From Escherichia phage Phi1: a stretch of 64,000 nt of DNA. This document shows, in pieces, positions 1 through 64,000 of this stretch (the first letter of the stretch is position 1; every line of letters begins with the position of its first letter). The position numbers were made by a program, and so were the translations under genes. The stretch lies in the sequence record EF437941; one strand, given 5' to 3'. The notes below the pieces were generated by a model. The model saw only the letters and a list, made by a program, of their open reading frames with translations, ran no database searches and had not been told where the DNA came from.

Positions 1-770
1 AAACGGAACGTTGGCATGAATATGACATTCCCCCAGTCTTTCGGGCTAATCTCAACAAGTTTTGTTTTAATGTGTCCCGGTAGATATGCTTTGATCATGT
101 GATCACTTCCACGCATACCTTTTACATCGCTCCATTTGATTTTTAAGCGTGTTTTATTGCTCAAGGTAGGAGTAGATGCATATTGCTTTAAAAGTGCCTC
201 TAAAAACTGCTGACGGGCTTTAGGCGTTACATAGTGCAAGTTAAGACCCAACATTACAGTATTACCCGCCTTTGTCTTAGAATCACCCAGACAAATGATC
301 AGCGGGAAAACATCCCAATATGGCAAAGTGTCTTTATACTTCGCATCATACATAAAGGTATAGATTCGCCCTACTTGCGGTTTTACAATCTGGTGTCCCT
401 TTATTCCCGCTTTTATTGTTTTAGTAAACCACTCCTGTGATTTTTCTTTAGGGCGACTCTTTGATACAGCACGCATAGACGCACGAAAATCATTAATCAT
501 CATCATTGCGCGTTGCTGCTTATTGAGACCCTTTGCGCCTTTCCCTTTTAGTTTTTCAACTTCTATTGCTGTTTTAATTTCGCTGGGATAACGAGACATA
601 CTTTTAGTGAAAGTCGCATAGGCTATTCCCTTAGAATCTGCAAATGCTTTAGCTGTCATTCCTTTGGCTTTTGCTTTCGCAAATTCTACACCCAATTCGA
701 CCCACTGTTTAGACTTTCGTTTTTGGGGAGACGGCTTTTCGTCTTCGGTGATTATTTCAAATACGCTCAT
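1..770 (-). CDS. 2: DNA end protector protein gp2 (partial; C-terminus lies beyond the window start)
   Basis: Open - strand frame from ATG at 770..768 (RBS GAGGA upstream) to the window edge; sits downstream of gene 4 as in T4; not in ORF track because no stop in window. Confidence 0.55.
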   Translation of the reverse strand, partial: MSVFEIITEDEKPSPQKRKSKQWVELGVEFAKAKAKGMTAKAFADSKGIAYATFTKSMSRYPSEIKTAIEVEKLKGKGAKGLNKQQRAMMMINDFRASMRAVSKSRPKEKSQEWFTKTIKAGIKGHQIVKPQVGRIYTFMYDAKYKDTLPYWDVFPLIICLGDSKTKAGNTVMLGLNLHYVTPKARQQFLEALLKQYASTPTLSNKTRLKIKWSDVKGMRGSDHMIKAYLPGHIKTKLVEISPKDWGNVIFMPTFR

Positions 771-781
771 AATATTATCCT

Positions 782-1255
782 CTATTTGTTAAGCCCTTTA
801 AAGCCAAACACTTTCTTTAATGCATGTTCGGTTATGATCTTAAACTCCATGTTATGCTTTTGACATAATTTCACGGCAGCTAACCATTTTTCAGTATTTT
901 TTGTGTATGTCCATACTTCATGCATATATCGTTGCTTTGTCTTCGCGGTCATTCTTTTTGGCTTTTCCGGTGGCCTTGTCTCTTTAGCTGGTTTAACTTC
1001 CCATAAATGCTCCTTGCCATCATCAAACTTAACGTAAAAATCCATAAAGTATCTGTGTCTTTTTCCGTCTGTTGATGACTCATAAGGAATTACTACGGTC
1101 TCAGATCCCCATTTTGCAACTCTAGGATTGCGGTCTAGCCACTGCATGATCCATCTTTCCCAGCTTGAACGGTATGTGATCTTACGTATATCCCCTTTAT
1201 ACTTTTTCTTATTCTCAGGAACATACTTGCCCTTATAAGTGTTAGATCCTCCCAT
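782..1255 (-). CDS. 4: head completion protein gp4
   Basis: 157-aa ORF, ATG with RBS AAGGGTG; divergent from gene 53 across a short late-promoter region, as in T4. Confidence 0.65.
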   Translation of the reverse strand: MGGSNTYKGKYVPENKKKYKGDIRKITYRSSWERWIMQWLDRNPRVAKWGSETVVIPYESSTDGKRHRYFMDFYVKFDDGKEHLWEVKPAKETRPPEKPKRMTAKTKQRYMHEVWTYTKNTEKWLAAVKLCQKHNMEFKIITEHALKKVFGFKGLNK

Positions 1256-1270
1256 TTTAGCACCCTTTAT

Positions 1271-1278
1271 TATAAATA
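1271..1278 (+). promoter_or_regulatory. T4-type late promoter TATAAATA upstream of gene 53
   Basis: Exact TATAAATA 33 nt upstream of the gene 53 ATG. Confidence 0.6.
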
Positions 1279-1310
1279 CATAATACTATTTATCAATTGA
1301 GGGTGCTAAA

Positions 1311-1865
1311 ATGCTCTTTTCTTTCTTCCCTGCCATTGAATACAACGGCAAGATGATTACTGACATTGTGCGCAATTACCGCGCATATTTCAACGCAATA
1401 ATTTCTGATTATAACATACAAACATATTACATTCAAGGTAGTCCACGACCGGAACAAGTTGCATATGAAGTATACGGAAACCAACAACTTTACTGGATCT
1501 TGCTGATGCTTAATGACGTATACGATCCGTTTCATGACTGGATCACCGATCAAGAGACAGCATATGAATCAGCCGAACAGCGATATGCAAATGTAGGAGG
1601 AAATCAAGTATTATACCACGTTGATATTGACGGAAACAAGTATTGGAATCTTACCGAATATCCGAAAGGATCAAGCAATTGGTATGATAAAGGGGATATT
1701 CATCACCGTCATTTGCAGTTTCAGGGTGCATTATCGGCAGTAGACACACTGGAAGATGCGATCCTCCGTAATGAGGAACGACGCAAGATCAAGATCATAG
1801 ATCCTACACAAATTAAACAATTTATTAACGCATTCATTCGAGAAATGGAAAAGGCTGATGTGTAA
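1311..1865 (+). CDS. 53: baseplate wedge protein gp53
   Basis: 184 aa; YYIQGSPRPEQ and LYWILLMLND segments match my recollection of T4 gp53; synteny 53-5-6-7-8. Confidence 0.85.
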   Translation: MLFSFFPAIEYNGKMITDIVRNYRAYFNAIISDYNIQTYYIQGSPRPEQVAYEVYGNQQLYWILLMLNDVYDPFHDWITDQETAYESAEQRYANVGGNQVLYHVDIDGNKYWNLTEYPKGSSNWYDKGDIHHRHLQFQGALSAVDTLEDAILRNEERRKIKIIDPTQIKQFINAFIREMEKADV

Positions 1866-1876
1866 GGTGATTAATT

Positions 1877-3676
1877 ATGCTAATGTTTAATAACTCCGTT
1901 AAATGGTTTACCGGAATTGTAGAAAACAGGGAAGACCCATTAATGCTGGGGCGTGTTCAGGTTAGGATTCATGGTATACATCCCTCGCTATCCGCACACG
2001 GTGACATTCAAGGTCTTCCAACCGAAGATCTATTATGGATTACGCCAGTACAAGATATTACAAGCGCGGCGATCTCCGGTATAGGTCAAAGCCCTACTGG
2101 TATTGTTGAAGGTTCAATGGTATTTGGTTTGGCTTTAGATGAACGTTATTTAAACTGCGTTATTCTGGGTACTATTGCCGGACAATATACAGAGAAACCA
2201 CTCACTACAGAGGGTTTTTGCGACCCTTCTGGTGCATATCCTCGTTATATTGGTAATGATGTTAATATTCTTGCTCGTGGCGGTATTAACCCAGAAACCG
2301 GACAAACAACAAAACCTGATAGTGTCTATATTCGAGATGAAAACACTGGAGTTGCAGTAAATCCAGACGACGAGCCATTAGACCAAATTCCGGTTGATGA
2401 TAATCCTGATTTTACAATCGAAAAAATGCTGCGGGGCGATGAGGGATATCGCGAGAAATGGTATCTTGATTCAGAAGGATATCCGACAATAGGCATCGGG
2501 CATTTGATCATTTATAAGAAAACCAGTGATCTGGGTATTATCAATAATGAACTTTCTAAGCTGGTAGGGCGTGAAGTTACAAACGGAAGACTTACCGCCG
2601 AAGAAGTTAGTAAAGTATTTGCCGACGATATAGAAAAGACTCGTCGTGATATGCGCAAACATCCACGAATTGCACCTGTCTATAATAAATGTAATGCCTC
2701 ACGTCGTATGGCATTAGAAAATATGGCGTTTCAAATGGGTGTTGGTGGATTGGGTAAATTTAAGAATAGTCTTGCTGCGATGTTAGCGGAAGAATGGAAA
2801 CAAGCCTATGATGGATTACGTCAATCGGTATGGGCTAACCAAACTCCAGGACGCTCCAGCCGTGTTTCTAAAATTATTTTAACTGGTAACTTAGAATCAT
2901 ATGGCGTAATTGCTCCAAAGAAAGAGGAATCAATTTCTGATGATCCGCGAGCACGTTTGAGAAATGCCCGTATTGCTGCCTATAAGACGCAGAGAGCAGA
3001 AGAAGACCCAGAAGCACCGTTTACCCCACAAGACACACGAATCATGTTTAAAGAGCCTAAGAGTTCGTATTCCGCAAGGTATCCATATAACCATGTGTAC
3101 GAGTCAGAGAGCGGTCATATTATCGAGATTGATGATACTCCTTCTCATGAGCGATATCATCGTAAACATCCTTCGGGTACATTTGAAGAAACCAGACCGG
3201 ACGGAACGAGGGTAGAAAAGATTGAAGGTGATGATTATCTAATCGTTAAACAAGGCAGGAAAGTAAACGTTAAGGGTAATTTGCAAGTTGTTGTTGAAGG
3301 TGACGCGCAAGTTTATTATATGGGTAATGTGATGCAAACCGTTGATGGTAACGTCACTGAATTTATTCGTGGTAATGTTAATCAGACCGTTGAGGGTACA
3401 GCTAATATGCATGTTGTAGGTGATGTTACCGCTCAGCTTGACGCTAATTTAACGGCTAATGTCAAGGGTAATGCTGAATTAATGATCGAGGGTAACACTA
3501 CAGAGACAATTAAAGGTAACTATGATTTAACCGTTGAGGGTAATTTTAATATGACCGTCAATGGCACTAAATCAGATCAGGTTAATGGTGACTGGTCCCG
3601 TAATTGTGGTGCAAGCGTTAAAGATATTGCATCTGGTACAGTTAAAATTGATGGTAGCCGTATTGATCTTGGGTGA
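1877..3676 (+). CDS. 5: baseplate hub subunit and tail lysozyme gp5
   Basis: 599 aa; T4-lysozyme-like motif YLDSEGYPTIGIGH; C-terminal VxGxxxxx beta-helix repeats; synteny. Confidence 0.9.
   Translation: MLMFNNSVKWFTGIVENREDPLMLGRVQVRIHGIHPSLSAHGDIQGLPTEDLLWITPVQDITSAAISGIGQSPTGIVEGSMVFGLALDERYLNCVILGTIAGQYTEKPLTTEGFCDPSGAYPRYIGNDVNILARGGINPETGQTTKPDSVYIRDENTGVAVNPDDEPLDQIPVDDNPDFTIEKMLRGDEGYREKWYLDSEGYPTIGIGHLIIYKKTSDLGIINNELSKLVGREVTNGRLTAEEVSKVFADDIEKTRRDMRKHPRIAPVYNKCNASRRMALENMAFQMGVGGLGKFKNSLAAMLAEEWKQAYDGLRQSVWANQTPGRSSRVSKIILTGNLESYGVIAPKKEESISDDPRARLRNARIAAYKTQRAEEDPEAPFTPQDTRIMFKEPKSSYSARYPYNHVYESESGHIIEIDDTPSHERYHRKHPSGTFEETRPDGTRVEKIEGDDYLIVKQGRKVNVKGNLQVVVEGDAQVYYMGNVMQTVDGNVTEFIRGNVNQTVEGTANMHVVGDVTAQLDANLTANVKGNAELMIEGNTTETIKGNYDLTVEGNFNMTVNGTKSDQVNGDWSRNCGASVKDIASGTVKIDGSRIDLG
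3290..3640 (+). repeat. gp5 C-terminal beta-helix coding repeats
   Basis: Translated repeats of the form V-E/D-G-N-x-x-x-T/N (VEGDAQVYY, VDGNVTEF, VEGTANMH, VKGNAELM, IEGNTTET, VEGNFNMT, VNGTKSDQ). Confidence 0.8.
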
Positions 3677-3684
3677 GGTAACTA

Positions 3685-4251
3685 ATGGTTGAAATTCTTC
3701 CGATGAGTTCAAAATTGGAGGATATCAGCGAGCGAGAAATCTTTGAGGTGGTGTTCTCTTATAAAGCAACTCCACCAGATGCAAATACCACATACACGAT
3801 TAAAGAGTTTAAGATCAGCGAGTATCGCCCTAATAAGGGCGTTACCGTTGAAGAAACTAAAATATCTGGTGAGTATAGGGATAGTTTTTCGCTTGGCGCG
3901 GATTCTCTTAAATATATAACGAAAGATAGAATTAAAAAATCTGCCGGAAGTTTTGATGATTTACCAGATCCAACTACCGCAGATCTATATTATTTTAACG
4001 CTCCTACACGTCTACAGGAGGTTTATACTTATAAAGTAACCCTAACCTATATCCAATCTGTTTCAGAGTCTTCTGGTGGTTCTGGTGAAGGAAATAGTGG
4101 TGGTTCCAATAGCCGAGAGGGTGCTGGTGAAACTAATCCTCCTCCGGTAGTAACCGAACACACAATAGAGAAAGTTTATACTCAAACCGTTTTTGGAAAT
4201 TGGGATGTGTGGGCGCAGCAACTAAGAGATTATGTACATAGGGGTGTTTAA
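3685..4251 (+). CDS. hypothetical protein in the gp5.1/5.3 position
   Basis: 188-aa ORF with RBS GTGAGG; Gly/Ser-rich segment [17 protein letters not shown]; lies between genes 5 and 5.4. Confidence 0.5.
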
Positions 4252-4544
4252 TGGCTGGATTATCCTACGATAAAGCTAAAACTACAGGGCACGGAAACTA
4301 CCCACCTACTGTAATTAATGCAACTCAATCTAAGGTATTTGTTGAGGGTATCCCTGTATTAGTCGAAGGAGACCCAATTACACCACATACAAAAACAACA
4401 AAGCCTTATGATACACACGGGGGAACTACGGTCGCCAGTACCCCGAAAGTATTTGTTACCGGAAAGAAAGCAATTCAAATGGCAGATCGTATTAGCTGTG
4501 GCGATACCGTCGCTATGGCATCACCGAAGGTATTCATAAAATGA
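4251..4544 (+). CDS. 5.4: PAAR-repeat spike tip protein gp5.4
   Basis: 97 aa, same length as T4 gp5.4; coupled start/stop junctions with neighbours. Confidence 0.7.
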
Positions 4545-6445
4545 CAAAGCAAAAGATTACACAAATTCCTGATATTTTTAATGCTGCTACGTTTGATGAA
4601 ATTAAAAGCGCATTAACAGACTGGATGAGAAACCAGGAAGAATTTAAAGATTTTGATTTTAATGGTGCTGGTATTAACGTATTGATGGACTTGCTCGCAT
4701 ATAACACTCTGTATATTCAGCAATTCGCTAACGCCGCGCTATATGAATCTTTTATCAGAACGGCAATTAAGCGTAGTTCAGTTGTTCAAGCCGCGCAAGA
4801 TTTAGGATATTTGCCAGCAAGTAAAACTAGTGCATCGACTACAATTATGTTGCACGTAACACATCCGCGAAATCCGGCAAGTATTCGAATCCCACGAGGA
4901 ACTAAATTTATTGCAAGTGTGGATCGCCAGACGTCTTATCCGTTTGTGACTACCGAAGACGTTGTGAGCGTTTTAGGTTCAAATGGTTTATATACGCCTA
5001 TGCTTAAAGTCGCACAAGGTCGTATTGTTCGTACAGAAATGTTATTTGATCCGAAGAAACAAATTCTGATCCGCGATCCTGATATTGACCGCGCTCAGGT
5101 TAAATTGTGGGTAGACGGTGCTGAATGGAAAGACTGGACGCGAGAAAGCATTGTTAATGCAACTGGCGCTAGTAATATTTTCTATATGCGTGAAACCGTA
5201 GACGGTCATACAGAAATCTTCTTTGGTGAAGGTGAATCAACTTTATCTGCTGCTGGCGGGGCGCTGGAAGCAAATTATATTGGTGGACTTAAGCCGTCAA
5301 CTGGTGCTAATATTGTTATCGAATATATTAGCACTAAAGGCGCGGAAGCAAACGGTTCAGTTAATTTTACATATGCGGATACCCTTGCATCTATCTCTAT
5401 TGTTAAAATTATTGAGAATCCGACAAATGATCGTGATTATGTCGGTGCAGATGGTGGTGGTGACCCTGAATCAATCGAACGTATCCGTGAACTTGCTCCG
5501 GTAATGCGTGAATCTCAGCGTCGTTGTGTTACTGCTTCTGACTATGAGGCTTTTGTATCTAGCCGTTTTGGTAGTATTGTTCAGGCGGTACAATGTTTCA
5601 CCGACCGAGAAAAACCGGGTTATGCTTTTGTTGCTGTTAAGCCTAAATCTGGCTTGCGTTTGACAACTGTTCAAAAAGAAGATATGCGGGATTATCTGGC
5701 AAAATATAATCTTGCCCCTATCACGCCGAGCATCATTGACCCTAACTATCTGTATATTAAACAGAATATTAAAGTTTCCTATTCAATCAATGACTTGTCA
5801 GAATCAGAGCAGTGGTTGCGCGGTGCGGTTATTGATCAGATTGATGCATATTATACCGACGAAGTGGAAATTTTTAACCAGACCTTTAGTAAGTCTAAAA
5901 TGCTTGCTCGTATTGACAAAGCTGATGTATCTGTGATAGGTTCTAGTGCAGAAATAGAGATGGTGCGAGAGATCGACAACTTCTATAAAGCGCCTATGGC
6001 TGGAATCAAGTTTTTAAACCAGTATAAGAGCGGAATCAAGTCTAGTTCATTCAACTTCGAAAAGGACGACAAGCAATATCCGATCCATTATGTAAGTACA
6101 GAAATGAACAAAGAATCCGGTTTAGCTAAATTGCTGGTTGGACCTTTCCCTGTTGATTCTACAATCGCTTTACCGCACTATTCCGGCACTGATTTTGATA
6201 AAGAGGTTATCGACGGTGCGGACCTATACTTTGAGGTTGGAGAGGTTCAGCATTATGACGACCTTATTTCATGGGATCTGGGTAAACTGAATATCAATAG
6301 CGATCGCTTTACTGGTTCATATATTGAGTTGACAGCTAAACCGATTGCTGATAACATCTTTACTAAAGACGGTTCTTTGATCGTGTTTGAAAACGATCTC
6401 CGTCCTCAGTACACAACTATTAGTCTGGAGGCAATTGCTCAATGA
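4541..6445 (+). CDS. 6: baseplate wedge protein gp6
   Basis: 634 aa; overlapping junctions with 5.4 and 7; synteny. Confidence 0.85.
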
Positions 6446-9400
6446 TTAAAGCGCCTAGTGTAACTAGCTTGACAATAGAAAAATTGTCTGCTAATCAGGC
6501 GTATATCACATGGGATGACGTAGGCGAAAACTTCTTTTATTTTGTGGAGTTAGCCGAAACCAGAACACGAGACGGGGAGGTCATCCCCGTCGATGAGTTA
6601 AGCTGGGTAAACCTGGGATATACTGCCGAACAAAACTGGTTTGAGGATAAAAACCTTTTTCCAGAATATTATTACAAGTTTCGTGTAGCAGTAGCCGCAG
6701 AAGGATTTGAACAAAGTAAATGGGTTGAGACAGAAGAGTTTCAGACATTTAAAACAAACGCATATAATTTTTCTATGATGCGAGAGTTCAACCTTGCAAA
6801 CGAGTTTGTTAAGCAAAAGTTTACATATGATAATCGTGATTATATTAAATTCAATACTGATTTAATTCAAGCATCATTGATGAAGGAAGATTTTGTCTTT
6901 AGTCCTGAATATGCAAACATGACAAATATCTCAAACTACATTGTAGTTGATGAGAACTTTCATGAAATACAGGATCACATAGAAAAAGTTTGTACTGATA
7001 TAAACCGCACAATGTTAGCGGAAATGAACGGTGTTTTGTACCTTTTCGAACGGTTCCAGCCGATCGTGAAAGTGTCAAATGATAAAGGCCAATCATGGAA
7101 AGCATACAAGGCTTTTAATGATCGTGTAGGCAATCCGGTTTCCCGCACATGCGTTTATCAGTCTAAAACCACTACTTACGTTTTAGGATATGACCGAATC
7201 TTTTACGGACGACAAGCTAGCGATACTCGATGGATCGCGGACGATGTTCGATTTAGTGATGATACGATCACTTTTGCAAAGGTCGGTGACGAGAACGATT
7301 TAGGCTTTGACGTTGAGGTCTTTGGTGTATTTTCCAGATTAACAGGGGACACCACAAAATACGCCGAAGCTATGGCGTGCAGTGACGATTATTTGTGGGT
7401 TGGTGCTAAAGATGTTATTCGCCGGATTCGTCTTAAGAATACTCCAGTTGATACCGTACAGGGTTCTCCTACGTTTGGCGAAAAAATATTCGACCCTGAT
7501 GTTATCCGAGTAACAGGAAATGATAAAGCTGTCATTCAGAAAATGGATGTGATCGACGGTAAATTGCTTGTATTTGTTACGGGTGAAGTTAAACAGCGTT
7601 ATCAAGATCCAACTAAACCAGAAAACGTTGTTCCGTCAGATGATGCGGGTGTATACTTAATAGGGAGTGATGGTCTGTCTTTTCAGAGAGTATTTGGCAA
7701 CACTCCGCAGGAAAGGGAATATATTCAGCACGGGTTCAGTAATATGTCAACCAATGGTGATGAGGTGTTCATAAGCCATTATAATCATCACTTCGAAAGC
7801 ATTTTACCTGATCCAGAAACTGCCGCGAAATATGAATTAGGCGAAGCTGTGAAATATTCTCAGGAGCCAACTTATCTAACTGATAAGAAAATACATCAAA
7901 CTACTTTCAGAGCAAGTTATGATGATTTGCGTATTTGGGAGCTAGGACCGCAAGCGTATTATAATGAGGCTGATTATACATGGATGCGTCGAAACGGTGT
8001 CCGTGTGTGGATCACAAATGATAATCGCCCGTTGGTTGTTTATCCAGAGGTTATCTATACTCAAGAAGTTGATACATCTGGCATTCTTGACCAAAATAGG
8101 GTTAACCGAGAAGTTTATGATAAAGGGACCGTGACCTGTTATCTTAACAATGTTAAATTTGAAGGATTCAAACAATATGCATCCGGTGTAATGTTCCATA
8201 AAAACACAGGAGAGATCATTGGATTCTATCAATTTAATTATCGTGTTCGTGATCAGGTTGGTGTATATTGGAAACCTACAAATGTAGCATTTGTTGCTGA
8301 ATTGCAAAATCAGGTTCGAGAGGTTCCCTGGGTTCCGGTTCACTACGATCGAGAGCAAGACCCAGATTTGCGACCTTTACTGAATAAGATGACACCGGAT
8401 AGCTTTTTACTTGAGAACGAAAATTTCAGAAAATTCTCTGAATATTATCTGCAATTCTTAAGTGATGGTTCAGGAACATATTATAATAAACTAAAAAATC
8501 TGATTAAAAACAAATATCCACGCGAGCAAGATGCATATGAGTATCTTTGGTCAGAGATGAACAAACGAAACATATATGCAGATAAAAACAAGCGAGATGC
8601 GGTAGTAAGATTCTTTGAATCCCGCAAATCAGATTTTTATTCCACTAAGGGCGTGGAGGCTTCTTATAAGTTCTTGTTTAAGTTACTTTATAATGAAGAT
8701 GTGGAAATTGAGGTTGAATCACAAGCCGGACTAGAGTATGATATTGTTGTTAGTTCAACGAACATTGACGAGGATATCGTAGGTCGCACGATTTATACTC
8801 CAACCGGACGGGCTAACGTGACGTATCTTGAAAGGGAATATGAAGGTGGTCGCCTACGCTGGCGAGTAACCATTCATAACCTGATCGGGCGGTTCGAAGA
8901 AGGTCAAGTGATCAAATCAGAGAAAACAGCGTTTGAAGGGATGATCCTTGTTGGTGTACGTGGTAAAGAGTTGTTGAGTAGTTCAATCGACTATATCAAC
9001 CGCTCACGAAGCCAATACACCATGAAGATTAAAAGTGCATTGCCAGTTTCGCGCTATGCAAATGATGTAATGCGATTCGTTCATCCTGTCGGCTTTGGTT
9101 TTATCGGTGTTACCCTGCTTACGATGTTCATTAACAGCGGGTTGAGCATGAAGCACACCGAGACTATAATTCAATCTCTGAAAAATTATAAGTTTGACAG
9201 CGGATTGCCTAGCGTGTATCCTGATCGGGTGGCAGACCTTGACGTTGACGGAAACATTAAGAAAGACCCGCTTACCGGAAAAGCATTATATTTGACTTCA
9301 CCTTTAATTGGTGATGAATTTCCGGTTCCTCCTGAATATGATCAGGAGAACAGCGAATTGTTCCACGGACTTAAAGCAAGCGAACGAAGATTTGCAATGA

Positions 9401-9528
9401 GTCCACTGTTTGACCAGTCGGCGGTAACATTCTCTATGTTCCGTGAACTTGTAGATAAACGGTTGAAGGATAATATAGGGAATCCACGCGATCCGAAGAA
9501 TCCGACACAGAGGAAAATTAATGGCTAA
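6442..9528 (+). CDS. 7: baseplate wedge initiator gp7
   Basis: 1028 aa (T4 gp7 is about 1030 aa); synteny. Confidence 0.85.
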   Translation: MIKAPSVTSLTIEKLSANQAYITWDDVGENFFYFVELAETRTRDGEVIPVDELSWVNLGYTAEQNWFEDKNLFPEYYYKFRVAVAAEGFEQSKWVETEEFQTFKTNAYNFSMMREFNLANEFVKQKFTYDNRDYIKFNTDLIQASLMKEDFVFSPEYANMTNISNYIVVDENFHEIQDHIEKVCTDINRTMLAEMNGVLYLFERFQPIVKVSNDKGQSWKAYKAFNDRVGNPVSRTCVYQSKTTTYVLGYDRIFYGRQASDTRWIADDVRFSDDTITFAKVGDENDLGFDVEVFGVFSRLTGDTTKYAEAMACSDDYLWVGAKDVIRRIRLKNTPVDTVQGSPTFGEKIFDPDVIRVTGNDKAVIQKMDVIDGKLLVFVTGEVKQRYQDPTKPENVVPSDDAGVYLIGSDGLSFQRVFGNTPQEREYIQHGFSNMSTNGDEVFISHYNHHFESILPDPETAAKYELGEAVKYSQEPTYLTDKKIHQTTFRASYDDLRIWELGPQAYYNEADYTWMRRNGVRVWITNDNRPLVVYPEVIYTQEVDTSGILDQNRVNREVYDKGTVTCYLNNVKFEGFKQYASGVMFHKNTGEIIGFYQFNYRVRDQVGVYWKPTNVAFVAELQNQVREVPWVPVHYDREQDPDLRPLLNKMTPDSFLLENENFRKFSEYYLQFLSDGSGTYYNKLKNLIKNKYPREQDAYEYLWSEMNKRNIYADKNKRDAVVRFFESRKSDFYSTKGVEASYKFLFKLLYNEDVEIEVESQAGLEYDIVVSSTNIDEDIVGRTIYTPTGRANVTYLEREYEGGRLRWRVTIHNLIGRFEEGQVIKSEKTAFEGMILVGVRGKELLSSSIDYINRSRSQYTMKIKSALPVSRYANDVMRFVHPVGFGFIGVTLLTMFINSGLSMKHTETIIQSLKNYKFDSGLPSVYPDRVADLDVDGNIKKDPLTGKALYLTSPLIGDEFPVPPEYDQENSELFHGLKASERRFAMSPLFDQSAVTFSMFRELVDKRLKDNIGNPRDPKNPTQRKING

Positions 9529-10516
9529 TGAAAATAGTGTGATCTATCGCTCAATCATTACTAGTAAATTCAGAACGGAAAAACTTCTGAATTTCTATAA
9601 TTCTGTAGGCGATGGGGCAAATCAAATTACAATTTATGGAACGTTTGGACGTTCGGAGCCGTGGTCAGAAAACGAAAAAGAGGTGGGCTTTGCCCCACCT
9701 TATCCGACCGATTCAACGGCTGGTGTTGTTGACATGTGGACCCATATGATGGGGGCGGTTAAGATTAACAAATCACTTCTTGATGCGGTTATCCCTCGTA
9801 AAGATTGGGGTGATACCGGACAGGATAACCCGCGCACATTCTTTATCAATGACATTGTTGTTGTCAACTCAGCACCATATAACCGAACTGATGTTGGTAG
9901 CGGCTGGATGGTGTATCGCGTAACCGATGTTCCTGATCGCGGTTACTGCTCGATTTCAAGCATTGACGCTAAAGTAGAGTGTTTGAAGTTGGGCGGAAAG
10001 TGGACACCCACTCATGAATCAATTGCGCCACCTGTAGGAAAGGGCGATTCTATTGATATGGGTGATGGGTATCGTTGGGAATATCTGTACACAATTCCAC
10101 CTGATGCGGCGATCAACCGTTGCACCAATGAACATATTGTTGTTCCATTCCCGGATGAATTGAGACAAGATCCGGCGCGTTGGGGCTATGACAATGTGAT
10201 CACCTGGTATAATGACTATAATCTGCTTTATCGGCTGAAAGTAGTAACTTTGCGTTTTCAGGCTTATATGGACTCTGCGCAATTCCCAACTACCGCGTTA
10301 GTGGGTAATACTGGTTTCCGTCAGTTAAGCATTATCCTTAACCCATTGGAAAAGAAAGCACGCCCTAGCGATCCAGACGTTAAAGCGGTTCAAGATAAGT
10401 ACCGTCCGCAAGACTTAGAGCCACACTCAGGAGAAATGATCTACATGGAAAACCGACAACCTATCGTTCGGTCATTAGATCAAACAGAACTTGTTTCTGT
10501 ATTGTTTGAGTTCTAA
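9521..10516 (+). CDS. 8: baseplate wedge protein gp8
   Basis: 331 aa (T4 gp8 about 334 aa); synteny. Confidence 0.8.
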   Translation: MANENSVIYRSIITSKFRTEKLLNFYNSVGDGANQITIYGTFGRSEPWSENEKEVGFAPPYPTDSTAGVVDMWTHMMGAVKINKSLLDAVIPRKDWGDTGQDNPRTFFINDIVVVNSAPYNRTDVGSGWMVYRVTDVPDRGYCSISSIDAKVECLKLGGKWTPTHESIAPPVGKGDSIDMGDGYRWEYLYTIPPDAAINRCTNEHIVVPFPDELRQDPARWGYDNVITWYNDYNLLYRLKVVTLRFQAYMDSAQFPTTALVGNTGFRQLSIILNPLEKKARPSDPDVKAVQDKYRPQDLEPHSGEMIYMENRQPIVRSLDQTELVSVLFEF

Positions 10517-10530
10517 GTGTATGATTTAAA

Positions 10531-10557
10531 AGCCAATTCGAGAGAGTTGGCTTTTTC
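10531..10557 (+). terminator. rho-independent terminator after gene 8
   Basis: Hairpin AGCCAA-loop-TTGGCT followed by TTTTT. Confidence 0.6.
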
Positions 10558-10567
10558 TATTTTGGGT

Positions 10568-10597
10568 GTTTACAATCTTGTCTGGTAAAGGTATAAT
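10568..10597 (+). promoter_or_regulatory. sigma70-type (early) promoter for the methyltransferase island
   Basis: GTTTACA, 17-18 bp spacer, TATAAT; about 35 nt upstream of the 85-aa ORF. Confidence 0.6.
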
Positions 10598-10629
10598 GCT
10601 CACATCTAAACAACGGAGGAGGATAAATT

Positions 10630-10887
10630 ATGGCACGTCGTAAATTTACAGATAATTGTGAAGCAATTCAGGTATCCCCTTGCGGTTGGGATGTGATCGC
10701 GAACGGTGAAAAGATTGGAGAGATCATCGATCATACTCATTCATCACTAGCCGATTACACCGATGAACTATGGGAGGGTATCAACTTCATGAATGACACT
10801 AAACGATTCAAGACTATCGACGAAGCTATCTATTTTGTGTATAATCCAACTTTCGGTATGTGGGGAACTAGAAAATGGCACGCGTAA
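10630..10887 (+). CDS. hypothetical protein (85 aa)
   Basis: ATG with RBS GGAGGAGG; first gene of the island inserted between genes 8 and 9. Confidence 0.55.
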   Translation: MARRKFTDNCEAIQVSPCGWDVIANGEKIGEIIDHTHSSLADYTDELWEGINFMNDTKRFKTIDEAIYFVYNPTFGMWGTRKWHA

Positions 10888-11207
10888 ATATTAAATTGCA
10901 TTACACAATGAATAAAGCTAAGTTCCCAATGCAAAAGCATTACTATGGTCTACGTGCACAAGATCCCAAACTCTATGGTACTCATTGGTTTTGTAAACAT
11001 GATAACCAATGGCACACATACGAAGAAATGAACGAGATGATGAAACAGGGTATTGAATTTAGTTATTCTAACTATGACCATCGTATAACTTGCATTCGAA
11101 AATTGAAACGATGGATTCGTAAGAATCCGCAATTTAAAAACTTTGTGTTCTTTATGTCTCATGTTTATTTGGGACATAGCGTTACCGTCACAGCAAAGGT
11201 TAAATAA
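10875..11207 (+). CDS. hypothetical protein (110 aa)
   Basis: ATG overlapping the upstream ORF end; Cys/His-containing; no recognised motif. Confidence 0.5.
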   Translation: MARVNIKLHYTMNKAKFPMQKHYYGLRAQDPKLYGTHWFCKHDNQWHTYEEMNEMMKQGIEFSYSNYDHRITCIRKLKRWIRKNPQFKNFVFFMSHVYLGHSVTVTAKVK

Positions 11208-12046
11208 TGGCACGACTTTCTAAACAAGAACAAAAATTACATAACCGAGCAATGGAGTTGATTAATTCAGATCGTCCATTGACATATGAAGAAAAAGAAT
11301 TTTGCTATAATAACTATCATGGCGATGGGCTAGGTGGTTCCGGTGCATTCTTTACCCCAGAAGGGCTTGCATGGGATTTTACCATCGATGCACATTGCAC
11401 AGGAAAAGTATTAGATCTTTGTGCTGGGATCGGTCGCTTATCTTTTTGTATGTTACATCGTTGTAAGCCAGAAAAGATCGTATGCGTCGAACTCAATCCA
11501 GAATTTGCGCGGATTGGCAAGCGACTATTACCGGAGGCAGAATGGATCACCAGCGATGTATTCGAATTTGAGTCAAACGAAAAATTCGATGTGGTGATCA
11601 GCAATCCACCCTTCGGGAAAATCAATACAACCGACACAAAGGATGTATTTGAGTACACTGGCGGCGAATTTGAATTTAAGGTTATGACATTAGGCCAGAA
11701 GTTTGCCGATGTAGGTTATTTTATTGTTCCTTCTGGTTCCGCTGGTTTTGCCTATTCCGGCAGACCTTATTATGACGGGACCATGAAGTCTAATAAATAT
11801 CTAAAATGGAGCAAACAAACTGGTTTGGTGACTTATGCCGGATGTGGGATCGATACATCAATCTATCGCGATGAATGGCATAGTACCAACGTTTTAACAG
11901 AAGTGGTTGAGGTTCGGTATTACGAAAAAGAAGCCGTAGAAGCTCCTAAATCACGTCCTAACGAACAAATAGAAGAAAGTAAGGAGATTACCTTACCGAA
12001 ACAGGAAAGCGAGTCTGGGACGCTCTCAGATTTGTTTGACATTTAA
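11207..12046 (+). CDS. SAM-dependent methyltransferase, amino-MTase (NPPF) type, putative DNA N6-adenine methyltransferase
   Basis: Motif order FFTP (X) - VLDLCAGIG (I) - VISNPPFG (IV), typical of gamma-class amino-methyltransferases; 279 aa. Confidence 0.6.
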   Translation: MARLSKQEQKLHNRAMELINSDRPLTYEEKEFCYNNYHGDGLGGSGAFFTPEGLAWDFTIDAHCTGKVLDLCAGIGRLSFCMLHRCKPEKIVCVELNPEFARIGKRLLPEAEWITSDVFEFESNEKFDVVISNPPFGKINTTDTKDVFEYTGGEFEFKVMTLGQKFADVGYFIVPSGSAGFAYSGRPYYDGTMKSNKYLKWSKQTGLVTYAGCGIDTSIYRDEWHSTNVLTEVVEVRYYEKEAVEAPKSRPNEQIEESKEITLPKQESESGTLSDLFDI

Positions 12047-12051
12047 TTATA

Positions 12052-12077
12052 AGCCGTCCTTGTGGGCGGCTTTTTTG
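12052..12077 (+). terminator. rho-independent terminator after the methyltransferase
   Basis: Hairpin AGCCGTCC-loop-GGGCGGCT followed by TTTTTT. Confidence 0.6.
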
Positions 12078-12086
12078 TATGTATTT

Positions 12087-12094
12087 TATAAATA
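12087..12094 (+). promoter_or_regulatory. late promoter TATAAATA upstream of gene 9
   Basis: Exact TATAAATA 28 nt upstream of the gene 9 ATG. Confidence 0.6.
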
Positions 12095-12121
12095 ATACAT
12101 CATAACATGAGGAATTAAACA

Positions 12122-12976
12122 ATGGCACAAGTTCCAAAGAAAAGAATAGACACAGGTACTGTCGGCAATCCATCGACTGGCGATATCTTATATGATGGCG
12201 GTAATAAAATTAACGATAACTTTGATTCAATATATGACGCATTTGCTGATCAGCGGTTTAAAGACGTAGACCACGGCGTGGGAAGAATGGTTATTCATGC
12301 AACCGGATACTATCAGAAGCATCCACGTCAAAGCTACGCTGGTTCCGCTGTTGAGATTGGGAGTCTACACGATATCGATACAACTCAAGGCGCACTTATT
12401 GCTATTCTACCTAAAGCAAAGGTTGGCGAGGGTGTTGTATTCATAAATAGTAACGGTAGCCTTTCAACGACTACACCGCTCAATATTCGAACTCAAGCAG
12501 GTGATTCTATTAGCGGGTATTCCGGTGATGCTACAATAACACAACCATTTTCAAAAGTCACTGTTTGGTGTACTGCCGTTGAAGGTAGTCGCGTAACATG
12601 GCGATTGGGTATCGAAAGTATGTTTACCGATACAACAACGCCATTAGATAAAACAGTTAACGTAACTGGAGTAGCAACAAACGTTGCTATTGCCGCAAAA
12701 ACAGAATATGTTTCCATCAAATTATTAACTACCGCTAGCAATACATCCGGTTCAAAAATGCGTTCAAGTGAAACGCTACTGATGATTGATTCTAAAGCCG
12801 GAAAAGTTTATGCGACGGAATATGCAGTTTTGCAGAAGACAGAAGATGAACTATACACGGTTCGTTATTTCATCGGTTCCGGCGATAAAGTATATGCAGA
12901 GTATAAGGCTACTGGCGAAAATATTCGTTTAGCAGTTAAAGCCGTAGACACTATTAAAATCGGGGTTGCTACATGA
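12122..12976 (+). CDS. 9: baseplate wedge / long tail fibre connector gp9
   Basis: 284 aa; N-terminal KKRIDTGTVGNPSTGDILYDGGNKIN resembles T4 gp9; synteny. Confidence 0.85.
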   Translation: MAQVPKKRIDTGTVGNPSTGDILYDGGNKINDNFDSIYDAFADQRFKDVDHGVGRMVIHATGYYQKHPRQSYAGSAVEIGSLHDIDTTQGALIAILPKAKVGEGVVFINSNGSLSTTTPLNIRTQAGDSISGYSGDATITQPFSKVTVWCTAVEGSRVTWRLGIESMFTDTTTPLDKTVNVTGVATNVAIAAKTEYVSIKLLTTASNTSGSKMRSSETLLMIDSKAGKVYATEYAVLQKTEDELYTVRYFIGSGDKVYAEYKATGENIRLAVKAVDTIKIGVAT

Positions 12977-14775
12977 AACAATTAATTAATATCGGTAACG
13001 TTGTTGATGACGGTACAGGTGATTATCTAAGAAAAGGCGGTCAAAAGATTAATGACAACTTTTCTGAACTTTATACTAAGCTGGGGGATGGTGATATCCC
13101 TCATGCATCCGGCGCGTGGAAAACTCACACACAACCAGTATTAAAACCAAATTTTGGTGATGCATGGGCGATTAATACAACGAACAACGCTGTTTCTGTT
13201 GAATTACCTAAAGGAAGCGCGAGTGATTACAATAAAACAATTAAACTTCGTGATGTTTGGCGCTCATGGGCTGCACATAACGTAACATTGAAGCCAGCAC
13301 AAGGTGATACCATTAAGGGATCTCCAATCGACCGTGAGTTGTATAAAGATTTCATGGATGTTGAATTGGTTTATTGTGCGCCCGGACGTTGGGAATATGT
13401 CGAAAATAAACGAGTAGATACTATCACCACTTCCGATTTAAGCACAGTCGCTAAGGAAGTTTATATTGCAACCGAAGGACAAACAGACTTCCCTAATGTG
13501 TTTGGTTCCAATACTTACAATATTCGAAATGTTGAAGTGTATTATCGCGGTAACTTGCTTTATTATGGCAAGGATTTAACCGATGATTCTAACTATGGTT
13601 CAATCGGTGAAAACGGTGATATTGTTCCGCTGGACGGTAAAAGCATTAAATTACGCTTCCCTTGTTCGGCGGGTGATACCATTCAAATCATCACTTATAT
13701 GGACGGTATCGCATCCTTCCGGTCAAGCTATATTACTCATACAATCCGCGTTTATGAAACAGGAATGACCACTTTGGAATCCATCCCAGGTGAAGTTTGG
13801 GTTGGTGAACTAGCTAATAAGAAAGAATTTACTAATGCGGAATTAGGCGTAAGTAAGAGAGATCTTATTAATCCAAATTCATTTGAATTGCTGATCAACG
13901 GCACACAAATGATTAAAGCGGGTGATGCGGATTTACCTTCCTTTATTTGTGAAGGCGCTGACGGTGAAACAGAAGAAACTTGTGCACTTGCTGGCGGTCA
14001 ATGGGTGGAATCTGGGGAAGATTATTCATTGATGTTCGACGAAAACAGCGTGGTGACCGGTATTAAATTATCTAAAGCACTAGATAACCGAGACACTATC
14101 ACTATTCGCTGGTTTAATAATGATATCGGAACATTAATGGAATGGGACGGTGTAGGCGGTATTAAAGAAAAAGCAGATAAAATCTATCTTAATAACGAAG
14201 ATGAAGTTACGCTGACAAATCGAATTGAATATACCGATTTCCAGAATCCAAGCCAAGCAACTAAACGCCCAATGGAAGATTATACAGGTCGTGTGATGGA
14301 TATCTATTCCATATTCGATATTTTCTATCCTATAGGCACAATTTATGAAAATGCGCATAACCCAGCTAACCCAGCGACATATATGGGATTTGGTACATGG
14401 GTACGTTATGCAGAAAAAGAATTTTTAGTTGGTTGGTCTTCTGACGCAAGCGATCAAAACTTCGCACTAAACAACAACGATCTTGATACACATGGTCAAC
14501 CTACACACACCGCAGGGGGTAACGGTGGTGATGTTGCATACCAGATCAAGAAAAATATGATTCCTGAATTACAGAGCGACGATCGAGTTCTTGTAAAAGA
14601 TGATAACGGAAATATTATTATCGGTGGTTGTCAGGTAGACCCTGATGCAGTAGGTCCAGCGTTTACCAAATATCGCGAAGATAATATTAAAGTTAATCAG
14701 GGAAATACCGACCCGTCAATGATTGGTATTCTTCCCCCATACAGAACTGTCTATCGTTGGTTAAGGGTAGGTTAA
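12973..14775 (+). CDS. 10: baseplate wedge subunit and tail pin gp10
   Basis: 600 aa; N-terminus MKQLINIGNVVDDGTGDYLRKGG close to T4 gp10; synteny. Confidence 0.9.
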   Translation: MKQLINIGNVVDDGTGDYLRKGGQKINDNFSELYTKLGDGDIPHASGAWKTHTQPVLKPNFGDAWAINTTNNAVSVELPKGSASDYNKTIKLRDVWRSWAAHNVTLKPAQGDTIKGSPIDRELYKDFMDVELVYCAPGRWEYVENKRVDTITTSDLSTVAKEVYIATEGQTDFPNVFGSNTYNIRNVEVYYRGNLLYYGKDLTDDSNYGSIGENGDIVPLDGKSIKLRFPCSAGDTIQIITYMDGIASFRSSYITHTIRVYETGMTTLESIPGEVWVGELANKKEFTNAELGVSKRDLINPNSFELLINGTQMIKAGDADLPSFICEGADGETEETCALAGGQWVESGEDYSLMFDENSVVTGIKLSKALDNRDTITIRWFNNDIGTLMEWDGVGGIKEKADKIYLNNEDEVTLTNRIEYTDFQNPSQATKRPMEDYTGRVMDIYSIFDIFYPIGTIYENAHNPANPATYMGFGTWVRYAEKEFLVGWSSDASDQNFALNNNDLDTHGQPTHTAGGNGGDVAYQIKKNMIPELQSDDRVLVKDDNGNIIIGGCQVDPDAVGPAFTKYREDNIKVNQGNTDPSMIGILPPYRTVYRWLRVG

Positions 14776-14776
14776 T

Positions 14777-15421
14777 ATGATTTCGAAAACACGTTCAAAA
14801 GCTAGTGTATTTTCCAGCGATGCGGCGTTTATTTCATACGATCCAGGATCGAAAGATCCTGTTATCGGTGGTTCTCGTCCTATTGGTGGTGTTAATGTCG
14901 ATCAATCAAGAAAAGGTTCCTATGTAAGCAACGTTCAATCTGCAATTGATGACCTTTATTCATTGTCAATGATCCGAATTGGTGATGTGTTGGTTACAAC
15001 CAACTCAACTCCACCACAAGCCGCAGGACAGATTGAAACTCTGTCATTTTCTGGTTCTGTTAATAATCAGCATAATCCAGACGCAAACAAAGTATTAATT
15101 GATGTTTTGGGTTATCCATTTATTGTTGATGTTGGGTCTTCCGGCGTTTCTCTATGTGAGAAAGTAACGGAAAAATTTACCGAACTAATGAATAAAAACA
15201 TTATGTTCAAAGAAGTAAAAAGAAAAGGAAGTAGCAACGACCAATTAGAAATTCATTATATCGATTCTCTTGAACATCCACCAACCGATATTAGCAAGTA
15301 CGGAATTACAATCACAGGAAATGTTGATTCTCCTGCTCGTGTTGGTTATGGTTCATGGTCTCGAATGGGTACAGAAGAGAAATTTGGAACTACCCTATAT
15401 TATTTCAAACGTATTGCATAA
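14777..15421 (+). CDS. 11: baseplate wedge subunit gp11
   Basis: 214 aa (T4 gp11 about 219 aa); synteny. Confidence 0.8.
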   Translation: MISKTRSKASVFSSDAAFISYDPGSKDPVIGGSRPIGGVNVDQSRKGSYVSNVQSAIDDLYSLSMIRIGDVLVTTNSTPPQAAGQIETLSFSGSVNNQHNPDANKVLIDVLGYPFIVDVGSSGVSLCEKVTEKFTELMNKNIMFKEVKRKGSSNDQLEIHYIDSLEHPPTDISKYGITITGNVDSPARVGYGSWSRMGTEEKFGTTLYYFKRIA

Positions 15422-15432
15422 GGTGATGTATA

Positions 15433-16833
15433 ATGGCAAACAATACTATTAACCATGTAAAAGACGATGCTCAATACGTCAAGTTTAACCCTGTAAATGA
15501 TTGGCCTCAAAGCATTACCAACGTACAAGCGGCTTTAGCCGCTATTAATGGCTTTGCCGTAAATGGATTACCGGACGCTACGGAAGATACAGCCGGGATC
15601 GCTGCAATCGCAACTCAGGAAGAAGTAAACGACGGGACAGTAGACAATAAGATCGTGACTCCAAAAACACTGGCTGTTAAAATGTCACGTCCAGATGCTA
15701 CAAAAGAAGTAAAAGGCATTACCCGATTTGCCACGATGGAAGAATCGCTGCAAGAGAGCAACGAGAACATGGCAATCGGTCCAGACACACTAAACCATTA
15801 CTTCACCACTAAAAAGGCGTCAGAGAGCGTTCAGGGGACTATTAAGATATGTTCTCTTGAGGCGGCAAAGATTGGCAGTGATGACACAATGGCAGTAACA
15901 CCGAAAAAGATGCACACTGCCATTGCACAGATTGTACCGGGATTAATTCCAGATCAAAACACAGCAACCGAAAGCACACAGGGTTTAGTTCAGTTAGCAA
16001 CCAGTGCGCAAGTTTTACAAGGCCAGATTCGAGAAGGTTTTGCAATTAGTCCTTATGCATTTGCAAATGCTCGCGCCAATGAGAATCAGGCGGGTACTGT
16101 TAAGATCGCCAACCAGTCACAGATGAATGCTGGTTCAGATGATACTGTAGTTGTTTCTGCCAAGAAGTTTGCAAGCACTAAGGCAACAACGTCTCAATAC
16201 GGTATTGTTAAACTACGAGACACCGTAGGAAGTGAGGCTAACGCTGCACTATCAGCAAATGCTAAGGTTCTTCCTAGCACTGGCGGTACGGTAAGCGGAA
16301 ACGTCTATAAAGGTTCAAACTCAGACGGCAACCAGTTTGTTACTAAAAATGAATTAGCGAATCATGCAATGCCAATTGGTGGTATTATCCTTTCTGGATT
16401 CAATGCCGATCGAGGTGACTTTCTGATCTGTAATGGTCGTTCACTGAATAAAAATCAATATCCGCAATTATTTTCTGCGATTGGTTATACCTTTGGTGGT
16501 TCAGGTGACAATTTTAACATTCCTGATATGCGCGGTTTAGTTGCTCGTGGTTGCGATCATGGAAGAAACCTTGATCCAGGTCGTCGATTTGGTTCTTATC
16601 AAGAAGACGCAATGCAGAGAATCACTGGTAAATTCCCTGTAGCTGACCGCTGGCGCGGTTGGTATGGTGGCGCATTTACTGCACAGCGCGGTCAATGGAG
16701 CACGAACTATAAAAACGGTGGTGGTGATGATTGGGGTACTACTGTTAACTTTGACTCAGGAAGATCCGTAAGAACGGCTAACGAGACTCGCGTCAAGAGT
16801 CTGGCATTAAACTATATCATAAGGGTGCGCTAA
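15433..16833 (+). CDS. 12: short tail fibre protein gp12
   Basis: 466 aa; N-terminal region and C-terminal PDMRGLVARG / LNYIIRV resemble T4 gp12. Confidence 0.9.
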   Translation: MANNTINHVKDDAQYVKFNPVNDWPQSITNVQAALAAINGFAVNGLPDATEDTAGIAAIATQEEVNDGTVDNKIVTPKTLAVKMSRPDATKEVKGITRFATMEESLQESNENMAIGPDTLNHYFTTKKASESVQGTIKICSLEAAKIGSDDTMAVTPKKMHTAIAQIVPGLIPDQNTATESTQGLVQLATSAQVLQGQIREGFAISPYAFANARANENQAGTVKIANQSQMNAGSDDTVVVSAKKFASTKATTSQYGIVKLRDTVGSEANAALSANAKVLPSTGGTVSGNVYKGSNSDGNQFVTKNELANHAMPIGGIILSGFNADRGDFLICNGRSLNKNQYPQLFSAIGYTFGGSGDNFNIPDMRGLVARGCDHGRNLDPGRRFGSYQEDAMQRITGKFPVADRWRGWYGGAFTAQRGQWSTNYKNGGGDDWGTTVNFDSGRSVRTANETRVKSLALNYIIRVR

Positions 16834-18602
16834 TGATTGAACAATTAAACATCCACGAGATCCCACATGTTGACGGTGTACCAAGCGAAGGACAGCACCG
16901 TATTATTTGGATCAAGAATGGCGAATGTTTAAGCGCAGCAACGACACAGACTGGCAATGACGGGACGCTTAACCGCGCCCCGGTTGCAATTCAAGAAAAC
17001 GTTGCACGCGTAAACGAAAACGCAAAATCAACCGTCGCTAAAGTTAACGAGGTTGTAACGGCGGTTAACGATATTAAAACAACTTTAGGGGTAATTTCTG
17101 ACGGAAGTATCATTGATGTGGTTAACCAGACTGTCGCAAAAGTTGAATCCGTCGAAGAGAACTTAGGAGAAACAGCAAGAACTCTGCAAACAACGGTAGA
17201 CGCTGTATCAGAACTTAACATCAAGATTGGTGATCGCCCCGCTGCCGATCCGAGCACAAGAACAATCTATGATGACATTTCTTTCATCAAACAAGAAATG
17301 GGTTCTTATCCTAACTTTAATATCAATGGTTCCCCTGATGCTGGCAGTTCCGGTTCTGGCATCAAATACCGAGTTATTCAGAATACCGCAGCATTAAATG
17401 ACCACGGTCGCCGAATCGTTCAGCTTGAAAACGACTGGCAAGATTCTGACGTAGGCGAGTTAACAAGACAAGTTAACAAAATGCGCAGTGAGATCGGCGA
17501 CACGTCTCTTGCAACACAAGAAAATGTGTATGTTCGTCTCCGCACCAACGCAAGAAACATTGCTAACATATCAAACGAAGTTCTAGAAGTCAAGAAAGCA
17601 ATTTTGTTTGATTCAATCCCTGATATCGGGACTAAAGTCACTACTCTGGGAACTAATTATGAACTTCTAAACAATGATGTTAATGGTGTAGATTCTGGTA
17701 TTCGTCCTCGTCTTCTGGCTGTCGAGAATAAGATCGGAACGCCTCAATCGGCTGGAAGCATTGATTATCGATTAACCAACACAGAGCGAGAATTTTTAGA
17801 TCTTAAACAGGTTGTTGGTGTAAGCGGTGCTGACGGTTTGCGCGGTGAAGTTGTTCGACTTTCCAATGAGATTGGCACTGACAGCGATCGACATACTCTA
17901 GCCGGACGTCTTAAAGTTGTAGAAAACACTCAGGGTCGGTTAGAAGCAAGCGTACAGGACATGGAACAGATTGTAGGTGATCGCGAATCAGGTTTGACCG
18001 CTGGCGTTATTAAACTATCAAGTGATATCTATGGCGATGATGGTTCAGAAGATCCATTTACTCAGAAAGGCGTGATTAAAATCGTCAAAGAGCTACAAAC
18101 ATCTAACGGAAACAAAGTAGATGATGTACCTGATGACGGTTTCCATTATCTGCGTAAGCGCGGAGAATGGGTGCAAGTTGCATATGCTGCTGGAGCATTT
18201 AAAAATACCGCAGATATTACGGTTGAACTCGACGAACAGGATGTTTATAAACCGATTCCGCTTAACGACATGGCGGCAGAAGTTAATGCTCGTCAAATGG
18301 TGAAAAGTGAATCTGTTGTTACCGTTCAGGACAAAGGTTTATTCCGTTGTGTATTCCGTTGTGCTGTACAAGCTCAACATAATGCAACATTCATTGTTGC
18401 GATTTTCAAAAATGGACAGATGGTATATGAAGCGAAAAATGGTCATTACGGCACAGACGAATTGATCAGCTATTCTACCAGTGCTTTCCTAAATATTGAA
18501 AAGGGCGATCAAATTAACATCCGTATTAAGGGTGTATCTGTCGAAGCAGTAGCACAACCAGTACAAATTAAAGAGTTCCTCTTTGGGATTTCTCCGGTAT
18601 AA
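16833..18602 (+). CDS. wac: fibritin (whisker antigen control) with extra C-terminal C1q/TNF-like domain
   Basis: 589 aa; N-terminus VDGVPSEGQHRIIWIKNGE like T4 Wac; foldon-like GFHYLRKRGEWVQV followed by about 130 extra residues. Confidence 0.85.
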   Translation: MIEQLNIHEIPHVDGVPSEGQHRIIWIKNGECLSAATTQTGNDGTLNRAPVAIQENVARVNENAKSTVAKVNEVVTAVNDIKTTLGVISDGSIIDVVNQTVAKVESVEENLGETARTLQTTVDAVSELNIKIGDRPAADPSTRTIYDDISFIKQEMGSYPNFNINGSPDAGSSGSGIKYRVIQNTAALNDHGRRIVQLENDWQDSDVGELTRQVNKMRSEIGDTSLATQENVYVRLRTNARNIANISNEVLEVKKAILFDSIPDIGTKVTTLGTNYELLNNDVNGVDSGIRPRLLAVENKIGTPQSAGSIDYRLTNTEREFLDLKQVVGVSGADGLRGEVVRLSNEIGTDSDRHTLAGRLKVVENTQGRLEASVQDMEQIVGDRESGLTAGVIKLSSDIYGDDGSEDPFTQKGVIKIVKELQTSNGNKVDDVPDDGFHYLRKRGEWVQVAYAAGAFKNTADITVELDEQDVYKPIPLNDMAAEVNARQMVKSESVVTVQDKGLFRCVFRCAVQAQHNATFIVAIFKNGQMVYEAKNGHYGTDELISYSTSAFLNIEKGDQINIRIKGVSVEAVAQPVQIKEFLFGISPV

Positions 18603-18608
18603 GAAATT

Positions 18609-18632
18609 AAAGGGGCGTTAAGCCCCTTTTTC
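18609..18632 (+). terminator. rho-independent terminator after wac
   Basis: Hairpin AGGGGC-GTTAA-GCCCCT followed by TTTTT. Confidence 0.65.
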
Positions 18633-18647
18633 GTTATAGGTGATATT

Positions 18648-19580
18648 ATGTCAGGATATGTAACCAACAACCCAAGAGAATTAAAAGACGCTATTCTGCG
18701 TCGTTTAGGCGCACCAGTAATTAACGTAGAAGTAACAGAAGACCAGATTTACGATTGTATTCAGAGAGCATTAGAACTCTATGGGGAATATCATTTCGAT
18801 GGTGTGAATAAAGGATATAAAGTATTTCGTGTTAGTGCAGAGCAAGCGCAACATGGGGTATTTGATTTGAGCGATTCTGGAGTATTCGCAGTAACTAAAA
18901 TAATTCGAACAAACGTAGGTAGCGCGGCTACGATGGATGGCACTGCCGTTTATCCGTGGTTTACTGACTTTCTGTTGGGTTTAGCGGGTGTAAATGGAGG
19001 TTTAGGATCTGGCTGTAGTAAATTTTATGGTCCAAATGCAATGGGCGGTGATCTAGGATATTTCGAACAGCTTATGAGCTATCGAGCCACTATGCAAAAT
19101 ATGCTTAATCCTCTTCCCGATTACTGGTATAACAGCGCAAACGGACAACTTAAGATTACAGGAAACTTCCGAGAAGGTGATCTCATTGTTGTTGAATTAT
19201 ATGTTAAAAGCTATGTAGACGTTCCTGATATGATCGGCGCGGTTGCTGGTTATGCTCATGCTGGAGGATGTTCTACCGCTGGCGGGATTAGCGCCGTTTA
19301 TGATAATCCAACTGCTGGTTTAAGCGGGATTGTTGCTGGCATGGGACCAATCAGTGAGAACAAACAGGGCGCATATAATAACCGTTGGGTGAAAGATATG
19401 GCTACCGCCTTCACTAAGGAGGTTTGGGGGTCCATCATGGCTAAACATCAAGGTCTGCAATTACCCGGTGGTGTCACTGTTGATGGTATCCGAATCATTG
19501 AAGAAGCACGCGCCGACATTGAGAAATTGCGACAAGAACTAGAATTATTAGATCCTCCGTTCGGCATCCTCATGATTTGA
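18648..19580 (+). CDS. 13: neck protein gp13
   Basis: 310 aa (T4 gp13 about 309 aa); synteny. Confidence 0.8.
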
Positions 19581-19589
19581 TTAAATGTG

Positions 19590-19632
19590 TTGACTAATAT
19601 GTTCTCGTTAGTGTATGATCTGACGAGAACAT
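19590..19632 (+). promoter_or_regulatory. sigma70-like promoter inside a 10-bp inverted repeat, upstream of the GIY-YIG gene
   Basis: TTGACT, 18 bp, TATGAT; inverted repeat ATGTTCTCGT ... ACGAGAACAT brackets the -10 region. Confidence 0.5.
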
Positions 19633-19646
19633 AAAAGGAGAATCAT

Positions 19647-20231
19647 ATGGCATATTATTATCTATATCAAATAACAAATAATTTAAATGGGATGGTCTAT
19701 GTTGGTATGAGAACGTCCAAAAAACCAATAGAAAAGGATTCTTATTGGGGGAGCGGAAAACGAATTAAAAGAGCAATAAAAAAGTATGGAATAGAGAACT
19801 TCACAAAAACTATTCTTTCCACACACAACACGTTAGAAGAACTAGCTTTAGCAGAAAAAAAGATAGTGACTAAGGAATTTGTAGAAAGAGAAGATACATA
19901 TAATATTGCTCTGGGTGGAGTGAATAGAGGTTCTTTGTGGGATGACATGGACGAAGAAACCAAAAATGAAGCAAGAAGAAAAATATCTGAAAAAGCATCC
20001 AGTCGAAAAAGAGAATCTCACTCAGAAGAGACTAAAAATAAAATGAGTCAATCGGCAAAAAATAGAAATAGAGATTGGGAAAATTTTAAAGGCGCAAGAA
20101 AAATTATGGCAGAAGGTGTTCTATACTTAACCACTCAAGAATGTTGTAGAAAGTATGGGATATCAGCCGCTTCTATGAGGAAACGAGTAAAGTCAACCGC
20201 AGAAAAATGGAAGGAGTTTTATTATGTTTGA
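19647..20231 (+). CDS. GIY-YIG homing endonuclease (Seg-like)
   Basis: N-terminal [19 protein letters not shown] (GIY-YIG motif), conserved R and YGIENF block, NUMOD-like [10 protein letters not shown]; inserted between genes 13 and 14. Confidence 0.8.
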
Positions 20232-20964
20232 CTCTACATTATTTGCCAGATTGGAGTCACAGAAGGATTATGAGAACACTAGACAAACAGAAATTCTCAA
20301 TCCTTATGTGAATTTCAATTCACATACAAATACACAAACTCTAGCCGATATTATGGTTGCCGAGTCTATACAAATGCGCGGCGTCGAGATGTACTACATA
20401 CCGAGAGAATTTGTTAAACCTGATATGATATTTGGGGAGGATGTACAAAGCAAATTCACTAAGGCGTGGAAGTTTGCAGCGTACATAAATTCTTTCGATG
20501 GGTATGAGGGCGCTGGCAATTTCTTTCAATCTTTCGGTTATACCGCTAATGATGAATTAACCATAACCATAAATCCAAATTTATTCAAACATCAAGTAGA
20601 CAACAAAGAGCCTAAATCCGGCGATTTGTTTTACATTCCTATGAGCAACGATTTATTCGAAATCTCATACGTCGAGCCATATCAGCCGTTTTTTCAGGCT
20701 GGCAAAAATGCCATGCGTAAAATTATTGCAGAGAAATTCGTGTATAGCGGTGAGGAATTGCGACCAGAATTACAACGCAATGAGGGAATTAATGTTGATG
20801 AGTTTGCGGATCTGGACCTTGCACCAATCACTAATCTGGACGGGTTAACAGATATCAACTTAGATCAGTACAAAGAAGATAAGCAATTCAGAAGCGAAGG
20901 ACAAGATTTTATTGATCCGTTTGATCCTATTAATGGCAAGGGTTCACCTTTCGCCGATTTTTGA
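20224..20964 (+). CDS. 14: neck protein gp14
   Basis: 246 aa; synteny; start overlaps the end of the endonuclease gene. Confidence 0.8.
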
Positions 20965-20990
20965 TAAATACTCATAAACAAGGGGGTCAA

Positions 20991-21824
20991 ATGTTCGGTT
21001 GGCACTATAATTCGTCAATTAGACGGTATATTGTATTGCTGGGTAATTTATTCTCCGGCGTACAAATTAAAAGGGTGCGTAGCGACGGTGAGCGTTTTAT
21101 TAAAGTTCCTATCACCTACGCAAAGAAAGAAAAATTCATGATGAGTCTGGACAAATATAACAATATCTCAAGTGAGGAAGATGTAGCAAAGGTAGAAACT
21201 ATTTTACCGCGTATGTGTCTTTCTTTGATTGATATGACATACGCCCAGAACTTTAAAACAAATATTGCAAATAAGACAGTACCAAAATATACGGCTGATG
21301 GAATCAGGAGTGTGACACAATATAATCCTGTACCATATAAGTTTACCTTCGAGTTAGGGATTTATACGCGTAACGAAGATGATATGTTTCAGATAATTGA
21401 ACAGATTCTTCCTTACTTCCAGCCTCATTTTAACTGTAAGATTAAAGAACTACACGGTAATGATGTATGGATTGATCGAGATATTCAGGTCACAATTAGT
21501 TCTATTACTCCAGATGAACAGGTAGGCGAAGATAAGTTTTCTCGTCGTCGTCTTGAGTGGACCATTATGTTCGAATTTATCGGCTTTATATATCCTCCAG
21601 CTACCGACGTTAAGGGGGAAATTAGAACGATTTATCTTGATTTTCATGCCAATTCTCGTGAATTGAATCCTAGCGGTAATTTTGAATCAGTGGATCACGA
21701 GGTCGTTAAACGTGACGTCGAGCAAGAAGATTGGGACGGAACTATCAAAGAATCATATTCTAGTGATATTCCAATACCAGTTGCACCGACTCCACCGGGT
21801 CCACGTATTGTAAGAGAATTTTAA
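20991..21824 (+). CDS. 15: tail sheath stabiliser / tail completion protein gp15
   Basis: Start moved from the TTG in the ORF track to ATG at 20991 (RBS AAGGGGG); N-terminus MFGWHYNSSIRRY resembles T4 gp15. Confidence 0.85.
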   Translation: MFGWHYNSSIRRYIVLLGNLFSGVQIKRVRSDGERFIKVPITYAKKEKFMMSLDKYNNISSEEDVAKVETILPRMCLSLIDMTYAQNFKTNIANKTVPKYTADGIRSVTQYNPVPYKFTFELGIYTRNEDDMFQIIEQILPYFQPHFNCKIKELHGNDVWIDRDIQVTISSITPDEQVGEDKFSRRRLEWTIMFEFIGFIYPPATDVKGEIRTIYLDFHANSRELNPSGNFESVDHEVVKRDVEQEDWDGTIKESYSSDIPIPVAPTPPGPRIVREF

Positions 21825-21837
21825 GAGGTAATTTATT

Positions 21838-24158
<2,321 letters not shown>

Positions 24159-24189
24159 CGATAATGCATAAAAAGATGAGGAAATTCTA

Positions 24190-26190
24190 ATGACTCTATT
24201 ATCACCGGGTTTCGAAACGAAAGAAACTACTCTCTCCACTACCATTGTGCAATCTGCGACTGGTCGCGCGGCACTGGTAGGTAAATTCCAATGGGGTCCA
24301 GCTTTCCAGATTATTCAAGTAACTAATGAAGTTGAATTAGTTAATAAATTTGGTCAGCCGGATAATAACACCGCAGACTATTTCATGAGCGGGGCTAACT
24401 TCCTCCAGTACGGTAATGATCTGCGTGTTGTTCGTGTATTGAATAAAGAAAAAGCGAAAAACGCAACCGCACTGGCTGGTAACATCGAGTTTGAAATCAC
24501 AAACGAAGGTTCAAACTATGAAGTAGGCGATACCATCAAGATTAAACATAACCGTCAAGATATTGAAACGGCGGGTAAAGTAACTAAAGTTGATGGTGAT
24601 GGTAAAGTTAAGGGCGTATTTATCCCAACTGGTAAAATTATCGCTCACGCTAAAGCAATCGGTGTATATCCAGAACTTGATGGCGATTGGACGGCAGAGT
24701 TCACTTCTTCGTCGGGTAACGGTAGTGCGGCGCTGTCAGTAACGAAAATTGTTACTGATTCCGGTCTTCTGTTAACGGATCTGGAAACTTCCCGCGCCAA
24801 TATCACAAATCAAACTTTCTTGACTAAACTCCAGAAGTATGATATGCCAGCGGTAAGCGCGATCTATGCTGGTGAGATTGGCAACTCGCTGGAAGTTGAA
24901 ATTCTGGCACGTAGTGCGTTTAAGAACACTGCACCAGATCTGACCATGTATCCTTATGGTGGCGAGCGCACCGCAGCACGCAACCTGATTCCATATGCAC
25001 CGCAGAATGATAATCAATATGCATTTATTGTTCGTCGCGATGGTGTTGTGGTAGAATCCTATGTACTGTCTACTCTGAAAGGGGATAAAGACGTATATGG
25101 CAATTCTATCTACATGGACGACTTCTTTGGTCGTGGTTCTAGCCAGTACATCTATGCAACCGCTCAAGGGTGGGTAGATGGTTTCAGTGGTATTATCTCT
25201 CTTGCCGGTGGTGTTTCTGCTAACGAAGCAACGACTGGTGGAGTTGGTGCTGATCCGTTCATCGGTGCGATGATGCAAGGTTGGGGTCTGTTTGCTGAAC
25301 GAGAATCTATTCACGTAAACCTGTTGATCGCTGGTGCATGTGCTGGCGAAGGCGATGCGTTCTCTACCGTACAGAAACATGCTGTTTCCATCGGTGATGA
25401 GCGTCAGGATTGCTTAGTAATGGTTTCTCCGCCACGTAGCACTGTTGTTAATATTCCGGTGACTACTGCAATTGATAACCTGATTGCATGGCGCGAAGGT
25501 TCAGGAAACTATAATGAAAACAACATGAACATTAATACCACTTACGCGGTTATTGATGGTAACTACAAATATCAGTATGACAAATACAACGACGTAAACC
25601 GTTGGGTTCCGTTGGCTGCTGATATTGCTGGTTTGTGCGCTCGTACTGATGCTGTATCCCAGCCGTGGATGAGTCCGGCAGGTTATAACCGTGGTCAGAT
25701 CATGAACGTGGTTAAACTGGCAATTGAGCCTCGCAAGGCGCACCGCGATCGTCTGTATCAGGCTGCAATTAACCCGGTGATCGGTGCTGGTGGTGAAGGG
25801 TTTATCCTGATGGGTGATAAAACCGCTACGACTGTTCCTAGCCCGTTTGACCGCATTAACGTCCGTCGTCTGTTTAACATGCTGAAAAAGAATATCGGTG
25901 ATTCAAGCAAATACAAACTGTTTGAAAACAACGATAACTTTACTCGCGCTTCCTTCCGTATGGAGGTTTCGCAATATCTCAGCACGATTCGCTCTCTGGG
26001 TGGCATTTATGACTTCCGAGTACAATGCGACACCACGAATAACACGCCGGATGTAATTGATCGTAACGAATTTGTTGCTAGTATGTTCATCAAACCAGCA
26101 AAATCGATCAACTATATCATGCTCAATTTCACTGCTGTTGCAACTGGTTCTGATTTTGACGAAATTATCGGTCCAGTTAACCAGGCATAA
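24190..26190 (+). CDS. 18: tail sheath protein gp18
   Basis: 666 aa (T4 gp18 about 659 aa); synteny. Confidence 0.9.
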   Translation: MTLLSPGFETKETTLSTTIVQSATGRAALVGKFQWGPAFQIIQVTNEVELVNKFGQPDNNTADYFMSGANFLQYGNDLRVVRVLNKEKAKNATALAGNIEFEITNEGSNYEVGDTIKIKHNRQDIETAGKVTKVDGDGKVKGVFIPTGKIIAHAKAIGVYPELDGDWTAEFTSSSGNGSAALSVTKIVTDSGLLLTDLETSRANITNQTFLTKLQKYDMPAVSAIYAGEIGNSLEVEILARSAFKNTAPDLTMYPYGGERTAARNLIPYAPQNDNQYAFIVRRDGVVVESYVLSTLKGDKDVYGNSIYMDDFFGRGSSQYIYATAQGWVDGFSGIISLAGGVSANEATTGGVGADPFIGAMMQGWGLFAERESIHVNLLIAGACAGEGDAFSTVQKHAVSIGDERQDCLVMVSPPRSTVVNIPVTTAIDNLIAWREGSGNYNENNMNINTTYAVIDGNYKYQYDKYNDVNRWVPLAADIAGLCARTDAVSQPWMSPAGYNRGQIMNVVKLAIEPRKAHRDRLYQAAINPVIGAGGEGFILMGDKTATTVPSPFDRINVRRLFNMLKKNIGDSSKYKLFENNDNFTRASFRMEVSQYLSTIRSLGGIYDFRVQCDTTNNTPDVIDRNEFVASMFIKPAKSINYIMLNFTAVATGSDFDEIIGPVNQA

Positions 26191-26224
26191 TCAGTAAATT
26201 AGCATAGATTAAAAGTTAAATCAA

Positions 26225-26250
26225 GCGGGGAGAAAATCCCCGCTCTATTA
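26225..26250 (+). terminator. hairpin (putative terminator / RNA stability element) after gene 18
   Basis: GCGGGGA-GAAAA-TCCCCGC stem-loop, weak T-run. Confidence 0.4.
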
Positions 26251-26263
26251 AGGAATATCAATT

Positions 26264-26758
26264 ATGGCACTCGATTTGAATGATATTACACGCGGTTTCG
26301 AGTCTGGCGATTTTGCTCGTCCTAACCTGTTTGAAGTTGAGATCCCGTATCTGGGGCAAAACTTTAAGCTGATGTGTAAGGCTGCGACTGTCCCGGCTGC
26401 TACCGTAGAAAAAATTGCTATAGGCTATCAAAACCGTAAAATTAACATCGCTGGCGACCGTGTATACGACGACTGGACCATCACTGTATTCAACGATGAC
26501 GCACACAAGATCCGTGATGCTATCGTTGCATGGAGCGATCAGACACACGGCACTGGTTCGGCGATCACTGGTGCAACTCCTGCACAATATAAGAAACAAG
26601 CTATTGTTCGTCAACTTAACCGTAACACCGAATCAACTAGCGAAAAAACATTGTACGGTATTTTCCCTACCAACGTTGGTGAAGTAACCCTCGATTGGGA
26701 ACAAAACAACGAAGTTGAAACGTTTGAAGTTACTTTTGCTATCGATTGGGTAGAATAA
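26264..26758 (+). CDS. 19: tail tube protein gp19
   Basis: 164 aa (T4 gp19 163 aa); synteny. Confidence 0.9.
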   Translation: MALDLNDITRGFESGDFARPNLFEVEIPYLGQNFKLMCKAATVPAATVEKIAIGYQNRKINIAGDRVYDDWTITVFNDDAHKIRDAIVAWSDQTHGTGSAITGATPAQYKKQAIVRQLNRNTESTSEKTLYGIFPTNVGEVTLDWEQNNEVETFEVTFAIDWVE

Positions 26759-26770
26759 ATATATTATCAT

Positions 26771-26789
26771 GCGGGGAGAAGTTCCCCGC
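26771..26789 (+). terminator. hairpin after gene 19 (same family as the one after gene 18)
   Basis: GCGGGGAG-AAGT-TCCCCGC stem-loop; no clear T-run. Confidence 0.35.
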
Positions 26790-26816
26790 CTAATTTCTCC
26801 CAATTCGAGGTGAATA

Positions 26817-28382
26817 ATGTTTAGTAGATTAAAAATGCTTGCGCGTTGGGCTGATTTTGACAACGACAAATACGAAGAACAAATTAAAGATAAAGCAGAG
26901 TCTATCGCCGCACCTAAAAACAATGATGGTGCTACGGAAGTAGAAATTAATGATAATTTACCTGCTAGCGCGTGGAACTCTCTTACCCAGCAATTTTACA
27001 GCACCGACCAGAAAATCAGCACAACTAAGCAATTAGTTAACACATATCGCGGTTTGATGAATAACCATGAAGTCGAAAACGCTGTACAAAATATCGTTAA
27101 CGATGCGATTGTATTTGAAGAAGGTCATGAAGTTGTTTCATTAAATCTTGAGGCGACTGGCTTTAGTGAATCTGTAAAAGAGCGCATTCATGAAGAATTT
27201 AAAGATCTTTTAAACACTATCCAGTTTGATAGGCGCGGTCAGGATATGTTCCGTCGCTGGTATGTAGATTCGCGTATTTTCTTCCATAAGATCATCGGTA
27301 AAAATCCAAAAGATGGTATCGTAGAATTACGCCAGCTTGACCCACGTAATCTTGAATATGTTCGCGAGATCATTACAGAAGACACACCGGAAGGTAAAAT
27401 TTATAAAGCAACGAAAGAATATTTCATTTACACTGTAGGCAATAGCTCTTATTGCGCAGGTGGTCAAGTATTCTCTCCTAATAGTCGCGTTAAAATCCCG
27501 CGTAGTGCTATTACATACGCTCACAGCGGCTTGATGGATTGTGATGATAAATATATCATTGGTTATTTGCATCGGGCTGTTAAGCCAGCAAACCAGCTTA
27601 AATTGTTGGAAGACGCAATGGTCGTTTATCGTATCACGCGTGCACCGGAACGCCGAGTGTTCTTTATTGATACCGGAAACATGAACAACCGCAAGGCTGC
27701 ACAGCACATGAACTCAGTGGCACAGTCTTTTAAAAACCGCGTTGTTTATGATGCATCGACTGGTAAACTTAAAAACCAGCAAGCAAATCTATCAATGACA
27801 GAGGACTACTGGTTACAGCGTCGAGATGGTAAAGCAATCACCGACGTTACTACTTTACCCGGTGCATCCGGTATGAGTGATATCGATGATATTCGCTACT
27901 TTAACCGTAAATTGTATGAAGCGTTGCGTGTACCATTGTCACGCAGTAATCTCTCCGATGCTAATATGGTGATCGGTGGTGACGGTTCAGAAATTACTCG
28001 CGATGAGTTGGAATTTTCGAAATTCATTAGAACTCGGCAATCACAGTTTTCGGAAGTATTGCGCGATCCTCTGAAATATAATCTGATTCTCAAAAATGTA
28101 ATTACGGAAGATGATTGGGATCGTGAAATAAATAATATCAAGGTGGTTTTCCATCGGGACTCTTACTATACAGAAGTTAAAGACGCGGAAATTTTAGAAC
28201 GTCGAATCGGTCTAATCGAACGTATTACACCTTACATTGGTAAATATTTCTCTAACCAGACAGTGATGCGTGACATTCTGAAATATACCGATGACCAGAT
28301 GGACACCGAGAAGAAACAGATCGAAGAAGAAGCGAACGATCCGCGCTTTAAACAAACTCCCGATGAAATAGAGGATTTTTAA
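26817..28382 (+). CDS. 20: portal vertex protein gp20
   Basis: 521 aa (T4 gp20 about 524 aa); synteny. Confidence 0.9.
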   Translation: MFSRLKMLARWADFDNDKYEEQIKDKAESIAAPKNNDGATEVEINDNLPASAWNSLTQQFYSTDQKISTTKQLVNTYRGLMNNHEVENAVQNIVNDAIVFEEGHEVVSLNLEATGFSESVKERIHEEFKDLLNTIQFDRRGQDMFRRWYVDSRIFFHKIIGKNPKDGIVELRQLDPRNLEYVREIITEDTPEGKIYKATKEYFIYTVGNSSYCAGGQVFSPNSRVKIPRSAITYAHSGLMDCDDKYIIGYLHRAVKPANQLKLLEDAMVVYRITRAPERRVFFIDTGNMNNRKAAQHMNSVAQSFKNRVVYDASTGKLKNQQANLSMTEDYWLQRRDGKAITDVTTLPGASGMSDIDDIRYFNRKLYEALRVPLSRSNLSDANMVIGGDGSEITRDELEFSKFIRTRQSQFSEVLRDPLKYNLILKNVITEDDWDREINNIKVVFHRDSYYTEVKDAEILERRIGLIERITPYIGKYFSNQTVMRDILKYTDDQMDTEKKQIEEEANDPRFKQTPDEIEDF

Positions 28383-28622
28383 ATGAAACAATTTATCGAA
28401 GCAATTAAAACTCGCGATCTAACGCTGATCGAAAAAGAATTTGATAAGATCATGGAGGCTAAAAAAGCCCAGATCATCGAATCTCAGCGTGTCGAAATCG
28501 CATCCAGTATCATGATCGAAGGTGAAGAAGAAAAAGACCGCGATGATGAAGATATGGAAGATGAGGACGACGAAGACGAAGATCGCAAAGACGATAAAAA
28601 AGACAAAGAAGACGACGAATAA
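28383..28622 (+). CDS. 67: prohead core protein gp67
   Basis: 79 aa with strongly acidic C-terminus (DEDMEDEDDEDEDRKDD); position 20-67-68-21. Confidence 0.7.
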   Translation: MKQFIEAIKTRDLTLIEKEFDKIMEAKKAQIIESQRVEIASSIMIEGEEEKDRDDEDMEDEDDEDEDRKDDKKDKEDDE

Positions 28623-28634
28623 TAGGAAGCCAAC

Positions 28635-29042
28635 ATGATTAAAGATTTTACTCCTAAAGCTGACTTAGAAACTTTTCTGCCGGAAGCACAGGAAAAATTG
28701 GACATGTTGGCTATGTTTGAGTCAGAAGAACTATTGAAAATCGTTGAAGGTATCTCCGAGGATGAGCCGGAACTGGCGGTAGCAATGCTGTCTATCATCG
28801 ACGGAATTACTGTAAATGAAGCAATGGTTAAACATGTAAACGCACGCGGGGAAGTTGCACGTAAGAAAGATCGCAAAACCCGTGAGCGTAATGCTTACAT
28901 GACTACTGGCCTAAGCAAAGCTAAACGCCGTCAAATTGCCCGTCGTGCTGCAAAAACCAAACGTGCAAATCCATCTATCGAACGTCATGCGGAACGTAAG
29001 CGCAAAAAAGCAATGCGTAAACGTAAGGCGTTAGGATTATAA
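28635..29042 (+). CDS. 68: prohead core protein gp68
   Basis: 135 aa, basic C-terminus; synteny. Confidence 0.7.
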   Translation: MIKDFTPKADLETFLPEAQEKLDMLAMFESEELLKIVEGISEDEPELAVAMLSIIDGITVNEAMVKHVNARGEVARKKDRKTRERNAYMTTGLSKAKRRQIARRAAKTKRANPSIERHAERKRKKAMRKRKALGL

Positions 29043-29053
29043 CAGGAAACAAC

Positions 29054-29749
29054 ATGGAAAAGAACGAATTACTGATCGAACAATGGGGCGTTCCTTGTGC
29101 TCGCGGTAGTTCGTCATTGCTTGAATCATTTGATGATAAGGCTACAGGAAATCTCTATATTCAAGGGATTTTCCTGCAAGCCGAAACAGTAAACCGTAAT
29201 AAACGCTGGTATCCTCGCAGTGTTCTAGAAAATGCGGTTACTAAATACATACATGAACAAGTTGAGACACATCAAGCTCTAGGCGAACTTAATCACCCAG
29301 CAAGAGCAATGCCAGATCCATCTAATGCTTGCATCATAATTGAAAAATTATGGTGGGAAGGTAATAACGTGATGGGTAAAGCCCGTGTTATTGAAGGGGA
29401 TAAAGGCGCAGGTGATAAACTTGCTGCACTGATTCGCGCTGGCTGGATTCCTGGCGTTTCATCCCGTGGATTGGGTCGTTTGAAAGACTCAGGTCGCGGA
29501 TACAATATTGTACAGGAAGGTTTTGTGTTGACGGTTGGTGTTGATGTTGTATGGGGTCCGAGCGCACCAGATGCGTGGGTAACTCCGGTGGTTGAGTCAA
29601 CGGATAGCGATTCTAGCGCGTCAGACGCACCAGAAAGCGATAAAACCGAAAAAGTGACTAACCCTACAGCCTCACAACAAAACATCGTAGAATCGAATAA
29701 TAGCGCGTTTATGGCGCTCGCAGAAGCGTTATCTAAACGCTATAAATAA
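29054..29749 (+). CDS. 21: prohead core scaffold protein and protease gp21
   Basis: 231 aa; synteny between 68 and 22. Confidence 0.8.
   Translation: MEKNELLIEQWGVPCARGSSSLLESFDDKATGNLYIQGIFLQAETVNRNKRWYPRSVLENAVTKYIHEQVETHQALGELNHPARAMPDPSNACIIIEKLWWEGNNVMGKARVIEGDKGAGDKLAALIRAGWIPGVSSRGLGRLKDSGRGYNIVQEGFVLTVGVDVVWGPSAPDAWVTPVVESTDSDSSASDAPESDKTEKVTNPTASQQNIVESNNSAFMALAEALSKRYK
29741..29748 (+). promoter_or_regulatory. late promoter TATAAATA upstream of gene 22
   Basis: Exact TATAAATA overlapping the gene 21 stop. Confidence 0.55.
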
Positions 29750-29780
29750 TAACGTCGTTATCAACAAGAAGGTTATAACC

Positions 29781-30575
29781 ATGCTTAAAGAAATGCTGCT
29801 CGAAGAAGCAAAACAGATCACCGTAGACGTTGCTCTCGATGACCTGTTTGAATCCGTCGAACTGTCGCCGGAAGTAAAAGAAAATTTTGGTACTATCTAC
29901 GCTCAGGCGGTAAAAGCTAATGCTGTTGCTCTGGCAGAAAGCCACATTGAAAAAATCGCCGCTAAAGCCGATGAACTGGTAGAATCAAAGGTCGAAGAAG
30001 CACGCACCGAGATTGAAACCAAACTGTACGAAGATGCAGATAAATTCCTGAATCACTTAGGCGCTAAATGGCTGGCAGAAAATAAAGAAGCCGTTACCCG
30101 TAATATTAAAGCGGATCTGTGCGAATCCCTGATTGGTTCTCTGAAAGATGTTTTCGTTACTCACAATGTTGTAGTACCGGAAGAATCTGTAGACGTTGTT
30201 GCTGAACTTGACGAAGCACTCAAAGAAGAAAAAGAAAAAACCTCTGAACTCTTTGATGCCAAACTGCAACTTGAAAGCGAAATTCGTGGCATGAAGCGCG
30301 AACAAGCGATCAATGAAAGCACTCGTGATCTTTCCGATACTCAGAAAGAAAAAGTAACCGCGCTGATTGAAGGTCTGGAATATAGCGAAACTTTCGATAA
30401 GAAATTAACTGCAATTGTCGAAATGGTTGCTAAGAAAGAAGACAAACAAGCGAAGATTGAAGAATCACTAAATACTGATGCCGACAAGCTGAATGTTATT
30501 GCAGAAAATGTCGAAAAATCAGATAAAAAGGCAACTGTAGATTCCGGCGTATCCCGCTACCTGAATTTCATCTAA
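29781..30575 (+). CDS. 22: prohead core scaffold protein gp22
   Basis: 264 aa, acidic coiled-coil-like composition; synteny. Confidence 0.8.
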   Translation: MLKEMLLEEAKQITVDVALDDLFESVELSPEVKENFGTIYAQAVKANAVALAESHIEKIAAKADELVESKVEEARTEIETKLYEDADKFLNHLGAKWLAENKEAVTRNIKADLCESLIGSLKDVFVTHNVVVPEESVDVVAELDEALKEEKEKTSELFDAKLQLESEIRGMKREQAINESTRDLSDTQKEKVTALIEGLEYSETFDKKLTAIVEMVAKKEDKQAKIEESLNTDADKLNVIAENVEKSDKKATVDSGVSRYLNFI

Positions 30576-30593
30576 TGTAATTCAAATCTACTT

Positions 30594-30601
30594 TATAAAT
30601 A
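30594..30601 (+). promoter_or_regulatory. late promoter TATAAATA upstream of gene 23
   Basis: Exact TATAAATA 33 nt upstream of the gene 23 ATG. Confidence 0.65.
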
Positions 30602-30634
30602 CTTTAGGTTAACAACAAACAAGGTTTAAAGAAC

Positions 30635-32221
30635 ATGAAAACTACCAAAGAACTGATGGAAAAATGGTCCCCGCTGCTGGAGAACGAAAAACTGCCGGAA
30701 ATCGCAACTGCGTCTAAGCAGAAACTGGTTGCTAAAATTCTGGAATCTCAGGAAGCGGATTTTGCTGTAGACCCGATCTATAAGGATGAAAAAGTTGTTG
30801 AAGCATTCGGTGGCTTTATCGCAGAAGCCGAAGTTGCTGGCGACCACGGTTATGACGCATCTCAGATCGCGGCTGGTCAGACTACCGGTGCAATCACCAA
30901 CGTAGGTCCGGCTGTTATCGGTATGGTTCGCCGTGCTATCCCTAACCTGATCGCATTTGATATTTGTGGTGTTCAGCCGATGAGCACTCCGACTAGCCAG
31001 ATCTTTGCAATCCGTTCTGTATACGGTCCTAACCCGCTGGCGTCTCAGGCTAAAGAAGCATTCCATCCGATGTATGCACCTGATGCGTTCCATAGCTCTC
31101 TTGCTGCTAAAGGTGCAGCTGTAGGTTCTCCGACCGGGACTCCGTTTGCTAAACTGGCAATCGGTACTCAGATTGAAGCGGGTGATATTGTACATCACAC
31201 CTTCGCAGAAACTGGCATTGCGTATCTGCAAAACGTTACCGCAGAACAAGTAACCCCGACCAAAGCTGGCAGCGAGTCCGAAGATGAAGTTGTCATGAAG
31301 CTGATGGAAGAAGGTAAACTGGCTGAAATCGCTTTCGGTATGGCGACTTCCATTGCCGAAATTCAGGAAGGCTTTAACGGTTCCAGCAATAACCCGTGGG
31401 CTGAAATGTCAATGCGTATTGACAAACAGGTTGTTGAAGCGAAATCTCGCCAACTGAAAGCCCGTTACTCTATCGAAGTTGCGCAGGATCTGCGTGCTGT
31501 ACACGGTATGGATGCTGACGCTGAACTGAATGCTATCCTGGCTAACGAAGTTCTGCTTGAAATCAACCGTGAAATCGTTGACGTCATCAACTTTACCGCT
31601 CAGGTTGGTAAGACTGGTATGACTCAGACCGTTGGTTCTAAAGCTGGTGTATTTGACCTGCAAGACCCGATCGATACTCGCGGTGCTCGTTGGGCTGGTG
31701 AATCCTTCAAATCTCTGATCTACCAGATCGACAAAGAAGCTGCTGAAATCGCTCGTCAGACTGGTCGCGGTGCTGGTAACTTTGTTATCGCTTCCCGTAA
31801 CGTTGTAAACATTCTTGCTTCTGCTGATCAGGGTATCAGTCTTGCTATGCAGGGTGCTGCAAAAGGTCTGAATACCGACACCACTAAAGCTGTGTTCGCT
31901 GGTGTTCTGGCTGGTAAGTACAAAGTGTTCATCGACCAGTATGCTCGTCAAGACTACTTCACCGTAGGTTACAAAGGCGACAACGAAATGGATGCTGGTA
32001 TCTACTATGCTCCGTATGTTGCTCTGACTCCGCTGCGTGCAACTGACCCGCAGTCTTTCCACCCGGTTCTGGGCTTCAAGACTCGCTATGGCATCGGTAT
32101 TAACCCGTTTGCAGACAGCAAATCCCAGGCACCGTCCGCTCGCATCACCTCCGGTATGTTGAGCAAAGACAGCGTAGGTAAAAACGCATACTTCCGTCGT
32201 GTATGGGTTAAAGGTTGCTAA
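30635..32221 (+). CDS. 23: major capsid protein gp23
   Basis: 528 aa; codon usage typical of a highly expressed gene; synteny. Confidence 0.95.
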   Translation: MKTTKELMEKWSPLLENEKLPEIATASKQKLVAKILESQEADFAVDPIYKDEKVVEAFGGFIAEAEVAGDHGYDASQIAAGQTTGAITNVGPAVIGMVRRAIPNLIAFDICGVQPMSTPTSQIFAIRSVYGPNPLASQAKEAFHPMYAPDAFHSSLAAKGAAVGSPTGTPFAKLAIGTQIEAGDIVHHTFAETGIAYLQNVTAEQVTPTKAGSESEDEVVMKLMEEGKLAEIAFGMATSIAEIQEGFNGSSNNPWAEMSMRIDKQVVEAKSRQLKARYSIEVAQDLRAVHGMDADAELNAILANEVLLEINREIVDVINFTAQVGKTGMTQTVGSKAGVFDLQDPIDTRGARWAGESFKSLIYQIDKEAAEIARQTGRGAGNFVIASRNVVNILASADQGISLAMQGAAKGLNTDTTKAVFAGVLAGKYKVFIDQYARQDYFTVGYKGDNEMDAGIYYAPYVALTPLRATDPQSFHPVLGFKTRYGIGINPFADSKSQAPSARITSGMLSKDSVGKNAYFRRVWVKGC

Positions 32222-32305
32222 TATAAGACATTCCTGAAAACTCCGGTCGGGTGCAATACCCGACTTATCATAAACCTTATGACAGTGTAAAGTGTTAATT
32301 CCAAA

Positions 32306-32335
32306 GGGAAGACTCGAAAGGGTCTTCCCTTTTTG
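32306..32335 (+). terminator. rho-independent terminator downstream of gene 23
   Basis: Hairpin GGGAAGAC-TCGAAAG-GTCTTCCC followed by TTTTT. Confidence 0.7.
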
Positions 32336-32350
32336 CGTATTATATCCCGT

Positions 32351-32358
32351 TATAAATA
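32351..32358 (+). promoter_or_regulatory. late promoter TATAAATA in the 23-24 intergenic region
   Basis: Exact TATAAATA. Confidence 0.45.
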
Positions 32359-32528
32359 AGGTTGCAAGCCTATATTCTACTGGGAGCGAAAATAGATACA
32401 CACAACAAAGACAGGAAGATGCAGAACATCGGTGGCTATGATATGTGTGATTGCTTTTGATGCTGGATTTATTAAAACACAACAAACAATTTCACCAATT
32501 TTCGTAGTAACTGCATGGCAAAGGACCA

Positions 32529-32666
32529 ATGAATGAAATGAGCGTTCATGTTGATATTGGGTCGGATAGATTTGGTAGATATACAGATCTGGTGTATGTC
32601 GACCTTGTTATGGCATTCCAGCGTGACGCTAGCGGTAATTTTTGGTTTTGGTACGCTGTTCCCTGA
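32529..32666 (+). CDS. small hypothetical ORF (45 aa)
   Basis: ATG-initiated 45-codon ORF with weak RBS in the 23-24 intergenic region; could be non-coding. Confidence 0.2.
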   Translation: MNEMSVHVDIGSDRFGRYTDLVYVDLVMAFQRDASGNFWFWYAVP

Positions 32667-32698
32667 ATTAACCCAAAATTCTCCATAAGGAGGAATGC

Positions 32699-32851
32699 AT
32701 GAGTAAGAAAGAAAACAGCTATGTTATGACTCGTAAGGAATACAACGAATTGATGTTAGCATTAGCTTATGCAATTATTCGTTCTGATCATGCAATTAAT
32801 ATGGTAAACAAAGTTAACCGTAGCGTTGATAATGTTTCTAGGAAGAAGTAA
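32699..32851 (+). CDS. small hypothetical protein (50 aa)
   Basis: ATG with strong RBS AAGGAGGA; followed by a hairpin terminator; below the ORF-track length cut-off. Confidence 0.4.
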   Translation: MSKKENSYVMTRKEYNELMLALAYAIIRSDHAINMVNKVNRSVDNVSRKK

Positions 32852-32860
32852 GTTTATTTT

Positions 32861-32888
32861 GGAATCCTTCGGATTCCTTTTTCTTTTT
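32861..32888 (+). terminator. rho-independent terminator
   Basis: Hairpin GGAATCC-TTC-GGATTCC followed by a T-rich run. Confidence 0.6.
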
Positions 32889-32889
32889 G

Positions 32890-32897
32890 TATAAATA
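32890..32897 (+). promoter_or_regulatory. late promoter TATAAATA upstream of gene 24
   Basis: Exact TATAAATA 37 nt upstream of the proposed gene 24 ATG. Confidence 0.6.
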
Positions 32898-32934
32898 TGA
32901 TATATCCATTAAGGCAAATACAGGATTCATAAAC

Positions 32935-34176
32935 ATGACTCATATTTTTACTGAACTGTTGCGGGAATCTACTTCCTCAGTAGCTAACCAGACAGCGCGA
33001 CCGCAACTATTATCATTAACTCGCGCGGTAAACAACCTGATTTTCTCTGATCTGGTAGCGATCCAGCCAACGGATCAACCAGTATCTGCATTGTACGGCC
33101 TACGTTATCTTAATCATGATGGTCAGATGACTTTCCGAACTGCTGCAACCTACGGTGGAGCGGTTGGTGATCGCACAGAGATTGAAGAGTTTTCAAAAGA
33201 AAAATCTTATGACGAAGGCGCACTATTCAAATCAGGCGATGTTGTATACGAAGTTGTGACCGCTGGTACAGTCGGTGAAGATGCCGCAACTCCAGAAGCT
33301 GCGATCTTTAAAGGCGTAATGACAAACAAAATTCGTTTCTATAGCGATTGTGCATCGGTAGAATACTTTGAAGATAAAAACACCGAAATTGCGTCTACCT
33401 CTATGCAGTTTGACAAGTGGCAAGTTAATGTAGGTTCTCGTAAACTGAAAACCTCGTTCACCACTGAATTAATGCAGGATCTTGAGGCAAGCCAAATCAA
33501 CTCTGAAAACTCTGTAATTGATCTTCTGGCTACTGTTGCTTCCGAAGAGATCAACAAAGATATTATTCAGAAGTTGATCACTGTATCATCTCGCTATAAA
33601 ATTAAAGGGATCACCCCTGATGGCGTACTTTCTCTCGTTAGCGTTCAGGATGCACCAACACAAGCGCGTGAACTTTACCGCTATGCTTGCGAGATGAGCA
33701 ATCAAATGTTGCGGACTTCCTCCTTTGCTGGTACATACGTTTTGGCGTCTTCTCGCGTGGTTGGCCTCCTGCAATCTTCCGGTTGGATGGAAGAAACCGA
33801 CAATGCTCTAAGCGAAGGTCGTCTACGTTGCGGTCTGGAAGTGTACGCAGACACGACAACACCTTTCGATTATATGCTCGTTGGTTGTAAGCACATGATC
33901 GGTGATATGGAGAGTGTAGGTTCTCTGTTCTACTCCCCATATACAGAAGCCGACGGCGCTGGCGCGTATAAGAGTGTAATTGACCCTAATAGCTTCCAGC
34001 ATCATGTAGCTATTATGAATCGTTATTCACTCTCTGTCAACCCATACACATCAAAAGTTGATCAGGAAGAACACCAGGTCATCAAGGGTGACGATTGGGG
34101 TAAAATGGCTGGACGTTCAGAAATGTCCTACATTTTAGGAATCGAACTGCCACCGCTTGAGATTGACAACGCTTAA
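32935..34176 (+). CDS. 24: head vertex protein gp24
   Basis: Start moved from the track TTG (32887) to ATG at 32935; N-terminus ...ELLREST... resembles T4 gp24. Confidence 0.85.
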   Translation: MTHIFTELLRESTSSVANQTARPQLLSLTRAVNNLIFSDLVAIQPTDQPVSALYGLRYLNHDGQMTFRTAATYGGAVGDRTEIEEFSKEKSYDEGALFKSGDVVYEVVTAGTVGEDAATPEAAIFKGVMTNKIRFYSDCASVEYFEDKNTEIASTSMQFDKWQVNVGSRKLKTSFTTELMQDLEASQINSENSVIDLLATVASEEINKDIIQKLITVSSRYKIKGITPDGVLSLVSVQDAPTQARELYRYACEMSNQMLRTSSFAGTYVLASSRVVGLLQSSGWMEETDNALSEGRLRCGLEVYADTTTPFDYMLVGCKHMIGDMESVGSLFYSPYTEADGAGAYKSVIDPNSFQHHVAIMNRYSLSVNPYTSKVDQEEHQVIKGDDWGKMAGRSEMSYILGIELPPLEIDNA

Positions 34177-34764
34177 CTAAATATCTAACCAAGACAAGTC
34201 AGATCCGCCCAAGATTTTTTCGACGGCGGATCTATTTTCTTGATGATATAAGTTAAAACATGGTATCCCATGTCTACGGGCAACATAAACAGCAATTCGA
34301 GTTCCTCCCGAAACGATTCCATTAACTTCTTTCGCCCAGAATATCACACAATCTACAGGATCATCAAGTGTCTCACCTAAGACTTGAGCAACATTTCTAG
34401 AAAACAGATTTTGCATGTATAACGGTATAGAACGAGGATTATCATAAACGTGTTCTAATTCATCCATCGCCAGATTTTTTTGTTCTAAGGTTTGCCATGC
34501 AATCACATCATGACCGTTATGCTTGTGGTCATAAAACTTCCAATTTGGAATGAAAATTTTTCTATAATCTGGATCGTAATACTTCATGAAAGCATTGTCC
34601 ATACCGTAAGCCCCTCCAGAATGCGCTACAACGCGATTTTCTGACAATACCCTCCCAATGGTACTAGCCATTATCAAAATGTCGCTAGGCGCTTTTCTAG
34701 AGCCGATTAAAGCACATCTACGAAGTGGTTTTACTCCAAATAGATCTTGTAACTGGTCAAACAT
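34177..34764 (-). CDS. DprA/Smf-like SLOG-family Rossmann-fold protein
   Basis: 195 aa; GSRKAP...VVAHSGGAYGMDNAF resembles the GSR...SGGAxGxD signature of DprA/SLOG proteins; RBS GGAGGA; stop codon abuts the gene 24 stop. Confidence 0.5.
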   Translation of the reverse strand: MFDQLQDLFGVKPLRRCALIGSRKAPSDILIMASTIGRVLSENRVVAHSGGAYGMDNAFMKYYDPDYRKIFIPNWKFYDHKHNGHDVIAWQTLEQKNLAMDELEHVYDNPRSIPLYMQNLFSRNVAQVLGETLDDPVDCVIFWAKEVNGIVSGGTRIAVYVARRHGIPCFNLYHQENRSAVEKILGGSDLSWLDI

Positions 34765-34916
34765 AATATTTCCTCCATAGAAAGCAATATCATACTACAA
34801 GTTAATAACAAATACAAGTATCCGCGTAGCGGAAGCGAGCACAGCGAGCAATAAAACACTTCCAGTAATTGATTAATAAATGTTCGAAACAAATTTTTAT
34901 TATTCTATAAGATAAG

Positions 34917-34942
34917 TCTTCGTTTTGATCATAATTTAATCA
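34917..34942. repeat. 26-bp direct repeat, copy A
   Basis: TCTTCGTTTTGATCATAATTTAATCA; identical copy 149 bp away in an ORF-free region. Confidence 0.8.
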
Positions 34943-35065
34943 TACATGTAAAAACTACACAAAAGGATATCGCTTCGCGAACTCCTACGGAGTATAACAT
35001 TTGTGTTACAATATGTAGTGATTAATAATTAACCAAAGATACATTTTCTATGTTCTAAAGATCTT

Positions 35066-35091
35066 TCTTCGTTTTGATCATAATTTAATCA
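35066..35091. repeat. 26-bp direct repeat, copy B
   Basis: Identical to copy A; on the + strand copy B reads TTGATC, 17 bp, TATTAA (promoter-like). Confidence 0.8.
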
Positions 35092-35143
35092 AACAGTATT
35101 AATATTGTGCACATGTAAACTAAAATTATGTTAATAACAGATA

Positions 35144-35169
35144 CAAAAAAGCCGCCCCAAAGGACGGCT
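35144..35169 (-). terminator. rho-independent terminator (- strand) after the 145-aa gene
   Basis: On the - strand: AGCCGTCC-TTTG-GGGCGGCT followed by TTTTTT. Confidence 0.65.
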
Positions 35170-35177
35170 AATGTTAA

Positions 35178-35615
35178 TTATTTGTTGATAACGATCTGAT
35201 TTCGGCGAATGGTAACATTACTCTTAGAGATGATCAGATCATCCGGCACTACGTTAGTTTTGTATGGTTGGAAGCGAACAAGCATCTGATTGCGTTTAGA
35301 CCCTTCCTTAATCTTGATTTCCATCTGGATATTGTTGCCTACGTGAGCAACCGCAATTTCACCTTTATTCTCATAGACCCACTTGCTGGTAACGTCTCCA
35401 GCAAAAGCCTTAATAACTTGCAATGCTTCGTCGTATGCGGTAGAGCTGTGAACTTTCAGAAGGCCAGCCGTAGCAAGACGTGAGCAGGTGATCGCCGGAG
35501 ATTGCCAAACATCAACATTAATTTGCTCAATCAGAGTAACACCGCCCTGATCAACTGCTTTAAATGCTTCGAACATTGCCTTTTTCATTGCTACGTGGTT
35601 TTTACGGAATTTCAT
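35178..35615 (-). CDS. hypothetical protein (145 aa)
   Basis: ATG with RBS GAGGTGA; no recognised motif. Confidence 0.55.
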   Translation of the reverse strand: MKFRKNHVAMKKAMFEAFKAVDQGGVTLIEQINVDVWQSPAITCSRLATAGLLKVHSSTAYDEALQVIKAFAGDVTSKWVYENKGEIAVAHVGNNIQMEIKIKEGSKRNQMLVRFQPYKTNVVPDDLIISKSNVTIRRNQIVINK

Positions 35616-35661
35616 AATTAGTCACCTCTATTGATTAGTTATTCAGAATATTAATTACAAA

Positions 35662-35937
35662 TCAGGACATTGCCCGTTTGAATGCGTCCATTATAACAGT
35701 GTTATTTGGCTTGTCAACACGTTTTTGAACTTTATTTTTAAATTTTTTGTTGATGTGGTGTTTACGATAAACAACCTTTTCACGGTTGGCGTAAGCCTCG
35801 CGTGCGTCTTTTACCATCAACCATGCCTTAGCCGCATCTTGTCCGCTGATCCCGCCAATCTTCTTAGCAATATCAACAAAATTAAGACCGTGGTCTTCGC
35901 GTAGCATGTAAACCATTAACGCTGTTTTCTTGTCCAT
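35662..35937 (-). CDS. putative helix-turn-helix DNA-binding protein (91 aa)
   Basis: Internal ATG of the 127-aa track ORF that overlaps the stop of the upstream membrane-protein ORF; HTH-like segment ALMVYMLREDHGLNFVDIAKKIGGISGQDAAKAW. Confidence 0.4.
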   Translation of the reverse strand: MDKKTALMVYMLREDHGLNFVDIAKKIGGISGQDAAKAWLMVKDAREAYANREKVVYRKHHINKKFKNKVQKRVDKPNNTVIMDAFKRAMS

Positions 35938-36134
35938 CACTTCGCCCCATTGACGATTAACAGGATAGTGATCAGCACCGGAAACTGGATCATGATAGTG
36001 CCAATAAACCGGATAAATGCATTTTCTGACTTCCACACATGACATGCGACTAGCTGATAGACCATCGTTGAAACCAGAACTAGGATATAAACCGAAAGCG
36101 GTGTAACTTCGATTAGTCGGGAAATCTCATTCAT
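35937..36134 (-). CDS. small membrane protein (65 aa, two predicted TM helices)
   Basis: ATG with RBS GAGGTGA; two hydrophobic stretches; stop overlaps the start of the next ORF. Confidence 0.45.
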   Translation of the reverse strand: MNEISRLIEVTPLSVYILVLVSTMVYQLVACHVWKSENAFIRFIGTIMIQFPVLITILLIVNGAK

Positions 36135-36261
36135 ACTTCACCTCATACATTCATAAACACAACAACGAATAATACAGTAACAGTTATCAACGCCATTTTC
36201 AACCCCATATTCATAATATTTTCTTCGCCTCACTATGGACAATAGCATGTCGATGCGTGCC

Positions 36262-36289
36262 ATTATAGGCATCTAAATCGCTCTGTCAA
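36262..36289 (-). promoter_or_regulatory. consensus sigma70 promoter (- strand)
   Basis: On the - strand: TTGACA, 16 bp, TATAAT; drives the membrane-protein/HTH pair through a roughly 120-nt leader. Confidence 0.6.
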
Positions 36290-36293
36290 GCAC

Positions 36294-36324
36294 AAAAACA
36301 AAAAAGCCACCCCGAAGGATGGCT
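36294..36324 (-). terminator. rho-independent terminator (- strand) after hoc
   Basis: On the - strand: AGCCATCC-TTCG-GGGTGGCT followed by TTTTTTGTTTTT. Confidence 0.65.
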
Positions 36325-36335
36325 GATAGATTTCA

Positions 36336-37550
36336 TTAAGCAGGATGCGTTTCACGAATGCGTAGAACTCGCTCTAACGTCTCTCGGTCCAGTTTATGTA
36401 ACTCTTTGGAATGATACATGAAACCATTGCGAGATTCCATGCAAGTGCAATCACTATATTTTTCTTCCGCTGCCGCGATTGTCTCCAGATCTTTGGCGTA
36501 CTTGCTGGTTGAATAAACTTCTCGATCACGCCACTCTAACCCAGCCTCATTGAATTTAACAATCTCGTCAAATACCCACCATCCAATGTAGATAAATGAA
36601 GTTTTGCGCCACGGGATCGGGTGTACGTAACGAAACATTTTAACAACTTCCATTGAACATTTTCGGCTTGTACTTGCTGCAACTTCTACTGTTTCATCTT
36701 CGATCTGTTGATATAGTTTAGCAACACACCAGAATTTGGCTGTGTCATCGTAAGTAACACTCTCTTTGAACAGATGACCGTCTGGCATGATAGAAAATCC
36801 TTCCAGTGCTTCGCCGACCTCACTACCGATTAGAGTCGGTGACGGTTGCCCTTCGCGCTGCAAATACCAGTTATATTTGATCGTCAAATTAGGCATACCG
36901 CTAGAATCGCCTACAATGTCCTCTGACACAACATAATTAAGTGATATCTCATTACCTAGTGCCACGGTCTTTGATTCCACCACATCCTGATCTACGTTCA
37001 TTGTTGCCAGCATGATTTTAGTCGATGCGCTAGCGGCTGAATCTTCCGACTCACCCCACACTTTTACAGTATACAAGCCGTTTTTATCTGCTGTAAATTC
37101 TCGGATTGTAATATCCTGTTTTGTGTCTATAACGTCTTCGCCCTTACTCCAACTATAATGTAGTTCATAGTCGTCTGCTGGAGTCTTCCCACCAGAAAAT
37201 TTTACTGTTGCATGTAATTCTACGTCTTTTTGTGATGATACGTAAAAATGCTGCGGTTCGGTGATATTTACGATTAATTCAGCTTCTTCCATGAGGAAAA
37301 CTTCAGATTCTACTGATTCCGTCGTATCGGTATCTTGTACCGTTACTTTATAGCTACCCGCATTTTCACTTGTTGCGTCTGCTACAGTTAGCGTAGCTGT
37401 GTTATTTTCATGCGGTTGGTCGTCTTTTGTCCATGTATATGTCAAATTGCTGGGTAATGGTTCGTCACCCGCTACAGTCGCCGTTAAGGTGAAACCATCT
37501 CCAGCAAGAAAACATCTTTTGTTAGATTGTATTGATACTGTGAAAGCCAT
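36336..37550 (-). CDS. hoc: highly immunogenic outer capsid protein Hoc (Ig-like domains)
   Basis: 404 aa; C-terminal YVHPIPWRKTSFIYIGWWVFDEI...ESRNGFMYH closely resembles the T4 Hoc capsid-binding C-terminus. Confidence 0.8.
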   Translation of the reverse strand: MAFTVSIQSNKRCFLAGDGFTLTATVAGDEPLPSNLTYTWTKDDQPHENNTATLTVADATSENAGSYKVTVQDTDTTESVESEVFLMEEAELIVNITEPQHFYVSSQKDVELHATVKFSGGKTPADDYELHYSWSKGEDVIDTKQDITIREFTADKNGLYTVKVWGESEDSAASASTKIMLATMNVDQDVVESKTVALGNEISLNYVVSEDIVGDSSGMPNLTIKYNWYLQREGQPSPTLIGSEVGEALEGFSIMPDGHLFKESVTYDDTAKFWCVAKLYQQIEDETVEVAASTSRKCSMEVVKMFRYVHPIPWRKTSFIYIGWWVFDEIVKFNEAGLEWRDREVYSTSKYAKDLETIAAAEEKYSDCTCMESRNGFMYHSKELHKLDRETLERVLRIRETHPA

Positions 37551-37645
37551 ATAAAGCCACTCCCATCGAAAATCCGAATTTAATTAATTGAAATAGTTGA
37601 TTGTCATCAACCAGATAACCATTGCGAGATTCCAATACATGAGTA

Positions 37646-37810
37646 TTAGAATAGTGATGCAACGAGGCCGAAATAGTATCGATCTCGTCTGGGTATTTGT
37701 TCTGCTATAAAGTCTGCTGTACTAACAACAATCTTTAACAGAAGTGGATGACCAACGGAGCCATAAACCGGATCTTCTGTTTGATGTAATACATTGATTT
37801 TGTTAGACAT
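37646..37810 (-). CDS. hypothetical protein (54 aa)
   Basis: Start set to the ATG with RBS AGAGGA (track lists a longer 62-aa ORF). Confidence 0.35.
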   Translation of the reverse strand: MSNKINVLHQTEDPVYGSVGHPLLLKIVVSTADFIAEQIPRRDRYYFGLVASLF

Positions 37811-37890
37811 GTAGTATCCTCTTTTTAATTGCATAACGGAACTACAATTAAAATTATAACAAATATTTCACAACTTTTATCACCCAAAAA

Positions 37891-38616
37891 TTACTTGAGT
37901 GTGTGGAATTGGCTATGTTTAGTCTCTCGCACCTTGACAGACCCATCGCGTTTGATATAATAGATCAGTGACTTGAGGGTGTCGTGTACATACGCGTGCG
38001 GGAAACGCTCTGGATACTTCTTCCAATCTGGAGTATTAACGATCCAGTCGAAAATCCACCACGGGCAGGAGTAGTAACCACGACCGCCACCGATCAAACA
38101 AATGGTCGGACGGAAACCAGTAAGATCGCAAAATGAATCAGTGTCATGTGCTGGGGAACGATGTTCTGCTTCGTCAGAGAAAATGTTTGCTACCGGAGAT
38201 TTCACTTTAACTTCCGGTGCTTCTTCAACATCTGACTTAACTTCTTCGACCACTTGTTCAACTGCTGGAGATTCTTCTTTTGTTTCTTCAATGACGATCT
38301 CAGGTTCTTTCATTGCTTCACCCAGAGACGGATCAACTTCGTCAAATACTACTTTATCATCTGCGGTATCTGCTGCCAGAATAAGATCGTTAATACTGGT
38401 TCCTTCTGCCGGAGTTTCTTCTTCCATTTCGGAAGCCAGTTTAGTTAATTCGGTTTCTACGAACTCGATCATGTTCTCTAGCGAGAGCGTCTTTTTGACC
38501 TTTATATCAAATTGTTTTGCGTAGTCCGCTAATTCTGTTTTAGCTGTTTTCTGTGCTTCTTTGTCGTCGGACGCCGCAATAGCGCGGAGTTCTTCGAAAT
38601 ATTCTTTATCAAACAT
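37891..38616 (-). CDS. Inh-like protein (tentative), acidic N-terminal region and Cys-containing C-terminal domain
   Basis: 241 aa; RBS AGGAGA; sits between hoc and uvsW where T4 has inh; identity rests on position only. Confidence 0.4.
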   Translation of the reverse strand: MFDKEYFEELRAIAASDDKEAQKTAKTELADYAKQFDIKVKKTLSLENMIEFVETELTKLASEMEEETPAEGTSINDLILAADTADDKVVFDEVDPSLGEAMKEPEIVIEETKEESPAVEQVVEEVKSDVEEAPEVKVKSPVANIFSDEAEHRSPAHDTDSFCDLTGFRPTICLIGGGRGYYSCPWWIFDWIVNTPDWKKYPERFPHAYVHDTLKSLIYYIKRDGSVKVRETKHSQFHTLK

Positions 38617-38643
38617 GTTATTCTCCTGATTGGGGGGTGTTTG

Positions 38644-38651
38644 TATAAATA
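38644..38651 (+). promoter_or_regulatory. late promoter TATAAATA upstream of uvsW
   Basis: Exact TATAAATA 36 nt upstream of the uvsW ATG. Confidence 0.55.
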
Positions 38652-38687
38652 TTTGTATACTGTATTTATTGAGTGAGGCTATTCGCT

Positions 38688-40190
38688 ATGCAAGATATTA
38701 AAATTCACTTTCTGAACTACTCTCATGTTCAAATTGAATGTAGCGATTCAATTTTATTAGAAATGCGAGATTATTTTAGTTTTGAAGTCGAGGGAGCGCG
38801 GTTTCAAAAAAGATTTAAGTATGGTGGATGGGATGGGCGTATTCGTCTTTTAGATTACAACGGAAAGCTGCCAATCGGCCTAACTAAAACCGTGGGAATC
38901 TTCGCTAAAAATATGGGCTATAGCGTATGGGTAGATCCTCGCTTATTCGAAAAAGAACAAGTTACAGAAGAAGAAATTACAAAATGGTGTAATGACTTAG
39001 AATTATATTCCGGTGCTAACAGGATCACCCCTCATTGGTATCAATCAAAGGCCGTCTTTGAAGGTATTCATCATAAACGCCGTATGTTAGTTTTGCCTAC
39101 GTCCGCTGGTAAATCTGCGATTGCTTGTATGTTGTCTCGTTGGTACTTAGAGAATTACGAAGGGAAAGTGTTGATCATCGTTCCTACCACGTCGCTAGTG
39201 CTGCAAATGCGTGATGACTTTGTTGATTATCGCCAGTTTCCTTATGAAGCAATTCATACTATCATGAGCGGTACTAGTAAACACGTAGGTGATCGCCTGA
39301 TCGTTGTTAGTACGTGGCAATCTGCATGTAAACAACCTCGTGAGTGGTTCCAACAATTCGGGATGGTTATTGTTGACGAATGTCACAAAGCCACTGCTAA
39401 AAACCTGCTAAACATCGTTACTGATATGGATCATTGCCAATTTAAGATCGGCATGACTGGTTCCCCTCGTGACGGGAAAGCTAACATGATGCAGTATGTC
39501 GGGCTTTTCGGTGATATTTCTAAGATCGTGAGTATTGACCGCCTGATGGAAGAAGGGCAGGTGACAAAACTGAAAATTAACTGTCTTTTCCTTCGTTATA
39601 CCGATGAGGAATGTAGCGCGGTTAAGGGGCGAGAATATGCGGAAGAGATCAAGTATATTACGTCTAACCCACGACGAAATAAGTTTGCTTGTAATTTGGC
39701 GCTAAAACTCGCTAAGAAGGGAGAAAACGTATTCCTGATGTTCCGCAATACTAAGCACGGAAAACTTATGTATGATGCGTTACAGAAGGTACACGACAAG
39801 GTTTATTATATTGACGGTGGAGTTAAGACAGAAGAACGTGATGAATTTAAGAAAATGGCGGAGGGTGACACCGGGATCATTTGTGTTGCGTCTTATGGTG
39901 TGTTCTCTACTGGTGTTTCAATTAAGAATTTGCACCATGTTATTTTCGGTCATCCAGTGAAGGAATCAACTATCGTTCGTCAGAGTATCGGTCGTGCATT
40001 GCGTAAACATGGTTCGAAAGACATTGCAACGGTCTGGGATCTTATAGATCATCTGGCGGTGAAGACAAAGAGCAAGAATGCTAAGAAACAGTTTAGTCAC
40101 CTTAATTATGCTCTTAAACATGCCCTTGAAAGAATAAAAATTTACAACACCGACCGATTCGAATATGTCACGAAAACCATCGAGATATAA
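38688..40190 (+). CDS. uvsW: UvsW DNA/RNA helicase
   Basis: Start moved from the track GTG to ATG at 38688 (MQDIKIHF... like T4 MDIKVHF); Walker A LVLPTSAGKS, DExH-like VIVDECHKA. Confidence 0.9.
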   Translation: MQDIKIHFLNYSHVQIECSDSILLEMRDYFSFEVEGARFQKRFKYGGWDGRIRLLDYNGKLPIGLTKTVGIFAKNMGYSVWVDPRLFEKEQVTEEEITKWCNDLELYSGANRITPHWYQSKAVFEGIHHKRRMLVLPTSAGKSAIACMLSRWYLENYEGKVLIIVPTTSLVLQMRDDFVDYRQFPYEAIHTIMSGTSKHVGDRLIVVSTWQSACKQPREWFQQFGMVIVDECHKATAKNLLNIVTDMDHCQFKIGMTGSPRDGKANMMQYVGLFGDISKIVSIDRLMEEGQVTKLKINCLFLRYTDEECSAVKGREYAEEIKYITSNPRRNKFACNLALKLAKKGENVFLMFRNTKHGKLMYDALQKVHDKVYYIDGGVKTEERDEFKKMAEGDTGIICVASYGVFSTGVSIKNLHHVIFGHPVKESTIVRQSIGRALRKHGSKDIATVWDLIDHLAVKTKSKNAKKQFSHLNYALKHALERIKIYNTDRFEYVTKTIEI

Positions 40191-40233
40191 TAAATAGGGG
40201 CTTTAATGCCCCTCTATTCTACGGAGATTACAA

Positions 40234-40470
40234 ATGATTAGCTTTAAACGTTTTTTGGTTGAGGCCGCTATTGACGGTTTCATGCGTAAGATTTATTCTT
40301 GTAATACTATCGAGGGATTAAATGAACTTGAGGCATATTATGAGAAGCGCAAGAAAGAAACAGAATTGAAACCTGCTGATGATATTTCGATCCGTGATGC
40401 CATCGCTGGACGCCGTAAGCAATTGGAAGCGGACAACGAGCCAGAAGAGGAGCCGGAAGAGGATTTTTAA
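40234..40470 (+). CDS. uvsW.1: UvsW.1-like small acidic protein
   Basis: 78 aa directly after uvsW with RBS; acidic C-terminus. Confidence 0.65.
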   Translation: MISFKRFLVEAAIDGFMRKIYSCNTIEGLNELEAYYEKRKKETELKPADDISIRDAIAGRRKQLEADNEPEEEPEEDF

Positions 40471-40473
40471 GAT

Positions 40474-40500
40474 ATAAAAAAGCCCCATCAATGATGGGGC
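40474..40500 (-). terminator. hairpin terminator between convergent genes
   Basis: GCCCCATCA-ATG-ATGGGGC stem-loop flanked by an A-run on + (T-run on -). Confidence 0.55.
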
Positions 40501-40533
40501 AAAATAAACCAATTAAAATCGGTTATCAACAAA

Positions 40534-40710
40534 TTACATTAACAGCATTGTTTGCTCTACGAGTTGTTCTTGTTCTTCGCCGTTCGCATCTTCACTAATC
40601 GAACGTTCTGTTACTAGCTGTAAGCAGTAGCCAGTGTGAACAACGCCGTTTTCTGTCTGGACTGATAACGCATCCTCGACAGGTTGTTTACAACAAATAC
40701 AGATTTTCAT
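40534..40710 (-). CDS. small Cys-rich protein (58 aa), uvsY.-2 position
   Basis: ATG with RBS AGGAGG; CICC...C Zn-ribbon-like spacing; below the ORF-track cut-off. Confidence 0.5.
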   Translation of the reverse strand: MKICICCKQPVEDALSVQTENGVVHTGYCLQLVTERSISEDANGEEQEQLVEQTMLLM

Positions 40711-40731
40711 AAAAATTCCTCCTGCATGTAT

Positions 40732-41139
40732 TTAGCGACCAGATTCCAACATACGCAATTCTATAGCATTCTTGATCGCAAAGCCACGAGATTTAACGAT
40801 ATCAAGTGCGCGACCAGCAAAATCCATTACCATCTGGTAATATGCAATTTTTGTATCAAGCGGTAAGATCTCGTCGTCTGCTGCCATGACAACTTTCAAT
40901 TCTGATTTCTCATATTCAGCACGACACCAGTCATCACTACGGTTAGTGTAAAAGTCAAGACGATTTTTCATAGCCTTTTTCTTTTTAGCCTCAAGTGCAA
41001 TCGTCTCTCTTTTCGCCTCGCTGTAAATCCTTAACCACTTTGAGTATACTACCGGATTATTCAGCGCCTCCCATTGCAACTTAGTCGCATCGATCTTCAT
41101 GTCAGCTTCTAATTGTTCTTTCAAATCGTTTAGGTCCAT
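40732..41139 (-). CDS. uvsY: UvsY recombination mediator
   Basis: 135 aa; YSKWL and C-terminal KSRGFAIKN resemble T4 UvsY. Confidence 0.85.
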   Translation of the reverse strand: MDLNDLKEQLEADMKIDATKLQWEALNNPVVYSKWLRIYSEAKRETIALEAKKKKAMKNRLDFYTNRSDDWCRAEYEKSELKVVMAADDEILPLDTKIAYYQMVMDFAGRALDIVKSRGFAIKNAIELRMLESGR

Positions 41140-41186
41140 AATATCCCCTTATTCACACTAAGACCTATATCATATCACACACAAAA

Positions 41187-41573
41187 TCACTTTGCAAGTC
41201 TTATGCGTAGTTGTTCAAGATCATCTGGGTTATCTATTACTGAAAAGTAGATTGATACTATGATTGAGTTATCGTCGTACTGCGGAGTTACTTCTACTGT
41301 CAGGTTTCGGACCCGTGGTTCATAGTTTCGGATCGCCTCATTGATGTTTTTTGATAAGGTATCCACTGTCAGTGGGTTCATGTTCTCAAACAGTGATTTA
41401 TTGAGATCGCATCCAAACAGTGGATCAAATGGACGAGACCCCTTGCGAGTAGTCACGATCAGTAGAATAGAATCTTTAACCGCTTTAATACCTATGTTCT
41501 TTTTAACGTCGTTATTCCACGATCTGGATATATTGAGATCCAAATCAGTATACATCTGATTAATAGTTGCCAT
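41187..41573 (-). CDS. 25: baseplate wedge protein gp25
   Basis: Start moved to ATG at 41573 (RBS GAGGT); TTRKGSRPFDP.FGCDL and FSVIDNPDD match T4 gp25. Confidence 0.9.
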   Translation of the reverse strand: MATINQMYTDLDLNISRSWNNDVKKNIGIKAVKDSILLIVTTRKGSRPFDPLFGCDLNKSLFENMNPLTVDTLSKNINEAIRNYEPRVRNLTVEVTPQYDDNSIIVSIYFSVIDNPDDLEQLRIRLAK

Positions 41574-41581
41574 GTTATACC

Positions 41582-42211
41582 TCAAAGAATTTTAAGGAAA
41601 CTGGATAGACCTGATAATGAATATACACCAGATTCCCCGCATTCGCACTTGATCGGTACTGCCAGCGTGATTTGATTTCTTGTTAGCTCGTCGATCACTT
41701 CTTCCACTTTATCCGTGGTAAGCATATCCAGCACGCGGTCAAAGTCCTGTGCGTTCAGGTCGTCTATATTGAATTGTTGATCGCCGATCACGATATATTC
41801 GATACATGCAATTACCATCTGCATAATATCAACATCTTCTGTAAACTTAGGTTGACGAAACTTGATTTTTACTTGTCCTAAGTCCAGAATATACGGTTCA
41901 ACTTCTGGTATCTGTGTGCGTGAAACATCAAGAGAATATACTTTCTCTTTATTGCATACACCACACACCCAAGTAGCATCAATTTTCATCTTATTGAGGC
42001 TGTGACACCATAAGAGAAGAAAAAGATATTCTGCTTCGCATTTCTCTAGCTCTAATGCATTGATCCCCGTACATTCATGTATGATCTCTATAACAACCTC
42101 TGACAGCTTGCCAGTCTCTTTTGCTGCTACCAGTTTTTGAAATTCGCCGAAGGTGAAAGCACGGGCGTGTATCAACTTTTCGCCTAATTGGATCTTGAAA
42201 AAGTATTGCAT
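41582..42211 (-). CDS. 26: baseplate hub protein gp26
   Basis: 209 aa; synteny 25-26-51. Confidence 0.75.
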   Translation of the reverse strand: MQYFFKIQLGEKLIHARAFTFGEFQKLVAAKETGKLSEVVIEIIHECTGINALELEKCEAEYLFLLLWCHSLNKMKIDATWVCGVCNKEKVYSLDVSRTQIPEVEPYILDLGQVKIKFRQPKFTEDVDIMQMVIACIEYIVIGDQQFNIDDLNAQDFDRVLDMLTTDKVEEVIDELTRNQITLAVPIKCECGESGVYSLSGLSSFLKIL

Positions 42212-42253
42212 AATAAAACACCCTTTATAAACACATAGAATTATTTAGTATTT

Positions 42254-42261
42254 TATAAATA
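42254..42261 (+). promoter_or_regulatory. late promoter TATAAATA upstream of gene 51
   Basis: Exact TATAAATA 21 nt upstream of the gene 51 ATG, in the divergent 26/51 region. Confidence 0.55.
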
Positions 42262-42281
42262 CCCGAAAGGGGGATTATACC

Positions 42282-43052
42282 ATGAATATTATCCGAATAA
42301 AACTACCGGAAGGTGTGCAGAGATTTAAACCATTCACGGTAAAAGATTATAGAGATTTCCTTCTGGTGTCAACCGAAATTAAGATGAATCCAGAAGAAGA
42401 ACAAACGATTCTTGATGAGCTATTAGAAGAAATATATCCAGACGTAGATCCGGCATTTCGTGAATATATTTTCCTGAATGTCTTTACTAGTTCAATTGGT
42501 AAAACTAAAATACCTCTTTGTTTTACTTGCCCGACTTGCAACAAAGAAAGAAAAATGTTGCTTAACTTACAGGTTGAAGCACTAAAACCAATCGTTCTAG
42601 AGGCCGCAGGGCTTAAAATAACTTTCCGGTATGTTAAACCATCAACCGACTATGCAAAAACGTTTCTGGATGCGATAGAGCGTGTATCTGATGGTATTAA
42701 TGATTATCTATGGACTGAATTGCCGGAAGAAGTTAGAGAACAGGTTATCGATTCAATCTCATTTGCTGAATTTGAAGAAGTTGTTAAGCAGATGCACACA
42801 ATCAAGATCGAACAAAAGATATCTTGTTGTGAAAGTCATGACCTGAAATACATAGGTCTTCTTCCATTATTCAAATTGTTGTTGAATCCAGATGAGTTAT
42901 TCATCTTTTATCGAATAAACCATCTATTGGCAAAATCAAATTATTCTATCAGTGATCTTATGGATATGTTACCGGTCGAGAGAAACATTGCACTGACACT
43001 GGTCGAGAAAGACGTAAAAGAGGCAAATAATGCAAAGAACGGGGTTTCCTAA
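42282..43052 (+). CDS. 51: baseplate hub assembly catalyst gp51
   Basis: 256 aa; divergent from gene 26 as in T4. Confidence 0.75.
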   Translation: MNIIRIKLPEGVQRFKPFTVKDYRDFLLVSTEIKMNPEEEQTILDELLEEIYPDVDPAFREYIFLNVFTSSIGKTKIPLCFTCPTCNKERKMLLNLQVEALKPIVLEAAGLKITFRYVKPSTDYAKTFLDAIERVSDGINDYLWTELPEEVREQVIDSISFAEFEEVVKQMHTIKIEQKISCCESHDLKYIGLLPLFKLLLNPDELFIFYRINHLLAKSNYSISDLMDMLPVERNIALTLVEKDVKEANNAKNGVS

Positions 43053-44139
43053 TGTCTCAATAAAACTTTATCAGGATTATGAGGCATTTCTAAATCATCG
43101 CTTTATAGAATTGGGTGCTACCTTTGTTACAATGACTCTGCGTGATTCGATTCGTGGGGTGAACGAAGGATTGTTGCAATTCTATGATAATAAGGCGATG
43201 CATACAAAATTAAACGGGAGAGAGATCATTCAGATTTCGCTATCCACTGCTAATACAGATGAAGTGTTTAACCGAATCTATGGTATCTCTCATAGTAATG
43301 TAACAATTGACCAAAAATCCGACAACATTTTAACATTCCAGTTAAAGAGCTATCACGAAACACTAAACCTTAAATTTTCTCGCTCATTGACAAATAACGC
43401 TGTTAATAACGTAACTAGCATGATTGATGCCATCTATAAGGAAGTTCCTTTATGGAAACCTACTATAAAGGGTGATAACGTTGTTATTCCTCGTTGTCCG
43501 TGGGTTAGTACCATAAATGACTATATGGATTTTGTGAGGGCATACGGGCAAAGCGTAGAAACAGAGTCTTTCGTGTATTGCTGGGAAGATTTTGATGGTA
43601 TAACGATCGCTGGACACGATACAATATTAAAAAATGAGCCAATACCAGCTATAATCTGTGAGCCTAGACTCATGGGGCAATTTATTGATATGTCGCCTAA
43701 TCTGATGGTTTTTAATTTCGAGTGGCAGACTAAGAGCAATGCTAAAGTTAAAAATTCATTTAGCAATGTGACATACACAACTATTGATTTTGTTACTAAG
43801 CAGTATAATAAAATTATTGTTGGTAATGGTGATAATATTGCACACTTTGCTCATGGTGGCGCTTATGGCGATTTAACTTATAAGAATGCGTTTTTGGAAG
43901 GATCTAAACTTGCCACAATAGAACAATATGATTCATATGCTACCGCCGTGTGTCACGGTAATTTTTCGTTGCGCCCCGGTATGGTTATTCGATTCTTTGA
44001 TGAGAAGCAACAAGCACGCAATGATTTTATTGTTGACGAAGTGGTGCATGAAATTAGCCGAGAGCAATCATTAACTCACCTGTATATGATCGGTAACAGC
44101 GAAGAATTACAGGAAGTCAAATTTGAAGGTAAGATATAA
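43030..44139 (+). CDS. 27: baseplate hub protein gp27
   Basis: 369 aa; N-terminus MQRTGFPNVSIKL...MTLRDS resembles T4 gp27. Confidence 0.85.
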   Translation: MQRTGFPNVSIKLYQDYEAFLNHRFIELGATFVTMTLRDSIRGVNEGLLQFYDNKAMHTKLNGREIIQISLSTANTDEVFNRIYGISHSNVTIDQKSDNILTFQLKSYHETLNLKFSRSLTNNAVNNVTSMIDAIYKEVPLWKPTIKGDNVVIPRCPWVSTINDYMDFVRAYGQSVETESFVYCWEDFDGITIAGHDTILKNEPIPAIICEPRLMGQFIDMSPNLMVFNFEWQTKSNAKVKNSFSNVTYTTIDFVTKQYNKIIVGNGDNIAHFAHGGAYGDLTYKNAFLEGSKLATIEQYDSYATAVCHGNFSLRPGMVIRFFDEKQQARNDFIVDEVVHEISREQSLTHLYMIGNSEELQEVKFEGKI

Positions 44140-44657
44140 TGACAGAAACTAAACCTATGTTAAAATTTGTTGTTCCTGTAAAAAAATTAGAGATAAACGG
44201 GAAACATATCAAGATCCCAAAAATGGGGATTAAGCAACATCGATTATTAAAAGATGTTCGTAGCTGTGATGAAACATTAAAGATTCTTCTTGATTCAATC
44301 TGTCCTGGGTTAAACGCTGCCGAGTCTGAATTGGTTATGCTTAACCTTTGTGCGTTTAATGGTAAGTGTCTGGAAGAAAAAGATGGTCTTAAGCTGTCTG
44401 ATGTGTATATTTGTACAGAGACTGAATTTACTTTAAATGGTAAAGTCTTTAAATTTAAAAATCCAATGTACACTTCTGACCCCATTATCGATGACGCTGA
44501 TTTCTTGAGTCATCATTATCACGATCCTAGTGTAGACTTCCATGATTTCCCAGCTTTTATTATGGATTGGGCTACAGGATTAAGAAAAACTATTGCGCTG
44601 GATACACCGGAAGGTACTATCTATGGTGGAATTAACATATTGGATCGCCTATCATGA
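44139..44657 (+). CDS. 28: baseplate hub distal subunit gp28
   Basis: 172 aa (T4 gp28 about 177 aa); synteny. Confidence 0.75.
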   Translation: MTETKPMLKFVVPVKKLEINGKHIKIPKMGIKQHRLLKDVRSCDETLKILLDSICPGLNAAESELVMLNLCAFNGKCLEEKDGLKLSDVYICTETEFTLNGKVFKFKNPMYTSDPIIDDADFLSHHYHDPSVDFHDFPAFIMDWATGLRKTIALDTPEGTIYGGINILDRLS

Positions 44658-46387
44658 ATGACGCATTAACATCATTTCGCGGGATGCGCAAGGAAGCGGA
44701 AGAAAACCCGATTGATAAACTTAACAAATTAGATAAACTTGATTCTATTGATAATTTGCAAGCCGCTACCGAATTGGTGGCGGAGACAGTAGAACAAAAA
44801 TCTAATGAAGTTGTTGGTGCGGTCGAGGATAACACCGCAGCCAATGAATTGACGGCAGAAAATACACAATCTACCGCTGGCAATACCAAAAAAACTTATG
44901 AAGAATTGCAAAAACTCAATAATTTCTCTTCTCAGATGAATGAGAAATTACGTGGTTTTGGTGTTATGATGGAACGTAGATTTGGTGTTGTCAGTAAAAT
45001 GGCTAGCGGTATTGGTGCGATTGAAGAAGCACTGAAAAAACCGGAACAACCGCAAACAATGCCATCACCTCAGCCAGTTTTGCCTACTGTACCGGAACAG
45101 CCTAATAATGACAACTATCAAGGTCTTCCAAAGAAAAAACCGGATGTTGATGACCGAAAGAAAAAGAACGCCGCAGATAAGCGTAATGCCGATTCTATGG
45201 AAAATCTTCTTAAAGTTGTTCGTGGAGGATTTAAAGAAACCATAGGTATCTCTAATAAGGTCTTAGGGATGTTATTTAAGATCACCTTGACCGCTATGGC
45301 AGAAGCCGCAAAATGGGGTGCTATTTTGATGGGTATTGTTTTTGTCATTGATACCCTGATGGTTCATTTCAGATATTGGAGTGATTTATTCGAAACAAAA
45401 TTCAATGAATTTATGGATAAGGCCGGAGGATGGGCTGGTCCTATTAGCGATATTTTAACTACTGTTCGTCAGGTTCGAGATTATTGGTCTAAAGGAGAAT
45501 ATAAAGAATTAATTAAATCGCTGGTTATGGGTATTGGTGATGCATTCTATAAAACCTTTATCCAACTTGATCGAATTATCACTACTGGTATTGCTAAAAT
45601 TCTTCGTATGATCCCTGGTATGGGTGATTATGCCGATAAGTTAGAATACGGTGCTTTAAAGTCTGCTGTCGCTCAAGGCTATACGCCAAATGAAAGAGAA
45701 CTCGAATTAATGGATAAGGTCGAGTCTGAACATGAAGAAGACAAATATGGAGAGCGTACTGGTTGGACCGGAAAAGCCCGTGACATTGGCGAAGCTATTG
45801 GGGATTCTATTAAGGATAAAGTTAACGAAGGTCTTGTTAGTCTGGGCTGGAGAGATCAAAAGGATGTTGACGCAGAGAAACGACAAGAAGAATTAAAACG
45901 CGGGGAATATAAGTCTGTTTCTGCTGAACAACGATCTGCTAGTCGTAAACTTAGAATTAAAAGCGAGGGCGCGATCAATAATATTAATGAAGTTATGGAG
46001 AATTTGAGCGGTGACTATGACAAAGAAAGAATGGGAGAGTTGAAAAAGGATATTGATGTTTACCGTGAGCAAGTTCAAGATCCTACATTAGTTGAAAGTG
46101 ATCGTTCTCAGTTAGAGCGTCTTATTGAAAAATTTGATGAGATGTATGCTGATAAAACTAATGGTGTGGTTCCAACTAATCCTGTTCCTGCAACTGAAAC
46201 GGAAACAGCAAAACAAGCGGAACGTACTGAACAAATGCAGAAACAAGCTGCAATCCAGCAACAAACGACAAATCAGACCTCAAACGTAAATAATACACAA
46301 ATTGTAACAAACAATAGAACTGTTAAACAGGGTGCACCAACAACTAGAATTGATGCCCCCGGTACAATTAATATGGGGAACTTTTAA
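44654..46387 (+). CDS. 29: baseplate hub / tail length determinator gp29
   Basis: 577 aa (T4 gp29 about 590 aa); synteny. Confidence 0.8.
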   Translation: MNDALTSFRGMRKEAEENPIDKLNKLDKLDSIDNLQAATELVAETVEQKSNEVVGAVEDNTAANELTAENTQSTAGNTKKTYEELQKLNNFSSQMNEKLRGFGVMMERRFGVVSKMASGIGAIEEALKKPEQPQTMPSPQPVLPTVPEQPNNDNYQGLPKKKPDVDDRKKKNAADKRNADSMENLLKVVRGGFKETIGISNKVLGMLFKITLTAMAEAAKWGAILMGIVFVIDTLMVHFRYWSDLFETKFNEFMDKAGGWAGPISDILTTVRQVRDYWSKGEYKELIKSLVMGIGDAFYKTFIQLDRIITTGIAKILRMIPGMGDYADKLEYGALKSAVAQGYTPNERELELMDKVESEHEEDKYGERTGWTGKARDIGEAIGDSIKDKVNEGLVSLGWRDQKDVDAEKRQEELKRGEYKSVSAEQRSASRKLRIKSEGAINNINEVMENLSGDYDKERMGELKKDIDVYREQVQDPTLVESDRSQLERLIEKFDEMYADKTNGVVPTNPVPATETETAKQAERTEQMQKQAAIQQQTTNQTSNVNNTQIVTNNRTVKQGAPTTRIDAPGTINMGNF

Positions 46388-47445
46388 TGAAAATTAGTGT
46401 TATCAATGATGCCGTTGATAGCTTTAAAGCGGGGGTTAAAACCTCCGCTGGTTTTACCTCAAAAAATAAAGGGAAAACATTAACCGCTCAATTCCCCGCT
46501 GAACGTGCTAGCGGTAATGATGCTAGCGGTTATTATATCAACGACTTATATAATAATGGTCTGTTATTCACTGCATACGATTATACATCTCGTACTACTG
46601 GATCGTTGCGTGATTTCAGGAAAAAGAAAAATGTTGCTAGCGGTTTTGGCGGTAGCGTTAATATCGCTGGTTTTGATTTAAATTTGGGAGGGAGAAATGC
46701 TGCATTTGATCGAGAGGCAATTGCTAATATTCTTCTTCCTCGTAGTCAATCTGACGTTGACGCTGCTAGCCATAAGTTTAATGATGTTGGTGAATCTGTC
46801 ATTTCTCGCGGCGGTGGTACTTTAGGCGGTGCTCTTTCTAATATGGCATCTACTGCCGTTTTTGGTGGTATCGAAAGTATTACTGGTGGATACCTTGCCG
46901 ATCACGGTGAACAGATTTATAATACTGCGCGAAGCATGTATGCGGGTGCTGACGCACGAACTAAAAACTACGTATGGCATTTAACCCCACGTAGTATTGA
47001 AGACCTTCGCAATATTCTGATCATATACGAAACGTTTTTAGAATTGTCTTATGGATCTAGTGGTATTTCCAGCACCGCAAAAGAATTAAAAGCGGAAGTT
47101 GATGCGTGGTATAAAAATACACTATTGAGAAAATCCACCCCAGAGGAAGCGAAGAGAAATGATACTCTGTTTGAAGGGATCACCGATTTTCTATCAAACG
47201 CAATTACTGTATCTAACCCGACAATATGGATGATCTCTAACTTCGGTAAGCGTACATCGTTTGAAGGGCGTAGCGATGCATTTGGCCCCGCTCAGATCTC
47301 AAGTGTACGTCTGGACAAGTCGCCTGATGGTAAGTTTAATGGCCTTGCTATTTCTCCTAACTTGCCTAGTACATTTGTTCTTGAAGTATCATTTAGAGAG
47401 ATCTTGACACTTTCCCGTGGTACTATATTTGGGAGTGCGGTATAA
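46387..47445 (+). CDS. 48: baseplate tail tube cap gp48
   Basis: 352 aa; synteny. Confidence 0.8.
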   Translation: MKISVINDAVDSFKAGVKTSAGFTSKNKGKTLTAQFPAERASGNDASGYYINDLYNNGLLFTAYDYTSRTTGSLRDFRKKKNVASGFGGSVNIAGFDLNLGGRNAAFDREAIANILLPRSQSDVDAASHKFNDVGESVISRGGGTLGGALSNMASTAVFGGIESITGGYLADHGEQIYNTARSMYAGADARTKNYVWHLTPRSIEDLRNILIIYETFLELSYGSSGISSTAKELKAEVDAWYKNTLLRKSTPEEAKRNDTLFEGITDFLSNAITVSNPTIWMISNFGKRTSFEGRSDAFGPAQISSVRLDKSPDGKFNGLAISPNLPSTFVLEVSFREILTLSRGTIFGSAV

Positions 47446-48377
47446 TGTTTGATTTAAATGATTTTAACGAACAAGCCGCTAACCTTGACTTTCAGCGATC
47501 CAACTTATTCAGCGTGGCATTTGCCACCACTCCAAGTAATAAGACACAAGCGATCCTAGAAAGTATGGGCGGGGCGGTATATGATATTATACCAAATGCA
47601 TTAAATGACTATTTCGGGATTACTCGTGGTGATTATACTGACGCATTAACAAATCTTGCTGTACAGGGTGTTAGGCGTGCTGTTGATTCATCCGGTGTCA
47701 AAAAGTATCTTTTAGGTGCAATGTCATCCCGCGTAGTTCAATCTCTTCTGGGGCAATTTGATGTTGGTACATATGCGCTTGACTGGTTCAATATGGCATA
47801 TAAGACAAGCGGTCTTCTGGTGTATGCTGTTAAGGTTCCAGAAAACAGATTGAATTATGAAATGGACCGTAACCACAATGCGCCAAACATTCGAATTACC
47901 GGACGTGATTTTGATCCGCTTGTGTTGAGCTTTAGAATGGACTCTAGCGCATCAAACTATAGAGCAATGCAAGATTGGGTTAACTCAGTAGAAGACCCCG
48001 TCACAGGGCTTCGTGCGCTTCCTGTTGACGTTGAAGCGGATATTCAGGTCAACTTACATAACCGAATGGGAGTCCCTCACACGATCATGATGTTTAATGG
48101 TTGTGTTCCTGTTGGTGTGAGTGCACCGGAATTAACCTATGAAAACAACAACGAAATTACAACATTCGATGTTGTTTTTGCGTATAGGACTATGCAAACT
48201 GGTGCTGTAGGAGAGCAAGCCGCGCGAGAATGGATTGAGGATAAGGCAATAAACGCAATAACAAACACTTTCGGCAATAATTTACTTGATAGTGGGTTAT
48301 CTGCTGCTGGTAATGCTTTATCGCGTCTAAATGGCGTTGGTGGGCGTGTGGTGAATACTGTCACCAACTGGTTCTAA
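47445..48377 (+). CDS. 54: baseplate tail tube initiator gp54
   Basis: 310 aa; synteny. Confidence 0.8.
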   Translation: MFDLNDFNEQAANLDFQRSNLFSVAFATTPSNKTQAILESMGGAVYDIIPNALNDYFGITRGDYTDALTNLAVQGVRRAVDSSGVKKYLLGAMSSRVVQSLLGQFDVGTYALDWFNMAYKTSGLLVYAVKVPENRLNYEMDRNHNAPNIRITGRDFDPLVLSFRMDSSASNYRAMQDWVNSVEDPVTGLRALPVDVEADIQVNLHNRMGVPHTIMMFNGCVPVGVSAPELTYENNNEITTFDVVFAYRTMQTGAVGEQAAREWIEDKAINAITNTFGNNLLDSGLSAAGNALSRLNGVGGRVVNTVTNWF

Positions 48378-48384
48378 TAAGCGA

Positions 48385-48410
48385 AAGGCGGGGATAATCC
48401 CCGCCTTTTT
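48385..48410. terminator. bidirectional hairpin terminator between gene 54 and the lipoprotein gene
   Basis: AAAGGCGGGGA-TAAT-CCCCGCCTTT stem-loop with A/T runs on both sides. Confidence 0.7.
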
Positions 48411-48894
48411 ATTTTGCTAAATCATTGCAATATTTTAGTGCCTTAGTTTGAAATTCTGCGCTGTTAAGTTCTTCATAACGGTCATAATCACCGTTTAATG
48501 CTGCCTTTCTTGCTTCTTGCTCTATCTGCATGTCAGACATGATAATACAGCGATCCCGCGCTTTCATCTTCTCAAGTTGTATAGACTCTTCTTTCTGCTT
48601 GCGCAATTCTTCTTGACGCTTCTTTTCTTCTTGTGCTTTCTCTTCCCGCGCTTCTTTGATTGCATCCTTGAACATCTGCGTTTGTGGTGCTAAACCAACT
48701 TTAACGCGATCCACGTCTCGACGTTCCATTTTAGAAATAAAGCATGATTCGATCTGATCATCACTTGCATATGCTGCTTTACATTCACGAAGCAAGAAAA
48801 CCGGATCTGATTTAGCATTCATCATAGCTTCCATGTTGGCACAACCAGTAAGCATGAATGCAGCCGCAAGACCAATCAGTTTAATCATTTTCAT
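48409..48894 (-). CDS. putative lipoprotein (signal peptide plus lipobox LTGC)
   Basis: N-terminus MKMIKLIGLAAAFMLTGC; Lys/Glu-rich coiled-coil-like middle; start overlaps the stop of the upstream ADP-ribosyltransferase gene. Confidence 0.6.
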   Translation of the reverse strand: MKMIKLIGLAAAFMLTGCANMEAMMNAKSDPVFLLRECKAAYASDDQIESCFISKMERRDVDRVKVGLAPQTQMFKDAIKEAREEKAQEEKKRQEELRKQKEESIQLEKMKARDRCIIMSDMQIEQEARKAALNGDYDRYEELNSAEFQTKALKYCNDLAK

Positions 48895-49715
48895 TTAGTC
48901 ACCTCACCGAAAATTGTAAATTGTCTACGATTCTCATCGCCGAAAGATTCTACTACGTCGTTTACCTTGACGCAAGTCCCGCGCGGTAAAATTACTTCAC
49001 ATTCGCAAGGGTTCCATGCAATTGACCCAACAACAAAACCTTTATGATCTTTTACGTCAATTACCCATGATACATTACAAGAATGTTGCATCTTTCCGGT
49101 CATGGATTCATATCGATTCTCACAATAAAGGCTAGTGCTATTTGAAAGCCAGCCTCCAAAGATGATCGGTGTCATGCTGGTCGATACAAAGTTTTTAAAG
49201 GTAAACTCCTTATCTTCAATAATACGCTCTATTGTCTGAATGTCAAGATGTTGACCGCGATAAAGAGTACCGTTTAACTTTTCGGTTTTATCCATGACAC
49301 AATCCATCAAATCAACAATCTCTGATATCTCATCGGTCATGTCTTCTTCCCCTAAGAGAGCACCATTTACCCATTCGTATTGTTCAGACACATAATCACA
49401 GATTGCATTATATTCTGCTGGGGTTATGTTGTTATGTTTGTAATGTTTGAATACATTATCTCCAAAGTCTTCGGAGTGTACTTCATACATCACATTAATG
49501 ATTTTCTTGACAAATCCATAATCTTGTGTCTCACGCTCAAGGAAGCGGATAACCTTCACATAATCATCAAAGTTAATCTGATCGCTGATCATCTCAGTGA
49601 TCATGTAACCATTAATCCCCTCAATGTCATATGTTTCGATGTAATTATCCATACGTTCCATCATTGATTCGCGTGATTCTTCTGAAAGACGAAAATCCTG
49701 TAATTTCTTGAACAT
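48891..49715 (-). CDS. ADP-ribosyltransferase, Alt-like paralogue (274 aa)
   Basis: R-S-E motifs LYRGQH / FKNFVSTSMTPIIFGGW / ECEVILPRG parallel to those of Alt; RBS GGAGG. Confidence 0.7.
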   Translation of the reverse strand: MFKKLQDFRLSEESRESMMERMDNYIETYDIEGINGYMITEMISDQINFDDYVKVIRFLERETQDYGFVKKIINVMYEVHSEDFGDNVFKHYKHNNITPAEYNAICDYVSEQYEWVNGALLGEEDMTDEISEIVDLMDCVMDKTEKLNGTLYRGQHLDIQTIERIIEDKEFTFKNFVSTSMTPIIFGGWLSNSTSLYCENRYESMTGKMQHSCNVSWVIDVKDHKGFVVGSIAWNPCECEVILPRGTCVKVNDVVESFGDENRRQFTIFGEVTK

Positions 49716-49793
49716 TTTAAACCTCCCATATAACAGAAAACGGGGCTAGTATAAAACTAGTCCCCGTTTGAGTCAACCATTATTTCTTAAAAA

Positions 49794-51845
49794 TTACATT
49801 TTAAATTTATCTGGCATTGCGTCTACAGATACCAGATCAGCGATAAGCTGACGTAGAGTTGCCTTATCTGCTTTCTTACGTTCGGTTTTAGCTTCGCTAA
49901 TGAAGCTGGAGAAAGACAGGTCAGAAGCAGGTTTAACAACACCTTCACGGATGAATGCATCACCGTCCGCGATCATCTCACCAGATTCTTGTAATGCTGC
50001 CAGTTCACTTTTGTTCATAATATGTGCCTCAATGTAATAAGTTTCTTGTGAATCCGTAGATGCCGTAGCACGAGTTACCGTATCAAAGGATAACACAACA
50101 CCGCGAGGAAGTAAAATCTCGCATTCTTTGTAAGCAAATGCTTTGTTACCTACTGGCAATACAGGGATGTTTTCCGCGCCAGCAATGGAGAAAGCAACAT
50201 TAGCGCCACCTTCACCGCGAGATCCAGCCATAGAATCTACCCCAGCAACGGCACTAGCCACGTTTGCATTCCAGCCGCCAAAAATGTTAGGTGCAAGGGA
50301 AGTGCTCACGTAGTTTTTAAAGTAAAACGCTTTTTGCTTACGTGCAGTTTCCCACATTTGAGACCGGAAGTCCATACCACGATACAGAATAGTACCCGGA
50401 TCAAGTTTAACGCCATAGTTAGAGAAGGCATTATCCAGTGCATCGCACATCTTGACCAATTCTTCTGGATCTGCGATTCCCTCAAACTCTTCCAGCTTGC
50501 GATCAGTTAGGAAGTTGTTCATATTGATGTATGCTGCATCGGCATATTCGCTCAACACAAAACCTTCCGCGCCCGGCAGATCAAGATCAATATCTGCCAT
50601 CATTTCACCCATGTTGCTAGCAATTGCTTCAAACATACCGGACGCAACATTACGAAGGGCATCGGTTTTAATCTGGGTGATATGACTACGCAGCATTTCA
50701 GCTTTTACATCTGCTGGCATAGACTGGTCTACTCGATCCATTGCCAGGGCGGTGATCTTGTTTTCGAATACTTCCTCGCTCATGATTTCTTTTAAGCGTT
50801 TGATTGATGCTGCGATAACTTCCGCAGACAACGGATCATATTGATCCTGAACTTTTACCAGTTCGCTTACTGCGTATTTTGCATCGGCTTCGCTTTCAAA
50901 AATAGTACGCATGAAACCATAGCGAGTGATAATATCACTTGTCCAGTCATTCAGAGAACGGGCGGTTGAACGTTCTAAGGCTTGACGGTCAATCAGAGTA
51001 TTAAACTGTTTCTTAGGTTCTGCTTCGGTGATATCTTCTTCCGGTTTAAGATTAATTTTTTCTGGATGATTCACATAGTCGCTGTTATAGGTCGCTTGAG
51101 TTTTCAGCATTTCTTCTTTAGTCAAACGAGATTTAGCCGCTACGCGTTGTTCCGCTTCCGCGTTTCGTTCTTCTTCTGACACAAGACTAGCCGCATATGC
51201 CTCATCTTTAGTCAGAGATTCACCAGTAGCCTTAGATACCCAGCGATCACCTAAATCACTTTCTACTTTAGTGAACAAGGATTCATCAAGTTTAATCCCT
51301 TTAATCTTATCAATCGCCATCCCGCGACGCTTGACAACAACTAAAGCGATCTTTTTGCTGGTCATTACTTCCTGCTGGAATACTTCAAACTTCGGTGTAC
51401 GACGCACCAAACGCTCTATAACGCGCTTAACCAGTTCGGTCTTACCTTTCATGCGGGATACGTTAAAACGGAACATAACAGCGTCTAATTGCGCTTTACG
51501 GGCTGTTTCCATAACCACATCAAACGCACTTGCCATAACTGCAATCGGGTTATCGCCTAGACCATTTTTAAGCTGTACAATACGACCGCTTTTGTTCATT
51601 TCGCACAGTACAACATGTGCGGTCTTGTCACCCATACGAATGATTTTAGGTGTTTTGTTGGTGAAGTTACAAAGACGGACAATCACATCTTTATCGCGTG
51701 TCTGTACTGCAAAAAGCTGTTTAGGATTCTGCTTCGGCTTTAAGCACTGTACCGGAGCAATACTGCCAAAGTTTTCTTCCTCTTCCGTCAACAGCCATTT
51801 CTCGAAAGATTCAATCATTAGATCGTCGATTTCTAAGTTAAACAT
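49794..51845 (-). CDS. alt: ADP-ribosyltransferase Alt
   Basis: 683 aa (T4 Alt 682 aa); LYRGMD / FKNYVSTSLAPNIFGGW / ECEILLPRG; position after gene 54. Confidence 0.85.
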   Translation of the reverse strand: MFNLEIDDLMIESFEKWLLTEEEENFGSIAPVQCLKPKQNPKQLFAVQTRDKDVIVRLCNFTNKTPKIIRMGDKTAHVVLCEMNKSGRIVQLKNGLGDNPIAVMASAFDVVMETARKAQLDAVMFRFNVSRMKGKTELVKRVIERLVRRTPKFEVFQQEVMTSKKIALVVVKRRGMAIDKIKGIKLDESLFTKVESDLGDRWVSKATGESLTKDEAYAASLVSEEERNAEAEQRVAAKSRLTKEEMLKTQATYNSDYVNHPEKINLKPEEDITEAEPKKQFNTLIDRQALERSTARSLNDWTSDIITRYGFMRTIFESEADAKYAVSELVKVQDQYDPLSAEVIAASIKRLKEIMSEEVFENKITALAMDRVDQSMPADVKAEMLRSHITQIKTDALRNVASGMFEAIASNMGEMMADIDLDLPGAEGFVLSEYADAAYINMNNFLTDRKLEEFEGIADPEELVKMCDALDNAFSNYGVKLDPGTILYRGMDFRSQMWETARKQKAFYFKNYVSTSLAPNIFGGWNANVASAVAGVDSMAGSRGEGGANVAFSIAGAENIPVLPVGNKAFAYKECEILLPRGVVLSFDTVTRATASTDSQETYYIEAHIMNKSELAALQESGEMIADGDAFIREGVVKPASDLSFSSFISEAKTERKKADKATLRQLIADLVSVDAMPDKFKM

Positions 51846-51878
51846 TTTATATCCTCTAGTTGATAACCTATAAACCTA

Positions 51879-51886
51879 TATTTATG
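51879..51886 (-). promoter_or_regulatory. possible late promoter variant CATAAATA upstream of alt
   Basis: One mismatch from TATAAATA on the - strand, about 35 nt upstream of the alt ATG. Confidence 0.3.
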
Positions 51887-51912
51887 AAAAAGGGGCTTAA
51901 CGCCCCCCTTTT
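51887..51912. terminator. bidirectional hairpin terminator
   Basis: AAAAA-GGGGC-TTAAC-GCCCC-CCTTTT. Confidence 0.6.
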
Positions 51913-51913
51913 A

Positions 51914-52126
51914 TTATAATGCACCATCGAGCAATTGCTCTAAGGTGTATCCTGAATAGTCTTTTTCAATCAGGGTATATTTTCCTACTCGTTTAATACA
52001 ACCGCGCATTTCAACGTATTCTGCGTAGTTGATGGTACGAGTTGTTCCATCTTCCAGTAATGCAGTACCGATTTCGTTAATGCGGTCATAAGTTACGTCG
52101 GTAATGATGATTTCGATGTTAGCCAT
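51914..52126 (-). CDS. hypothetical early protein (70 aa)
   Basis: ATG with RBS AAGGAG; begins MANIE like the 83-aa ORF at 54252..54503. Confidence 0.5.
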   Translation of the reverse strand: MANIEIIITDVTYDRINEIGTALLEDGTTRTINYAEYVEMRGCIKRVGKYTLIEKDYSGYTLEQLLDGAL

Positions 52127-52201
52127 TTGATACTCCTTAGTAGTTCGTTTCGGTATGGGTGTATTATGATATACACCCTCTGTTATGTCAACAACTTTTT
52201 A
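52127..52201 (-). promoter_or_regulatory. early promoter cassette 1
   Basis: On the - strand: A-run, TTGACA, 17 bp, CATAAT, conserved leader CCGAAACGA, RBS. Confidence 0.6.
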
Positions 52202-52378
52202 GAACATTTTTGAAATTAATTTTGCTTTGATTTCGCAGAGAACACCTAAAGATTTCTCGTCACCCGCTTTTGCTGCTTCTGATTGCATTTTTGAAATGGC
52301 TTCAATGTCAGTGCAATTATAAGCCGCTTGAACTTTAGCGATTGCGATGATTGCCGATTCGATGGTTAAGTGTTTCAT
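52202..52378 (-). CDS. hypothetical early protein (58 aa)
   Basis: ATG with RBS AGGAGA; below the ORF-track cut-off. Confidence 0.45.
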
Positions 52379-52447
52379 GTTTGATTCTCCTTTCGTTTCG
52401 GTATGTGTGTATTATGGGGGATCACCGATCCCCCTGTCAACAACTTT
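52379..52447 (-). promoter_or_regulatory. early promoter cassette 2 (GATC palindrome in spacer)
   Basis: TTGACA, spacer GGGGGATCGGTGATCCCCC, CATAAT, conserved leader. Confidence 0.6.
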
Positions 52448-52966
52448 TTAGTTATTTTTTAATTGCTCATCTTGCAATAGGGAAATCACATGCTGGCGAT
52501 GTTCTTCCGATTGAGGGACACCGAAAAAGTTTGTTTTGTAGAAATACTCTAATCGGTCTTCTCGTGTGCTCTCTTCCATCATGATCGCGGGTAGTCCGAG
52601 ATTTCGGAAACGTCGCTTTTCTGCTGGCGTAAAATCACTGTAATACAGCATAGAATCATCGTTACCAGCAATGCTAAACTCATCATTCATGAAGGAGAAT
52701 ATTGCGTTTAAACGCTGTTTACCGTCCACGATTTCGATCTCATAGCGAGAGCCATCATCAATCTTAGCCATTGCGATAGCACCAACCGGAAAATCATTAA
52801 TCAGGTTTTCGATAAACATACGTTTGTTTTCGGTGTCCCATACCAAAGGACGCTGATAATCTGGGTTCATGTTGATATAGCCATCTTCTAACCACGCCTC
52901 ATAAACAGAGATGACAAAGTTTTTAGTATTGGTATAGTAACGGCGTTTAGGCGTTAAACGGTTCAT
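52448..52966 (-). CDS. DUF262 / ParB-like nuclease-NTPase domain protein
   Basis: Start set to ATG at 52966 (RBS AGGAGA); PDYQRPLVW ... FIENLINDFPVGAI ... IVDGKQRLNAI matches the DUF262 signature (pFQR..W / DGQQR). Confidence 0.65.
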   Translation of the reverse strand: MNRLTPKRRYYTNTKNFVISVYEAWLEDGYINMNPDYQRPLVWDTENKRMFIENLINDFPVGAIAMAKIDDGSRYEIEIVDGKQRLNAIFSFMNDEFSIAGNDDSMLYYSDFTPAEKRRFRNLGLPAIMMEESTREDRLEYFYKTNFFGVPQSEEHRQHVISLLQDEQLKNN

Positions 52967-52967
52967 G

Positions 52968-53300
52968 TTATAGTCTCCTGAATGGATCATCACGTAAATC
53001 AATATCTTTTAAGAACTCATCCCATGAATGGCGGATATTGTTCTTAATTCTCCAGATAAGCGCAGGGATTGAACGCTCTCCCATCTGGAAGTAAGGATCA
53101 TATGATCCGTATGCCCAATATGCTACTACAATTCCACAATCAGCGCAATAATATTCTATTTCACTTGCTGGCGACCAAAGTCCATCAATATGATCGGTGA
53201 TCCTGCTTTCGATGTTATGGCTATGGCAATCAGGGCAACGGATGCAATGACCTTGTTTATCGTAATTTGACGTTAGCGAATACTTAAACAATCTCATCAT
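52968..53300 (-). CDS. Zn-ribbon protein (110 aa)
   Basis: CIRCPDCHSH ... YCADCG Cys/His clusters; translationally coupled to neighbours. Confidence 0.5.
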   Translation of the reverse strand: MMRLFKYSLTSNYDKQGHCIRCPDCHSHNIESRITDHIDGLWSPASEIEYYCADCGIVVAYWAYGSYDPYFQMGERSIPALIWRIKNNIRHSWDEFLKDIDLRDDPFRRL

Positions 53301-54013
53301 AGATCCTTATTGGCTTCAAATACTGCCTTTGCGAATCCTCGCGGGGTAAGTGACCTGATAGTCTTTGTTCTGGTTCCTTTCCCGCCTAGCTTAGAATGCT
53401 GTTTACTGTACCCTTTATTAATATGCAACGGTTTCTTTTCTGGCATTATAAAGCCTTGTCCGGTCCATAAGCAAGTCTTTTTCGGGTACATATCACGGGC
53501 GGCAATATACTCAGGAAACGTAGGATGTTTATCATCTTCCGGCAAATAACCGCCATATTCCCACGGATGGAACATGTAATCAGGCTTACGCCACATACTA
53601 GAGATAACGCTTACAGGATTCTCTATCATGTAGGGAACTCCTAGCCATTCACCCAAATAAGCGGTTATTTTAGCTGCCCGTACATCATGAACTTGAATCA
53701 ATGGTCCTTGTTCTCGTTTCTTTCGTTCAAAGTGTGCAGCGCCACTAACAGCTAAATTGGTGCACGGTGGGAATGCAAATATAATATCCGGTTTCCCCCA
53801 TTCAAGGTCCATTGCTCTTTCCAGCCAGTTCAAATCAATCCAGGTGTTTACATAAGTAATGTTTGGATGTTCAAATCTGGTATTATACTTTTTGTATGTA
53901 CCGTGGTCGGCGTCATCCGCATTAAAGCAGACTACCTTATGACCTGCTTTAGCCCATTCTAGCCCCATTATCCCCGATCCGTCAAAGTTGCAGAATATTA
54001 ATTTTTGTTTCAT
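53297..54013 (-). CDS. C5-cytosine methyltransferase-like protein (truncated, 238 aa)
   Basis: Motif I FCNFDGSGIMGLEWAKAG (FxGxGG), motif IV FAFPPCTNLAVSG (PC), motif VI MIENPVS (ENV-like), C-terminal SLTPRGFAKAV; no obvious target-recognition domain. Confidence 0.55.
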   Translation of the reverse strand: MKQKLIFCNFDGSGIMGLEWAKAGHKVVCFNADDADHGTYKKYNTRFEHPNITYVNTWIDLNWLERAMDLEWGKPDIIFAFPPCTNLAVSGAAHFERKKREQGPLIQVHDVRAAKITAYLGEWLGVPYMIENPVSVISSMWRKPDYMFHPWEYGGYLPEDDKHPTFPEYIAARDMYPKKTCLWTGQGFIMPEKKPLHINKGYSKQHSKLGGKGTRTKTIRSLTPRGFAKAVFEANKDL

Positions 54014-54255
54014 ATACGACCCTTTAACCCAGCACAGATTTTAGTCGGTTCTTTACCGTGCCACATTAAGTAAAGTCCGTTAATGCGACCTTGTTTTGTG
54101 TGTGATTCTTTTCTGATCTTCTTATAGTGTCGTGCTTCCTCAACTGATTGTTTAGAATACCAATCATAAAGGAAGAGGCACAAAGGCCAACCATTAGCGG
54201 CCTTAATGCAGTTATTAAGAAATTCCTTATTGCGTTTAATTAATTTTCTTTTCAC
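54010..54255 (-). CDS. hypothetical protein (81 aa)
   Basis: GTG start overlapping the upstream stop; coding status less certain. Confidence 0.4.
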   Translation of the reverse strand: MKRKLIKRNKEFLNNCIKAANGWPLCLFLYDWYSKQSVEEARHYKKIRKESHTKQGRINGLYLMWHGKEPTKICAGLKGRI

Positions 54256-54503
54256 GCTGCCCCCATTGGTTTGATAGTAACAGAATCTAAAAGACCTTTG
54301 TTAGCCAGTTCGCGGCAAGTTTTCAGATCCGTAACTTCCCAGCCAGCCGCAATCAGGTTATCGATGAGGCTGTTAGCTACTTCCTCGCTCATGAAAGAGC
54401 ACTGTTTGCCGATGGTGTAGCGCACACGATGTAATTTCAGTTTACGGAAGCCTTTAACGTTCAGGTCTTTAGCGATTTTCTTTGCGGTTTCGATGTTAGC
54501 CAT
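54252..54503 (-). CDS. hypothetical protein (83 aa), first gene of the operon
   Basis: ATG directly downstream of early promoter cassette 3. Confidence 0.5.
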   Translation of the reverse strand: MANIETAKKIAKDLNVKGFRKLKLHRVRYTIGKQCSFMSEEVANSLIDNLIAAGWEVTDLKTCRELANKGLLDSVTIKPMGAA

Positions 54504-54587
54504 TGTTTGATTCTCCTAAGTGGTATCTCGTTTCGATGGTTGTATTGTAGGGGGAGTTATCCTCCCCTGTCAACACTTTTTATAAAA
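54504..54587 (-). promoter_or_regulatory. early promoter cassette 3
   Basis: TTGACA, palindromic spacer GGGGAGGATAACTCCCCC, conserved leader and RBS. Confidence 0.55.
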
Positions 54588-54755
54588 TTATTTGTTAATT
54601 TCTGGTGCGTTGCTAGGATAGTAACCTTCTTTAACTCCGAGGTATTTCGCAACCATCCCTACAATCTTCTGTGCTACTACAATGTCAAATTTCAGATAAT
54701 CTTCGCCGTGGGTTTCAATGATATATGCTTCACATGCTGCTTTAGTCTCGAACAT
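54588..54755 (-). CDS. hypothetical protein (55 aa), copy 1 of a duplicated gene
   Basis: MFETKAACEAYIIETHGEDYLKFDIVVAQKIVGMVAKYLGVKEGYYPSNAPEINK; paralogue at 57863..58030. Confidence 0.55.
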   Translation of the reverse strand: MFETKAACEAYIIETHGEDYLKFDIVVAQKIVGMVAKYLGVKEGYYPSNAPEINK

Positions 54756-54831
54756 TTTGATTCTCCTATTTCGTTTCGGTATGTGTGTAGTATAGGGGAT
54801 CTCCCGACCCCCGTCAACAACTTTTTTAAAA
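54756..54831 (-). promoter_or_regulatory. early promoter cassette 4
   Basis: TTGACG, spacer GGGGTCGGGAGATCCCC, conserved leader. Confidence 0.55.
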
Positions 54832-55113
54832 TTATTCGTGATTAGTTTCGATGTTGTGCATTTTGCACCAGTTCAACCAATCACCCATATCTTGATAGTT
54901 GATGCTTTTATCTGCTGCCATCGTTTTTGTCTTGATACCCATATGTGCGTTATGAGTAAGCATTTTTACAGTGAACTCAATTTTATCGCCTTTAGCTTTA
55001 ACATCAACCAGTTTGGTCCACTGGCTACCAGCGCCGCGAATGTTCATACCAACGATGTTTCCGATGTATGCTTCTTTGTTTTTCAGGATTTCGGTTGCTT
55101 TGATGAATTTCAT
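54832..55113 (-). CDS. hypothetical early protein (93 aa)
   Basis: ATG with RBS GGAGAA. Confidence 0.5.
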   Translation of the reverse strand: MKFIKATEILKNKEAYIGNIVGMNIRGAGSQWTKLVDVKAKGDKIEFTVKMLTHNAHMGIKTKTMAADKSINYQDMGDWLNWCKMHNIETNHE

Positions 55114-55183
55114 TTTTGATTCTCCAGTTCGTTTCGGTATGGGTGTATTATGCTATGTTCTTACTTTGGTGTCAACAACTTTT
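55114..55183 (-). promoter_or_regulatory. early promoter cassette 5
   Basis: TTGACA, 17-19 bp, CATAAT, conserved leader. Confidence 0.55.
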
Positions 55184-55453
55184 TTAGATATTTTCAGAAA
55201 TAAATTTTAAAACTTGACGTAAATGTTTCTCATCTTTGATAGTCGCCGGAAGTTCTTCTTTTACTTCCTGTGCAAGATAGATATTTCCGTTCCAAGTGAA
55301 AGATCCGTCTTTGTTTACGCGATAGCTGAACATCCACTCGCAATCATTTTCGATTTCATATACACACAGAAGGGTGTAATCGTTAAAGCTATTGATTTCA
55401 AGGTCGAAGCCGTGACGTTTTGCAAAGTTGGTAGTGGTTTTAGTCAGTGCCAT
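55184..55453 (-). CDS. hypothetical early protein (89 aa)
   Basis: ATG with conserved leader and RBS. Confidence 0.5.
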   Translation of the reverse strand: MALTKTTTNFAKRHGFDLEINSFNDYTLLCVYEIENDCEWMFSYRVNKDGSFTWNGNIYLAQEVKEELPATIKDEKHLRQVLKFISENI

Positions 55454-55545
55454 TGTTTGATTCTCCTAAGTGGTATCTCGTTTCGATGGGTGTATTATGC
55501 TATAGGTCGGATCTGGTGTCAATTCTTTTTTTAAAATTTTATGCA
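55454..55545 (-). promoter_or_regulatory. early promoter cassette 6
   Basis: TTGACA variant with conserved leader. Confidence 0.5.
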
Positions 55546-55572
55546 ATAAAAAAGCCGACGCTAAGGTCGGCT
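55546..55572 (-). terminator. rho-independent terminator (- strand)
   Basis: On the - strand: AGCCGACC-TTAGC-GTCGGCT followed by TTTTTTATT. Confidence 0.65.
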
Positions 55573-55579
55573 AATAAAA

Positions 55580-55888
55580 TCATTTAGACAAATAATCATT
55601 CAGTGCAATCCGGTCGGCGTATGCTGGTGTTACGTCAATCGCAATCACTTTAACGCGTGCTTTCTTGCGACCTGGGTTTTCACGTAACCAGTGCTCATGA
55701 CCGTGAACATTTTTATACTGCGATGCTTCTTCGAAGGTACGGATCGGACCTGGGTAATCAGCGTAAAGGATCTCTAGATCTTCGGTGATGTAAAAATATA
55801 CATCATAATTACTGTTCTCTAGTTTAAGCAGAGACTTTCGGAACATTGGGAGATTTTCGCGGGTAAATTCAAAGATATTATCTTTCAT
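55580..55888 (-). CDS. HxHW-motif small protein (102 aa), family member
   Basis: HGHEHW ... VIAIDVTPAYAD. Confidence 0.55.
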   Translation of the reverse strand: MKDNIFEFTRENLPMFRKSLLKLENSNYDVYFYITEDLEILYADYPGPIRTFEEASQYKNVHGHEHWLRENPGRKKARVKVIAIDVTPAYADRIALNDYLSK

Positions 55889-55938
55889 AGTATTATCCTC
55901 AATAGTTGGATGAGAAGGGGCGTTAACGCCCCCATATA

Positions 55939-56226
55939 TTAAAACAGTCCTTCATGTACACCGTAGTAGAGTTCGTCGCTGATAATTTCATTAATGCGAC
56001 GGTGTGCATATTCCTGATTTGCGAAGTTGTCAGCAAGTTCTACTTTAGTTTCGCCGTCATGAGTCCATTTAGTGATAACTTTACCATCTGCAAATTTGAA
56101 GTTGAACTCTTTAGCTACTGCATCGCGTACCAGACGTGCAAACTTATTGTTGCGGATTGCATTGTCGGTTTCGTGTGAAGCGTGAGCAAATTTGTTAACT
56201 TTCAGAGTGATAGTGATGTATGCCAT
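55939..56226 (-). CDS. hypothetical early protein (95 aa)
   Basis: Shares the AKEFN.K segment with the ORF at 59265..59576. Confidence 0.5.
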   Translation of the reverse strand: MAYITITLKVNKFAHASHETDNAIRNNKFARLVRDAVAKEFNFKFADGKVITKWTHDGETKVELADNFANQEYAHRRINEIISDELYYGVHEGLF

Positions 56227-56307
56227 AATTTGATTCTCCTAGTTAGAAAGTGTATCTCGTTTTGATGGGGATATTATGCTATATCCCCGATCCGGTGTCA
56301 ACACTTT
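56227..56307 (-). promoter_or_regulatory. early promoter cassette 7
   Basis: TTGACA, spacer with GATC, conserved leader. Confidence 0.55.
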
Positions 56308-56586
56308 TTATAAAATAATTTTTTGATATTTTTCTATGATGTTCGTGTAAGTCACATCAACCGCTAGCACCGTTGCTTCGAATCCACCGTTTAGCCAATG
56401 GCTATGATCATGGTCGTGAAAGAAACCTAGACCAGTACGAAGACCTTCTTTATATTCTGCGCGTACATTCAGTTTGTCGTCGATAAACAGATAAAACCAT
56501 GAATTTTTACTAGGATTGATGATACAACCTTTCAGATTAGGGAGAATATCACGACTAAGAATAAACTTATCACCTACTTTGAACAT
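56308..56586 (-). CDS. HxHW-motif small protein (92 aa)
   Basis: Start set to ATG at 56586 (RBS GAGGA); HDHDHSHW ... VLAVDV. Confidence 0.55.
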   Translation of the reverse strand: MFKVGDKFILSRDILPNLKGCIINPSKNSWFYLFIDDKLNVRAEYKEGLRTGLGFFHDHDHSHWLNGGFEATVLAVDVTYTNIIEKYQKIIL

Positions 56587-56590
56587 AATA

Positions 56591-56911
56591 TTAGTCCTCA
56601 CTTATAAGGTCAAACCAATTGTTTTTCGCATAATGCTTAATGCGTGCTTGATCTGCTTCCGCTGGTGATAGATTCCATGCAACCACTACAACTTCTGACG
56701 CATCGTCATCCGTTTCTGATACCCAATGATTGTGATTCATACAGTTATTTGCTATCGAGTGAGCAAATGATTTCATCACTGGAGACGTATAATCATAGTA
56801 ACGGATTTTCAGATTTTCATCAACATACAAATAGATCGTATAAGGTTTATATTCAGTAACCAGTAACAGACAGTTACGCAATTCTGGGAAAATCTTTTTA
56901 GTTAATTTCAT
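56591..56911 (-). CDS. HxHW-motif small protein (106 aa)
   Basis: NHNHW ... SPAEAD. Confidence 0.5.
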   Translation of the reverse strand: MKLTKKIFPELRNCLLLVTEYKPYTIYLYVDENLKIRYYDYTSPVMKSFAHSIANNCMNHNHWVSETDDDASEVVVVAWNLSPAEADQARIKHYAKNNWFDLISED

Positions 56912-57113
56912 ATTCTAGTTCTCCGTAATACACGGTAATCCATTTTTCTTCATACTTTGTATCTTTCCAACACACAATACCGTTTACTGTGCAATCTTTG
57001 GAATTGACGAATGATTCATATTGTTCCGCATCTTCCATCATTTCATGAGCGGTCTTTTCATCGAATATATCGCAGATCGCTTTATATGCTCGATAATCTT
57101 TAAATTTGCTCAT
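56898..57113 (-). CDS. hypothetical protein (71 aa), tandem paralogue B
   Basis: Start set to ATG at 57113; MSKFKDYRAYKAI... Confidence 0.5.
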   Translation of the reverse strand: MSKFKDYRAYKAICDIFDEKTAHEMMEDAEQYESFVNSKDCTVNGIVCWKDTKYEEKWITVYYGELEYEIN

Positions 57114-57115
57114 AA

Positions 57116-57325
57116 TTAACACCACTCAAGAGTTTTTGAAAACACATCTATCCATTGTTGAGTATATGCGGTTTCTTTCCATGATACAATACCAGTCGAA
57201 TAATGGTTTTTGTTTCCAGAAAAGGACGGGCATTTTGATGCATCTTCCATCATCTTTTCGGCGAACTCTGGTTCGTATACTCGCAAGATCTGTTGATATG
57301 CTTTATAATCTTTAAACTTACTCAT
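57116..57325 (-). CDS. hypothetical protein (69 aa), tandem paralogue A
   Basis: MSKFKDYKAYQQI...; similar to the adjacent 71-aa ORF. Confidence 0.5.
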   Translation of the reverse strand: MSKFKDYKAYQQILRVYEPEFAEKMMEDASKCPSFSGNKNHYSTGIVSWKETAYTQQWIDVFSKTLEWC

Positions 57326-57606
57326 AACAACACCACCGATACATCGTAATCATTCGCGGCCTTATCGGCTTCTTCAACCGACATAATACCTTCTGCGACA
57401 ATTGGCATAGGGTGATCGTGATTCCACCAATGGTCATGTATATCAATTTCAGTTTTGCCGGAAAATGAATCATGTTTGACGTTTTTCACTTTATACCCGA
57501 TGTGACCGTCGTGGTCAATAAAGATATAGTTTCCGAAAATCGGTGTCTGTAAAATCATACCGAAAAATTTTTCTTTGTTGTTCGGGTCGAGTGTAATCAT
57601 TTTCAT
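57322..57606 (-). CDS. HxHW-motif small protein (94 aa)
   Basis: HDHWWNHDH ... EEADKAANDY. Confidence 0.55.
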   Translation of the reverse strand: MKMITLDPNNKEKFFGMILQTPIFGNYIFIDHDGHIGYKVKNVKHDSFSGKTEIDIHDHWWNHDHPMPIVAEGIMSVEEADKAANDYDVSVVLL

Positions 57607-57618
57607 AATATATTCCTC

Positions 57619-57798
57619 TTAGAAAGGGATGGTCATTTCTTGAGCTTGTACATTCTCATTAGGATTAAACTTAATCCAACCGATATTGTCTACCAGCATA
57701 TGCACATTTTTATCATATCCTACGTGAGTAGTCAACACTAAATGTGATTTACCTTCAACGATGATTTCCATGTACTTCTGAACTTCGATAGCTTTCAT
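57619..57798 (-). CDS. hypothetical protein (59 aa)
   Basis: ATG with RBS GGAGAA immediately downstream of promoter cassette 8; below the ORF-track cut-off. Confidence 0.4.
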   Translation of the reverse strand: MKAIEVQKYMEIIVEGKSHLVLTTHVGYDKNVHMLVDNIGWIKFNPNENVQAQEMTIPF

Positions 57799-57862
57799 TT
57801 TGATTCTCCGTTTGTTGTCTTGATGGGAGTATCTTACTACTCCCTTTAATCATTGTCAACTA
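57799..57862 (-). promoter_or_regulatory. early promoter cassette 8
   Basis: TTGACA, 17 bp, TAAGAT. Confidence 0.5.
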
Positions 57863-58030
57863 TTATTTGTTAATTTCCGGTGCGTTGCTTGGATAGTAAC
57901 CTTCTTTAACACCCAGATATTTTGCAACCATTCCGGTGATCTTCTGTGCTACTACGATATCGAATTTCAGGTAGTCTTCACCGTGGGTTGCTACAAAGTA
58001 TGCTTCGCATTCTGCTTTAGTCTGGAACAT
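57863..58030 (-). CDS. hypothetical protein (55 aa), copy 2 of a duplicated gene
   Basis: Start set to the internal ATG at 58030; MFQTKAECEAYFVATHGEDYLKFDIVVAQKITGMVAKYLGVKEGYYPSNAPEINK. Confidence 0.55.
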   Translation of the reverse strand: MFQTKAECEAYFVATHGEDYLKFDIVVAQKITGMVAKYLGVKEGYYPSNAPEINK

Positions 58031-58100
58031 TTTGATTCTCCTATATCTCGTTGGTATGTGTGTAGTATAGGGGATCGGTGATCCCCTGTCAACAACTTTT
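58031..58100 (-). promoter_or_regulatory. early promoter cassette 9 (GATC palindrome)
   Basis: TTGACA, spacer GGGGATCACCGATCCCC, conserved leader. Confidence 0.6.
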
Positions 58101-58409
58101 TTATTCTTCATCTTCATTTTTATCTTTATATGCGTACTTCATAAATTTGTCTGCTACTTTGTCCGCGTTTTCAGGTTCTACGTCTGACGCTAGGACAACA
58201 GCTAGTTCGGTTTTGTCGTTTCCATCATACCAATGATTATGAGTGTCGTTTTCTTCGATATAAAACGAATCATTTGGAGTTGTGCGACAATATACGTCTA
58301 AATTCCCATCGATATAAAAGATCCAATCCGAATACAAAATGATTGCGTTAGCCAGATTTTTATTGTCTCTTACAAAAGGTTCCGCGACAAATAGCTTAGT
58401 TTGTTCCAT
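58101..58409 (-). CDS. HxHW-motif small protein (102 aa)
   Basis: Start set to ATG at 58409 (RBS GAGGA); THNHW ... AVVLASDVEPENAD. Confidence 0.5.
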   Translation of the reverse strand: MEQTKLFVAEPFVRDNKNLANAIILYSDWIFYIDGNLDVYCRTTPNDSFYIEENDTHNHWYDGNDKTELAVVLASDVEPENADKVADKFMKYAYKDKNEDEE

Positions 58410-58425
58410 AATATTTTCCTCAAAA

Positions 58426-58617
58426 TTATACAGCTTCGTAAACTTCCCAATGTTCAGCGCCAACACGCTTAACGAAAAGGTTTTCTTTGATGTTATTCAT
58501 AAACGTCTGGATGGATTTAATGCGGTTGGAAGGTTTCCAGTCTTCGTTGGCATTGCGATGATACATAATAACATTACCAGTTCGCTTATATTCAGCAACC
58601 ATTTTAAGACCACACAT
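58426..58617 (-). CDS. hypothetical protein (63 aa)
   Basis: ATG with RBS GAGGA. Confidence 0.45.
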   Translation of the reverse strand: MCGLKMVAEYKRTGNVIMYHRNANEDWKPSNRIKSIQTFMNNIKENLFVKRVGAEHWEVYEAV

Positions 58618-58674
58618 AATATTATCCTCAATTTGTGGGAGAGTATTACCCCTCCCAATGATTGTTATGTTATA

Positions 58675-58995
58675 TCACACAAAATGGCGTGTCAATGCTT
58701 CTTTTGCGGTTCCGCTAAGACTTTCGATCTCGCCTGGCATAACATCAACCGCCAGAACTTCTACAACATCCTCGGACCCTAACCAGTGAGTATGGCCTTT
58801 GTAGAACTTGATAACCAGACTACCTTCCTCATCCCATTTAACACTATCGCTAGCCCACCACACATCACCGTCGATAAAGTTGATGTAAAGCACACTACGC
58901 CACATTGAATTAATTACTTTCAATACTGCGCCTTTCATCTCTTCCACGGTATGGTCTTCCATTTTGAAGACCTCACCTACCTGAACTTTTGCCAT
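58675..58995 (-). CDS. HxHW-motif small protein (106 aa)
   Basis: GHTHW ... VLAVDVMPGE. Confidence 0.55.
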   Translation of the reverse strand: MAKVQVGEVFKMEDHTVEEMKGAVLKVINSMWRSVLYINFIDGDVWWASDSVKWDEEGSLVIKFYKGHTHWLGSEDVVEVLAVDVMPGEIESLSGTAKEALTRHFV

Positions 58996-59012
58996 TTAGT
59001 CACCTCTCTTTA

Positions 59013-59192
59013 TTACATAACAATCACGCCAGCCGTTGAAAGTTGATGTTTCAACTGAGCATTTTCTGCTACCGTCAAATCAATGATTTCTTGTGACGCT
59101 GCAATCATATATCCATTGGTGATATTGTTTTGCATCAGTTCAATGGTTTCTTCGTTGTAGCGGATTTTAGCGATGATTTCGTTGAAGTTCAT
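59013..59192 (-). CDS. hypothetical protein (59 aa)
   Basis: ATG with RBS AGGAGA downstream of promoter cassette 10; below the ORF-track cut-off. Confidence 0.4.
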   Translation of the reverse strand: MNFNEIIAKIRYNEETIELMQNNITNGYMIAASQEIIDLTVAENAQLKHQLSTAGVIVM

Positions 59193-59264
59193 GATTGATT
59201 CTCCTAGTTCGTTTCGGTATGTGTGTATTATAGGGGATCTCCCGATCCCCTGTCAACAACTTTT
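59193..59264 (-). promoter_or_regulatory. early promoter cassette 10 (GATC palindrome)
   Basis: TTGACA, spacer GGGGATCGGGAGATCCCC, conserved leader. Confidence 0.6.
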
Positions 59265-59576
59265 TTAAAGTTTTTCCATGATAACGGTCATAATTACATC
59301 TTCTGCGCGAGCGGTCAGATTATCAGCGTCAGCATGTGGGCGGTTGGTTGTTACAGAGATAACACCGTTGCGCACTGGTTTGATATTGATATCAAGATGA
59401 TCCGCGAAACGTTCGCCAGTTACAGAATGAATTTTGGTGTTAAATTCTTTTGCCAGTGCCTTGCGAACTTCACGAATCAGGGTAGCGTTTTTCAGTTGGT
59501 TCTCCGCGCTCATGGTCTTCTGGGTGTTCATGGTTCCGTCGAAGTCAATCATTGGCAGCGTTACGATGTATTTCAT
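59265..59576 (-). CDS. hypothetical early protein (103 aa)
   Basis: ATG with conserved leader and RBS. Confidence 0.5.
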   Translation of the reverse strand: MKYIVTLPMIDFDGTMNTQKTMSAENQLKNATLIREVRKALAKEFNTKIHSVTGERFADHLDINIKPVRNGVISVTTNRPHADADNLTARAEDVIMTVIMEKL

Positions 59577-59663
59577 TTTTGATTCTCCGTTTAAGAAAGT
59601 GTGTTTCGTTTTGATGTGTGTATTATAAGGGGATCACCGATCCCCTGTCAACAACTTTTTGAA
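59577..59663 (-). promoter_or_regulatory. early promoter cassette 11 (GATC palindrome)
   Basis: TTGACA, spacer GGGGATCGGTGATCCCC, conserved leader. Confidence 0.6.
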
Positions 59664-60140
59664 TTATTTTTCTTGATGCTCGCGCTCGTACTTTTCGAAA
59701 TAAAATTCTACTGGCTGATCGTGGATTGAAAGCAAGCCAAAGCGTTTAGCCGCTCGCAATCCCATATTGCGCTGAATGTACTTCTGGAAGTTCTCGCGTA
59801 TACACTTACGCCAGGATTCTAAGCCCATACAGCTTTTATAAAGATTGCATTGCACACACGCCGGATTCATGTTATCAAGTATATCATGCTCCGGTTTATG
59901 CATTCCTACAACCTTATACTTCCACGATCCATCATCATTACGAGCAATTCGTCCATTTTCATCATAGACTACCTTTGAGCGTCGTAATACTGGTTTGATG
60001 TGGTCTGCGTGCCAGCGATCCCCTAGTTCCTCGCCACAATAGGCACAACGTCCACCATATTTCATTTTCAGGATCTGGCGTTGCTCTTTCTTTGACAATT
60101 TTTTAGGTTTAGGGGCTTTCGCCCCTTCATTATCACACAT
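59664..60140 (-). CDS. HNH endonuclease
   Basis: CAYCGEELGDRWHADHIKP plus NMNPACVQCNLYK (HNH motif with paired Cys clusters); start overlaps the ligase gene end. Confidence 0.75.
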   Translation of the reverse strand: MCDNEGAKAPKPKKLSKKEQRQILKMKYGGRCAYCGEELGDRWHADHIKPVLRRSKVVYDENGRIARNDDGSWKYKVVGMHKPEHDILDNMNPACVQCNLYKSCMGLESWRKCIRENFQKYIQRNMGLRAAKRFGLLSIHDQPVEFYFEKYEREHQEK

Positions 60141-61629
60141 CGAATACCTCTTTTACTGTATTTGCAGTGGTCTTGTCGTAGCGAATACGTTTGATGATCG
60201 GGAGAAATAAAGAGAACTCCGGTTCATCTTCTTTACGTGATTTGCTTCGAATGTACCCGTTGCATGTCATCTCAATGACTTTTCCGACCAGGTTATGCCG
60301 TTCAGCCCATAACATTTCTCGGTCAAGATCATTTCGACGATCGAACGGAATTACACGTTCAATACCATCATCACATTTTTCGGTTGTGGTGTCAGTCAAT
60401 CCCGATCCGGTGTTAGTCATCATTCGTCCGCACGCACTACGGACAGTAAAACCGCCCACCTTATTAGGATCTTTACTATGCGGATATACATCAACAATTT
60501 CCGCGTCGAAGTCAATCACTTCTTTAAATTTAACCTGATCTTTACTGCGACGATCTTCAAATACACCATGTAAATTTTTAAGGATAATACCTTCTAATCC
60601 CATGTTTACATAGCGATGATATACTTCGCGAGCTTCATCGAGATTGTTAACTACGGTATTTTCGATTATCTGAACACGAGGATCGTTAAGTTCTTCAACA
60701 ATCTGTTTTAGTTCCTCAAATCGATCTTTATACTGCTTCGTTGCTTTCTCGTTACCGTAGTACACATCACGGTCGATAACATCCCAGACAGTGTAAACAA
60801 TACATTGGGCTTCTTCTTTTGGAATAGTTCCTTTCAGTGATTTGTTGAGGATACCATTTCCGGTCTGACGATCTGCAACAACGGATTCTTTCACTGCTTC
60901 CGTTACTGGCGTTAATGGCATTTCCTCTTCTTCAAATATCCATGACAGAGTACCATCATAAACGCTCTCAACGAAGTTCTGCGCTGGTGTTTGCGAAAGG
61001 GTAGGCATATATACCAATTCGCCATCTAGAACAATTCCACGGCCTCGTAAACGCTCTAAAACCGCAAACAAATCATCAAGCCCTTGATAGGTATTACCTG
61101 AGCGGGTATAGATTGCTAATGTTTCCCCGTCAATATCAGCCATCCCACGAGCGCCATCGCTTTTAAGTTGTGCATACGCCGGATACTTGATATTAGCAAT
61201 AGTCTTGTCAGAACATGACGATGCAAGGTGGCACGGCTGCTGGGGGATCAGTTTCTTCCATACCTTGTTTGCAGTGGTAGCGGAACAACCGCATTCCAGG
61301 TCACGATTCAGGACCATCATTGCAACTTTAGCATCATCCTCTGACAAGCAAGTCAGAGTATCGGTAACTAGCTGTAATGCTGCATTACCAGTTACTTGAC
61401 GCGTGGCAAGTTTATTTTTAAAGACCTGTAATGCACCGGATAAAGACAATACAGACGAATAACGCGATGGTTTATCGTATTTCTTTACGCCAAACGTAAC
61501 CTGTTTGCAATATGCCAGATAAAAGCATTCTTTCAGCGTTTCATTGCTCGCGGATTCTTTCAGAATCTTTTCTTTCAGCGATGTTTTGTCTGTTGCTGCA
61601 AGCTGATTAATGATATTAAGAATTGACAT
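60133..61629 (-). CDS. 30: ATP-dependent DNA ligase gp30
   Basis: Start set to ATG at 61629 (RBS GAGGTGA); adenylation motif KSDGAR; overall resemblance to T4 ligase. Confidence 0.9.
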   Translation of the reverse strand: MSILNIINQLAATDKTSLKEKILKESASNETLKECFYLAYCKQVTFGVKKYDKPSRYSSVLSLSGALQVFKNKLATRQVTGNAALQLVTDTLTCLSEDDAKVAMMVLNRDLECGCSATTANKVWKKLIPQQPCHLASSCSDKTIANIKYPAYAQLKSDGARGMADIDGETLAIYTRSGNTYQGLDDLFAVLERLRGRGIVLDGELVYMPTLSQTPAQNFVESVYDGTLSWIFEEEEMPLTPVTEAVKESVVADRQTGNGILNKSLKGTIPKEEAQCIVYTVWDVIDRDVYYGNEKATKQYKDRFEELKQIVEELNDPRVQIIENTVVNNLDEAREVYHRYVNMGLEGIILKNLHGVFEDRRSKDQVKFKEVIDFDAEIVDVYPHSKDPNKVGGFTVRSACGRMMTNTGSGLTDTTTEKCDDGIERVIPFDRRNDLDREMLWAERHNLVGKVIEMTCNGYIRSKSRKEDEPEFSLFLPIIKRIRYDKTTANTVKEVFDV

Positions 61630-62095
61630 TTTCACCTCGTTTTGTTAAACGTTCACGAATATCATTGAGGATACTACAAAATTCCGATTCAGTCAATATA
61701 GTCTTTAACGGATCAGTTCCACCTATACTATGACGCAATTTCTTATTTCCGGTAGCGAGTAATGCTTTACAAAATTCTGGGTTATTCCGTGCCATCGTAA
61801 CAAATGCCAGATGTACCAGTCTGTAATAATGCTCACTCATTCGATGAATCGGGCGACCCTGAAAATATAACATGTGATTCTCTATCTTTTCGGTCCTTCC
61901 GGTTCTTTTTGCTTTGCCACCGTGCATCAAAAAGATTTCTCTTTGTCTCTGAGGGTTCTTAAATCTTAGCCCCTGTAAAAATCCTTCTGTGCTGTTAATA
62001 TCGCAACCAAATAGACGGAATGGTCTTTTATTGAAATTACTCAATTCACCCGATGGATAAGGTCCACCCGCATAGATATCAATTTCAGAAGTCAT
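61616..62095 (-). CDS. possible NADAR/YbiA-like (DUF1768) protein
   Basis: Loose matches to YbiA-like motifs: GELSNF, STEGFLQGLRF, ALLATGNKKL; 159 aa; overlaps the ligase start by 14 nt. Confidence 0.45.
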   Translation of the reverse strand: MTSEIDIYAGGPYPSGELSNFNKRPFRLFGCDINSTEGFLQGLRFKNPQRQREIFLMHGGKAKRTGRTEKIENHMLYFQGRPIHRMSEHYYRLVHLAFVTMARNNPEFCKALLATGNKKLRHSIGGTDPLKTILTESEFCSILNDIRERLTKRGENVNS

Positions 62096-62249
62096 TGAAA
62101 CTAATCTCGCTAATCAGAGAGAACGGATCATAATCGTCACTAGGAATATCGATAGTAATCGAGTGAGGGTTTACCCATACACCAAACTGGTCTTCTTCGG
62201 TGAATACTTCGGTATGGATTTCGTGGATGTTTACATTCATAGTTTTCAT
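62085..62249 (-). CDS. hypothetical protein (54 aa)
   Basis: ATG with RBS AAGGAA; end overlaps the NADAR-like gene start; below the ORF-track cut-off. Confidence 0.35.
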   Translation of the reverse strand: MKTMNVNIHEIHTEVFTEEDQFGVWVNPHSITIDIPSDDYDPFSLISEISFNDF

Positions 62250-62332
62250 AATAAAATTCCTTAATAATCAATAACTTACAAAATCATATAGCCAAAATAT
62301 AGGCGGGATTATTACCCGCCGTTTAAAAATCA

Positions 62333-62656
62333 TTAACCGTAAACTACCACAATATTCTGTTTGTGCGTTACAGTCCATTTCAGGTCGATCTCTTCTTCCT
62401 TCTTAACGCCGTTAATAACGTCTGGATGAGGAACTTTATTCATCTTTCCATGTGGCAGTAAAACAGTTTTACCCAGCAATTCTTTATCTACCGTCTCGCC
62501 AATATCAATAATCTTACCTACCAGCGGAATCTCACCCATAGTGCGCTTTTGCTCAATAATGATCCCCATAGAGCTTTTTACTTCGGTCCCTGCGCTTTCT
62601 GCTTTAGCTTCGATAATTACATAATCACCAAGTGCTTTAGGAGTTTTAACGGTCAT
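62333..62656 (-). CDS. 31: GroES-like co-chaperonin gp31
   Basis: 107 aa; GDYVII and NKVPHP segments resemble T4 gp31; position between ligase and cd. Confidence 0.7.
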   Translation of the reverse strand: MTVKTPKALGDYVIIEAKAESAGTEVKSSMGIIIEQKRTMGEIPLVGKIIDIGETVDKELLGKTVLLPHGKMNKVPHPDVINGVKKEEEIDLKWTVTHKQNIVVVYG

Positions 62657-62697
62657 AATTTTATTACCTCTTCAAATCAATACAGTTTAATGATGAA

Positions 62698-63018
62698 TTA
62701 TTTATAAATTTCGACGATCTGCGCTGGAGTCAGCCCGTCTACATTAATCAGACTATCAAGCCCAAAACTACGGAAACCTTCAACTGCAATTTCATATACT
62801 GGCAAAGATGTTTCTGATTCTTTACGCGGTTTTTCGACATTAGGAACTAACCACTTTTCGTATGTTTCGAAAGGCATCAGTGCCGGATCTCGCGTGGCGA
62901 TCATCTCGCGGACAGTACCATCTTTCTTAGTAAACTGCAAAGAGTGAGTACCGACCGAAAACATTTTCTTTAGTGCTTCACGAAGTGCGATATTATCAAT
63001 TTGTTCAGTCATTATCAA
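62698..63018 (-). CDS. hypothetical protein (106 aa)
   Basis: ORF overlapping the cd 3' end; no recognised motif. Confidence 0.45.
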   Translation of the reverse strand: MIMTEQIDNIALREALKKMFSVGTHSLQFTKKDGTVREMIATRDPALMPFETYEKWLVPNVEKPRKESETSLPVYEIAVEGFRSFGLDSLINVDGLTPAQIVEIYK

Positions 63019-63511
63019 TACCCTTCAAATCAGTCAATAATTCTTTTGGAATACGAGTGATCGTAATATCTGCATTGTTCAGAATATCAGCCCAATCACG
63101 CCCACCATTTCGATCATATGTGTCGCAATAATATAGATGTTTAATTCCACTGTTTGCAATTGCTTTAGCGCAATCTGGACATGGTGAAGCAGTACACCAC
63201 ATACTAGCGCCTTCAATCGATACACCGCTACGGGCAGCAAACAAAATAGCATTTAATTCAGCGTGGATCTCGTTTTTCTGTGACCATGCACTATGCTCTG
63301 GTCGTTTTTCTGGGATCATTTTGCCTTCATCATCCAGCCAACCGCTTTTATGTGCATGACAGCTACAATTTACTTGCCCTGCTGGAGTGCCGTTAAATCC
63401 AGTAGAAATAATTCGCCCGTCTTTTTCGATTAGTGCTCCTACCTTCCACGAAACACATTTAGAGTTCTTTGCGATTAGATAGGCGATCTGCATGTAAGTT
63501 TGTGACAACAT
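63005..63511 (-). CDS. cd: dCMP deaminase
   Basis: Zn-binding deaminase motifs HAELNAI and PCPDCAKAI; 168 aa. Confidence 0.9.
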   Translation of the reverse strand: MLSQTYMQIAYLIAKNSKCVSWKVGALIEKDGRIISTGFNGTPAGQVNCSCHAHKSGWLDDEGKMIPEKRPEHSAWSQKNEIHAELNAILFAARSGVSIEGASMWCTASPCPDCAKAIANSGIKHLYYCDTYDRNGGRDWADILNNADITITRIPKELLTDLKGIDND

Positions 63512-63532
63512 AATATAATCCTCACATATTAA

Positions 63533-63736
63533 TTAACCGTATACGCGAAAGTATTCTACTGATCCGTCGCTATACTGTTTTACATTGAATGTATTCACAC
63601 CATGATTATTTCTCATGATGACATATACACTGCGACGTTCATCGCTAAACGGCATAACTGGCGCTGGTTCAATATCAACACTAAAACCACGTTTAGCAAG
63701 TGCTTCGCCTAATTGCTTGAGTTTATCGGTAAACAT
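63533..63736 (-). CDS. hypothetical protein (67 aa)
   Basis: ATG overlapping the stop of the upstream pseT. Confidence 0.45.
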   Translation of the reverse strand: MFTDKLKQLGEALAKRGFSVDIEPAPVMPFSDERRSVYVIMRNNHGVNTFNVKQYSDGSVEYFRVYG

Positions 63737-64000
63737 TAAAAGTCTCCGTAGTTAACCTGAAAACATTCTACACCAATTGAGCGGTACATGTCAACCACTT
63801 GATCACGGTCATCTACTGCCAAAACAACATGATAACGCGGTGCAATTTCAGAGAAGAAAATCTCTTTCTTCACTTCATGATCAGGACGACGATCATTAGT
63901 TTCACGTTGAAAGTGATCACTAGGTTCAATACCCTGTTCACGCAACCATTGCAGAGTATCTTCTTCGCAAACATCCTCACGTCCTGAGCATGTAATGATA
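63736..64000 (-). CDS. pseT: polynucleotide kinase/phosphatase PseT (partial; 3' end only, start beyond window)
   Basis: C-terminus ...EIFFSEIAPRYHVVLAVDDRDQVVDMYRSIGVECFQVNYGDF resembles the T4 Pnk phosphatase-domain C-terminus; frame open to the window edge. Confidence 0.75.
   Translation of the reverse strand, partial: IITCSGREDVCEEDTLQWLREQGIEPSDHFQRETNDRRPDHEVKKEIFFSEIAPRYHVVLAVDDRDQVVDMYRSIGVECFQVNYGDF

Follow-up and report, generated by a model that had tools for sequence, protein, structure and literature searches.

We consider it likely that five small genes of Escherichia phage Phi1 form one early unit of the hyperplastic region, bounded by PeSL cassettes and assembled from independently acquired accessory genes, and that the mini-Dcm methyltransferase encoded in this unit is complete and probably active. 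The methyltransferase family is very common among phages, and it has already been reported to form 5-methylcytosine (5mC) on DNA and to be sensed by retron Ec86. Its neighbors appear to be unrelated accessory genes, gathered where PeSL cassettes shuffle such genes.

The block was studied in a 64,000-nucleotide stretch of the Phi1 genome (EF437941), hereafter the window. The host genome is that of a Krischvirus, an RB49/GEC-3S-like coliphage. All five minus-strand ORFs claimed in a preliminary description of this sequence were found. They are listed below in the order of transcription, from the 83-aa ORF to the DUF262 gene, with their RB49 counterparts and the two flanking cassettes.

54506..54595, minus strand: upstream PeSL cassette (TTGACA, stem-loop, TACAAT, leader and ribosome-binding site)
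54252..54503, minus strand: 83-aa ORF, homolog of RB49 ORF190c
54010..54255, minus strand: 81-aa ORF with a GTG start, homolog of RB49 p189.1
53297..54013, minus strand: 238-aa probable mini-Dcm C5-cytosine methyltransferase, homolog of RB49 ORF189c
52968..53300, minus strand: 110-aa zinc-ribbon protein (CxxC...CxxC), homolog of RB49 ORF188c
52448..52966, minus strand: 172-aa protein, apparently a stand-alone DUF262 domain, homolog of RB49 ORF187c
52391..52460, minus strand: downstream PeSL cassette (TTGACA, stem-loop, CATAAT)

From the 83-aa ORF to the zinc-ribbon gene, start and stop codons overlap by 4 bp at three junctions (GTGA, ATGA and ATGA). The translational coupling by 4-bp overlaps described earlier for the whole block therefore stands at these three junctions and fails at the last one, where a 1-nt spacer separates the zinc-ribbon and DUF262 genes (TAA-c-ATG). 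The DUF262 ORF encodes 172 aa from its ATG, or 184 aa if an upstream TTG is used. GEC-3S, which is 98.6% identical to Phi1, has the five genes and both promoters annotated too, and the set is kept together in about 55 Krischvirus genomes.

The five ORFs constitute a single early transcription unit between two PeSL cassettes. The upstream cassette serves as its early promoter: the -35 element TTGACA starts at 54573, is followed by the GGGGAGGATAACTCCCC stem-loop and by the -10 element TACAAT ending at 54544, and a conserved leader and a ribosome-binding site then precede the 83-aa ORF. Hence, the single early promoter cassette postulated ahead of the block corresponds to a strong sigma-70-type promoter at 54573-54544. 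At the other end, the downstream cassette (-35 TTGACA from 52440, GGGGGATCGGTGATCCCCC stem-loop, -10 CATAAT ending at 52411) lies directly 3' of the DUF262 stop codon; it ends the five-gene unit and opens the next one, which starts with a 59-aa ORF. A promoter scan gave 11/12 sigma-70-type matches for each cassette, with a GGGG...CCCC stem-loop embedded, and only weaker matches inside the block. The GEC-3S annotation also places a promoter at both positions. The upstream cassette is built from repeats of families D3, D5, D8 and D9, which recur at 52142-52223, 52391-52460, 54756-54849, 55126-55207, 55456-55544 and 56215-56323, and the downstream one contains families D4, D6 and D7.

PeSLs combine strong early promoters with terminators, and they flank and shuffle unrelated ORFans (PMC2839356). 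In the hyperplastic regions of RB49-type phages, PeSL-bounded blocks usually show tight packing and translational coupling of unrelated accessory genes (PMC2839356). With repeated early-promoter/stem-loop cassettes on either side, the Phi1 block passes as such a module. Like the PeSL modules of RB49 and phi1 (Arbiol et al. 2010, PMC2839356; PMC4122927), it has two flanking cassettes with a leader. It corresponds to RB49 ORF187c-190c and adjoins the ORF190-195 interval for which PeSL mini-circles were demonstrated. These mini-circles arise by recombination of the PeSL between ORF190 and ORF191 (PMC2839356), and the PeSL of this intergenic space is the counterpart of the upstream cassette. On the other hand, the usual PeSL module contains one or two genes, whereas this one contains five, and unlike pure-ORFan modules, two of its five genes have recognizable domains.

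The first of these is the 238-aa protein. It carries motifs I (F10-x-G12-S13-G14), IV (P82-P83-C84) and VI (E131-N132-P133) of C5-cytosine methyltransferases, as well as K178-K179 and a C-terminal IRSLTPRGF helix. In an alignment of 40 homologs, C84, E131, K178, K179 and F10/G12/S13/G14 are invariant or nearly so. The predicted structure has a pLDDT of 91.3, and the top matches of a fold search with this model are all DNA C5-methyltransferases. The model thus confirms the fold of a C5-methyltransferase catalytic domain. Only about 75 residues separate the ENP strand region from the IRSLTPRGF helix, with no large target-recognition domain. Structure and motifs therefore bear out the earlier proposal of a C5-methyltransferase fold that retains motifs I, IV and VI and is devoid of a target-recognition domain, and the structure prediction then suggested as a check places the protein in this fold. 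The profile-HMM searches suggested alongside it gave a divided answer, positive for DUF262 (see below) and negative for DNA_methylase: the Pfam model PF00145 scores 15 bits (E=0.017), below its cut-off of 22, and aligns over motifs I-IV only.

Compared with canonical C5-methyltransferases (M.HhaI, M.HaeIII, E. coli Dcm and the catalytic domain of DNMT3A/B), the phage protein is about 100 residues shorter; the bacterial enzymes compared have 320-420 aa. It lacks the large target-recognition domain that canonical enzymes carry between motifs VIII and IX and, unlike canonical PF00145 enzymes, falls below the Pfam gathering cut-off. In addition, no sequence-level match to solved structures was obtained in PDB searches, either with the single sequence or with the family profile, and an NCBIfam search also gave no match. 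This behavior extends to the family, of which 19 of 40 members match PF00145 at E<=0.1 (best 1.3e-6). Since mini-Dcm proteins have neither a solved structure nor a Pfam or NCBIfam model reaching its cut-off, they are often labelled hypothetical in genomes.

The small size is nevertheless not a sign of decay. The protein matches phrog_757 (E=9e-91) and has 7,321 homologs, mostly of 225-250 aa. The family comprises 1,523 phage records and 1,159 clusters at 50% identity, with lengths of 220-250 aa nearly throughout; the cluster representatives nearly all have 200-260 aa. Hence, the methyltransferase that the preliminary description called truncated is, judging from its sequence, a full-length member of the phage mini-Dcm family (phrog_757), whose proteins normally have about 230 aa. 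Within Krischvirus it is 97-100% conserved, and the PPC, ENP and KK residues are invariant in the family.

Importantly, activity has been reported for a close relative. The Phi1 protein is 56% identical from end to end to the Dcm of KarlJaspers (Bas06; bas06_0055, 238 vs 236 aa, E=2e-92). We used KarlJaspers as a proxy for phage K42, their genomes being 95.4% identical and their dcm genes both 711 bp long. The K42 dcm triggers retron Ec86/Eco1, and its product is active when expressed alone in E. coli, with CCWGG as the reported site (bioRxiv 10.1101/2023.08.16.553469, preprint). LC-MS detected 5mC on msDNA with the wild-type enzyme and none with a C82A/E128A/K175A/K176A mutant (same preprint); a later paper takes the K42 Dcm/retron Ec86 result as established. 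The four mutated residues correspond to C84, E131, K178 and K179 of the Phi1 protein. The two enzymes share length class, catalytic residues and a DNMT3-like predicted fold, and both are phage-encoded in an early or replication region. They differ in their carriers, K42 and KarlJaspers being T1-type siphoviruses and Krischvirus a T4-type phage. With such a relative, the methyltransferase can hardly be called undescribed. By homology, it is probably a complete, active SAM-dependent DNA C5-cytosine methyltransferase, and its catalytic activity and site specificity would be those of the tested homolog.

By analogy with C5-methyltransferase chemistry, Cys84 (PPC) would attack a flipped-out cytosine at C6, with Glu131 (ENP) protonating N3, and SAM would donate its methyl group to C5. 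As in DNMT3 enzymes, a short insert at roughly residues 140-215 may take the place of the large target-recognition domain. Replicating phage DNA would receive 5mC at sparse, specific sites, and host DNA would be methylated incidentally. Such 5mC would block cytosine-methylation-sensitive restriction, and methylation may in this way bring an anti-restriction benefit.

How does this fit with the DNA found in Krischvirus virions? In phage TB34, HPLC-MS detected no modified nucleoside, and the DNA is not cut by BrxU, which is reported to cleave 5mC DNA (PMC13390438). As no modification was detected in TB34 DNA, the enzyme may lack activity, be expressed at too low a level or have too few sites. 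The window contains 24 CCWGG sites, about 0.2% of its cytosines, and modification at this level could escape HPLC-MS detection. A rival reading is that the C5-fold protein makes no meaningful virion DNA methylation in Krischvirus. It could lack activity, it could have a different substrate (RNA or tRNA in the manner of Dnmt2, or exclusively host DNA), or the group it transfers could be other than methyl. We regard this as unlikely: the catalytic and SAM-binding residues that are invariant in the family are all present, the closest tested homolog (K42) forms 5mC on DNA, the protein is strongly conserved in Krischvirus, and the scarcity of CCWGG sites could account for the negative HPLC result.

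A different picture is given by Krischvirus SAP, whose DNA contains 5-hmdC and glucosyl-hmdC without known pathway genes (PMC13390438). The block might be imagined as a part of this hypermodification, in which C5 would be methylated after replication and then oxidized and glucosylated; such a route would also need a dioxygenase. SAP does differ from TB34 directly 3' of the DUF262 gene, by a 79-bp tandem duplication of the downstream PeSL; besides this, only two single-T indels differ. However, SAP and unmodified TB34 agree in all five coding sequences, and the difference in modification does not map to these genes. Moreover, hydroxymethylase or glucosyltransferase genes are reported absent from Krischvirus genomes (PMC13390438), members of the methyltransferase family are found in some 1,500 phages that are not known as hypermodified, and site-specific methylation could not yield the reported 'full complement' of modified cytosine. 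This makes a role in SAP hypermodification highly improbable. A probably active Krischvirus Dcm, as its sequence suggests, would nonetheless bear on the SAP/TB34 modification difference, as well as on the behavior of these phages toward BREX, type II and type IV restriction and retron Ec86.

The second recognizable domain is found in the 172-aa protein. Pfam PF03235 (DUF262/GmrSD_N) matches it with E=5e-20 and 72.9 bits, well above the cut-off of 33.2, in agreement with the earlier DUF262 assignment; an NCBIfam search gave no match. The protein contains the motifs NPDYQRPLVW, VDGKQRL and NFFGVPQSEEH, of which YQRPLVW, VDGKQRL and NFFGVPQS are invariant in its DUF262 homologs. A DUF262 family profile built from 22 sequences recovers BrxU (7p9k, E=4e-8) and SspE (6jiv) in the PDB, with the three motifs aligned. 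PADLOC matches are to NsnA (6e-21) and PD-T4-2_A (4e-12), and phrog_1583 matches with E=2e-53 over only positions 9-183 of its 417-position profile. A word-indexed homolog search returned only 9 proteins, and the AlphaFold2 model built from these 9 sequences is poor (pLDDT 55.6).

The protein thus resembles type IV enzymes of the GmrSD family (BrxU 7P9K, Eco94GmrSD, SspE) in their N-terminal DUF262 domain, and the QR, DGQQR (here DGKQR) and N..G motifs of BrxU align with its own. Unlike these enzymes, it has neither a DUF1524/HNH nuclease domain nor a long helical linker. No fused or adjacent DUF1524/HNH partner is present, the DUF262 gene being followed on its 3' side by the PeSL and then by the 59-aa ORF, and no nuclease family was found in any of the five proteins with Pfam, NCBIfam or PADLOC. 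Its sequence is therefore that of a stand-alone ParB/GmrS-type nucleotide-binding domain, which cannot be a restriction enzyme by itself. Short DUF262 homologs occur in RB43, KP15, Morganella phage Mm5 and Mydovirus DP; the short stand-alone form recurs in T4-type phages thought to be without hydroxymethylcytosine (RB49, RB43, KP15). One might see in the phage DUF262 an undescribed counter-defence factor, for instance a decoy or dominant-negative against DUF262-DUF1524 enzymes of GmrSD/BrxU type. In this reading, it would adjoin Dcm in Krischvirus because phage 5mC is a substrate for such enzymes. We hold this to be very unlikely.

More generally, DUF262 might work with the methyltransferase as a functional pair, perhaps joined by the zinc ribbon. 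In one version, 5mC would guard against classical restriction while exposing the DNA to type IV enzymes of GmrSD type, which the nuclease-less DUF262 would poison or decoy. In another, DUF262 or the zinc ribbon would give DNA targeting to a methyltransferase devoid of a large recognition domain. The genes are indeed adjacent, translationally coupled and co-conserved in the Krischvirus genomes, the DUF262 protein has a homolog in the N-terminal domain of BrxU/GmrSD, and 5mC DNA is reported to be cut by BrxU (PMC13390438). However, unrelated ORFs are as a rule coupled in PeSL regions, and in E. coli the K42 homolog is functional when expressed on its own. Coupling and conservation within the genus are compatible with a functional link without being evidence for one.

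To look for linkage outside the genus, we sampled the 1,523 methyltransferase, 301 DUF262 and 291 zinc-ribbon matching records. Eighty methyltransferase loci were examined, with partners sought within 5 kb; DUF262 or a zinc ribbon was present only at the Krischvirus locus and at none of the 79 others. Thirty-one DUF262 loci were examined, three from Krischvirus and 28 others (25 viral contigs, RB43, KP15 and Mm5), and the partners were present at the three Krischvirus loci, whereas none of the other 28 had a mini-Dcm-family methyltransferase or a zinc ribbon nearby. A regular-expression scan of the DUF262 loci for methyltransferase motifs has low sensitivity (it missed a gene of phage DP) and is weak evidence. 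Likewise, neither methyltransferase nor DUF262 lies within 5 kb of the zinc-ribbon homologs of JenK1 and wV8 (Felixounavirus). In Mydovirus, the two genes occupy separate modules of two related genomes: the mini-Dcm methyltransferase of VLCpiM5b is in the replication module, and around the DUF262 gene of phage DP none was found in 28 kb of sequence. One locus among the 28 speaks the other way, a viral metagenomic contig (L031) in which a canonical C5-methyltransferase and a longer DUF262 protein are encoded 1.4 kb apart; this single case may be due to chance.

Among the loci examined, methyltransferase, DUF262 and zinc ribbon thus occur together only in Krischvirus, and there is no conserved module. 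The methyltransferase-DUF262(-zinc ribbon) module of the preliminary description finds no counterpart elsewhere, and its rating as the best candidate for an undescribed system is not borne out, the methyltransferase family being known and its neighbors unrelated. DNA modification is upheld as the likely role of the methyltransferase and not as that of a combined module. Overall, we find a functional pair quite unlikely. Since there is no linkage outside the genus and PeSL-bounded blocks are known shuffling units, the block is best explained as a mosaic of independent accessory genes, in which DUF262 would function independently of the methyltransferase.

Some neighbors of DUF262 genes in other phages were set aside. 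The 'putative DNA methyltransferase' located 1 kb upstream of DUF262 in phage DP was rejected as a mini-Dcm, as it has no family-HMM or Pfam match; it carries an NPPY motif, which is typical of amino-methyltransferases. The genes next to DUF262 in RB43, KP15 and Mm5 (phrog_7472, phrog_10932 and phrog_15764) were rejected as zinc ribbons or as a split nuclease partner: Pfam assigned them no family above its cut-off, and nothing in the window matches them significantly.

In the mosaic, the zinc-ribbon gene would likewise be an independent accessory gene, and so would the two ORFans. The 110-aa protein matches phrog_2993 (E=7e-34) and shows only weak zinc-ribbon matches in Pfam and NCBIfam; its homologs in Nonagvirus JenK1 and Felixounavirus also lie amid small early genes. 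The 81-aa ORF belongs to phrog_7065 (E=4e-38), and no homolog was detected in a related Krischvirus-like viral contig (L008). The 83-aa ORF, for which Pfam gave no family above cut-off, matches phrog_14908 (E=1e-58) and, weakly, the C-terminal part of RT_UG35 in PADLOC (E=3e-5).

As a member of Krischvirus, the phage is an RB49-like pseudo-T-even coliphage. Over 3.2 kb around the five-gene block, its identity to phage GEC-3S is 98.6%, and this region is matched at 95–99% identity in 57 phage records. All five ORFs of the preliminary description are present on the - strand, with RB49 counterparts as follows:

54503-54252, - strand, 83-aa ORF (RB49 ORF190c)
54255-54010, - strand, 81-aa ORF with a GTG start (RB49 p189.1)
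54013-53297, - strand, 238-aa methyltransferase (RB49 ORF189c)
53300-52968, - strand, 110-aa Zn-ribbon protein (RB49 ORF188c)
52966-52448, - strand, 172-aa DUF262 protein (RB49 ORF187c)

Three junctions are indeed 4-bp start/stop overlaps (GTGA, ATGA and ATGA), whereas the Zn-ribbon/DUF262 junction, described likewise as an overlap, is a 1-nt spacer (TAA-c-ATG). The expected early promoter cassette lies 5' of the 83-aa ORF and comprises TTGACA, a GGGGAGGATAACTCCCC stem-loop and TACAAT, followed by a conserved leader. A second copy (TTGACA, GGGGGATCGGTGATCCCCC, CATAAT), immediately past the DUF262 stop, drives the next small ORF. Both score 11/12 in the promoter scan, all matches within the block being weaker, and the cassette is present at least 7 times between 52.1 and 56.3 kb of the window. 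These repeats are the promoter-early stem-loop (PeSL) cassettes of RB49 and phi1. PeSLs are strong early promoters and terminators that flank nonessential ORFans of hyperplastic regions; recombination between them leads to insertion, deletion and exchange of modules, and mini-circles were demonstrated for the ORF190-195 interval, which adjoins the block (Arbiol et al., PMC2839356). Because PeSLs bound and shuffle ORFans, unrelated accessory genes would be expected here to lie closely packed and to share a single early promoter.

The methyltransferase belongs to a known, widespread phage Dcm family (mini-Dcm), matching phrog_757 'DNA methyltransferase' at 9e-91. A word-indexed search returned 7,321 homologs, and an exhaustive search 1,159 clusters at 50% identity. 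The family occurs in 1,523 phage records, among them T1-like Drexlerviridae, ~50-kb Klebsiella phages, rV5-/phAPEC8-like myoviruses and Mydovirus. Since nearly all members are 220–250 aa long, the 238-aa protein is not truncated, contrary to the preliminary description; the family as a whole is small, which compares with the small recognition region found in DNMT3 enzymes. Its Pfam DNA_methylase score is 15 bits, below the cut-off of 22, and no solved structure was matched by sequence with either the single query or the family profile. The AlphaFold2 model is confident (pLDDT 91.3, pTM 0.90), and its closest structures are all DNA C5-methyltransferases, led by DNMT3B and DNMT3A (Foldseek E ~3e-8). 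In 40 homologs of 58–65% identity, F10/G12/S13/G14 (motif I), P82-P83-C84 (motif IV), E131-N132-P133 (motif VI), K178-K179 and a C-terminal LGGK...IRSLTPRGF segment are invariant or nearly so. The fold and the three motifs had therefore been called correctly.

The K42 genome is 95.4% identical to that of BASEL phage KarlJaspers/Bas06, according to a preprint on retron Ec86 (bioRxiv 10.1101/2023.08.16.553469). There, the 711-bp dcm was disrupted in all K42 escape mutants, Dcm expression was toxic only with the retron present, retron msDNA carried 5mC by LC-MS, a CCWGG site was needed for the effect, and a C82A/E128A/K175A/K176A mutant was inert; a later paper treats the result as established. 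The KarlJaspers gene, our proxy for K42 dcm, is also 711 bp and annotated 'Dcm-like C5 cytosine methyltransferase'. The 238-aa protein is 56% identical to its product over the whole length (E=2e-92), and C84, E131, K178 and K179 align with the residues mutated in the K42 study. Given this identity and the aligned catalytic residues of a tested relative, its function would most likely be site-specific C5 methylation of DNA. Two observations call for caution. CCWGG, the reported site of K42 Dcm and of host Dcm/EcoRII, is under-represented in the window, with 24 sites against 53.4 +/- 6.4 expected from 100 dinucleotide-preserving shuffles (>= 24 sites in 100/100); one, at 53840-53844, is within the methyltransferase gene. 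By arithmetic, the 24 sites amount to ~0.2% of window cytosines. In virion DNA of Krischvirus TB34, HPLC-MS detected no modified nucleoside, and BrxU did not cut it (PMC13390438); ~0.2% methylated cytosine may be too little for that analysis to detect or report. While TB34 was unmodified, SAP DNA was reported with hydroxymethyl/glucosyl cytosine (PMC13390438). The two genomes are 99.96% identical and their five block coding sequences are the same. Differences in the 3.8-kb region are a 79-bp tandem PeSL duplication in SAP (record positions 678-756, annotated there as a 117-bp ORF), just downstream of the DUF262 gene (window 52391-52460), and two single-T indels in intergenic spacers.

The 172-aa protein is, by its profile matches, a true DUF262 protein: it scores 72.9 bits against Pfam GmrSD_N (cut-off 33.2). 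PADLOC matches are NsnA (6e-21) and PD-T4-2_A (4e-12). A 22-sequence profile matches BrxU (7p9k, E=4e-8) and SspE, aligning the QR, DGKQR and N..G motifs. The protein spans the N-terminal 183 of 417 positions of phrog_1583, with a nuclease domain neither within nor adjacent to it. Its AlphaFold2 model is too poor for use (pLDDT 55.6). Short stand-alone homologs (160–180 aa) occur in RB43, KP15-like Slopekvirus, Morganella phage Mm5, Mydovirus DP and jumbo-phage contigs, and stand-alone DUF262 is an uncharacterised, recurrent phage protein. Among the matches listed (50 of 301 records), the Straboviridae that carry it are Krischvirus, Pseudotevenvirus RB43, Slopekvirus KP15 and Morganella Mm5, all pseudo-T-even, with no Tequatrovirus or Mosigvirus among them (RB43, KP15, Mm5 and relatives: L005-L007 and L010-L017). 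These pseudo-T-even lineages are not known to contain hydroxymethylcytosine. We consider it very improbable that the protein acts against GmrSD-type enzymes for which 5mC DNA would be a target. The 110-aa protein is a CxxC...CxxC zinc ribbon (phrog_2993) with homologs in Nonagvirus JenK1, Felixounavirus and others.

The block had been put forward as an undescribed methyltransferase/DUF262 system, and neighbourhood conservation, tested both ways, does not support this reading. Within +/-5 kb of 80 viral methyltransferase loci (53–100% identity), DUF262 or the Zn ribbon was found at one, a Krischvirus. Conversely, among the DUF262 loci of 27 viral contigs and of RB43, KP15, Mm5 and GEC-3S, mini-Dcm or the Zn ribbon was nearby only at the three Krischvirus loci. 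Nothing in the window significantly matches the conserved DUF262 neighbours of RB43, KP15 and Mm5, and the JenK1 and wV8 Zn-ribbon homologs have neither methyltransferase nor DUF262 beside them. In Mydovirus VLCpiM5b, mini-Dcm has primase/helicase and DNA polymerase as neighbours, and DUF262 is absent up to 9 kb away; the DUF262 gene of Mydovirus DP belongs to another early cluster, and the 28 kb examined around it contain no mini-Dcm. K42 Dcm is also active when expressed alone (bioRxiv 10.1101/2023.08.16.553469). The block is best read as a mosaic, bounded by PeSLs, of accessory genes that are independent of one another.

One candidate pair in Klebsiella phage DP (L118) was rejected:

10084-10617, same strand as the methyltransferase and 1 kb downstream of it, DUF262 gene
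11611-12294, annotated methyltransferase of 227 aa with an IITNPPY motif

The latter has no Pfam match at E <= 0.001 and belongs to a family unrelated to mini-Dcm. A C5-methyltransferase was seen near DUF262 at just one other locus, on L031, a 16-kb metagenomic viral contig:

2195-3424, - strand, canonical C5 methyltransferase (410 aa, PF00145 207 bits)
4857-6056, + strand, DUF262-only protein (400 aa, PF03235 43.5 bits)

These genes are divergent, on opposite strands 1.4 kb apart, and the pairing, one locus in 28, may be chance.

Residues 12-75 of the 83-aa ORF (54252-54503) weakly resemble positions 722-785 of RT_UG35, the PADLOC model of a reverse-transcriptase defence protein (E=3e-5, 20 bits), its sole annotation. 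In L008 (region 3727-4667), a Krischvirus-like viral contig of 150 kb (IMGVR_UViG_3300045988_033703), no 81-aa homolog was detected and the 83-aa homolog lies immediately next to the methyltransferase gene, which indicates gene-level variation within the block. RB49 ORF192c (477 bp, flanked in RB49 by the ORF191c and ORF193c homologs) is missing from the window, as reported for phi1: between the 55-aa ORF (54588-54755) and the 93-aa ORF (54832-55113), the sole element is a PeSL cassette (54756-54849). ORF192c was shown to excise as a PeSL mini-circle (PMC2839356). Downstream of the block, a 70-aa ORF (51914-52126, phrog_10679) has homologs of ~48% identity in T1-like Drexlerviridae:

L004 (compared record), 36951-37229
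L087 and L089, 8596-8832
L100, 6287-6565

There, the mini-Dcm gene is ~3 kb away and on the same strand, which may reflect an accessory-gene pool common to T1-like phages and Krischvirus.

Follow-up and report, generated by a model that had tools for sequence, protein, structure and literature searches.

Introduction

T-even phages have small early 'monkey-wrench', host-takeover or anti-defence proteins. Closest to the locus presented here are the PeSL (promoter-early stem-loop) ORFan cassettes of RB49 and phi1 (Arbiol et al. 2010, PMC2839356; Comeau et al. 2014, PMC4122927). In PMC2839356, cloned PeSL206/205 of RB49/phi1 gave about 13,000 Miller units of promoter activity, terminator activity was shown for PeSL211/210, and the RB49 mini-circle 'band H' held ORFs 191-194. 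T4 recombination, as cited in the same paper, requires only small homology patches, under 50 bp.

Here we describe a pair of 55-amino-acid genes (denoted copy A and copy B) in a window of 64,000 nucleotides from Escherichia phage Phi1 (EF437941); all positions are those of the window. The pair and the published cassettes belong to the same genus and the same genome region. The test objects of PMC2839356 included PeSL206/205, which precedes the copy B ortholog, and the mini-circle with ORFs 191-194, which by RB49 numbering include the copy A ortholog. Text searches of PMC2839356 and PMC4122927 found no mention of paralogs or of a duplication. We conclude that the two copies are probably diverged paralogs of one small accessory gene, carried in PeSL-bounded units, with a likely PeSL-mediated origin and ongoing recombination with each other. 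The pair is genuine but unremarkable, one more instance of a known mechanism and not a new kind of system.

Two copies of a 55-amino-acid gene in the hyperplastic region

The window is Krischvirus DNA, from an RB49/GEC-3S-like T4-type coliphage. GEC-3S matches the region at 98.5% identity, and all 57 records matched are Krischvirus relatives. The gene pair sits between alt and the gene for DNA ligase, in the hyperplastic region, whose genes are all on one strand. As the initial annotation claimed, nearly identical 55-amino-acid proteins are encoded at 54588..54755 (copy A; ORF list, RB49 annotation and a full-length PHROG 8009 match) and at 57863..58030 (copy B; ORF list and RB49 annotation). 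Both genes lie on the minus strand, and six residues differ from A to B: E3Q, A7E, I12F, I13V, E14A and V32T. The orthologs of copy A are RB49ORF191c in RB49 and BN201_0197 in GEC-3S, the protein being 98-100% identical in Krischvirus records; those of copy B are RB49ORF205c and BN201_0208, respectively. Both copies are annotated as hypothetical proteins. Ten small early genes, also on the minus strand, occupy the interval between them (54756..57862), as defined by the gene list, alignments of loci to the window and junction sequences. A tblastn search of the window for further copies returned only copies A and B, and a tRNA scan of the whole window was empty.

It had also been noticed that copy B is present in the ORF list solely as an 84-amino-acid ORF (57863..58117), and this is the case. 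The 29-codon 5' extension of this ORF spans the promoter and is not conserved, one-base indels and stop codons interrupting reading in most other phages. Since the extension runs through the promoter and is unconserved, the start of the 55-amino-acid form is the real one; in GEC-3S, RB49 and most other records both genes are annotated as 168-nt CDSs. The ORF list, taken by itself, would favor the 84-amino-acid ORF as the copy B product, and the repeats could alternatively be non-coding regulatory or RNA elements. We consider either reading extremely improbable, because third codon positions hold 19 of the 26 differences between the copies, the Rfam scan of the whole window matched zero families, the extension, which covers the promoter, is broken by stops or frameshifts in most other phages, and a properly spaced SD precedes the 55-amino-acid ATG in both copies. 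An antisense ORF of 112 amino acids over copy A (54507..54845, plus strand) was rejected because it has no counterpart over copy B.

PeSL elements flank each copy

Each copy had been described as standing behind its own promoter cassette. A sigma-70 promoter does precede each gene, but the cassette is the generic PeSL of this phage group rather than a gene-specific one. The PeSL upstream of copy A (54756..54831, minus strand) was delimited by promoter scan, folding, alignment with the other PeSLs of the window and the definition given in PMC2839356. It comprises a 5' AT-rich stretch, a -35 box TTGACG (54817..54812), a -10 box TATACT (54794..54789) and the SD sequence GGAG (54766..54763); the promoter, TTGACG-17-TATACT (54817..54789), agrees with the consensus at 10/12 positions, and its spacer holds the hairpin GGGGGTC/GATCCCC (54812..54795). 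The PeSL upstream of copy B (58031..58100, minus strand; promoter scan and folding) corresponds, by RB49 ORF numbering, to PeSL206/205 of the RB49/phi1 paper. Its -35 box TTGACA (58092..58087) and -10 box TATACT (58069..58064) form the promoter TTGACA-17-TATACT (58092..58064; 11/12 consensus positions), with the hairpin GGGGATC/GATCCCC at 58087..58069 and GGAG at 58041..58038. In both copies GGAG lies 7 nt ahead of the ATG, and AAAAAAG tracts are found upstream of both promoters. The sequence ahead of both copies is GGAGAATCAAAATG, which provides the SD and small-ORFan start of a PeSL.

A further PeSL directly follows each copy on the same strand. The one downstream of copy A (54504..54587) is the promoter of the next gene (54252..54503), with TTGACA-18-TACAAT at 54573..54544 and a hairpin of -19.4 kcal/mol (z = -3.4). 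This element is the distal boundary of a one-gene cassette, and its hairpin probably attenuates the copy A transcript. The one downstream of copy B (57799..57862) is the promoter of the gene at 57619..57798, with TTGACA-17-TAAGAT at 57859..57831 and the hairpin GGGAGTA/TACTCCC (-15.2 kcal/mol, z = -4.5). Thus hairpins are found in the downstream PeSLs as well as in both upstream ones, where a 7-8 bp GGGG..CCCC hairpin lies between -35 and -10. Compared with shuffled sequences, the hairpin energy upstream of A is unremarkable (z = -0.6), whereas the other three give z = -2.1 to -4.5.

The elements share with the PeSLs of RB49/phi1 the whole make-up of AT-rich tract, TTGACA-17-TATAAT-like boxes, GGGG...CCCC spacer hairpin, SD and ATG. 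We propose that each copy would form a one-gene unit between PeSLs, each PeSL bringing together a strong sigma-70 early promoter, a G/C-rich spacer hairpin, an SD and an ATG. Judging from the RB49/phi1 PeSLs, both copies would be transcribed by host RNA polymerase immediately after infection; on the precedent of orthologous or similar elements, read-through from each copy would be attenuated by the hairpin of the next PeSL.

The copies diverged under constraint on the protein

The observation that the two DNA sequences differ at many third codon positions was borne out: 26/168 bases differ, distributed 4/3/19 over codon positions 1/2/3. By the Nei-Gojobori method there are 19.0 synonymous differences on 33.8 sites (pS 0.56) and 7.0 non-synonymous differences on 131.2 sites (pN 0.053), a synonymous excess with a Fisher exact P = 1.5e-10. 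Codon alignment of the pair gave dN/dS of 0.053 (NG86), 0.090 (LWL85) and 0.039 (ML), that is ~0.04-0.09 and far from a value near 1; dS itself ranges from 0.67 to 1.72 by method and, with 55 codons, is poorly determined. The significant synonymous excess indicates divergence of the pair under constraint at the level of the protein, as opposed to a recent duplication. To this extent the purifying selection proposed in the initial annotation stands; a need for both copies does not follow, since 7/57 records are single-copy and a pairwise dN/dS is unable to show such a need.

Mean dS between A and B is about 0.88, as against 0.05 among A orthologs and 0.14 among B orthologs in the first 11 Krischvirus genomes. 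When the copies are compared with non-Krischvirus homologs, synonymous sites are saturated or nearly so, and the protein is still conserved.

Loss of copy A and exchange between the copies

In the phage collection, both copies are found in 50/57 Krischvirus records, one copy in 7/57 and zero copies in 0/57. Copy A is missing in five records (Brandy, JK32, UPWr_E1, MIZ4 and MIZ5), and in two (Cognac and FL04) the pair has collapsed to one hybrid copy. In Brandy, JK32 and UPWr_E1 the absence of copy A is exact, with a single chimeric PeSL in its place, which begins with the 5' part of the PeSL upstream of A and has as its 3' half the leader of the PeSL downstream of A. Recombination between flanking PeSLs that removes or inserts a cassette and leaves one chimeric PeSL is characteristic of the published elements, and the indel footprint is shared here. 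PTE-Eco09 lacks window positions 58104..59194, a segment between two PeSLs.

The hybrid copies of Cognac and FL04 have the upstream neighbors of B and the downstream neighbors of A, and a 3.3 kb block with ten genes is absent. The crossover lies between -35 and the hairpin loop in FL04, and between the leader and CDS nucleotide 7 in Cognac. Shorter tracts of the other type were detected at nt 7-24 of A in PTE-Eco09, at nt 51-75 of B in Brandy and PTE-Eco09 (P = 9e-5), at nt 108-120 of A in kaaroe (P = 0.0015) and at nt 114-120 of A in Cognac and FL37. These tracts, short and drawn from 18 genomes, cover the 5' end of the gene in one phage and its middle or 3' half in others. On this sequence evidence the copies are not independent in evolution, and have exchanged conversion tracts.

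The pair now probably acts as a direct repeat of ~240 bp, 83-87% identical and 3.3 kb apart, that serves as a substrate for the phage recombination system. Recombination between the copies would yield short conversion patches and, in at least two lineages, perhaps independently, a crossover deleting ten genes; the deletion events are read from natural variants. As in T4-type short-homology ectopic recombination, there is a direct repeat and the deletions have crossovers in short identical stretches; the difference is that the events here come from natural variants alone. In comparison with the PeSL papers, the coding sequences too serve as recombination substrates, giving conversion tracts within ORFs and a block deletion between copies. 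With this, the published model of PeSL shuffling covers coding repeats as well as regulatory elements. One cassette pair displays duplication and gene conversion, the loss of one cassette with a chimeric PeSL as its scar, and a block deletion by recombination between paralogs, a compact natural record of hyperplastic-region remodelling in T4-type phages.

The existence of single-copy records shows that single-copy phages are viable. The five records without copy A and the two hybrids would also be expected if one copy were a redundant duplicate heading for loss, its low dN/dS reflecting past constraint only. We regard this as very unlikely. All 29/29 copies in 18 genomes (13 at the A position, 16 at the B position) are intact 55-amino-acid ORFs with no frameshift or stop, and within-clade dN is well under dS (0.010 vs 0.052 for A; 0.004 vs 0.137 for B). 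Moreover, the copy-specific residues E14/A14 and V32/T32 have stayed fixed despite conversion in other parts of the gene: codons 11-14 and 31-33, which hold these residues, are the only ones that remain copy-specific in every genome. It is conceivable, if unlikely, that A and B are paralogs with different functions and that this difference is actively kept against homogenisation, the pair perhaps serving also as a handle for exit and re-entry of the ten-gene block as a 3.3-kb circle. The two copy-specific stretches would fit selection for two specificities, for example towards different variants of one host or defence target, or for an A/B heterodimer.

Origin of the pair

The closest relative of copy A is copy B (89% amino acid identity), the next homolog being at 83% and the siphovirus homologs at 66-72%. 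We asked if A and B also have upstream PeSLs that are mutual nearest relatives, and they do not: the PeSL of A shares 91% identity with one in front of an unrelated gene at 59190 and 83% with that of B. The similarity of the PeSLs is therefore no evidence that the whole cassette was copied in one piece.

Recombination through PeSLs is the most likely source of the second copy, either by excision of a PeSL-bounded mini-circle and its re-entry at another PeSL or by an unequal PeSL exchange; judging by dS, the duplication would be older than the divergence of the sequenced Krischviruses. Alternatively, one copy could be a xenolog, imported from a diverged relative through a PeSL mini-circle or recombination during co-infection, with no duplication in the lineage. 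The dS between A and B (about 0.9-1.2) is far over the orthologous dS in the genus (0.05-0.14), and a dS near 1 is also expected after such an acquisition. PeSL mini-circles are packaged and have been proposed as transfer vectors, and the family is mobile, with homologs in siphoviruses, a lambdoid nin region and chromosomal islands. However, searches of 5.8 billion and 1.84 billion proteins found nothing as close to A or B as the two are to one another, no donor lineage is known, and both copies already occur throughout the genus. We consider import somewhat unlikely and tentatively prefer in-lineage duplication through PeSLs as the origin.

Protein family and possible function

A family search placed both copies in the tiny family PHROG 8009 (residues 1-55 of 55; E = 6.8e-38 and 5.9e-38), which has no functional annotation, so that membership is silent on mechanism. 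Outside Krischvirus, homologs were found in Swiduovirus and Skatevirus siphoviruses, a lambdoid nin region and chromosomal islands. When 1.84 billion representatives were searched exhaustively with HMMER, there were 8 matches, only four of them real relatives; long proteins at E of 1e-4 to 1e-5 were disregarded, since short low-information stretches were matched. A contig scan of species-representative genomes returned zero relatives, and IMG/VR held 2 loci only. There was no match in Pfam (E <= 1), in NCBIfam or in a PDB sequence-profile search.

The product is predicted to be a small soluble protein, mostly helical. AlphaFold with five near-identical sequences performed poorly (pLDDT 64.7); with 12 sequences it did better, but the five models disagreed, the best reaching pLDDT 75.8 and the other four 50-58. 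Foldseek against PDB was uninformative (best E 3.5), and its sole matches in BFVD were the GEC-3S ortholog and a 61-amino-acid protein of Henu8, itself uncharacterised. In literature on the locus tags, Krischvirus transcriptomics and ORFan screens we found nothing relevant; the sole match to 'ORF191c' concerned phage RB43, not RB49.

We infer that the product is an early accessory protein. From the early promoter, the dispensable second copy and the spread in unrelated enterobacterial phages and islands, we tentatively suggest that it might be a 'monkey-wrench' protein binding a host or competitor factor, in take-over or counter-defence. The likeness to the T-even proteins of this kind lies in the small gene, the sigma-70 early promoter, the dispensable hyperplastic region and the patchy presence in unrelated phages and islands, whereas the pair resembles none of the characterised members in sequence or fold. 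With at least one member in every Krischvirus record and others in unrelated enterobacterial phages and islands, the gene is a sensible choice for a screen for host interaction or counter-defence. The C-terminal tail GYYPSN is invariant, and the copy B allele of the Phi1 window carries the unusual residues F12 and T15.

Two copies of a 55-codon gene between alt and the DNA ligase gene

With 98.5% identity to Enterobacteria phage GEC-3S, the region has matches in 57 records, and every one of these is an RB49 relative (Krischvirus, Straboviridae). It sits in the stretch from alt to the DNA ligase gene, with all genes on one strand. The initial annotation described a nearly identical pair of 55-aa proteins differing at about six positions. 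At the same coordinates, on the minus strand, we counted six residue changes (E3Q, A7E, I12F, I13V, E14A and V32T) between copy A, the 55-codon ORF at 54588..54755, and copy B, the 55-codon ORF at 57863..58030. Of the 168 bases, 26 are different between the genes, 19 of these being third codon positions. Copies A and B correspond to RB49 ORF191c and ORF205c, respectively; all annotated orthologs are labelled 'hypothetical protein'. A tblastn search detected no third copy in the window.

It is true, as had been noted, that a mechanical ORF list contains copy B solely as an 84-aa ORF (57863..58117). The 29-codon extension passes through the promoter ahead of the gene and is cut by one-base indels or stop codons in other phages, while a Shine-Dalgarno motif, GGAG, is found 7 nt ahead of the 55-aa ATG in both copies. 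On these features, the 55-aa frame is the correct reading of copy B. Nearly all GenBank records examined carry the 55-aa annotation, the exception being phage AV108, where copy B is entered as a longer CDS.

A tblastn search of 50,697 phage records located the protein at 119 places in 69 records. All 57 Krischvirus records encode it, 50 with two copies and seven with one. At the level of the locus, taken from the window and the same region of 17 further genomes, the copies are intact at the A position (13/13) and at the B position (16/16).

The copies are old paralogs under purifying selection

The Nei-Gojobori method counted 19.0 differences at 33.8 synonymous sites and 7.0 at 131.2 non-synonymous sites (Fisher P = 1.5e-10). 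The resulting A-versus-B dN/dS is 0.053 (NG86), 0.090 (LWL85) or 0.039 (ML), with dS itself known only roughly, from 0.67 to 1.72, owing to the 55 codons. Judged from the aligned genes, the earlier reading of old paralogs under purifying selection, diverged mainly at synonymous sites, stands. Mean dS in the first 11 genomes was 0.88 between A and B, 0.05 within A and 0.14 within B. Since divergence between the copies is far above that within either one, the A/B split would predate the sequenced Krischvirus several-fold in age. A and B are mutually closest (89% aa identity), followed by the next homolog at 83% and siphovirus homologs at 66-72%.

Each copy is a one-gene unit between two PeSLs

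That each copy has its own promoter cassette was confirmed, and the GEC-3S annotation likewise places a promoter ahead of each. The cassettes are promoter-early stem-loops (PeSLs), a known element that Arbiol et al. 2010 (PMC2839356) reported from RB49 and phi1. In a PeSL, a sigma-70 promoter close to consensus and a G-run/C-run hairpin, most often between -35 and -10, are preceded by an AT-rich tract and followed by the Shine-Dalgarno sequence and start codon (ATG) of a small ORFan. About 50 are found in each of the two phages, mostly in hyperplastic regions (PMC2839356). We found at least twelve on the minus strand of the window at 49.7-59.7 kb, including the one at 57799..57862. Upstream of A the element reads TTGACG-17-TATACT with hairpin GGGGGTC/GATCCCC, and upstream of B TTGACA-17-TATACT with hairpin GGGGATC/GATCCCC, both on the minus strand. 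As the next PeSL starts 5-25 nt after each copy, each forms a one-gene unit between two PeSLs.

The PeSL ahead of ORF205, the copy-B ortholog, yielded about 13,000 Miller units when cloned (PeSL206/205), and most such clones acquired promoter-down mutations (PMC2839356). The element was already known, and both genes were annotated before; the text of the two PeSL papers (PMC2839356, PMC4122927) makes no mention of paralogs or duplication, and what is added here is that A and B are a paralogous PeSL cassette pair. We rejected the likeness of their upstream PeSLs as a feature specific to the pair: these are 83% identical, whereas A's PeSL is 91% identical to that at 59190, ahead of an unrelated gene.

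The sole canonical intrinsic-terminator-like site in 54200..58400 is at 55553..55572 (minus strand; 7-bp stem and T-run), where it follows closely on gene 55580..55888 and precedes the PeSL at 55451..55522. Remaining gene boundaries in this interval would rely on PeSL hairpins without a T-run.

Conversion between the copies and deletion of the block they enclose

A further addition is that the coding repeats A and B participate in conversion and block deletion. We scanned 18 genomes at the 26 sites that separate the majority A from the majority B sequence, and in several copies a series of adjoining sites is of the other type. Such tracts are found in the A copy of phage PTE-Eco09 (-10 box and leader, plus CDS nt 7-24; P = 0.009 for contiguity by chance), the B copies of Brandy and PTE-Eco09 (nt 51-75; P = 9e-5), the A copy of kaaroe (nt 108-120; P = 0.0015) and the A copies of Cognac and FL37 (nt 114-120; P = 0.009). 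Just nine differences are fixed, setting every A copy apart from every B copy: four in codons 11-14 (nt 33, 36, 39 and 41, among them E14A) and five in codons 31-33 (nt 93-96 and 99, with V32T). Their clustering is no more than suggestive, given some five events in the 18 genomes. The -10 box of copy A in the window (54789..54794, minus strand) is TATACT, like that of B's PeSL, from which it may have been copied in a short conversion event; five of the seven other phages aligned have TATAAT in A's PeSL, and TATACT is also seen in the scar PeSLs that derive from A in Brandy and JK32, both without copy A.

In Brandy, JK32 and UPWr_E1 the ORF190 homolog directly follows the ORF193 homolog, with a single chimeric PeSL between them. 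On its 5' side the chimera corresponds to A's upstream PeSL up to and including the -10 box and ACACACAT; the leader of A's downstream PeSL (CAAGACGAGATAC...GGAGAATCAAACAATG) makes up the 3' side. Such a footprint is expected under the PeSL model either from one-gene mini-circle excision or at an empty site. An RB49 mini-circle, 'band H', contains ORFs 191-194 and thus the copy-A ortholog (PMC2839356). Larger deletions including A are present in MIZ4 and an IMG/VR contig.

Cognac and FL04 have a single copy with B's upstream and A's downstream neighbours, and lack the ~3.3 kb between the copies (ten genes in the window). The switch from B-type to A-type falls between the -35 box and the hairpin loop in FL04, and between the B-type leader and CDS nucleotide 7 in Cognac; the upstream gene alleles of the two phages are also unlike. 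One old deletion followed by later exchanges is a possible origin of both, but on these junctions the deletions are probably two independent crossovers.

PTE-Eco09 (locus L011, 2634..2717) lacks the four genes upstream of B (window 58104..59194), so that copy B directly follows the homolog of 59265..59576. The junction lies within PeSLs, which marks this loss as another PeSL-to-PeSL deletion.

The protein family and its possible role

An HMM search for the family gave full-length matches of both copies to PHROG 8009, which is annotated without a function; Pfam, NCBIfam and PDB held no match for the 55-aa protein. Among 5.8 billion proteins the family comprises 4 clusters by single sequence and 14 by profile, and among 1.84 billion representatives there are 4 real relatives. 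Members outside Krischvirus occur in four settings. The homolog adjoins the large terminase gene in the siphoviruses vB_EcoS_swi2 and Salmonella phage SeSz-2, and lies downstream of ninG on a contig. In Salmonella chromosomal islands, and in such an island on a metagenome-derived contig, it stands beside a 2-hydroxyacid dehydrogenase gene, near a small-terminase-like gene. Compared with all of these members, the protein is conserved even though its gene is saturated, or nearly so, at synonymous sites. Residues F2, T4, C8, E9, Y11, G17, Y20, I25, A28, K30, L39 and Y46 are invariant, and GYYPSN is present except in the two most distant members. AlphaFold predicted, with mediocre confidence, a helix at 5-16, further helical segments and an extended tail (pLDDT 64.7, then 75.8; other four models 50-58); fold comparison matched only uncharacterised phage proteins.

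The early promoter, the dispensable second copy, the universal retention of at least one copy and the spread among unrelated enterobacterial mobile elements hint at an early accessory protein binding a host or competitor factor, a role that we regard as the best guess, at low confidence.

The island homologs, from three Salmonella enterica loci (L014-L016) and Logan SRR5584643 (L017), are 59% and 83% identical. Their island contains the small-terminase-like gene (phrog_57) and several phage ORFans, with no other recognisable phage functions, and may be a satellite-like element or prophage remnant; a scan of species-representative genomes yielded no relative. Two B-type variants from Logan/ENA contigs (P0004 and P0006) have unrelated C-termini, one being 77 aa and the other, which has a histidine-kinase-ATPase-like tail (PF02518), 73 aa. 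Frameshifts or chimeric assembly, rather than real fusion, probably account for both.

Neighbouring genes

An old paralog family of six small proteins (92-106 aa, 26-32% identical) is encoded on the minus strand, within and around the block between the copies, at 55580..55888, 56308..56586, 56591..56911, 57322..57606, 58101..58409 and 58675..58995. They share an H-x-H-W motif (e.g. HGHEHW, HDHSHW, NHNHW, HDHWW, THNHW, GHTHW) which, as a guess, may bind metal; the two members scanned had no Pfam match. Two neighbouring genes in tandem (56898..57113 and 57116..57325, minus strand) encode paralogs of 71 and 69 aa, which are 46% identical and both start MSKFKDY; the one scanned, 56898..57113, had no Pfam match. 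A 172-aa phage protein (52448..52966, minus strand) consists of the N-terminal DUF262/GmrSD_N domain only (Pfam E = 4e-20). After it come a 110-aa protein that is rich in Cys and has a weak zinc-ribbon match (52968..53300) and a 238-aa protein (53297..54013), which had no Pfam match and whose kaaroe homolog is annotated 'Dcm'.

Follow-up and report, generated by a model that had tools for sequence, protein, structure and literature searches.

An HNH endonuclease gene overlapping the DNA ligase gene of Escherichia phage Phi1: probable vertical inheritance with the ligase block in Krischvirus-like phages

The ligase locus of phage Phi1

The stretch of DNA analysed here, referred to as the window, comprises 64,000 nucleotides of Escherichia phage Phi1 (EF437941). 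On its minus strand a 54-aa ORF, a homologue of gp30.3, the ATP-dependent DNA ligase gp30 and an HNH endonuclease gene form a cluster of four packed genes with overlapping ends (Table 1). A terminator-like hairpin (62302-62320) is located after gp31, just upstream of the 54-aa ORF, whose equivalent in phage RB49 is RB49p215. The ligase starts with a GTG at 61635 in the program-made ORF list and with an ATG at 61629, two codons downstream (MSILN...), in annotated relatives.

At the other end of the cluster, a perfect sigma-70 promoter, TTGACA-N18-TATAAT, begins 12 nt past the HNH stop codon, with a stem-loop as its spacer. Such promoter/stem-loop (PeSL) cassettes have been described by Arbiol et al. 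as recombination points of the hyperplastic regions of RB49 and phi1 (PMC2839356). With the cassette next to the HNH gene, the ligase-HNH unit ends and the hyperplastic region begins.

Table 1. Features of the ligase-HNH locus (positions are those of the window)
Feature	Position	Strand	Basis or remark
PeSL cassette: TTGACA, stem-loop GGGGATCGGTGATCCCC, TATAAT	59622..59651	minus	12/12 promoter match, fold
HNH endonuclease CDS, 158 aa	59664..60140	minus	ORF list, Pfam HNH, PHROG 2118, RB49 annotation, AlphaFold2
HNH codons 90-99, NMNPACVQCN	59844..59873	minus	structural Asn90, second CxxC, metal-site Asn99
HNH codons 32-47, CAYCGEELGDRWHADH	60000..60047	minus	first zinc CxxC pair and HxDH catalytic motif (D46-H47)
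Hairpin AGGGGC-GAAA-GCCCCU in HNH codons 5-10	60111..60126	minus	RNA fold, z=-3.0
Ligase/HNH 8-nt overlap, ATGTGTGA	60133..60140	minus	HNH ATG within final ligase codons and TGA stop
HNH Shine-Dalgarno AAGAGG	60147..60152	minus	6 nt upstream of ATG, within ligase coding sequence
ATP-dependent DNA ligase gp30	60133..61635	minus	Pfam DNA_ligase_A_M E=4.7e-22; PHROG 114 E=3e-141
gp30.3 homologue	61616..62095	minus	overlaps ligase start; Pfam Phage_30_3 E=1.2e-38
54-aa ORF, first in packed cluster	62085..62249	minus	ORF list

An intact HNH nuclease gene of the H-N-N type

The first-pass annotation had read the 158-aa ORF as an HNH protein with two cysteine pairs, and sequence, Pfam and PHROG 2118 all confirm this reading. 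The ORF opens with an ATG and its motifs are intact, namely C32-A-Y-C35, H44-A-D46-H47, N90 and C95-V-Q-C98-N99. These comprise the two zinc-site CxxC pairs of the HNH superfamily (C32, C35, C95 and C98), the catalytic Asp-His pair, the structural Asn and the metal-site Asn, and the terminal Asn99 makes the motif an H-N-N variant. The protein matches the Pfam HNH family (PF01844) with 27 bits against a curated cut-off of 21.4 (E=5e-6), and the PHROG 2118 'HNH endonuclease' profile over residues 4-157 (E=1.3e-54); matches of this strength argue that it is not a chance ORF. In an alignment of 43 diverse homologues, R21, C32, C35, D46, H47, R53, N90, P93, C95, C98, N99, K102, R111, F146, F148 and E149 are invariant, while H44 is present in at least 90%.

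The same alignment revealed a C-terminal signature common to PHROG 2118 members, W110/R111...R129...G135-L136...F146-x-F148-E149. It also agrees with the AlphaFold2 model (pLDDT 93.3) in delineating a conserved C-terminal helical extension of about 50 aa. The protein has the beta-beta-alpha-metal fold, and its gene is a real and intact HNH-type nuclease gene encoding a predicted enzyme. HNH is the only Pfam family matched, with no DNA-binding module (NUMOD, IENR1, AP2 etc.) among the matches, and searches of NCBIfam and PADLOC gave nothing above threshold, only generic HNH matches. A defence-system identity was set aside, the PtuB, Cas9 and retron HNH models all scoring below threshold.

Comparison with characterised nucleases

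A single-sequence search of the PDB returned nothing significant, and a Foldseek search of the model against the PDB gave no match at E<=0.001. With the family profile, one significant match among PDB sequences was obtained, 4H9D (E=4.7e-5), which is Gmet_0936 of Geobacter metallireducens. In the profile alignment, D46-H47, N90 and N99 of the phage protein correspond to D53/H54/N68/N77 of Gmet_0936. The latter has been reported to be an H-N-N zinc enzyme with weak Mn2+-dependent nicking activity on supercoiled and AP-site DNA (PMC3765158), and a section heading of the same paper states that it is not by itself a Holliday-junction resolvase. The two proteins share the four-Cys zinc site and the D/H/N/N residues over a sequence alignment that spans only about 57 residues. 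In contrast to Gmet_0936, the phage protein carries an extra beta-hairpin of about 25 residues (residues about 56-80) as well as the conserved helical extension at the C-terminus, about 50 residues long.

Predicted expression with the ligase

The 8-nt overlap between the HNH gene and the ligase 3' end, noticed in the first reading of the sequence, is correct as described, and 7 Krischvirus sequences have exactly the same junction. In phage Ec_Makalu_002 a ribosome-binding site has been annotated at the place equivalent to the Shine-Dalgarno sequence of Table 1. A scan of the interval between the ligase and the HNH gene found no consensus promoter or terminator, weak 9-of-12 promoter-like sites occurring inside the ligase only. 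Taken with the overlap, this makes co-transcription with the ligase and translational coupling to it the best inference from the nucleotide sequence, so that the co-transcription proposed earlier stands at that level. Location and promoter context suggest an early gene.

A GAAA-tetraloop hairpin lies just inside the HNH coding sequence. Seven Krischvirus sequences share it unchanged. A 70%-identical metagenomic relative (L008) lacks both the hairpin and the N-terminal insert encoded by it, DNEGAKAP, which is specific to Krischvirus. The hairpin may act in translation or mRNA stability, or may be what is left of a PeSL. Around the HNH start, the first 90 nt are identical in 7 phages except for one SNP in one of them (L092).

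Known record of the gene

A megablast search with the locus returned 58 phage records at 95-99% identity, all of them Krischvirus (RB49, JSE, GEC-3S and others), and the window belongs to this genus of RB49-like T4-type phages. The HNH gene is the orthologue of RB49 ORF212 (RB49p212, NP_891783.1), annotated 'HNH endonuclease' directly after gene 30, and is already known, having been annotated in RB49 and in about 50 further genomes of Krischvirus. ORF212 and its Krischvirus orthologues (protein cluster P0001; PHROG 2118) are 97-99% identical in amino acid sequence to the protein of the window, and ORF212 likewise follows gene 30 and overlaps it by 8 nt. Petrov et al. (2010) counted, in their Table 5, one 'other HNH' putative homing endonuclease gene each for RB49 and phi1 and two for JSE (PMC2993671). 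The gene is not named in that paper, and we infer that the shared entry is ORF212. The literature searched, judged at the level of search results, contained no experimental work on this protein or on its plasmid homologues. What the present analysis adds to this record is that the HNH gene looks like a clade-fixed, selected member of the ligase block.

Fixation and constraint

With a 1.4-kb query comprising the downstream gene, the HNH gene and the ligase 3' end, the ligase and HNH genes were found contiguous in 57/57 full Krischvirus records; a 58th ligase record, a 1.5-kb RB49 fragment, was left out. This count alone is weak evidence because all sampled Krischviruses are about 97% identical, and the argument for fixation rests mainly on three deeper metagenomic lineages (L008/L009, L182-L185 and L186). 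In all three the order 30.3-ligase-HNH is kept, with ligase-HNH junctions that differ between them (a 1-nt overlap, a 23-nt overlap and a 16-nt spacer). Across the four lineages, pairwise amino acid identity is 56-70% for the HNH protein, 50-69% for the ligase and 51-53% for gp30.3, and the catalytic and zinc residues of the HNH protein are intact in all of them. These values indicate that the HNH gene has co-diverged with the ligase and is at least as constrained.

Nei-Gojobori comparisons of the window with six Krischviruses agree in this respect. The dN/dS ratio of the HNH gene is 0.015-0.09 versus 0.03-0.06 for the ligase, at equal dS (0.12-0.17 and 0.13-0.18, respectively). The GC content of the HNH gene is 43%, against 41% for the window.

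Two of the metagenomic contigs, L182 (ERZ27275837 k141_13924, 167,953 bp) and L186, share the block pseT-cd-31-30.3-30-HNH, and the contigs L182-L185 are all about 168 kb long, which matches the size of T4-type genomes. L182 and L186 are uncultured T4-type genomes with a ligase only 50-60% identical to that of Krischvirus, and are likely representatives of undescribed genera related to it.

No HNH-less ('empty site') allele was found in Krischvirus or in the intermediate lineages, the latter having been reached through the HNH query itself and all carrying the gene. Searching IMG/VR with the ligase C-terminus returned Krischvirus and Aeh1-like loci only, and a ligase profile run against metagenomes returned either Krischvirus ligases (97-98%) or distant ones (<=42%), with no intermediates. 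The sporadic presence and absence among close genomes that is typical of homing genes is thus not seen for this gene, nor is the relaxed constraint or decay that would be expected after fixation in the homing-gene life cycle. In one Krischvirus metagenomic contig (L104, MAVA01000210.1, 527-615 and 870-1029), three short homopolymers of the HNH catalytic region have each lost 1 nt, and the 3' end of the gene is divergent. These changes most likely reflect sequencing or assembly error, the alternative being a rare degenerate allele, and the contig was not counted as evidence of decay.

Distribution outside the lineage

Ligase identity is below 45% in about 1470 records of other T4-type phages. 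Among the matches listed, all members of the HNH family below 60% identity lie on records of 12-79 kb. In metagenomes and viral contigs, ligase queries collected 86 T4-type loci, 72 of them with at least 600 nt of downstream sequence. The five Krischvirus loci carry the HNH gene, and it is absent from 81/81 non-Krischvirus loci, whose ligases are 35-51% identical. This absence from other T4-type ligase loci suggests that the gene was acquired a single time.

The family itself is large, with 366 clusters at 50% identity (E<=1e-10) among 1.84 billion representatives, and occurs in 174 phage records and in 2699 PLSDB plasmid records, of which 2447 are conjugative. A homologue separates DNA polymerase from helicase in Edwardsiella phage eiAU, another follows primase and methyltransferase in Salmonella phage Sasha, and a third is located in the nin region of HK225. 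On plasmids it is found as trbC|HNH|traN in IncFII, as traX|HNH|traY in an IncI-like region and among unknowns in pHCM1, and in at least one F-like plasmid trbC abuts traN with no HNH gene between them. Three plasmid homologues of about 40-45% identity (L005 4986-5405, L007 4986-5435 and L006 4884-5408) lie in conjugative transfer operons.

Within two genes on either side of the homologues, 25 non-redundant IMG/VR viral loci carry NinG, NinB, NinH, RusA, NinI, Q, P, Prim-Pol, methylase and ParB, with no ligase or terminase among these neighbours; ligase adjacency is likewise absent in eiAU, Sasha, HK225 and the plasmids. At the family level PHROG 2118 resembles a selfish element, its genes standing alone between conserved neighbours in backbones that are unrelated to one another, a pattern with which a homing-type origin or a residual exclusion function would be compatible. 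The literature searched contained no paper assigning a function to the plasmid homologues at trbC|traN or traX|traY. The family being very common in the transfer operons of conjugative plasmids and in prophage nin regions, a single biochemical characterisation would annotate thousands of genes.

Proposed origin and role

Taken together, these data are best read as describing a zinc-finger HNH endonuclease that is fixed in its lineage, vertically inherited and under selection, and that was acquired once and is not currently a mobile homing cassette; we give this joint reading a probability of roughly 60%. Briefly, an ancestor of the Krischvirus-like T4-type phages would have acquired a PHROG 2118 gene once, possibly by an ancient homing-like event. 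The insertion point would have been the 3' end of the conserved pseT-cd-31-30.3-ligase block, where it borders the hyperplastic region. Since then, the gene would have passed vertically with the ligase, with purifying selection keeping it intact.

The protein would be made early in infection from the ligase mRNA through the translational coupling described above. In the predicted zinc-stabilised H-N-N enzyme, His47 would act as the general base while Asp46 and Asn99 would hold Mg2+ or Mn2+, and the enzyme would most probably nick one DNA strand, by analogy with its closest solved relative. Its role may be that of an accessory DNA-processing enzyme in replication or recombination, or of a nickase that excludes competitor DNA, in either case to the benefit of the phage.

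HNH enzymes generally leave ends of the type that DNA ligases seal. Ligatable nicks could explain why co-expression with the ligase is tolerated or even useful. Since family members are also encoded by plasmids and prophages, and an unspecific nuclease would be toxic there, their activity is probably weak, specific for certain structures or lesions, or under tight control. Nuclease activity, substrate and benefit are all predictions drawn from the sequence of the gene and its relatives. Fixation and selection of the HNH gene in the ligase block, over a clade wider than a genus, speak for a function that benefits the phage rather than for a transient selfish element.

Alternative explanations

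The first-pass annotation had suggested a homing endonuclease that invaded the ligase locus. In its active form, this would be a free-standing, intron-less enzyme like those of T4 mobE or segG, which would nick or cut the ligase region of HNH-less co-infecting relatives and be copied into it by repair. Several observations fit. The 'other HNH' genes of RB49, phi1 and JSE have been counted as putative homing genes (PMC2993671), the shared entry being ORF212 by the assignment made above. The free-standing homing genes of T4 sit between conserved DNA-metabolism genes and those of HNH type nick one strand, and mobA-E and I-HmuI resemble the phage gene in their place beside a DNA-metabolism gene, probable read-through expression and likely nicking (PMC2988022). 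In many backbones a family member stands alone between essential genes, and at the trbC|traN junction of F-like plasmids the presence of the gene varies. Among the matches listed the gene of the window is limited, within T4-type phages, to one clade.

Against this, the T4 mob genes occur sporadically, even where the phages are closely related, and have a distinct C-terminal DNA-binding region, whereas the phage gene is clade-fixed and constrained like the ligase, and Pfam recognises no DNA-binding module in it, its only match being HNH. Presence/absence polymorphism is absent from the 57 Krischvirus records and from the three lineages down to about 58% identity, in all of which the gene stays ligase-adjacent and co-diverges with the ligase under purifying selection of the same strength. 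Moreover, the C-terminal extension is highly conserved across differing insertion contexts, which is unexpected if each member recognised its own long target. The comparison of ligase-flanking regions that the first-pass annotation had proposed as a check therefore yielded a fixed ligase-adjacent gene, the pattern which, as far as conservation is concerned, it had itself named as speaking against it. An active homing endonuclease is accordingly considered unlikely.

A dedicated ligase partner is a more doubtful proposal still. Here the two proteins would form a nick-and-seal module, in which nicks made by the HNH protein are resealed by the ligase for recombination, repair or PeSL-mediated shuffling. 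The predicted translational coupling, the adjacency retained in four lineages despite remodelled junctions, and the ligatable ends that HNH enzymes are generally held to leave are all consistent with it. So is the position of the gene at the border of the PeSL-rich hyperplastic region, and Arbiol et al. speculated on a helper protein acting at PeSL stem-loops (PMC2839356).

The adjacency is not specific evidence, however, as the whole pseT-cd-31-30.3-30 block is syntenic anyway, and it may be a simple outcome of this conserved synteny. Homologues outside the clade have no ligase neighbour (25 viral loci, eiAU, Sasha, HK225 and the plasmids), and a family-wide ligase partnership is not supported. 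PeSL recombination also occurs in T4/PST and KVP40/nt-1 (PMC4122927), while among the matches listed no member of the HNH family belongs to another T4-type phage. An extended form, in which the HNH protein and the ligase act as a lineage-specific nick-and-seal pair on PeSL stem-loops or competitor DNA, with the ligase limiting self-damage and the pair driving PeSL-mediated shuffling or exclusion, is a speculative idea with little likelihood of being correct.

Equally improbable is an endonuclease VII-like enzyme that resolves junctions or branches in recombination or packaging. T4 endonuclease VII (gp49) is, like the phage protein, a zinc-binding beta-beta-alpha-metal nuclease of about 157 aa. 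Secondary PHROG matches to 'endonuclease VII' (phrog_1035, E=4e-10; phrog_2914, E=1e-6), BFVD structural neighbours auto-labelled 'recombination endonuclease VII' and prophage neighbours that are often NinG/Rap, NinB or RusA point in the same direction. A substitute for gp49 or an orthologue of it was rejected, as Krischvirus has its own 44.6%-identical gp49 and the similarity of the HNH protein to gp49 is negligible.

Finally, a terminase-associated HNH protein of the HK97 gp74 or GVE2 type (e.g., GVE2 HNH, PDB 5H0O) that stimulates packaging cleavage was rejected on gene context and is very hard to credit: Gme HNH and GVE2 HNH, both treated in the literature together with packaging HNH proteins, are among the closest solved structures, but no terminase gene lies within about 8 kb on either side in RB49 (16.5 kb around ORF212) or among the family neighbours at 25 viral loci, location and promoter context suggest an early gene in a DNA-metabolism operon, and T4-type phages package by the headful mechanism with the gp17 nuclease, with no need for cos cleavage.

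The border with the hyperplastic region

Gene content turns variable directly beyond the HNH gene, where 16/57 Krischvirus records are without the downstream neighbour found in the window and many have insertions. Two alternative 3' ends of the HNH gene occur in Krischvirus (window 59664-59690 compared with L001, L091 and L095): the protein ends in ...EREHQEK and is followed by the PeSL in the window, whereas it ends in ...ERENKE and is followed by ORF211 in RB49. The two ends indicate a recombination breakpoint within the final HNH codons.

Further PeSL-like cassettes recur on the minus strand at 59227-59256, about 58063-58092 and about 54544-54573. They consist of TTGACA, a GGGG...CCCC stem-loop spacer and TATAAT, TATACT or TACAAT, lie upstream of small ORFs downstream of the HNH gene, and agree with the mobile regulatory cassettes known from RB49 and phi1. 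Some of the small ORFs of the hyperplastic region are paralogous. By eye, an H-x-H-W motif is common to five of them, including ORFs of 94 and 121 aa, neither of which gave a BLAST match, and a VLAVDV-like motif is present in some. Between 56308 and 58995 on the minus strand, ORFs of 97, 106 and 106 aa are weakly related (26%), and at 56898-57325 on the same strand tandem ORFs of 75 and 69 aa are 46% identical.

Follow-up and report, generated by a model that had tools for sequence, protein, structure and literature searches.

The gene string around the DNA ligase

The window analysed here is a stretch of 64,000 nucleotides of Escherichia phage Phi1 (sequence record EF437941), and the features discussed below are collected in Table 1. 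A sequence-only reading had proposed that a 159-aa ORF at 61616-62095 might encode a NADAR/YbiA-like protein and that it overlaps the start of the DNA ligase gene; both the ORF and the overlap hold, with the stop codon (61616-61618) lying inside the ligase gene, and the strand, which that reading had left out, is the minus strand. The ORF is the orthologue of T4 gene 30.3.

Table 1. Features of the 30.3 locus and related genes in the window (positions counted from the first letter of the window)
Feature	Position	Strand	Basis and remarks
adfN / gene 30.3 orthologue	61616..62095 (including TAA)	-	159-aa single-domain phage NADAR, ATG to TAA
E37 codon GAA, catalytic Glu (T4 E36; E. coli C7 NADAR E88)	61985..61987	-	alignment
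R44 codon AGA, phosphate-binding Lys position (T4 K43; E. coli C7 NADAR K95)	61964..61966	-	alignment to T4
H122 codon CAT, phage-type (gp30.3-type) NADAR His	61730..61732	-	alignment
C-terminal helix, model residues 136-157	61619..61690	-	model; lost in the DarTG1-sensitive RB69 allele
Overlap of 30.3 end and ligase gene 30 ATG, 14 nt, ATGTCAATTCTTAA	61616..61629	-	sequence; RB49 and vB_Eco_SAP annotation
Ligase Shine-Dalgarno GAGGT, within 30.3 coding sequence	61634..61638	-	sequence; RBS annotated in AJ550428
Gene 30, ATP-dependent DNA ligase, 498 aa from ATG 61629	60133..61629	-	Pfam; similarity to T4 gp30
Gene 31.-1, 54-aa ORF	62085..62249	-	annotated in RB49; stop overlaps 30.3 start by 11 nt
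HNH endonuclease ORF, 158 aa	59664..60140	-	Pfam HNH E 5e-6; ATG overlaps ligase stop by 8 nt
Terminator-like GC hairpin and T-run, between gene 31 and 31.-1	62302..62320	-	consensus match only; number of such sites not above shuffled expectation
Alt-like ADP-ribosyltransferase, 683 aa	49794..51845	-	ADPrib_exo_Tox E 2.3e-9, 37.3 bits vs cut-off 23.4
Second ADP-ribosyltransferase-domain protein, 274 aa	48891..49715	-	ADPrib_exo_Tox E 4.3e-16, 59.3 bits

The longest ligase ORF in the ORF list begins at GTG 61635; ATG 61629, with GAGGT upstream (61638-61634), is almost certainly the true start and is the one annotated in the RB49 record AJ550428 and in phage vB_Eco_SAP. The ligase ORF matches Pfam DNA_ligase_A_M (E 4.7e-22) and is 40.6% identical to T4 gp30 (E 2e-112), and its 14-nt overlap with 30.3 suggests that the two genes are translationally coupled. 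On the other side of 30.3, gene 31.-1 lacks a Pfam match, and no match to its position came from the T4 genes searched; it too appears to be translationally coupled to 30.3, through the 11-nt overlap. The HNH ORF that directly follows gene 30 has no T4 counterpart at its position and is probably an insertion of the homing type. Given head-to-tail overlaps of 11, 14 and 8 nt, the genes 31.-1, 30.3, 30 and HNH constitute one tightly packed string, of which the hairpin at 62302-62320 is a possible upstream boundary. A scan of 59500-63600 for promoters and terminators, which did not cover promoters of the T4 middle and late types, returned no more sites than shuffled sequence, so no 30.3-specific promoter could be named. 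Immediately downstream of the HNH gene, a perfect 12/12 match to the sigma-70 consensus (TTGACA, 18 nt, TATAAT; 59622..59651, minus strand) is likely to act as a strong early promoter driving the block of small ORFs that follows.

A 901-base segment around the ORF matches Escherichia phage JEP8 at 99.8% identity and 57 further records, Krischvirus RB49 among them, at 98-99%; the 159-aa product shares 100% identity with the RB49 protein annotated in AJ550428 as ‘gp30.3, unknown’. By tblastn, homologues occur in 1508 phage records of many genera, with hosts that include Escherichia, Klebsiella, Acinetobacter, Aeromonas, Vibrio and others, and when 1.84 billion library proteins were searched exhaustively with phmmer, 973 cluster representatives scored E<=0.001. 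These numbers, together with the strength of the Phage_30_3 match (E=1.2e-38), establish the ORF as a real and widely conserved gene and not a chance reading frame.

Family assignment, fold and active-site residues

The protein is covered by Pfam model PF08010 (Phage_30_3), sister model of PF08719 (NADAR), with a score of 132.5 bits against a cut-off of 36 over model positions 2-138 of 138. Searched as a single sequence against PF08719 itself, it stays below the gathering threshold (15.5 bits vs 35.1, E 0.021); 10 of 13 aligned relatives match that model at E<=1, the best at 1.1e-6. Since a single-sequence score below threshold neither supports nor refutes the domain, comparisons of profile and fold were used. 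Among 177,635 PDB sequences, the only match of the family profile was E. coli YbiA, at a marginal E of 0.012. A direct hhalign comparison of the family alignment with YbiA gave a probability of 91.8% (E 7.5e-7) over 121 columns, and it pairs GELSNF with GDFSNF, STEGFLQGLRF with TSEHYFQAQKF and ALLATGNKKL with LLLATAPAKL (YbiA second in each pair), so that the SNF and SxE(x6)K motifs fall into register. The AlphaFold2 model made from an alignment of 13 sequences (mean pLDDT 93.7, pTM 0.88) has the YbiA/NADAR three-dimensional fold, and when it was compared with viral models by Foldseek, gp30.3-like phage proteins ranked first (TM 0.87-0.93) and many proteins named NADAR came next. A single-sequence phmmer search also matched a DltA-type ligase (PDB 7vhv_D, E 3.8e-4); this candidate was unsupported by the profile and fold searches and was discarded, and the match indicates that E-values in such a range are unreliable for a protein of this composition.

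The domain call, which the sequence-only reading had named as its weak link, is thereby borne out by profile and by fold. Its three quoted strings are all in the protein (GELSNF at residues 16-21, STEGFLQGLRF at 35-45, ALLATGNKKL at 111-120), and the hhalign pairing onto YbiA identifies what had been called loose matches as true NADAR motifs. The HMM search proposed there stayed below threshold for PF08719 and was positive for its sister model and for the family profile against YbiA; the structure prediction returned a NADAR-type fold, where lack of any domain signal and an unrelated fold had been named as grounds for abandoning the call.

The putative active site can be read from the same alignments. 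E37, paired with the Glu in the YbiA string TSEHYFQAQKF, is invariant in the alignment used for hhalign and is Glu in 162 of 169 family domains. H122 lies in LRHSIG, aligned to T4 LKHSI, and is likewise invariant in the hhalign alignment (His in 161 of the 169 domains); the residue on this last strand is His in phage NADARs, Glu in the YbiA family and Asp in the DarG1 family (PMC11125620, PMC11543638). The C-terminal helix is intact in the model, within a block whose pLDDT is 90-97 up to residue 150. R44, seven positions after the Glu, is a natural Lys-to-Arg variant that keeps a basic residue: the position is Lys in 151 of the 169 aligned family domains and Arg in 11 (~6%). The Arg is fixed in this lineage, in RB49, in a 99%-identity cluster (P0001) and in a 69%-identical metagenomic relative (P0002), and it recurs in separate members that keep both Glu and His (P0018, P0035, P0095, P0097, P0142 and P0150), a recurrence that suggests Arg is tolerated. 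The equivalent K95R substitution in the E. coli C7 DarG1 NADAR kept hydrolysis in vitro and lost the rescue of DarT1 toxicity (PMC11543638), and on the strength of this result of Schuller et al. the R44 protein may be less effective, or retuned, in vivo.

Outside the window, the gp30.3 family is more varied in architecture than the minimal protein of Phi1. Nearly half of its 150 best representatives are longer than 200 aa; two (P0024, P0039) have an N-terminal region of ~300 aa that is devoid of Pfam matches and reads as multi-pass hydrophobic and membrane-like; P0058 carries a fused calcineurin-like phosphoesterase and P0061 fused BspA-type LRRs; and in several the domain is duplicated in tandem, the catalytic Glu having been lost from the second copy. 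P0019, P0117, P0069, P0135 and P0021 are further members of this long, fused or duplicated set.

Comparison with T4 AdfN and other NADARs

The gp30.3 proteins have been recognised bioinformatically as ‘phage NADARs’ (PMC11543638, PMC11125620), and T4 gp30.3 was recently renamed AdfN (anti-DarT factor NADAR) by Johannesman et al. (Nat Commun 2025, PMC11825919). In T4 it acts on DNA as an ADP-ribosylglycohydrolase specific for guanine, and it is both necessary and sufficient to overcome the DarTG1 toxin-antitoxin defence: deletion of adfN renders T4 and T2 sensitive to DarTG1, expression of AdfN rescues RB69, the substitutions E36A and K43A weaken it, and the natural RB69 allele, which is missing the last 15 residues, is defective; full activity of T4 AdfN requires a further T-even factor (PMC11825919). 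In vitro, T4 gp30.3 cleaves guanine-linked and not thymine-linked ADP-ribose on DNA (PMC11125620, PMC12945103). The published DarTG1 phage panel comprises T2, T4, T6, RB69 and Bas35-47, none of them a Krischvirus, and a literature search for Krischvirus or RB49 together with DarT or DarTG found nothing relevant.

By BLASTP, the Phi1 protein is 38% identical to T4 gp30.3 (E 2e-30), with residues 3-150 aligned to T4 2-152 and thus to the last T4 residue. The two share the PF08010 family, a single-domain NADAR core, the catalytic Glu, the phage-type His and an intact C-terminal helix, and both genes are located between gene 31/cd and the ligase gene (30), in a T4-like gene order. They differ in that the Phi1 protein has R44 in place of K43 and a C-terminus longer by seven residues, and in that its phage is a Krischvirus, outside the Tevenvirinae. 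Furthermore, 30.3 here directly adjoins and overlaps the ligase gene, whereas T4 has 30.1 and 30.2 between them, and it is the absence of these two ORFs that brings 30.3 and the ligase together.

A tblastn search of the window with 23 T4 genes from the pseT-to-alt.1 interval (T4 125000-135000, here L002, compared with window 60133..64000) detected only 30, 30.3, 31.1, cd and pseT; gene 31 is too divergent for tblastn and is present, as known from the RB49 annotation. T4 30.1, 30.2, 30.3′, 30.4-30.9 and rIII had no tblastn match within the window, so no candidate for the helper factor emerged. With so few T4 genes detectable across the interval, gp30.3 stands as one of the region’s few conserved accessory genes; the many small 30.x and cd.x ORFs of T4 are replaced by unrelated small ORFs. 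The T4 gene 30.3′, nested in an alternative frame (L002:3403-3630), has no tblastn match here, and there is no same-strand internal ORF of at least 40 aa; conservation of the locus thus does not extend to 30.3′.

Comparison with the NADARs of DarG1 antitoxins (BC4488 family), represented by the G. lovleyi NADAR (8bat) and the E. coli C7 NADAR (Schuller et al. 2023, PMC11543638), sets the Phi1 protein apart from that family. It has H122 where they have a last-strand Asp, it has no N-terminal extension (137 residues align, of 159 here and 219 in 8bat), and its gene has no adjoining DarT1 toxin or ADP-ribosyltransferase gene, the neighbours being 31.-1 and the DNA ligase, which makes it an orphan phage-borne copy. 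Unlike E. coli YbiA (2b3w), it carries His in place of the last-strand Glu of the VEH motif, hhalign setting LR-HS on LVEHT; YbiA also has a different context, its gene being part of the dinG/ybiB operon under LexA control, and its annotation is that of a riboflavin-metabolism N-glycosidase. Parallels in setting are AdfN-Bas32 and AdfN-Bas60 of T5-like and Vequintavirinae phages, which are also phage-borne orphan NADARs and which counter DarTG1 with specificity for guanine adducts (PMC11825919). These two belong to other, independently acquired NADAR clades and neutralise DarT1 even outside infection, whereas the Phi1 protein is of the gp30.3 clade.

Proposed function and competing explanations

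We consider it probable (about 0.8) that the ORF is the Krischvirus (RB49-type) adfN orthologue and encodes a guanine de-ADP-ribosylating, anti-DarTG1 protein; we infer the enzymatic activity, guanine specificity and counter-defence role in Phi1 from the T4 orthologue. On this model, the product would be a minimal single-domain ADP-ribosylglycohydrolase of the NADAR fold, made during infection as T4 AdfN would suggest, that would hydrolyse the N-glycosidic bond joining ADP-ribose to the guanine N2 amino group in phage DNA. Such hydrolysis would reverse modification by a host DarT1-type toxin and would allow the phage to replicate in DarTG1-carrying cells. Direct hydrolysis of ADP-ribose from guanine N2 is the mechanism most likely to follow from the presence of E37, H122 and the C-terminal helix and from the conservation of the Glu and His in the family. 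A counter-defence role against DNA ADP-ribosylating toxins, which the sequence-only reading had raised, gains support from the orthology to T4 gp30.3 and from the active-site Glu and His. Against this assignment count the replacement of Lys by R44, which could mean a lower efficiency in vivo or a different target, an identity to T4 AdfN of just 38%, the dependence of T4 AdfN on a T-even factor in a window that has no 30.1 or 30.2 homologues, and the single-sequence PF08719 score below threshold.

The substitution at R44 bears on the most substantial of the other explanations, namely that the protein is an AdfN-family NADAR retuned or weakened by its Arg, acting on the product of another guanine ADP-ribosyltransferase, on ADP-ribosylated RNA, or at low efficiency; such an enzyme might be ineffective against a DarT1 of the E. 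coli C7 type. The minority status of Arg at the K43 position and the engineered K95R enzyme, active in vitro and unable to rescue in vivo, speak for it, as does the finding that NADARs also remove guanine-linked ADP-ribose from RNA (PMC12945103). We nevertheless regard it as unlikely: an Arg retains the positive charge for the phosphate contact, the remaining active site and the fold are intact, and its fixation in RB49, P0001 and P0002, along with its recurrence beside Glu and His elsewhere, indicates a residue tolerated under selection. A similarly low probability attaches to the broader proposal that the RB49-type enzyme and T4 AdfN have different target ranges or depend to different degrees on a T-even helper, which could be argued from the lineage-fixed Arg, the K95R uncoupling and the want of 30.1 and 30.2 homologues in the window.

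Other explanations move the substrate away from host-modified DNA. A YbiA-like N-glycosidase acting on small molecules (such as reactive riboflavin-pathway intermediates, or free ADP-ribose and NAD-derived metabolites) instead of DNA is very improbable, given that the last-strand Glu of the YbiA family is replaced by the phage-type His, that both a DNA substrate and a phenotype have been demonstrated for the T4 orthologue, and that no riboflavin or NAD-salvage genes lie beside 30.3. The sequence-only reading had further pointed to two ADP-ribosyltransferases encoded by the phage itself, and both ORFs indeed pass the Pfam ADPrib_exo_Tox threshold; their presence ~10 kb away on the same strand could fit a role for 30.3 in reversing or limiting the phage’s own Alt-like ADP-ribosylation, on host proteins or on collateral phage molecules. 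We hold this to be highly unlikely too: the two ORFs and 30.3 are in separate operons and nothing links them functionally; in PMC11125620, PMC11543638 and PMC12945103, NADARs are characterised on nucleic-acid base adducts (guanine, and in some cases cytosine) and not on proteins; and the gp30.3 family spans the 1508 phage records noted above, with a T4 phenotype that DarTG1 explains fully. As regards proteins the argument is indirect, no information on NADAR action on protein ADP-ribosylation having been found in Schuller et al. (PMC11543638). The intimate arrangement with gene 30, in which the ligase Shine-Dalgarno sequence lies inside 30.3 and the genes overlap, might instead be taken for a repair module, with the co-translated ligase sealing the nick or gap left once ADP-ribose or a damaged base is removed. 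That idea is barely credible, as NADAR chemistry restores intact guanine and leaves the DNA backbone unbroken (PMC11543638), making ligation unnecessary; as the unrelated 30.1 and 30.2 separate 30.3 from 30 in T4, so that adjacency here results from loss of those ORFs; and as overlaps are the rule throughout this gene string. The adjacency to the ligase is inherited synteny with tight translational coupling, not a mechanistic requirement.

The assignment as such is already known: gp30.3 is annotated in RB49, its family is a recognised NADAR clade, and the anti-DarTG1 function was published in 2024-2025. A real and recently published phage counter-defence gene has here been recovered from sequence alone, and understanding of NADARs or DarTG is unchanged by it. 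In the records examined the ORF goes under hypothetical protein, unnamed phage protein or gp30.3, the last with its function ‘unknown’; re-annotating it as adfN carries the AdfN name over to the ~58 Krischvirus genomes of the phage collection. Any effect of the natural Lys-to-Arg variant in the active site would bear on host-range prediction in phage therapy, where RB49-like phages meet DarTG1-positive E. coli, and should the RB49-type enzyme differ from T4 AdfN, the natural K/R pair would help to dissect how NADARs protect in vivo. Elsewhere in the window, a 184-aa ORF (52448..53002, minus strand) corresponds to GmrSD-type restriction endonucleases in their N-terminal domain only (GmrSD_N/DUF262, E 5e-20), a stand-alone form that is odd for a lytic phage.
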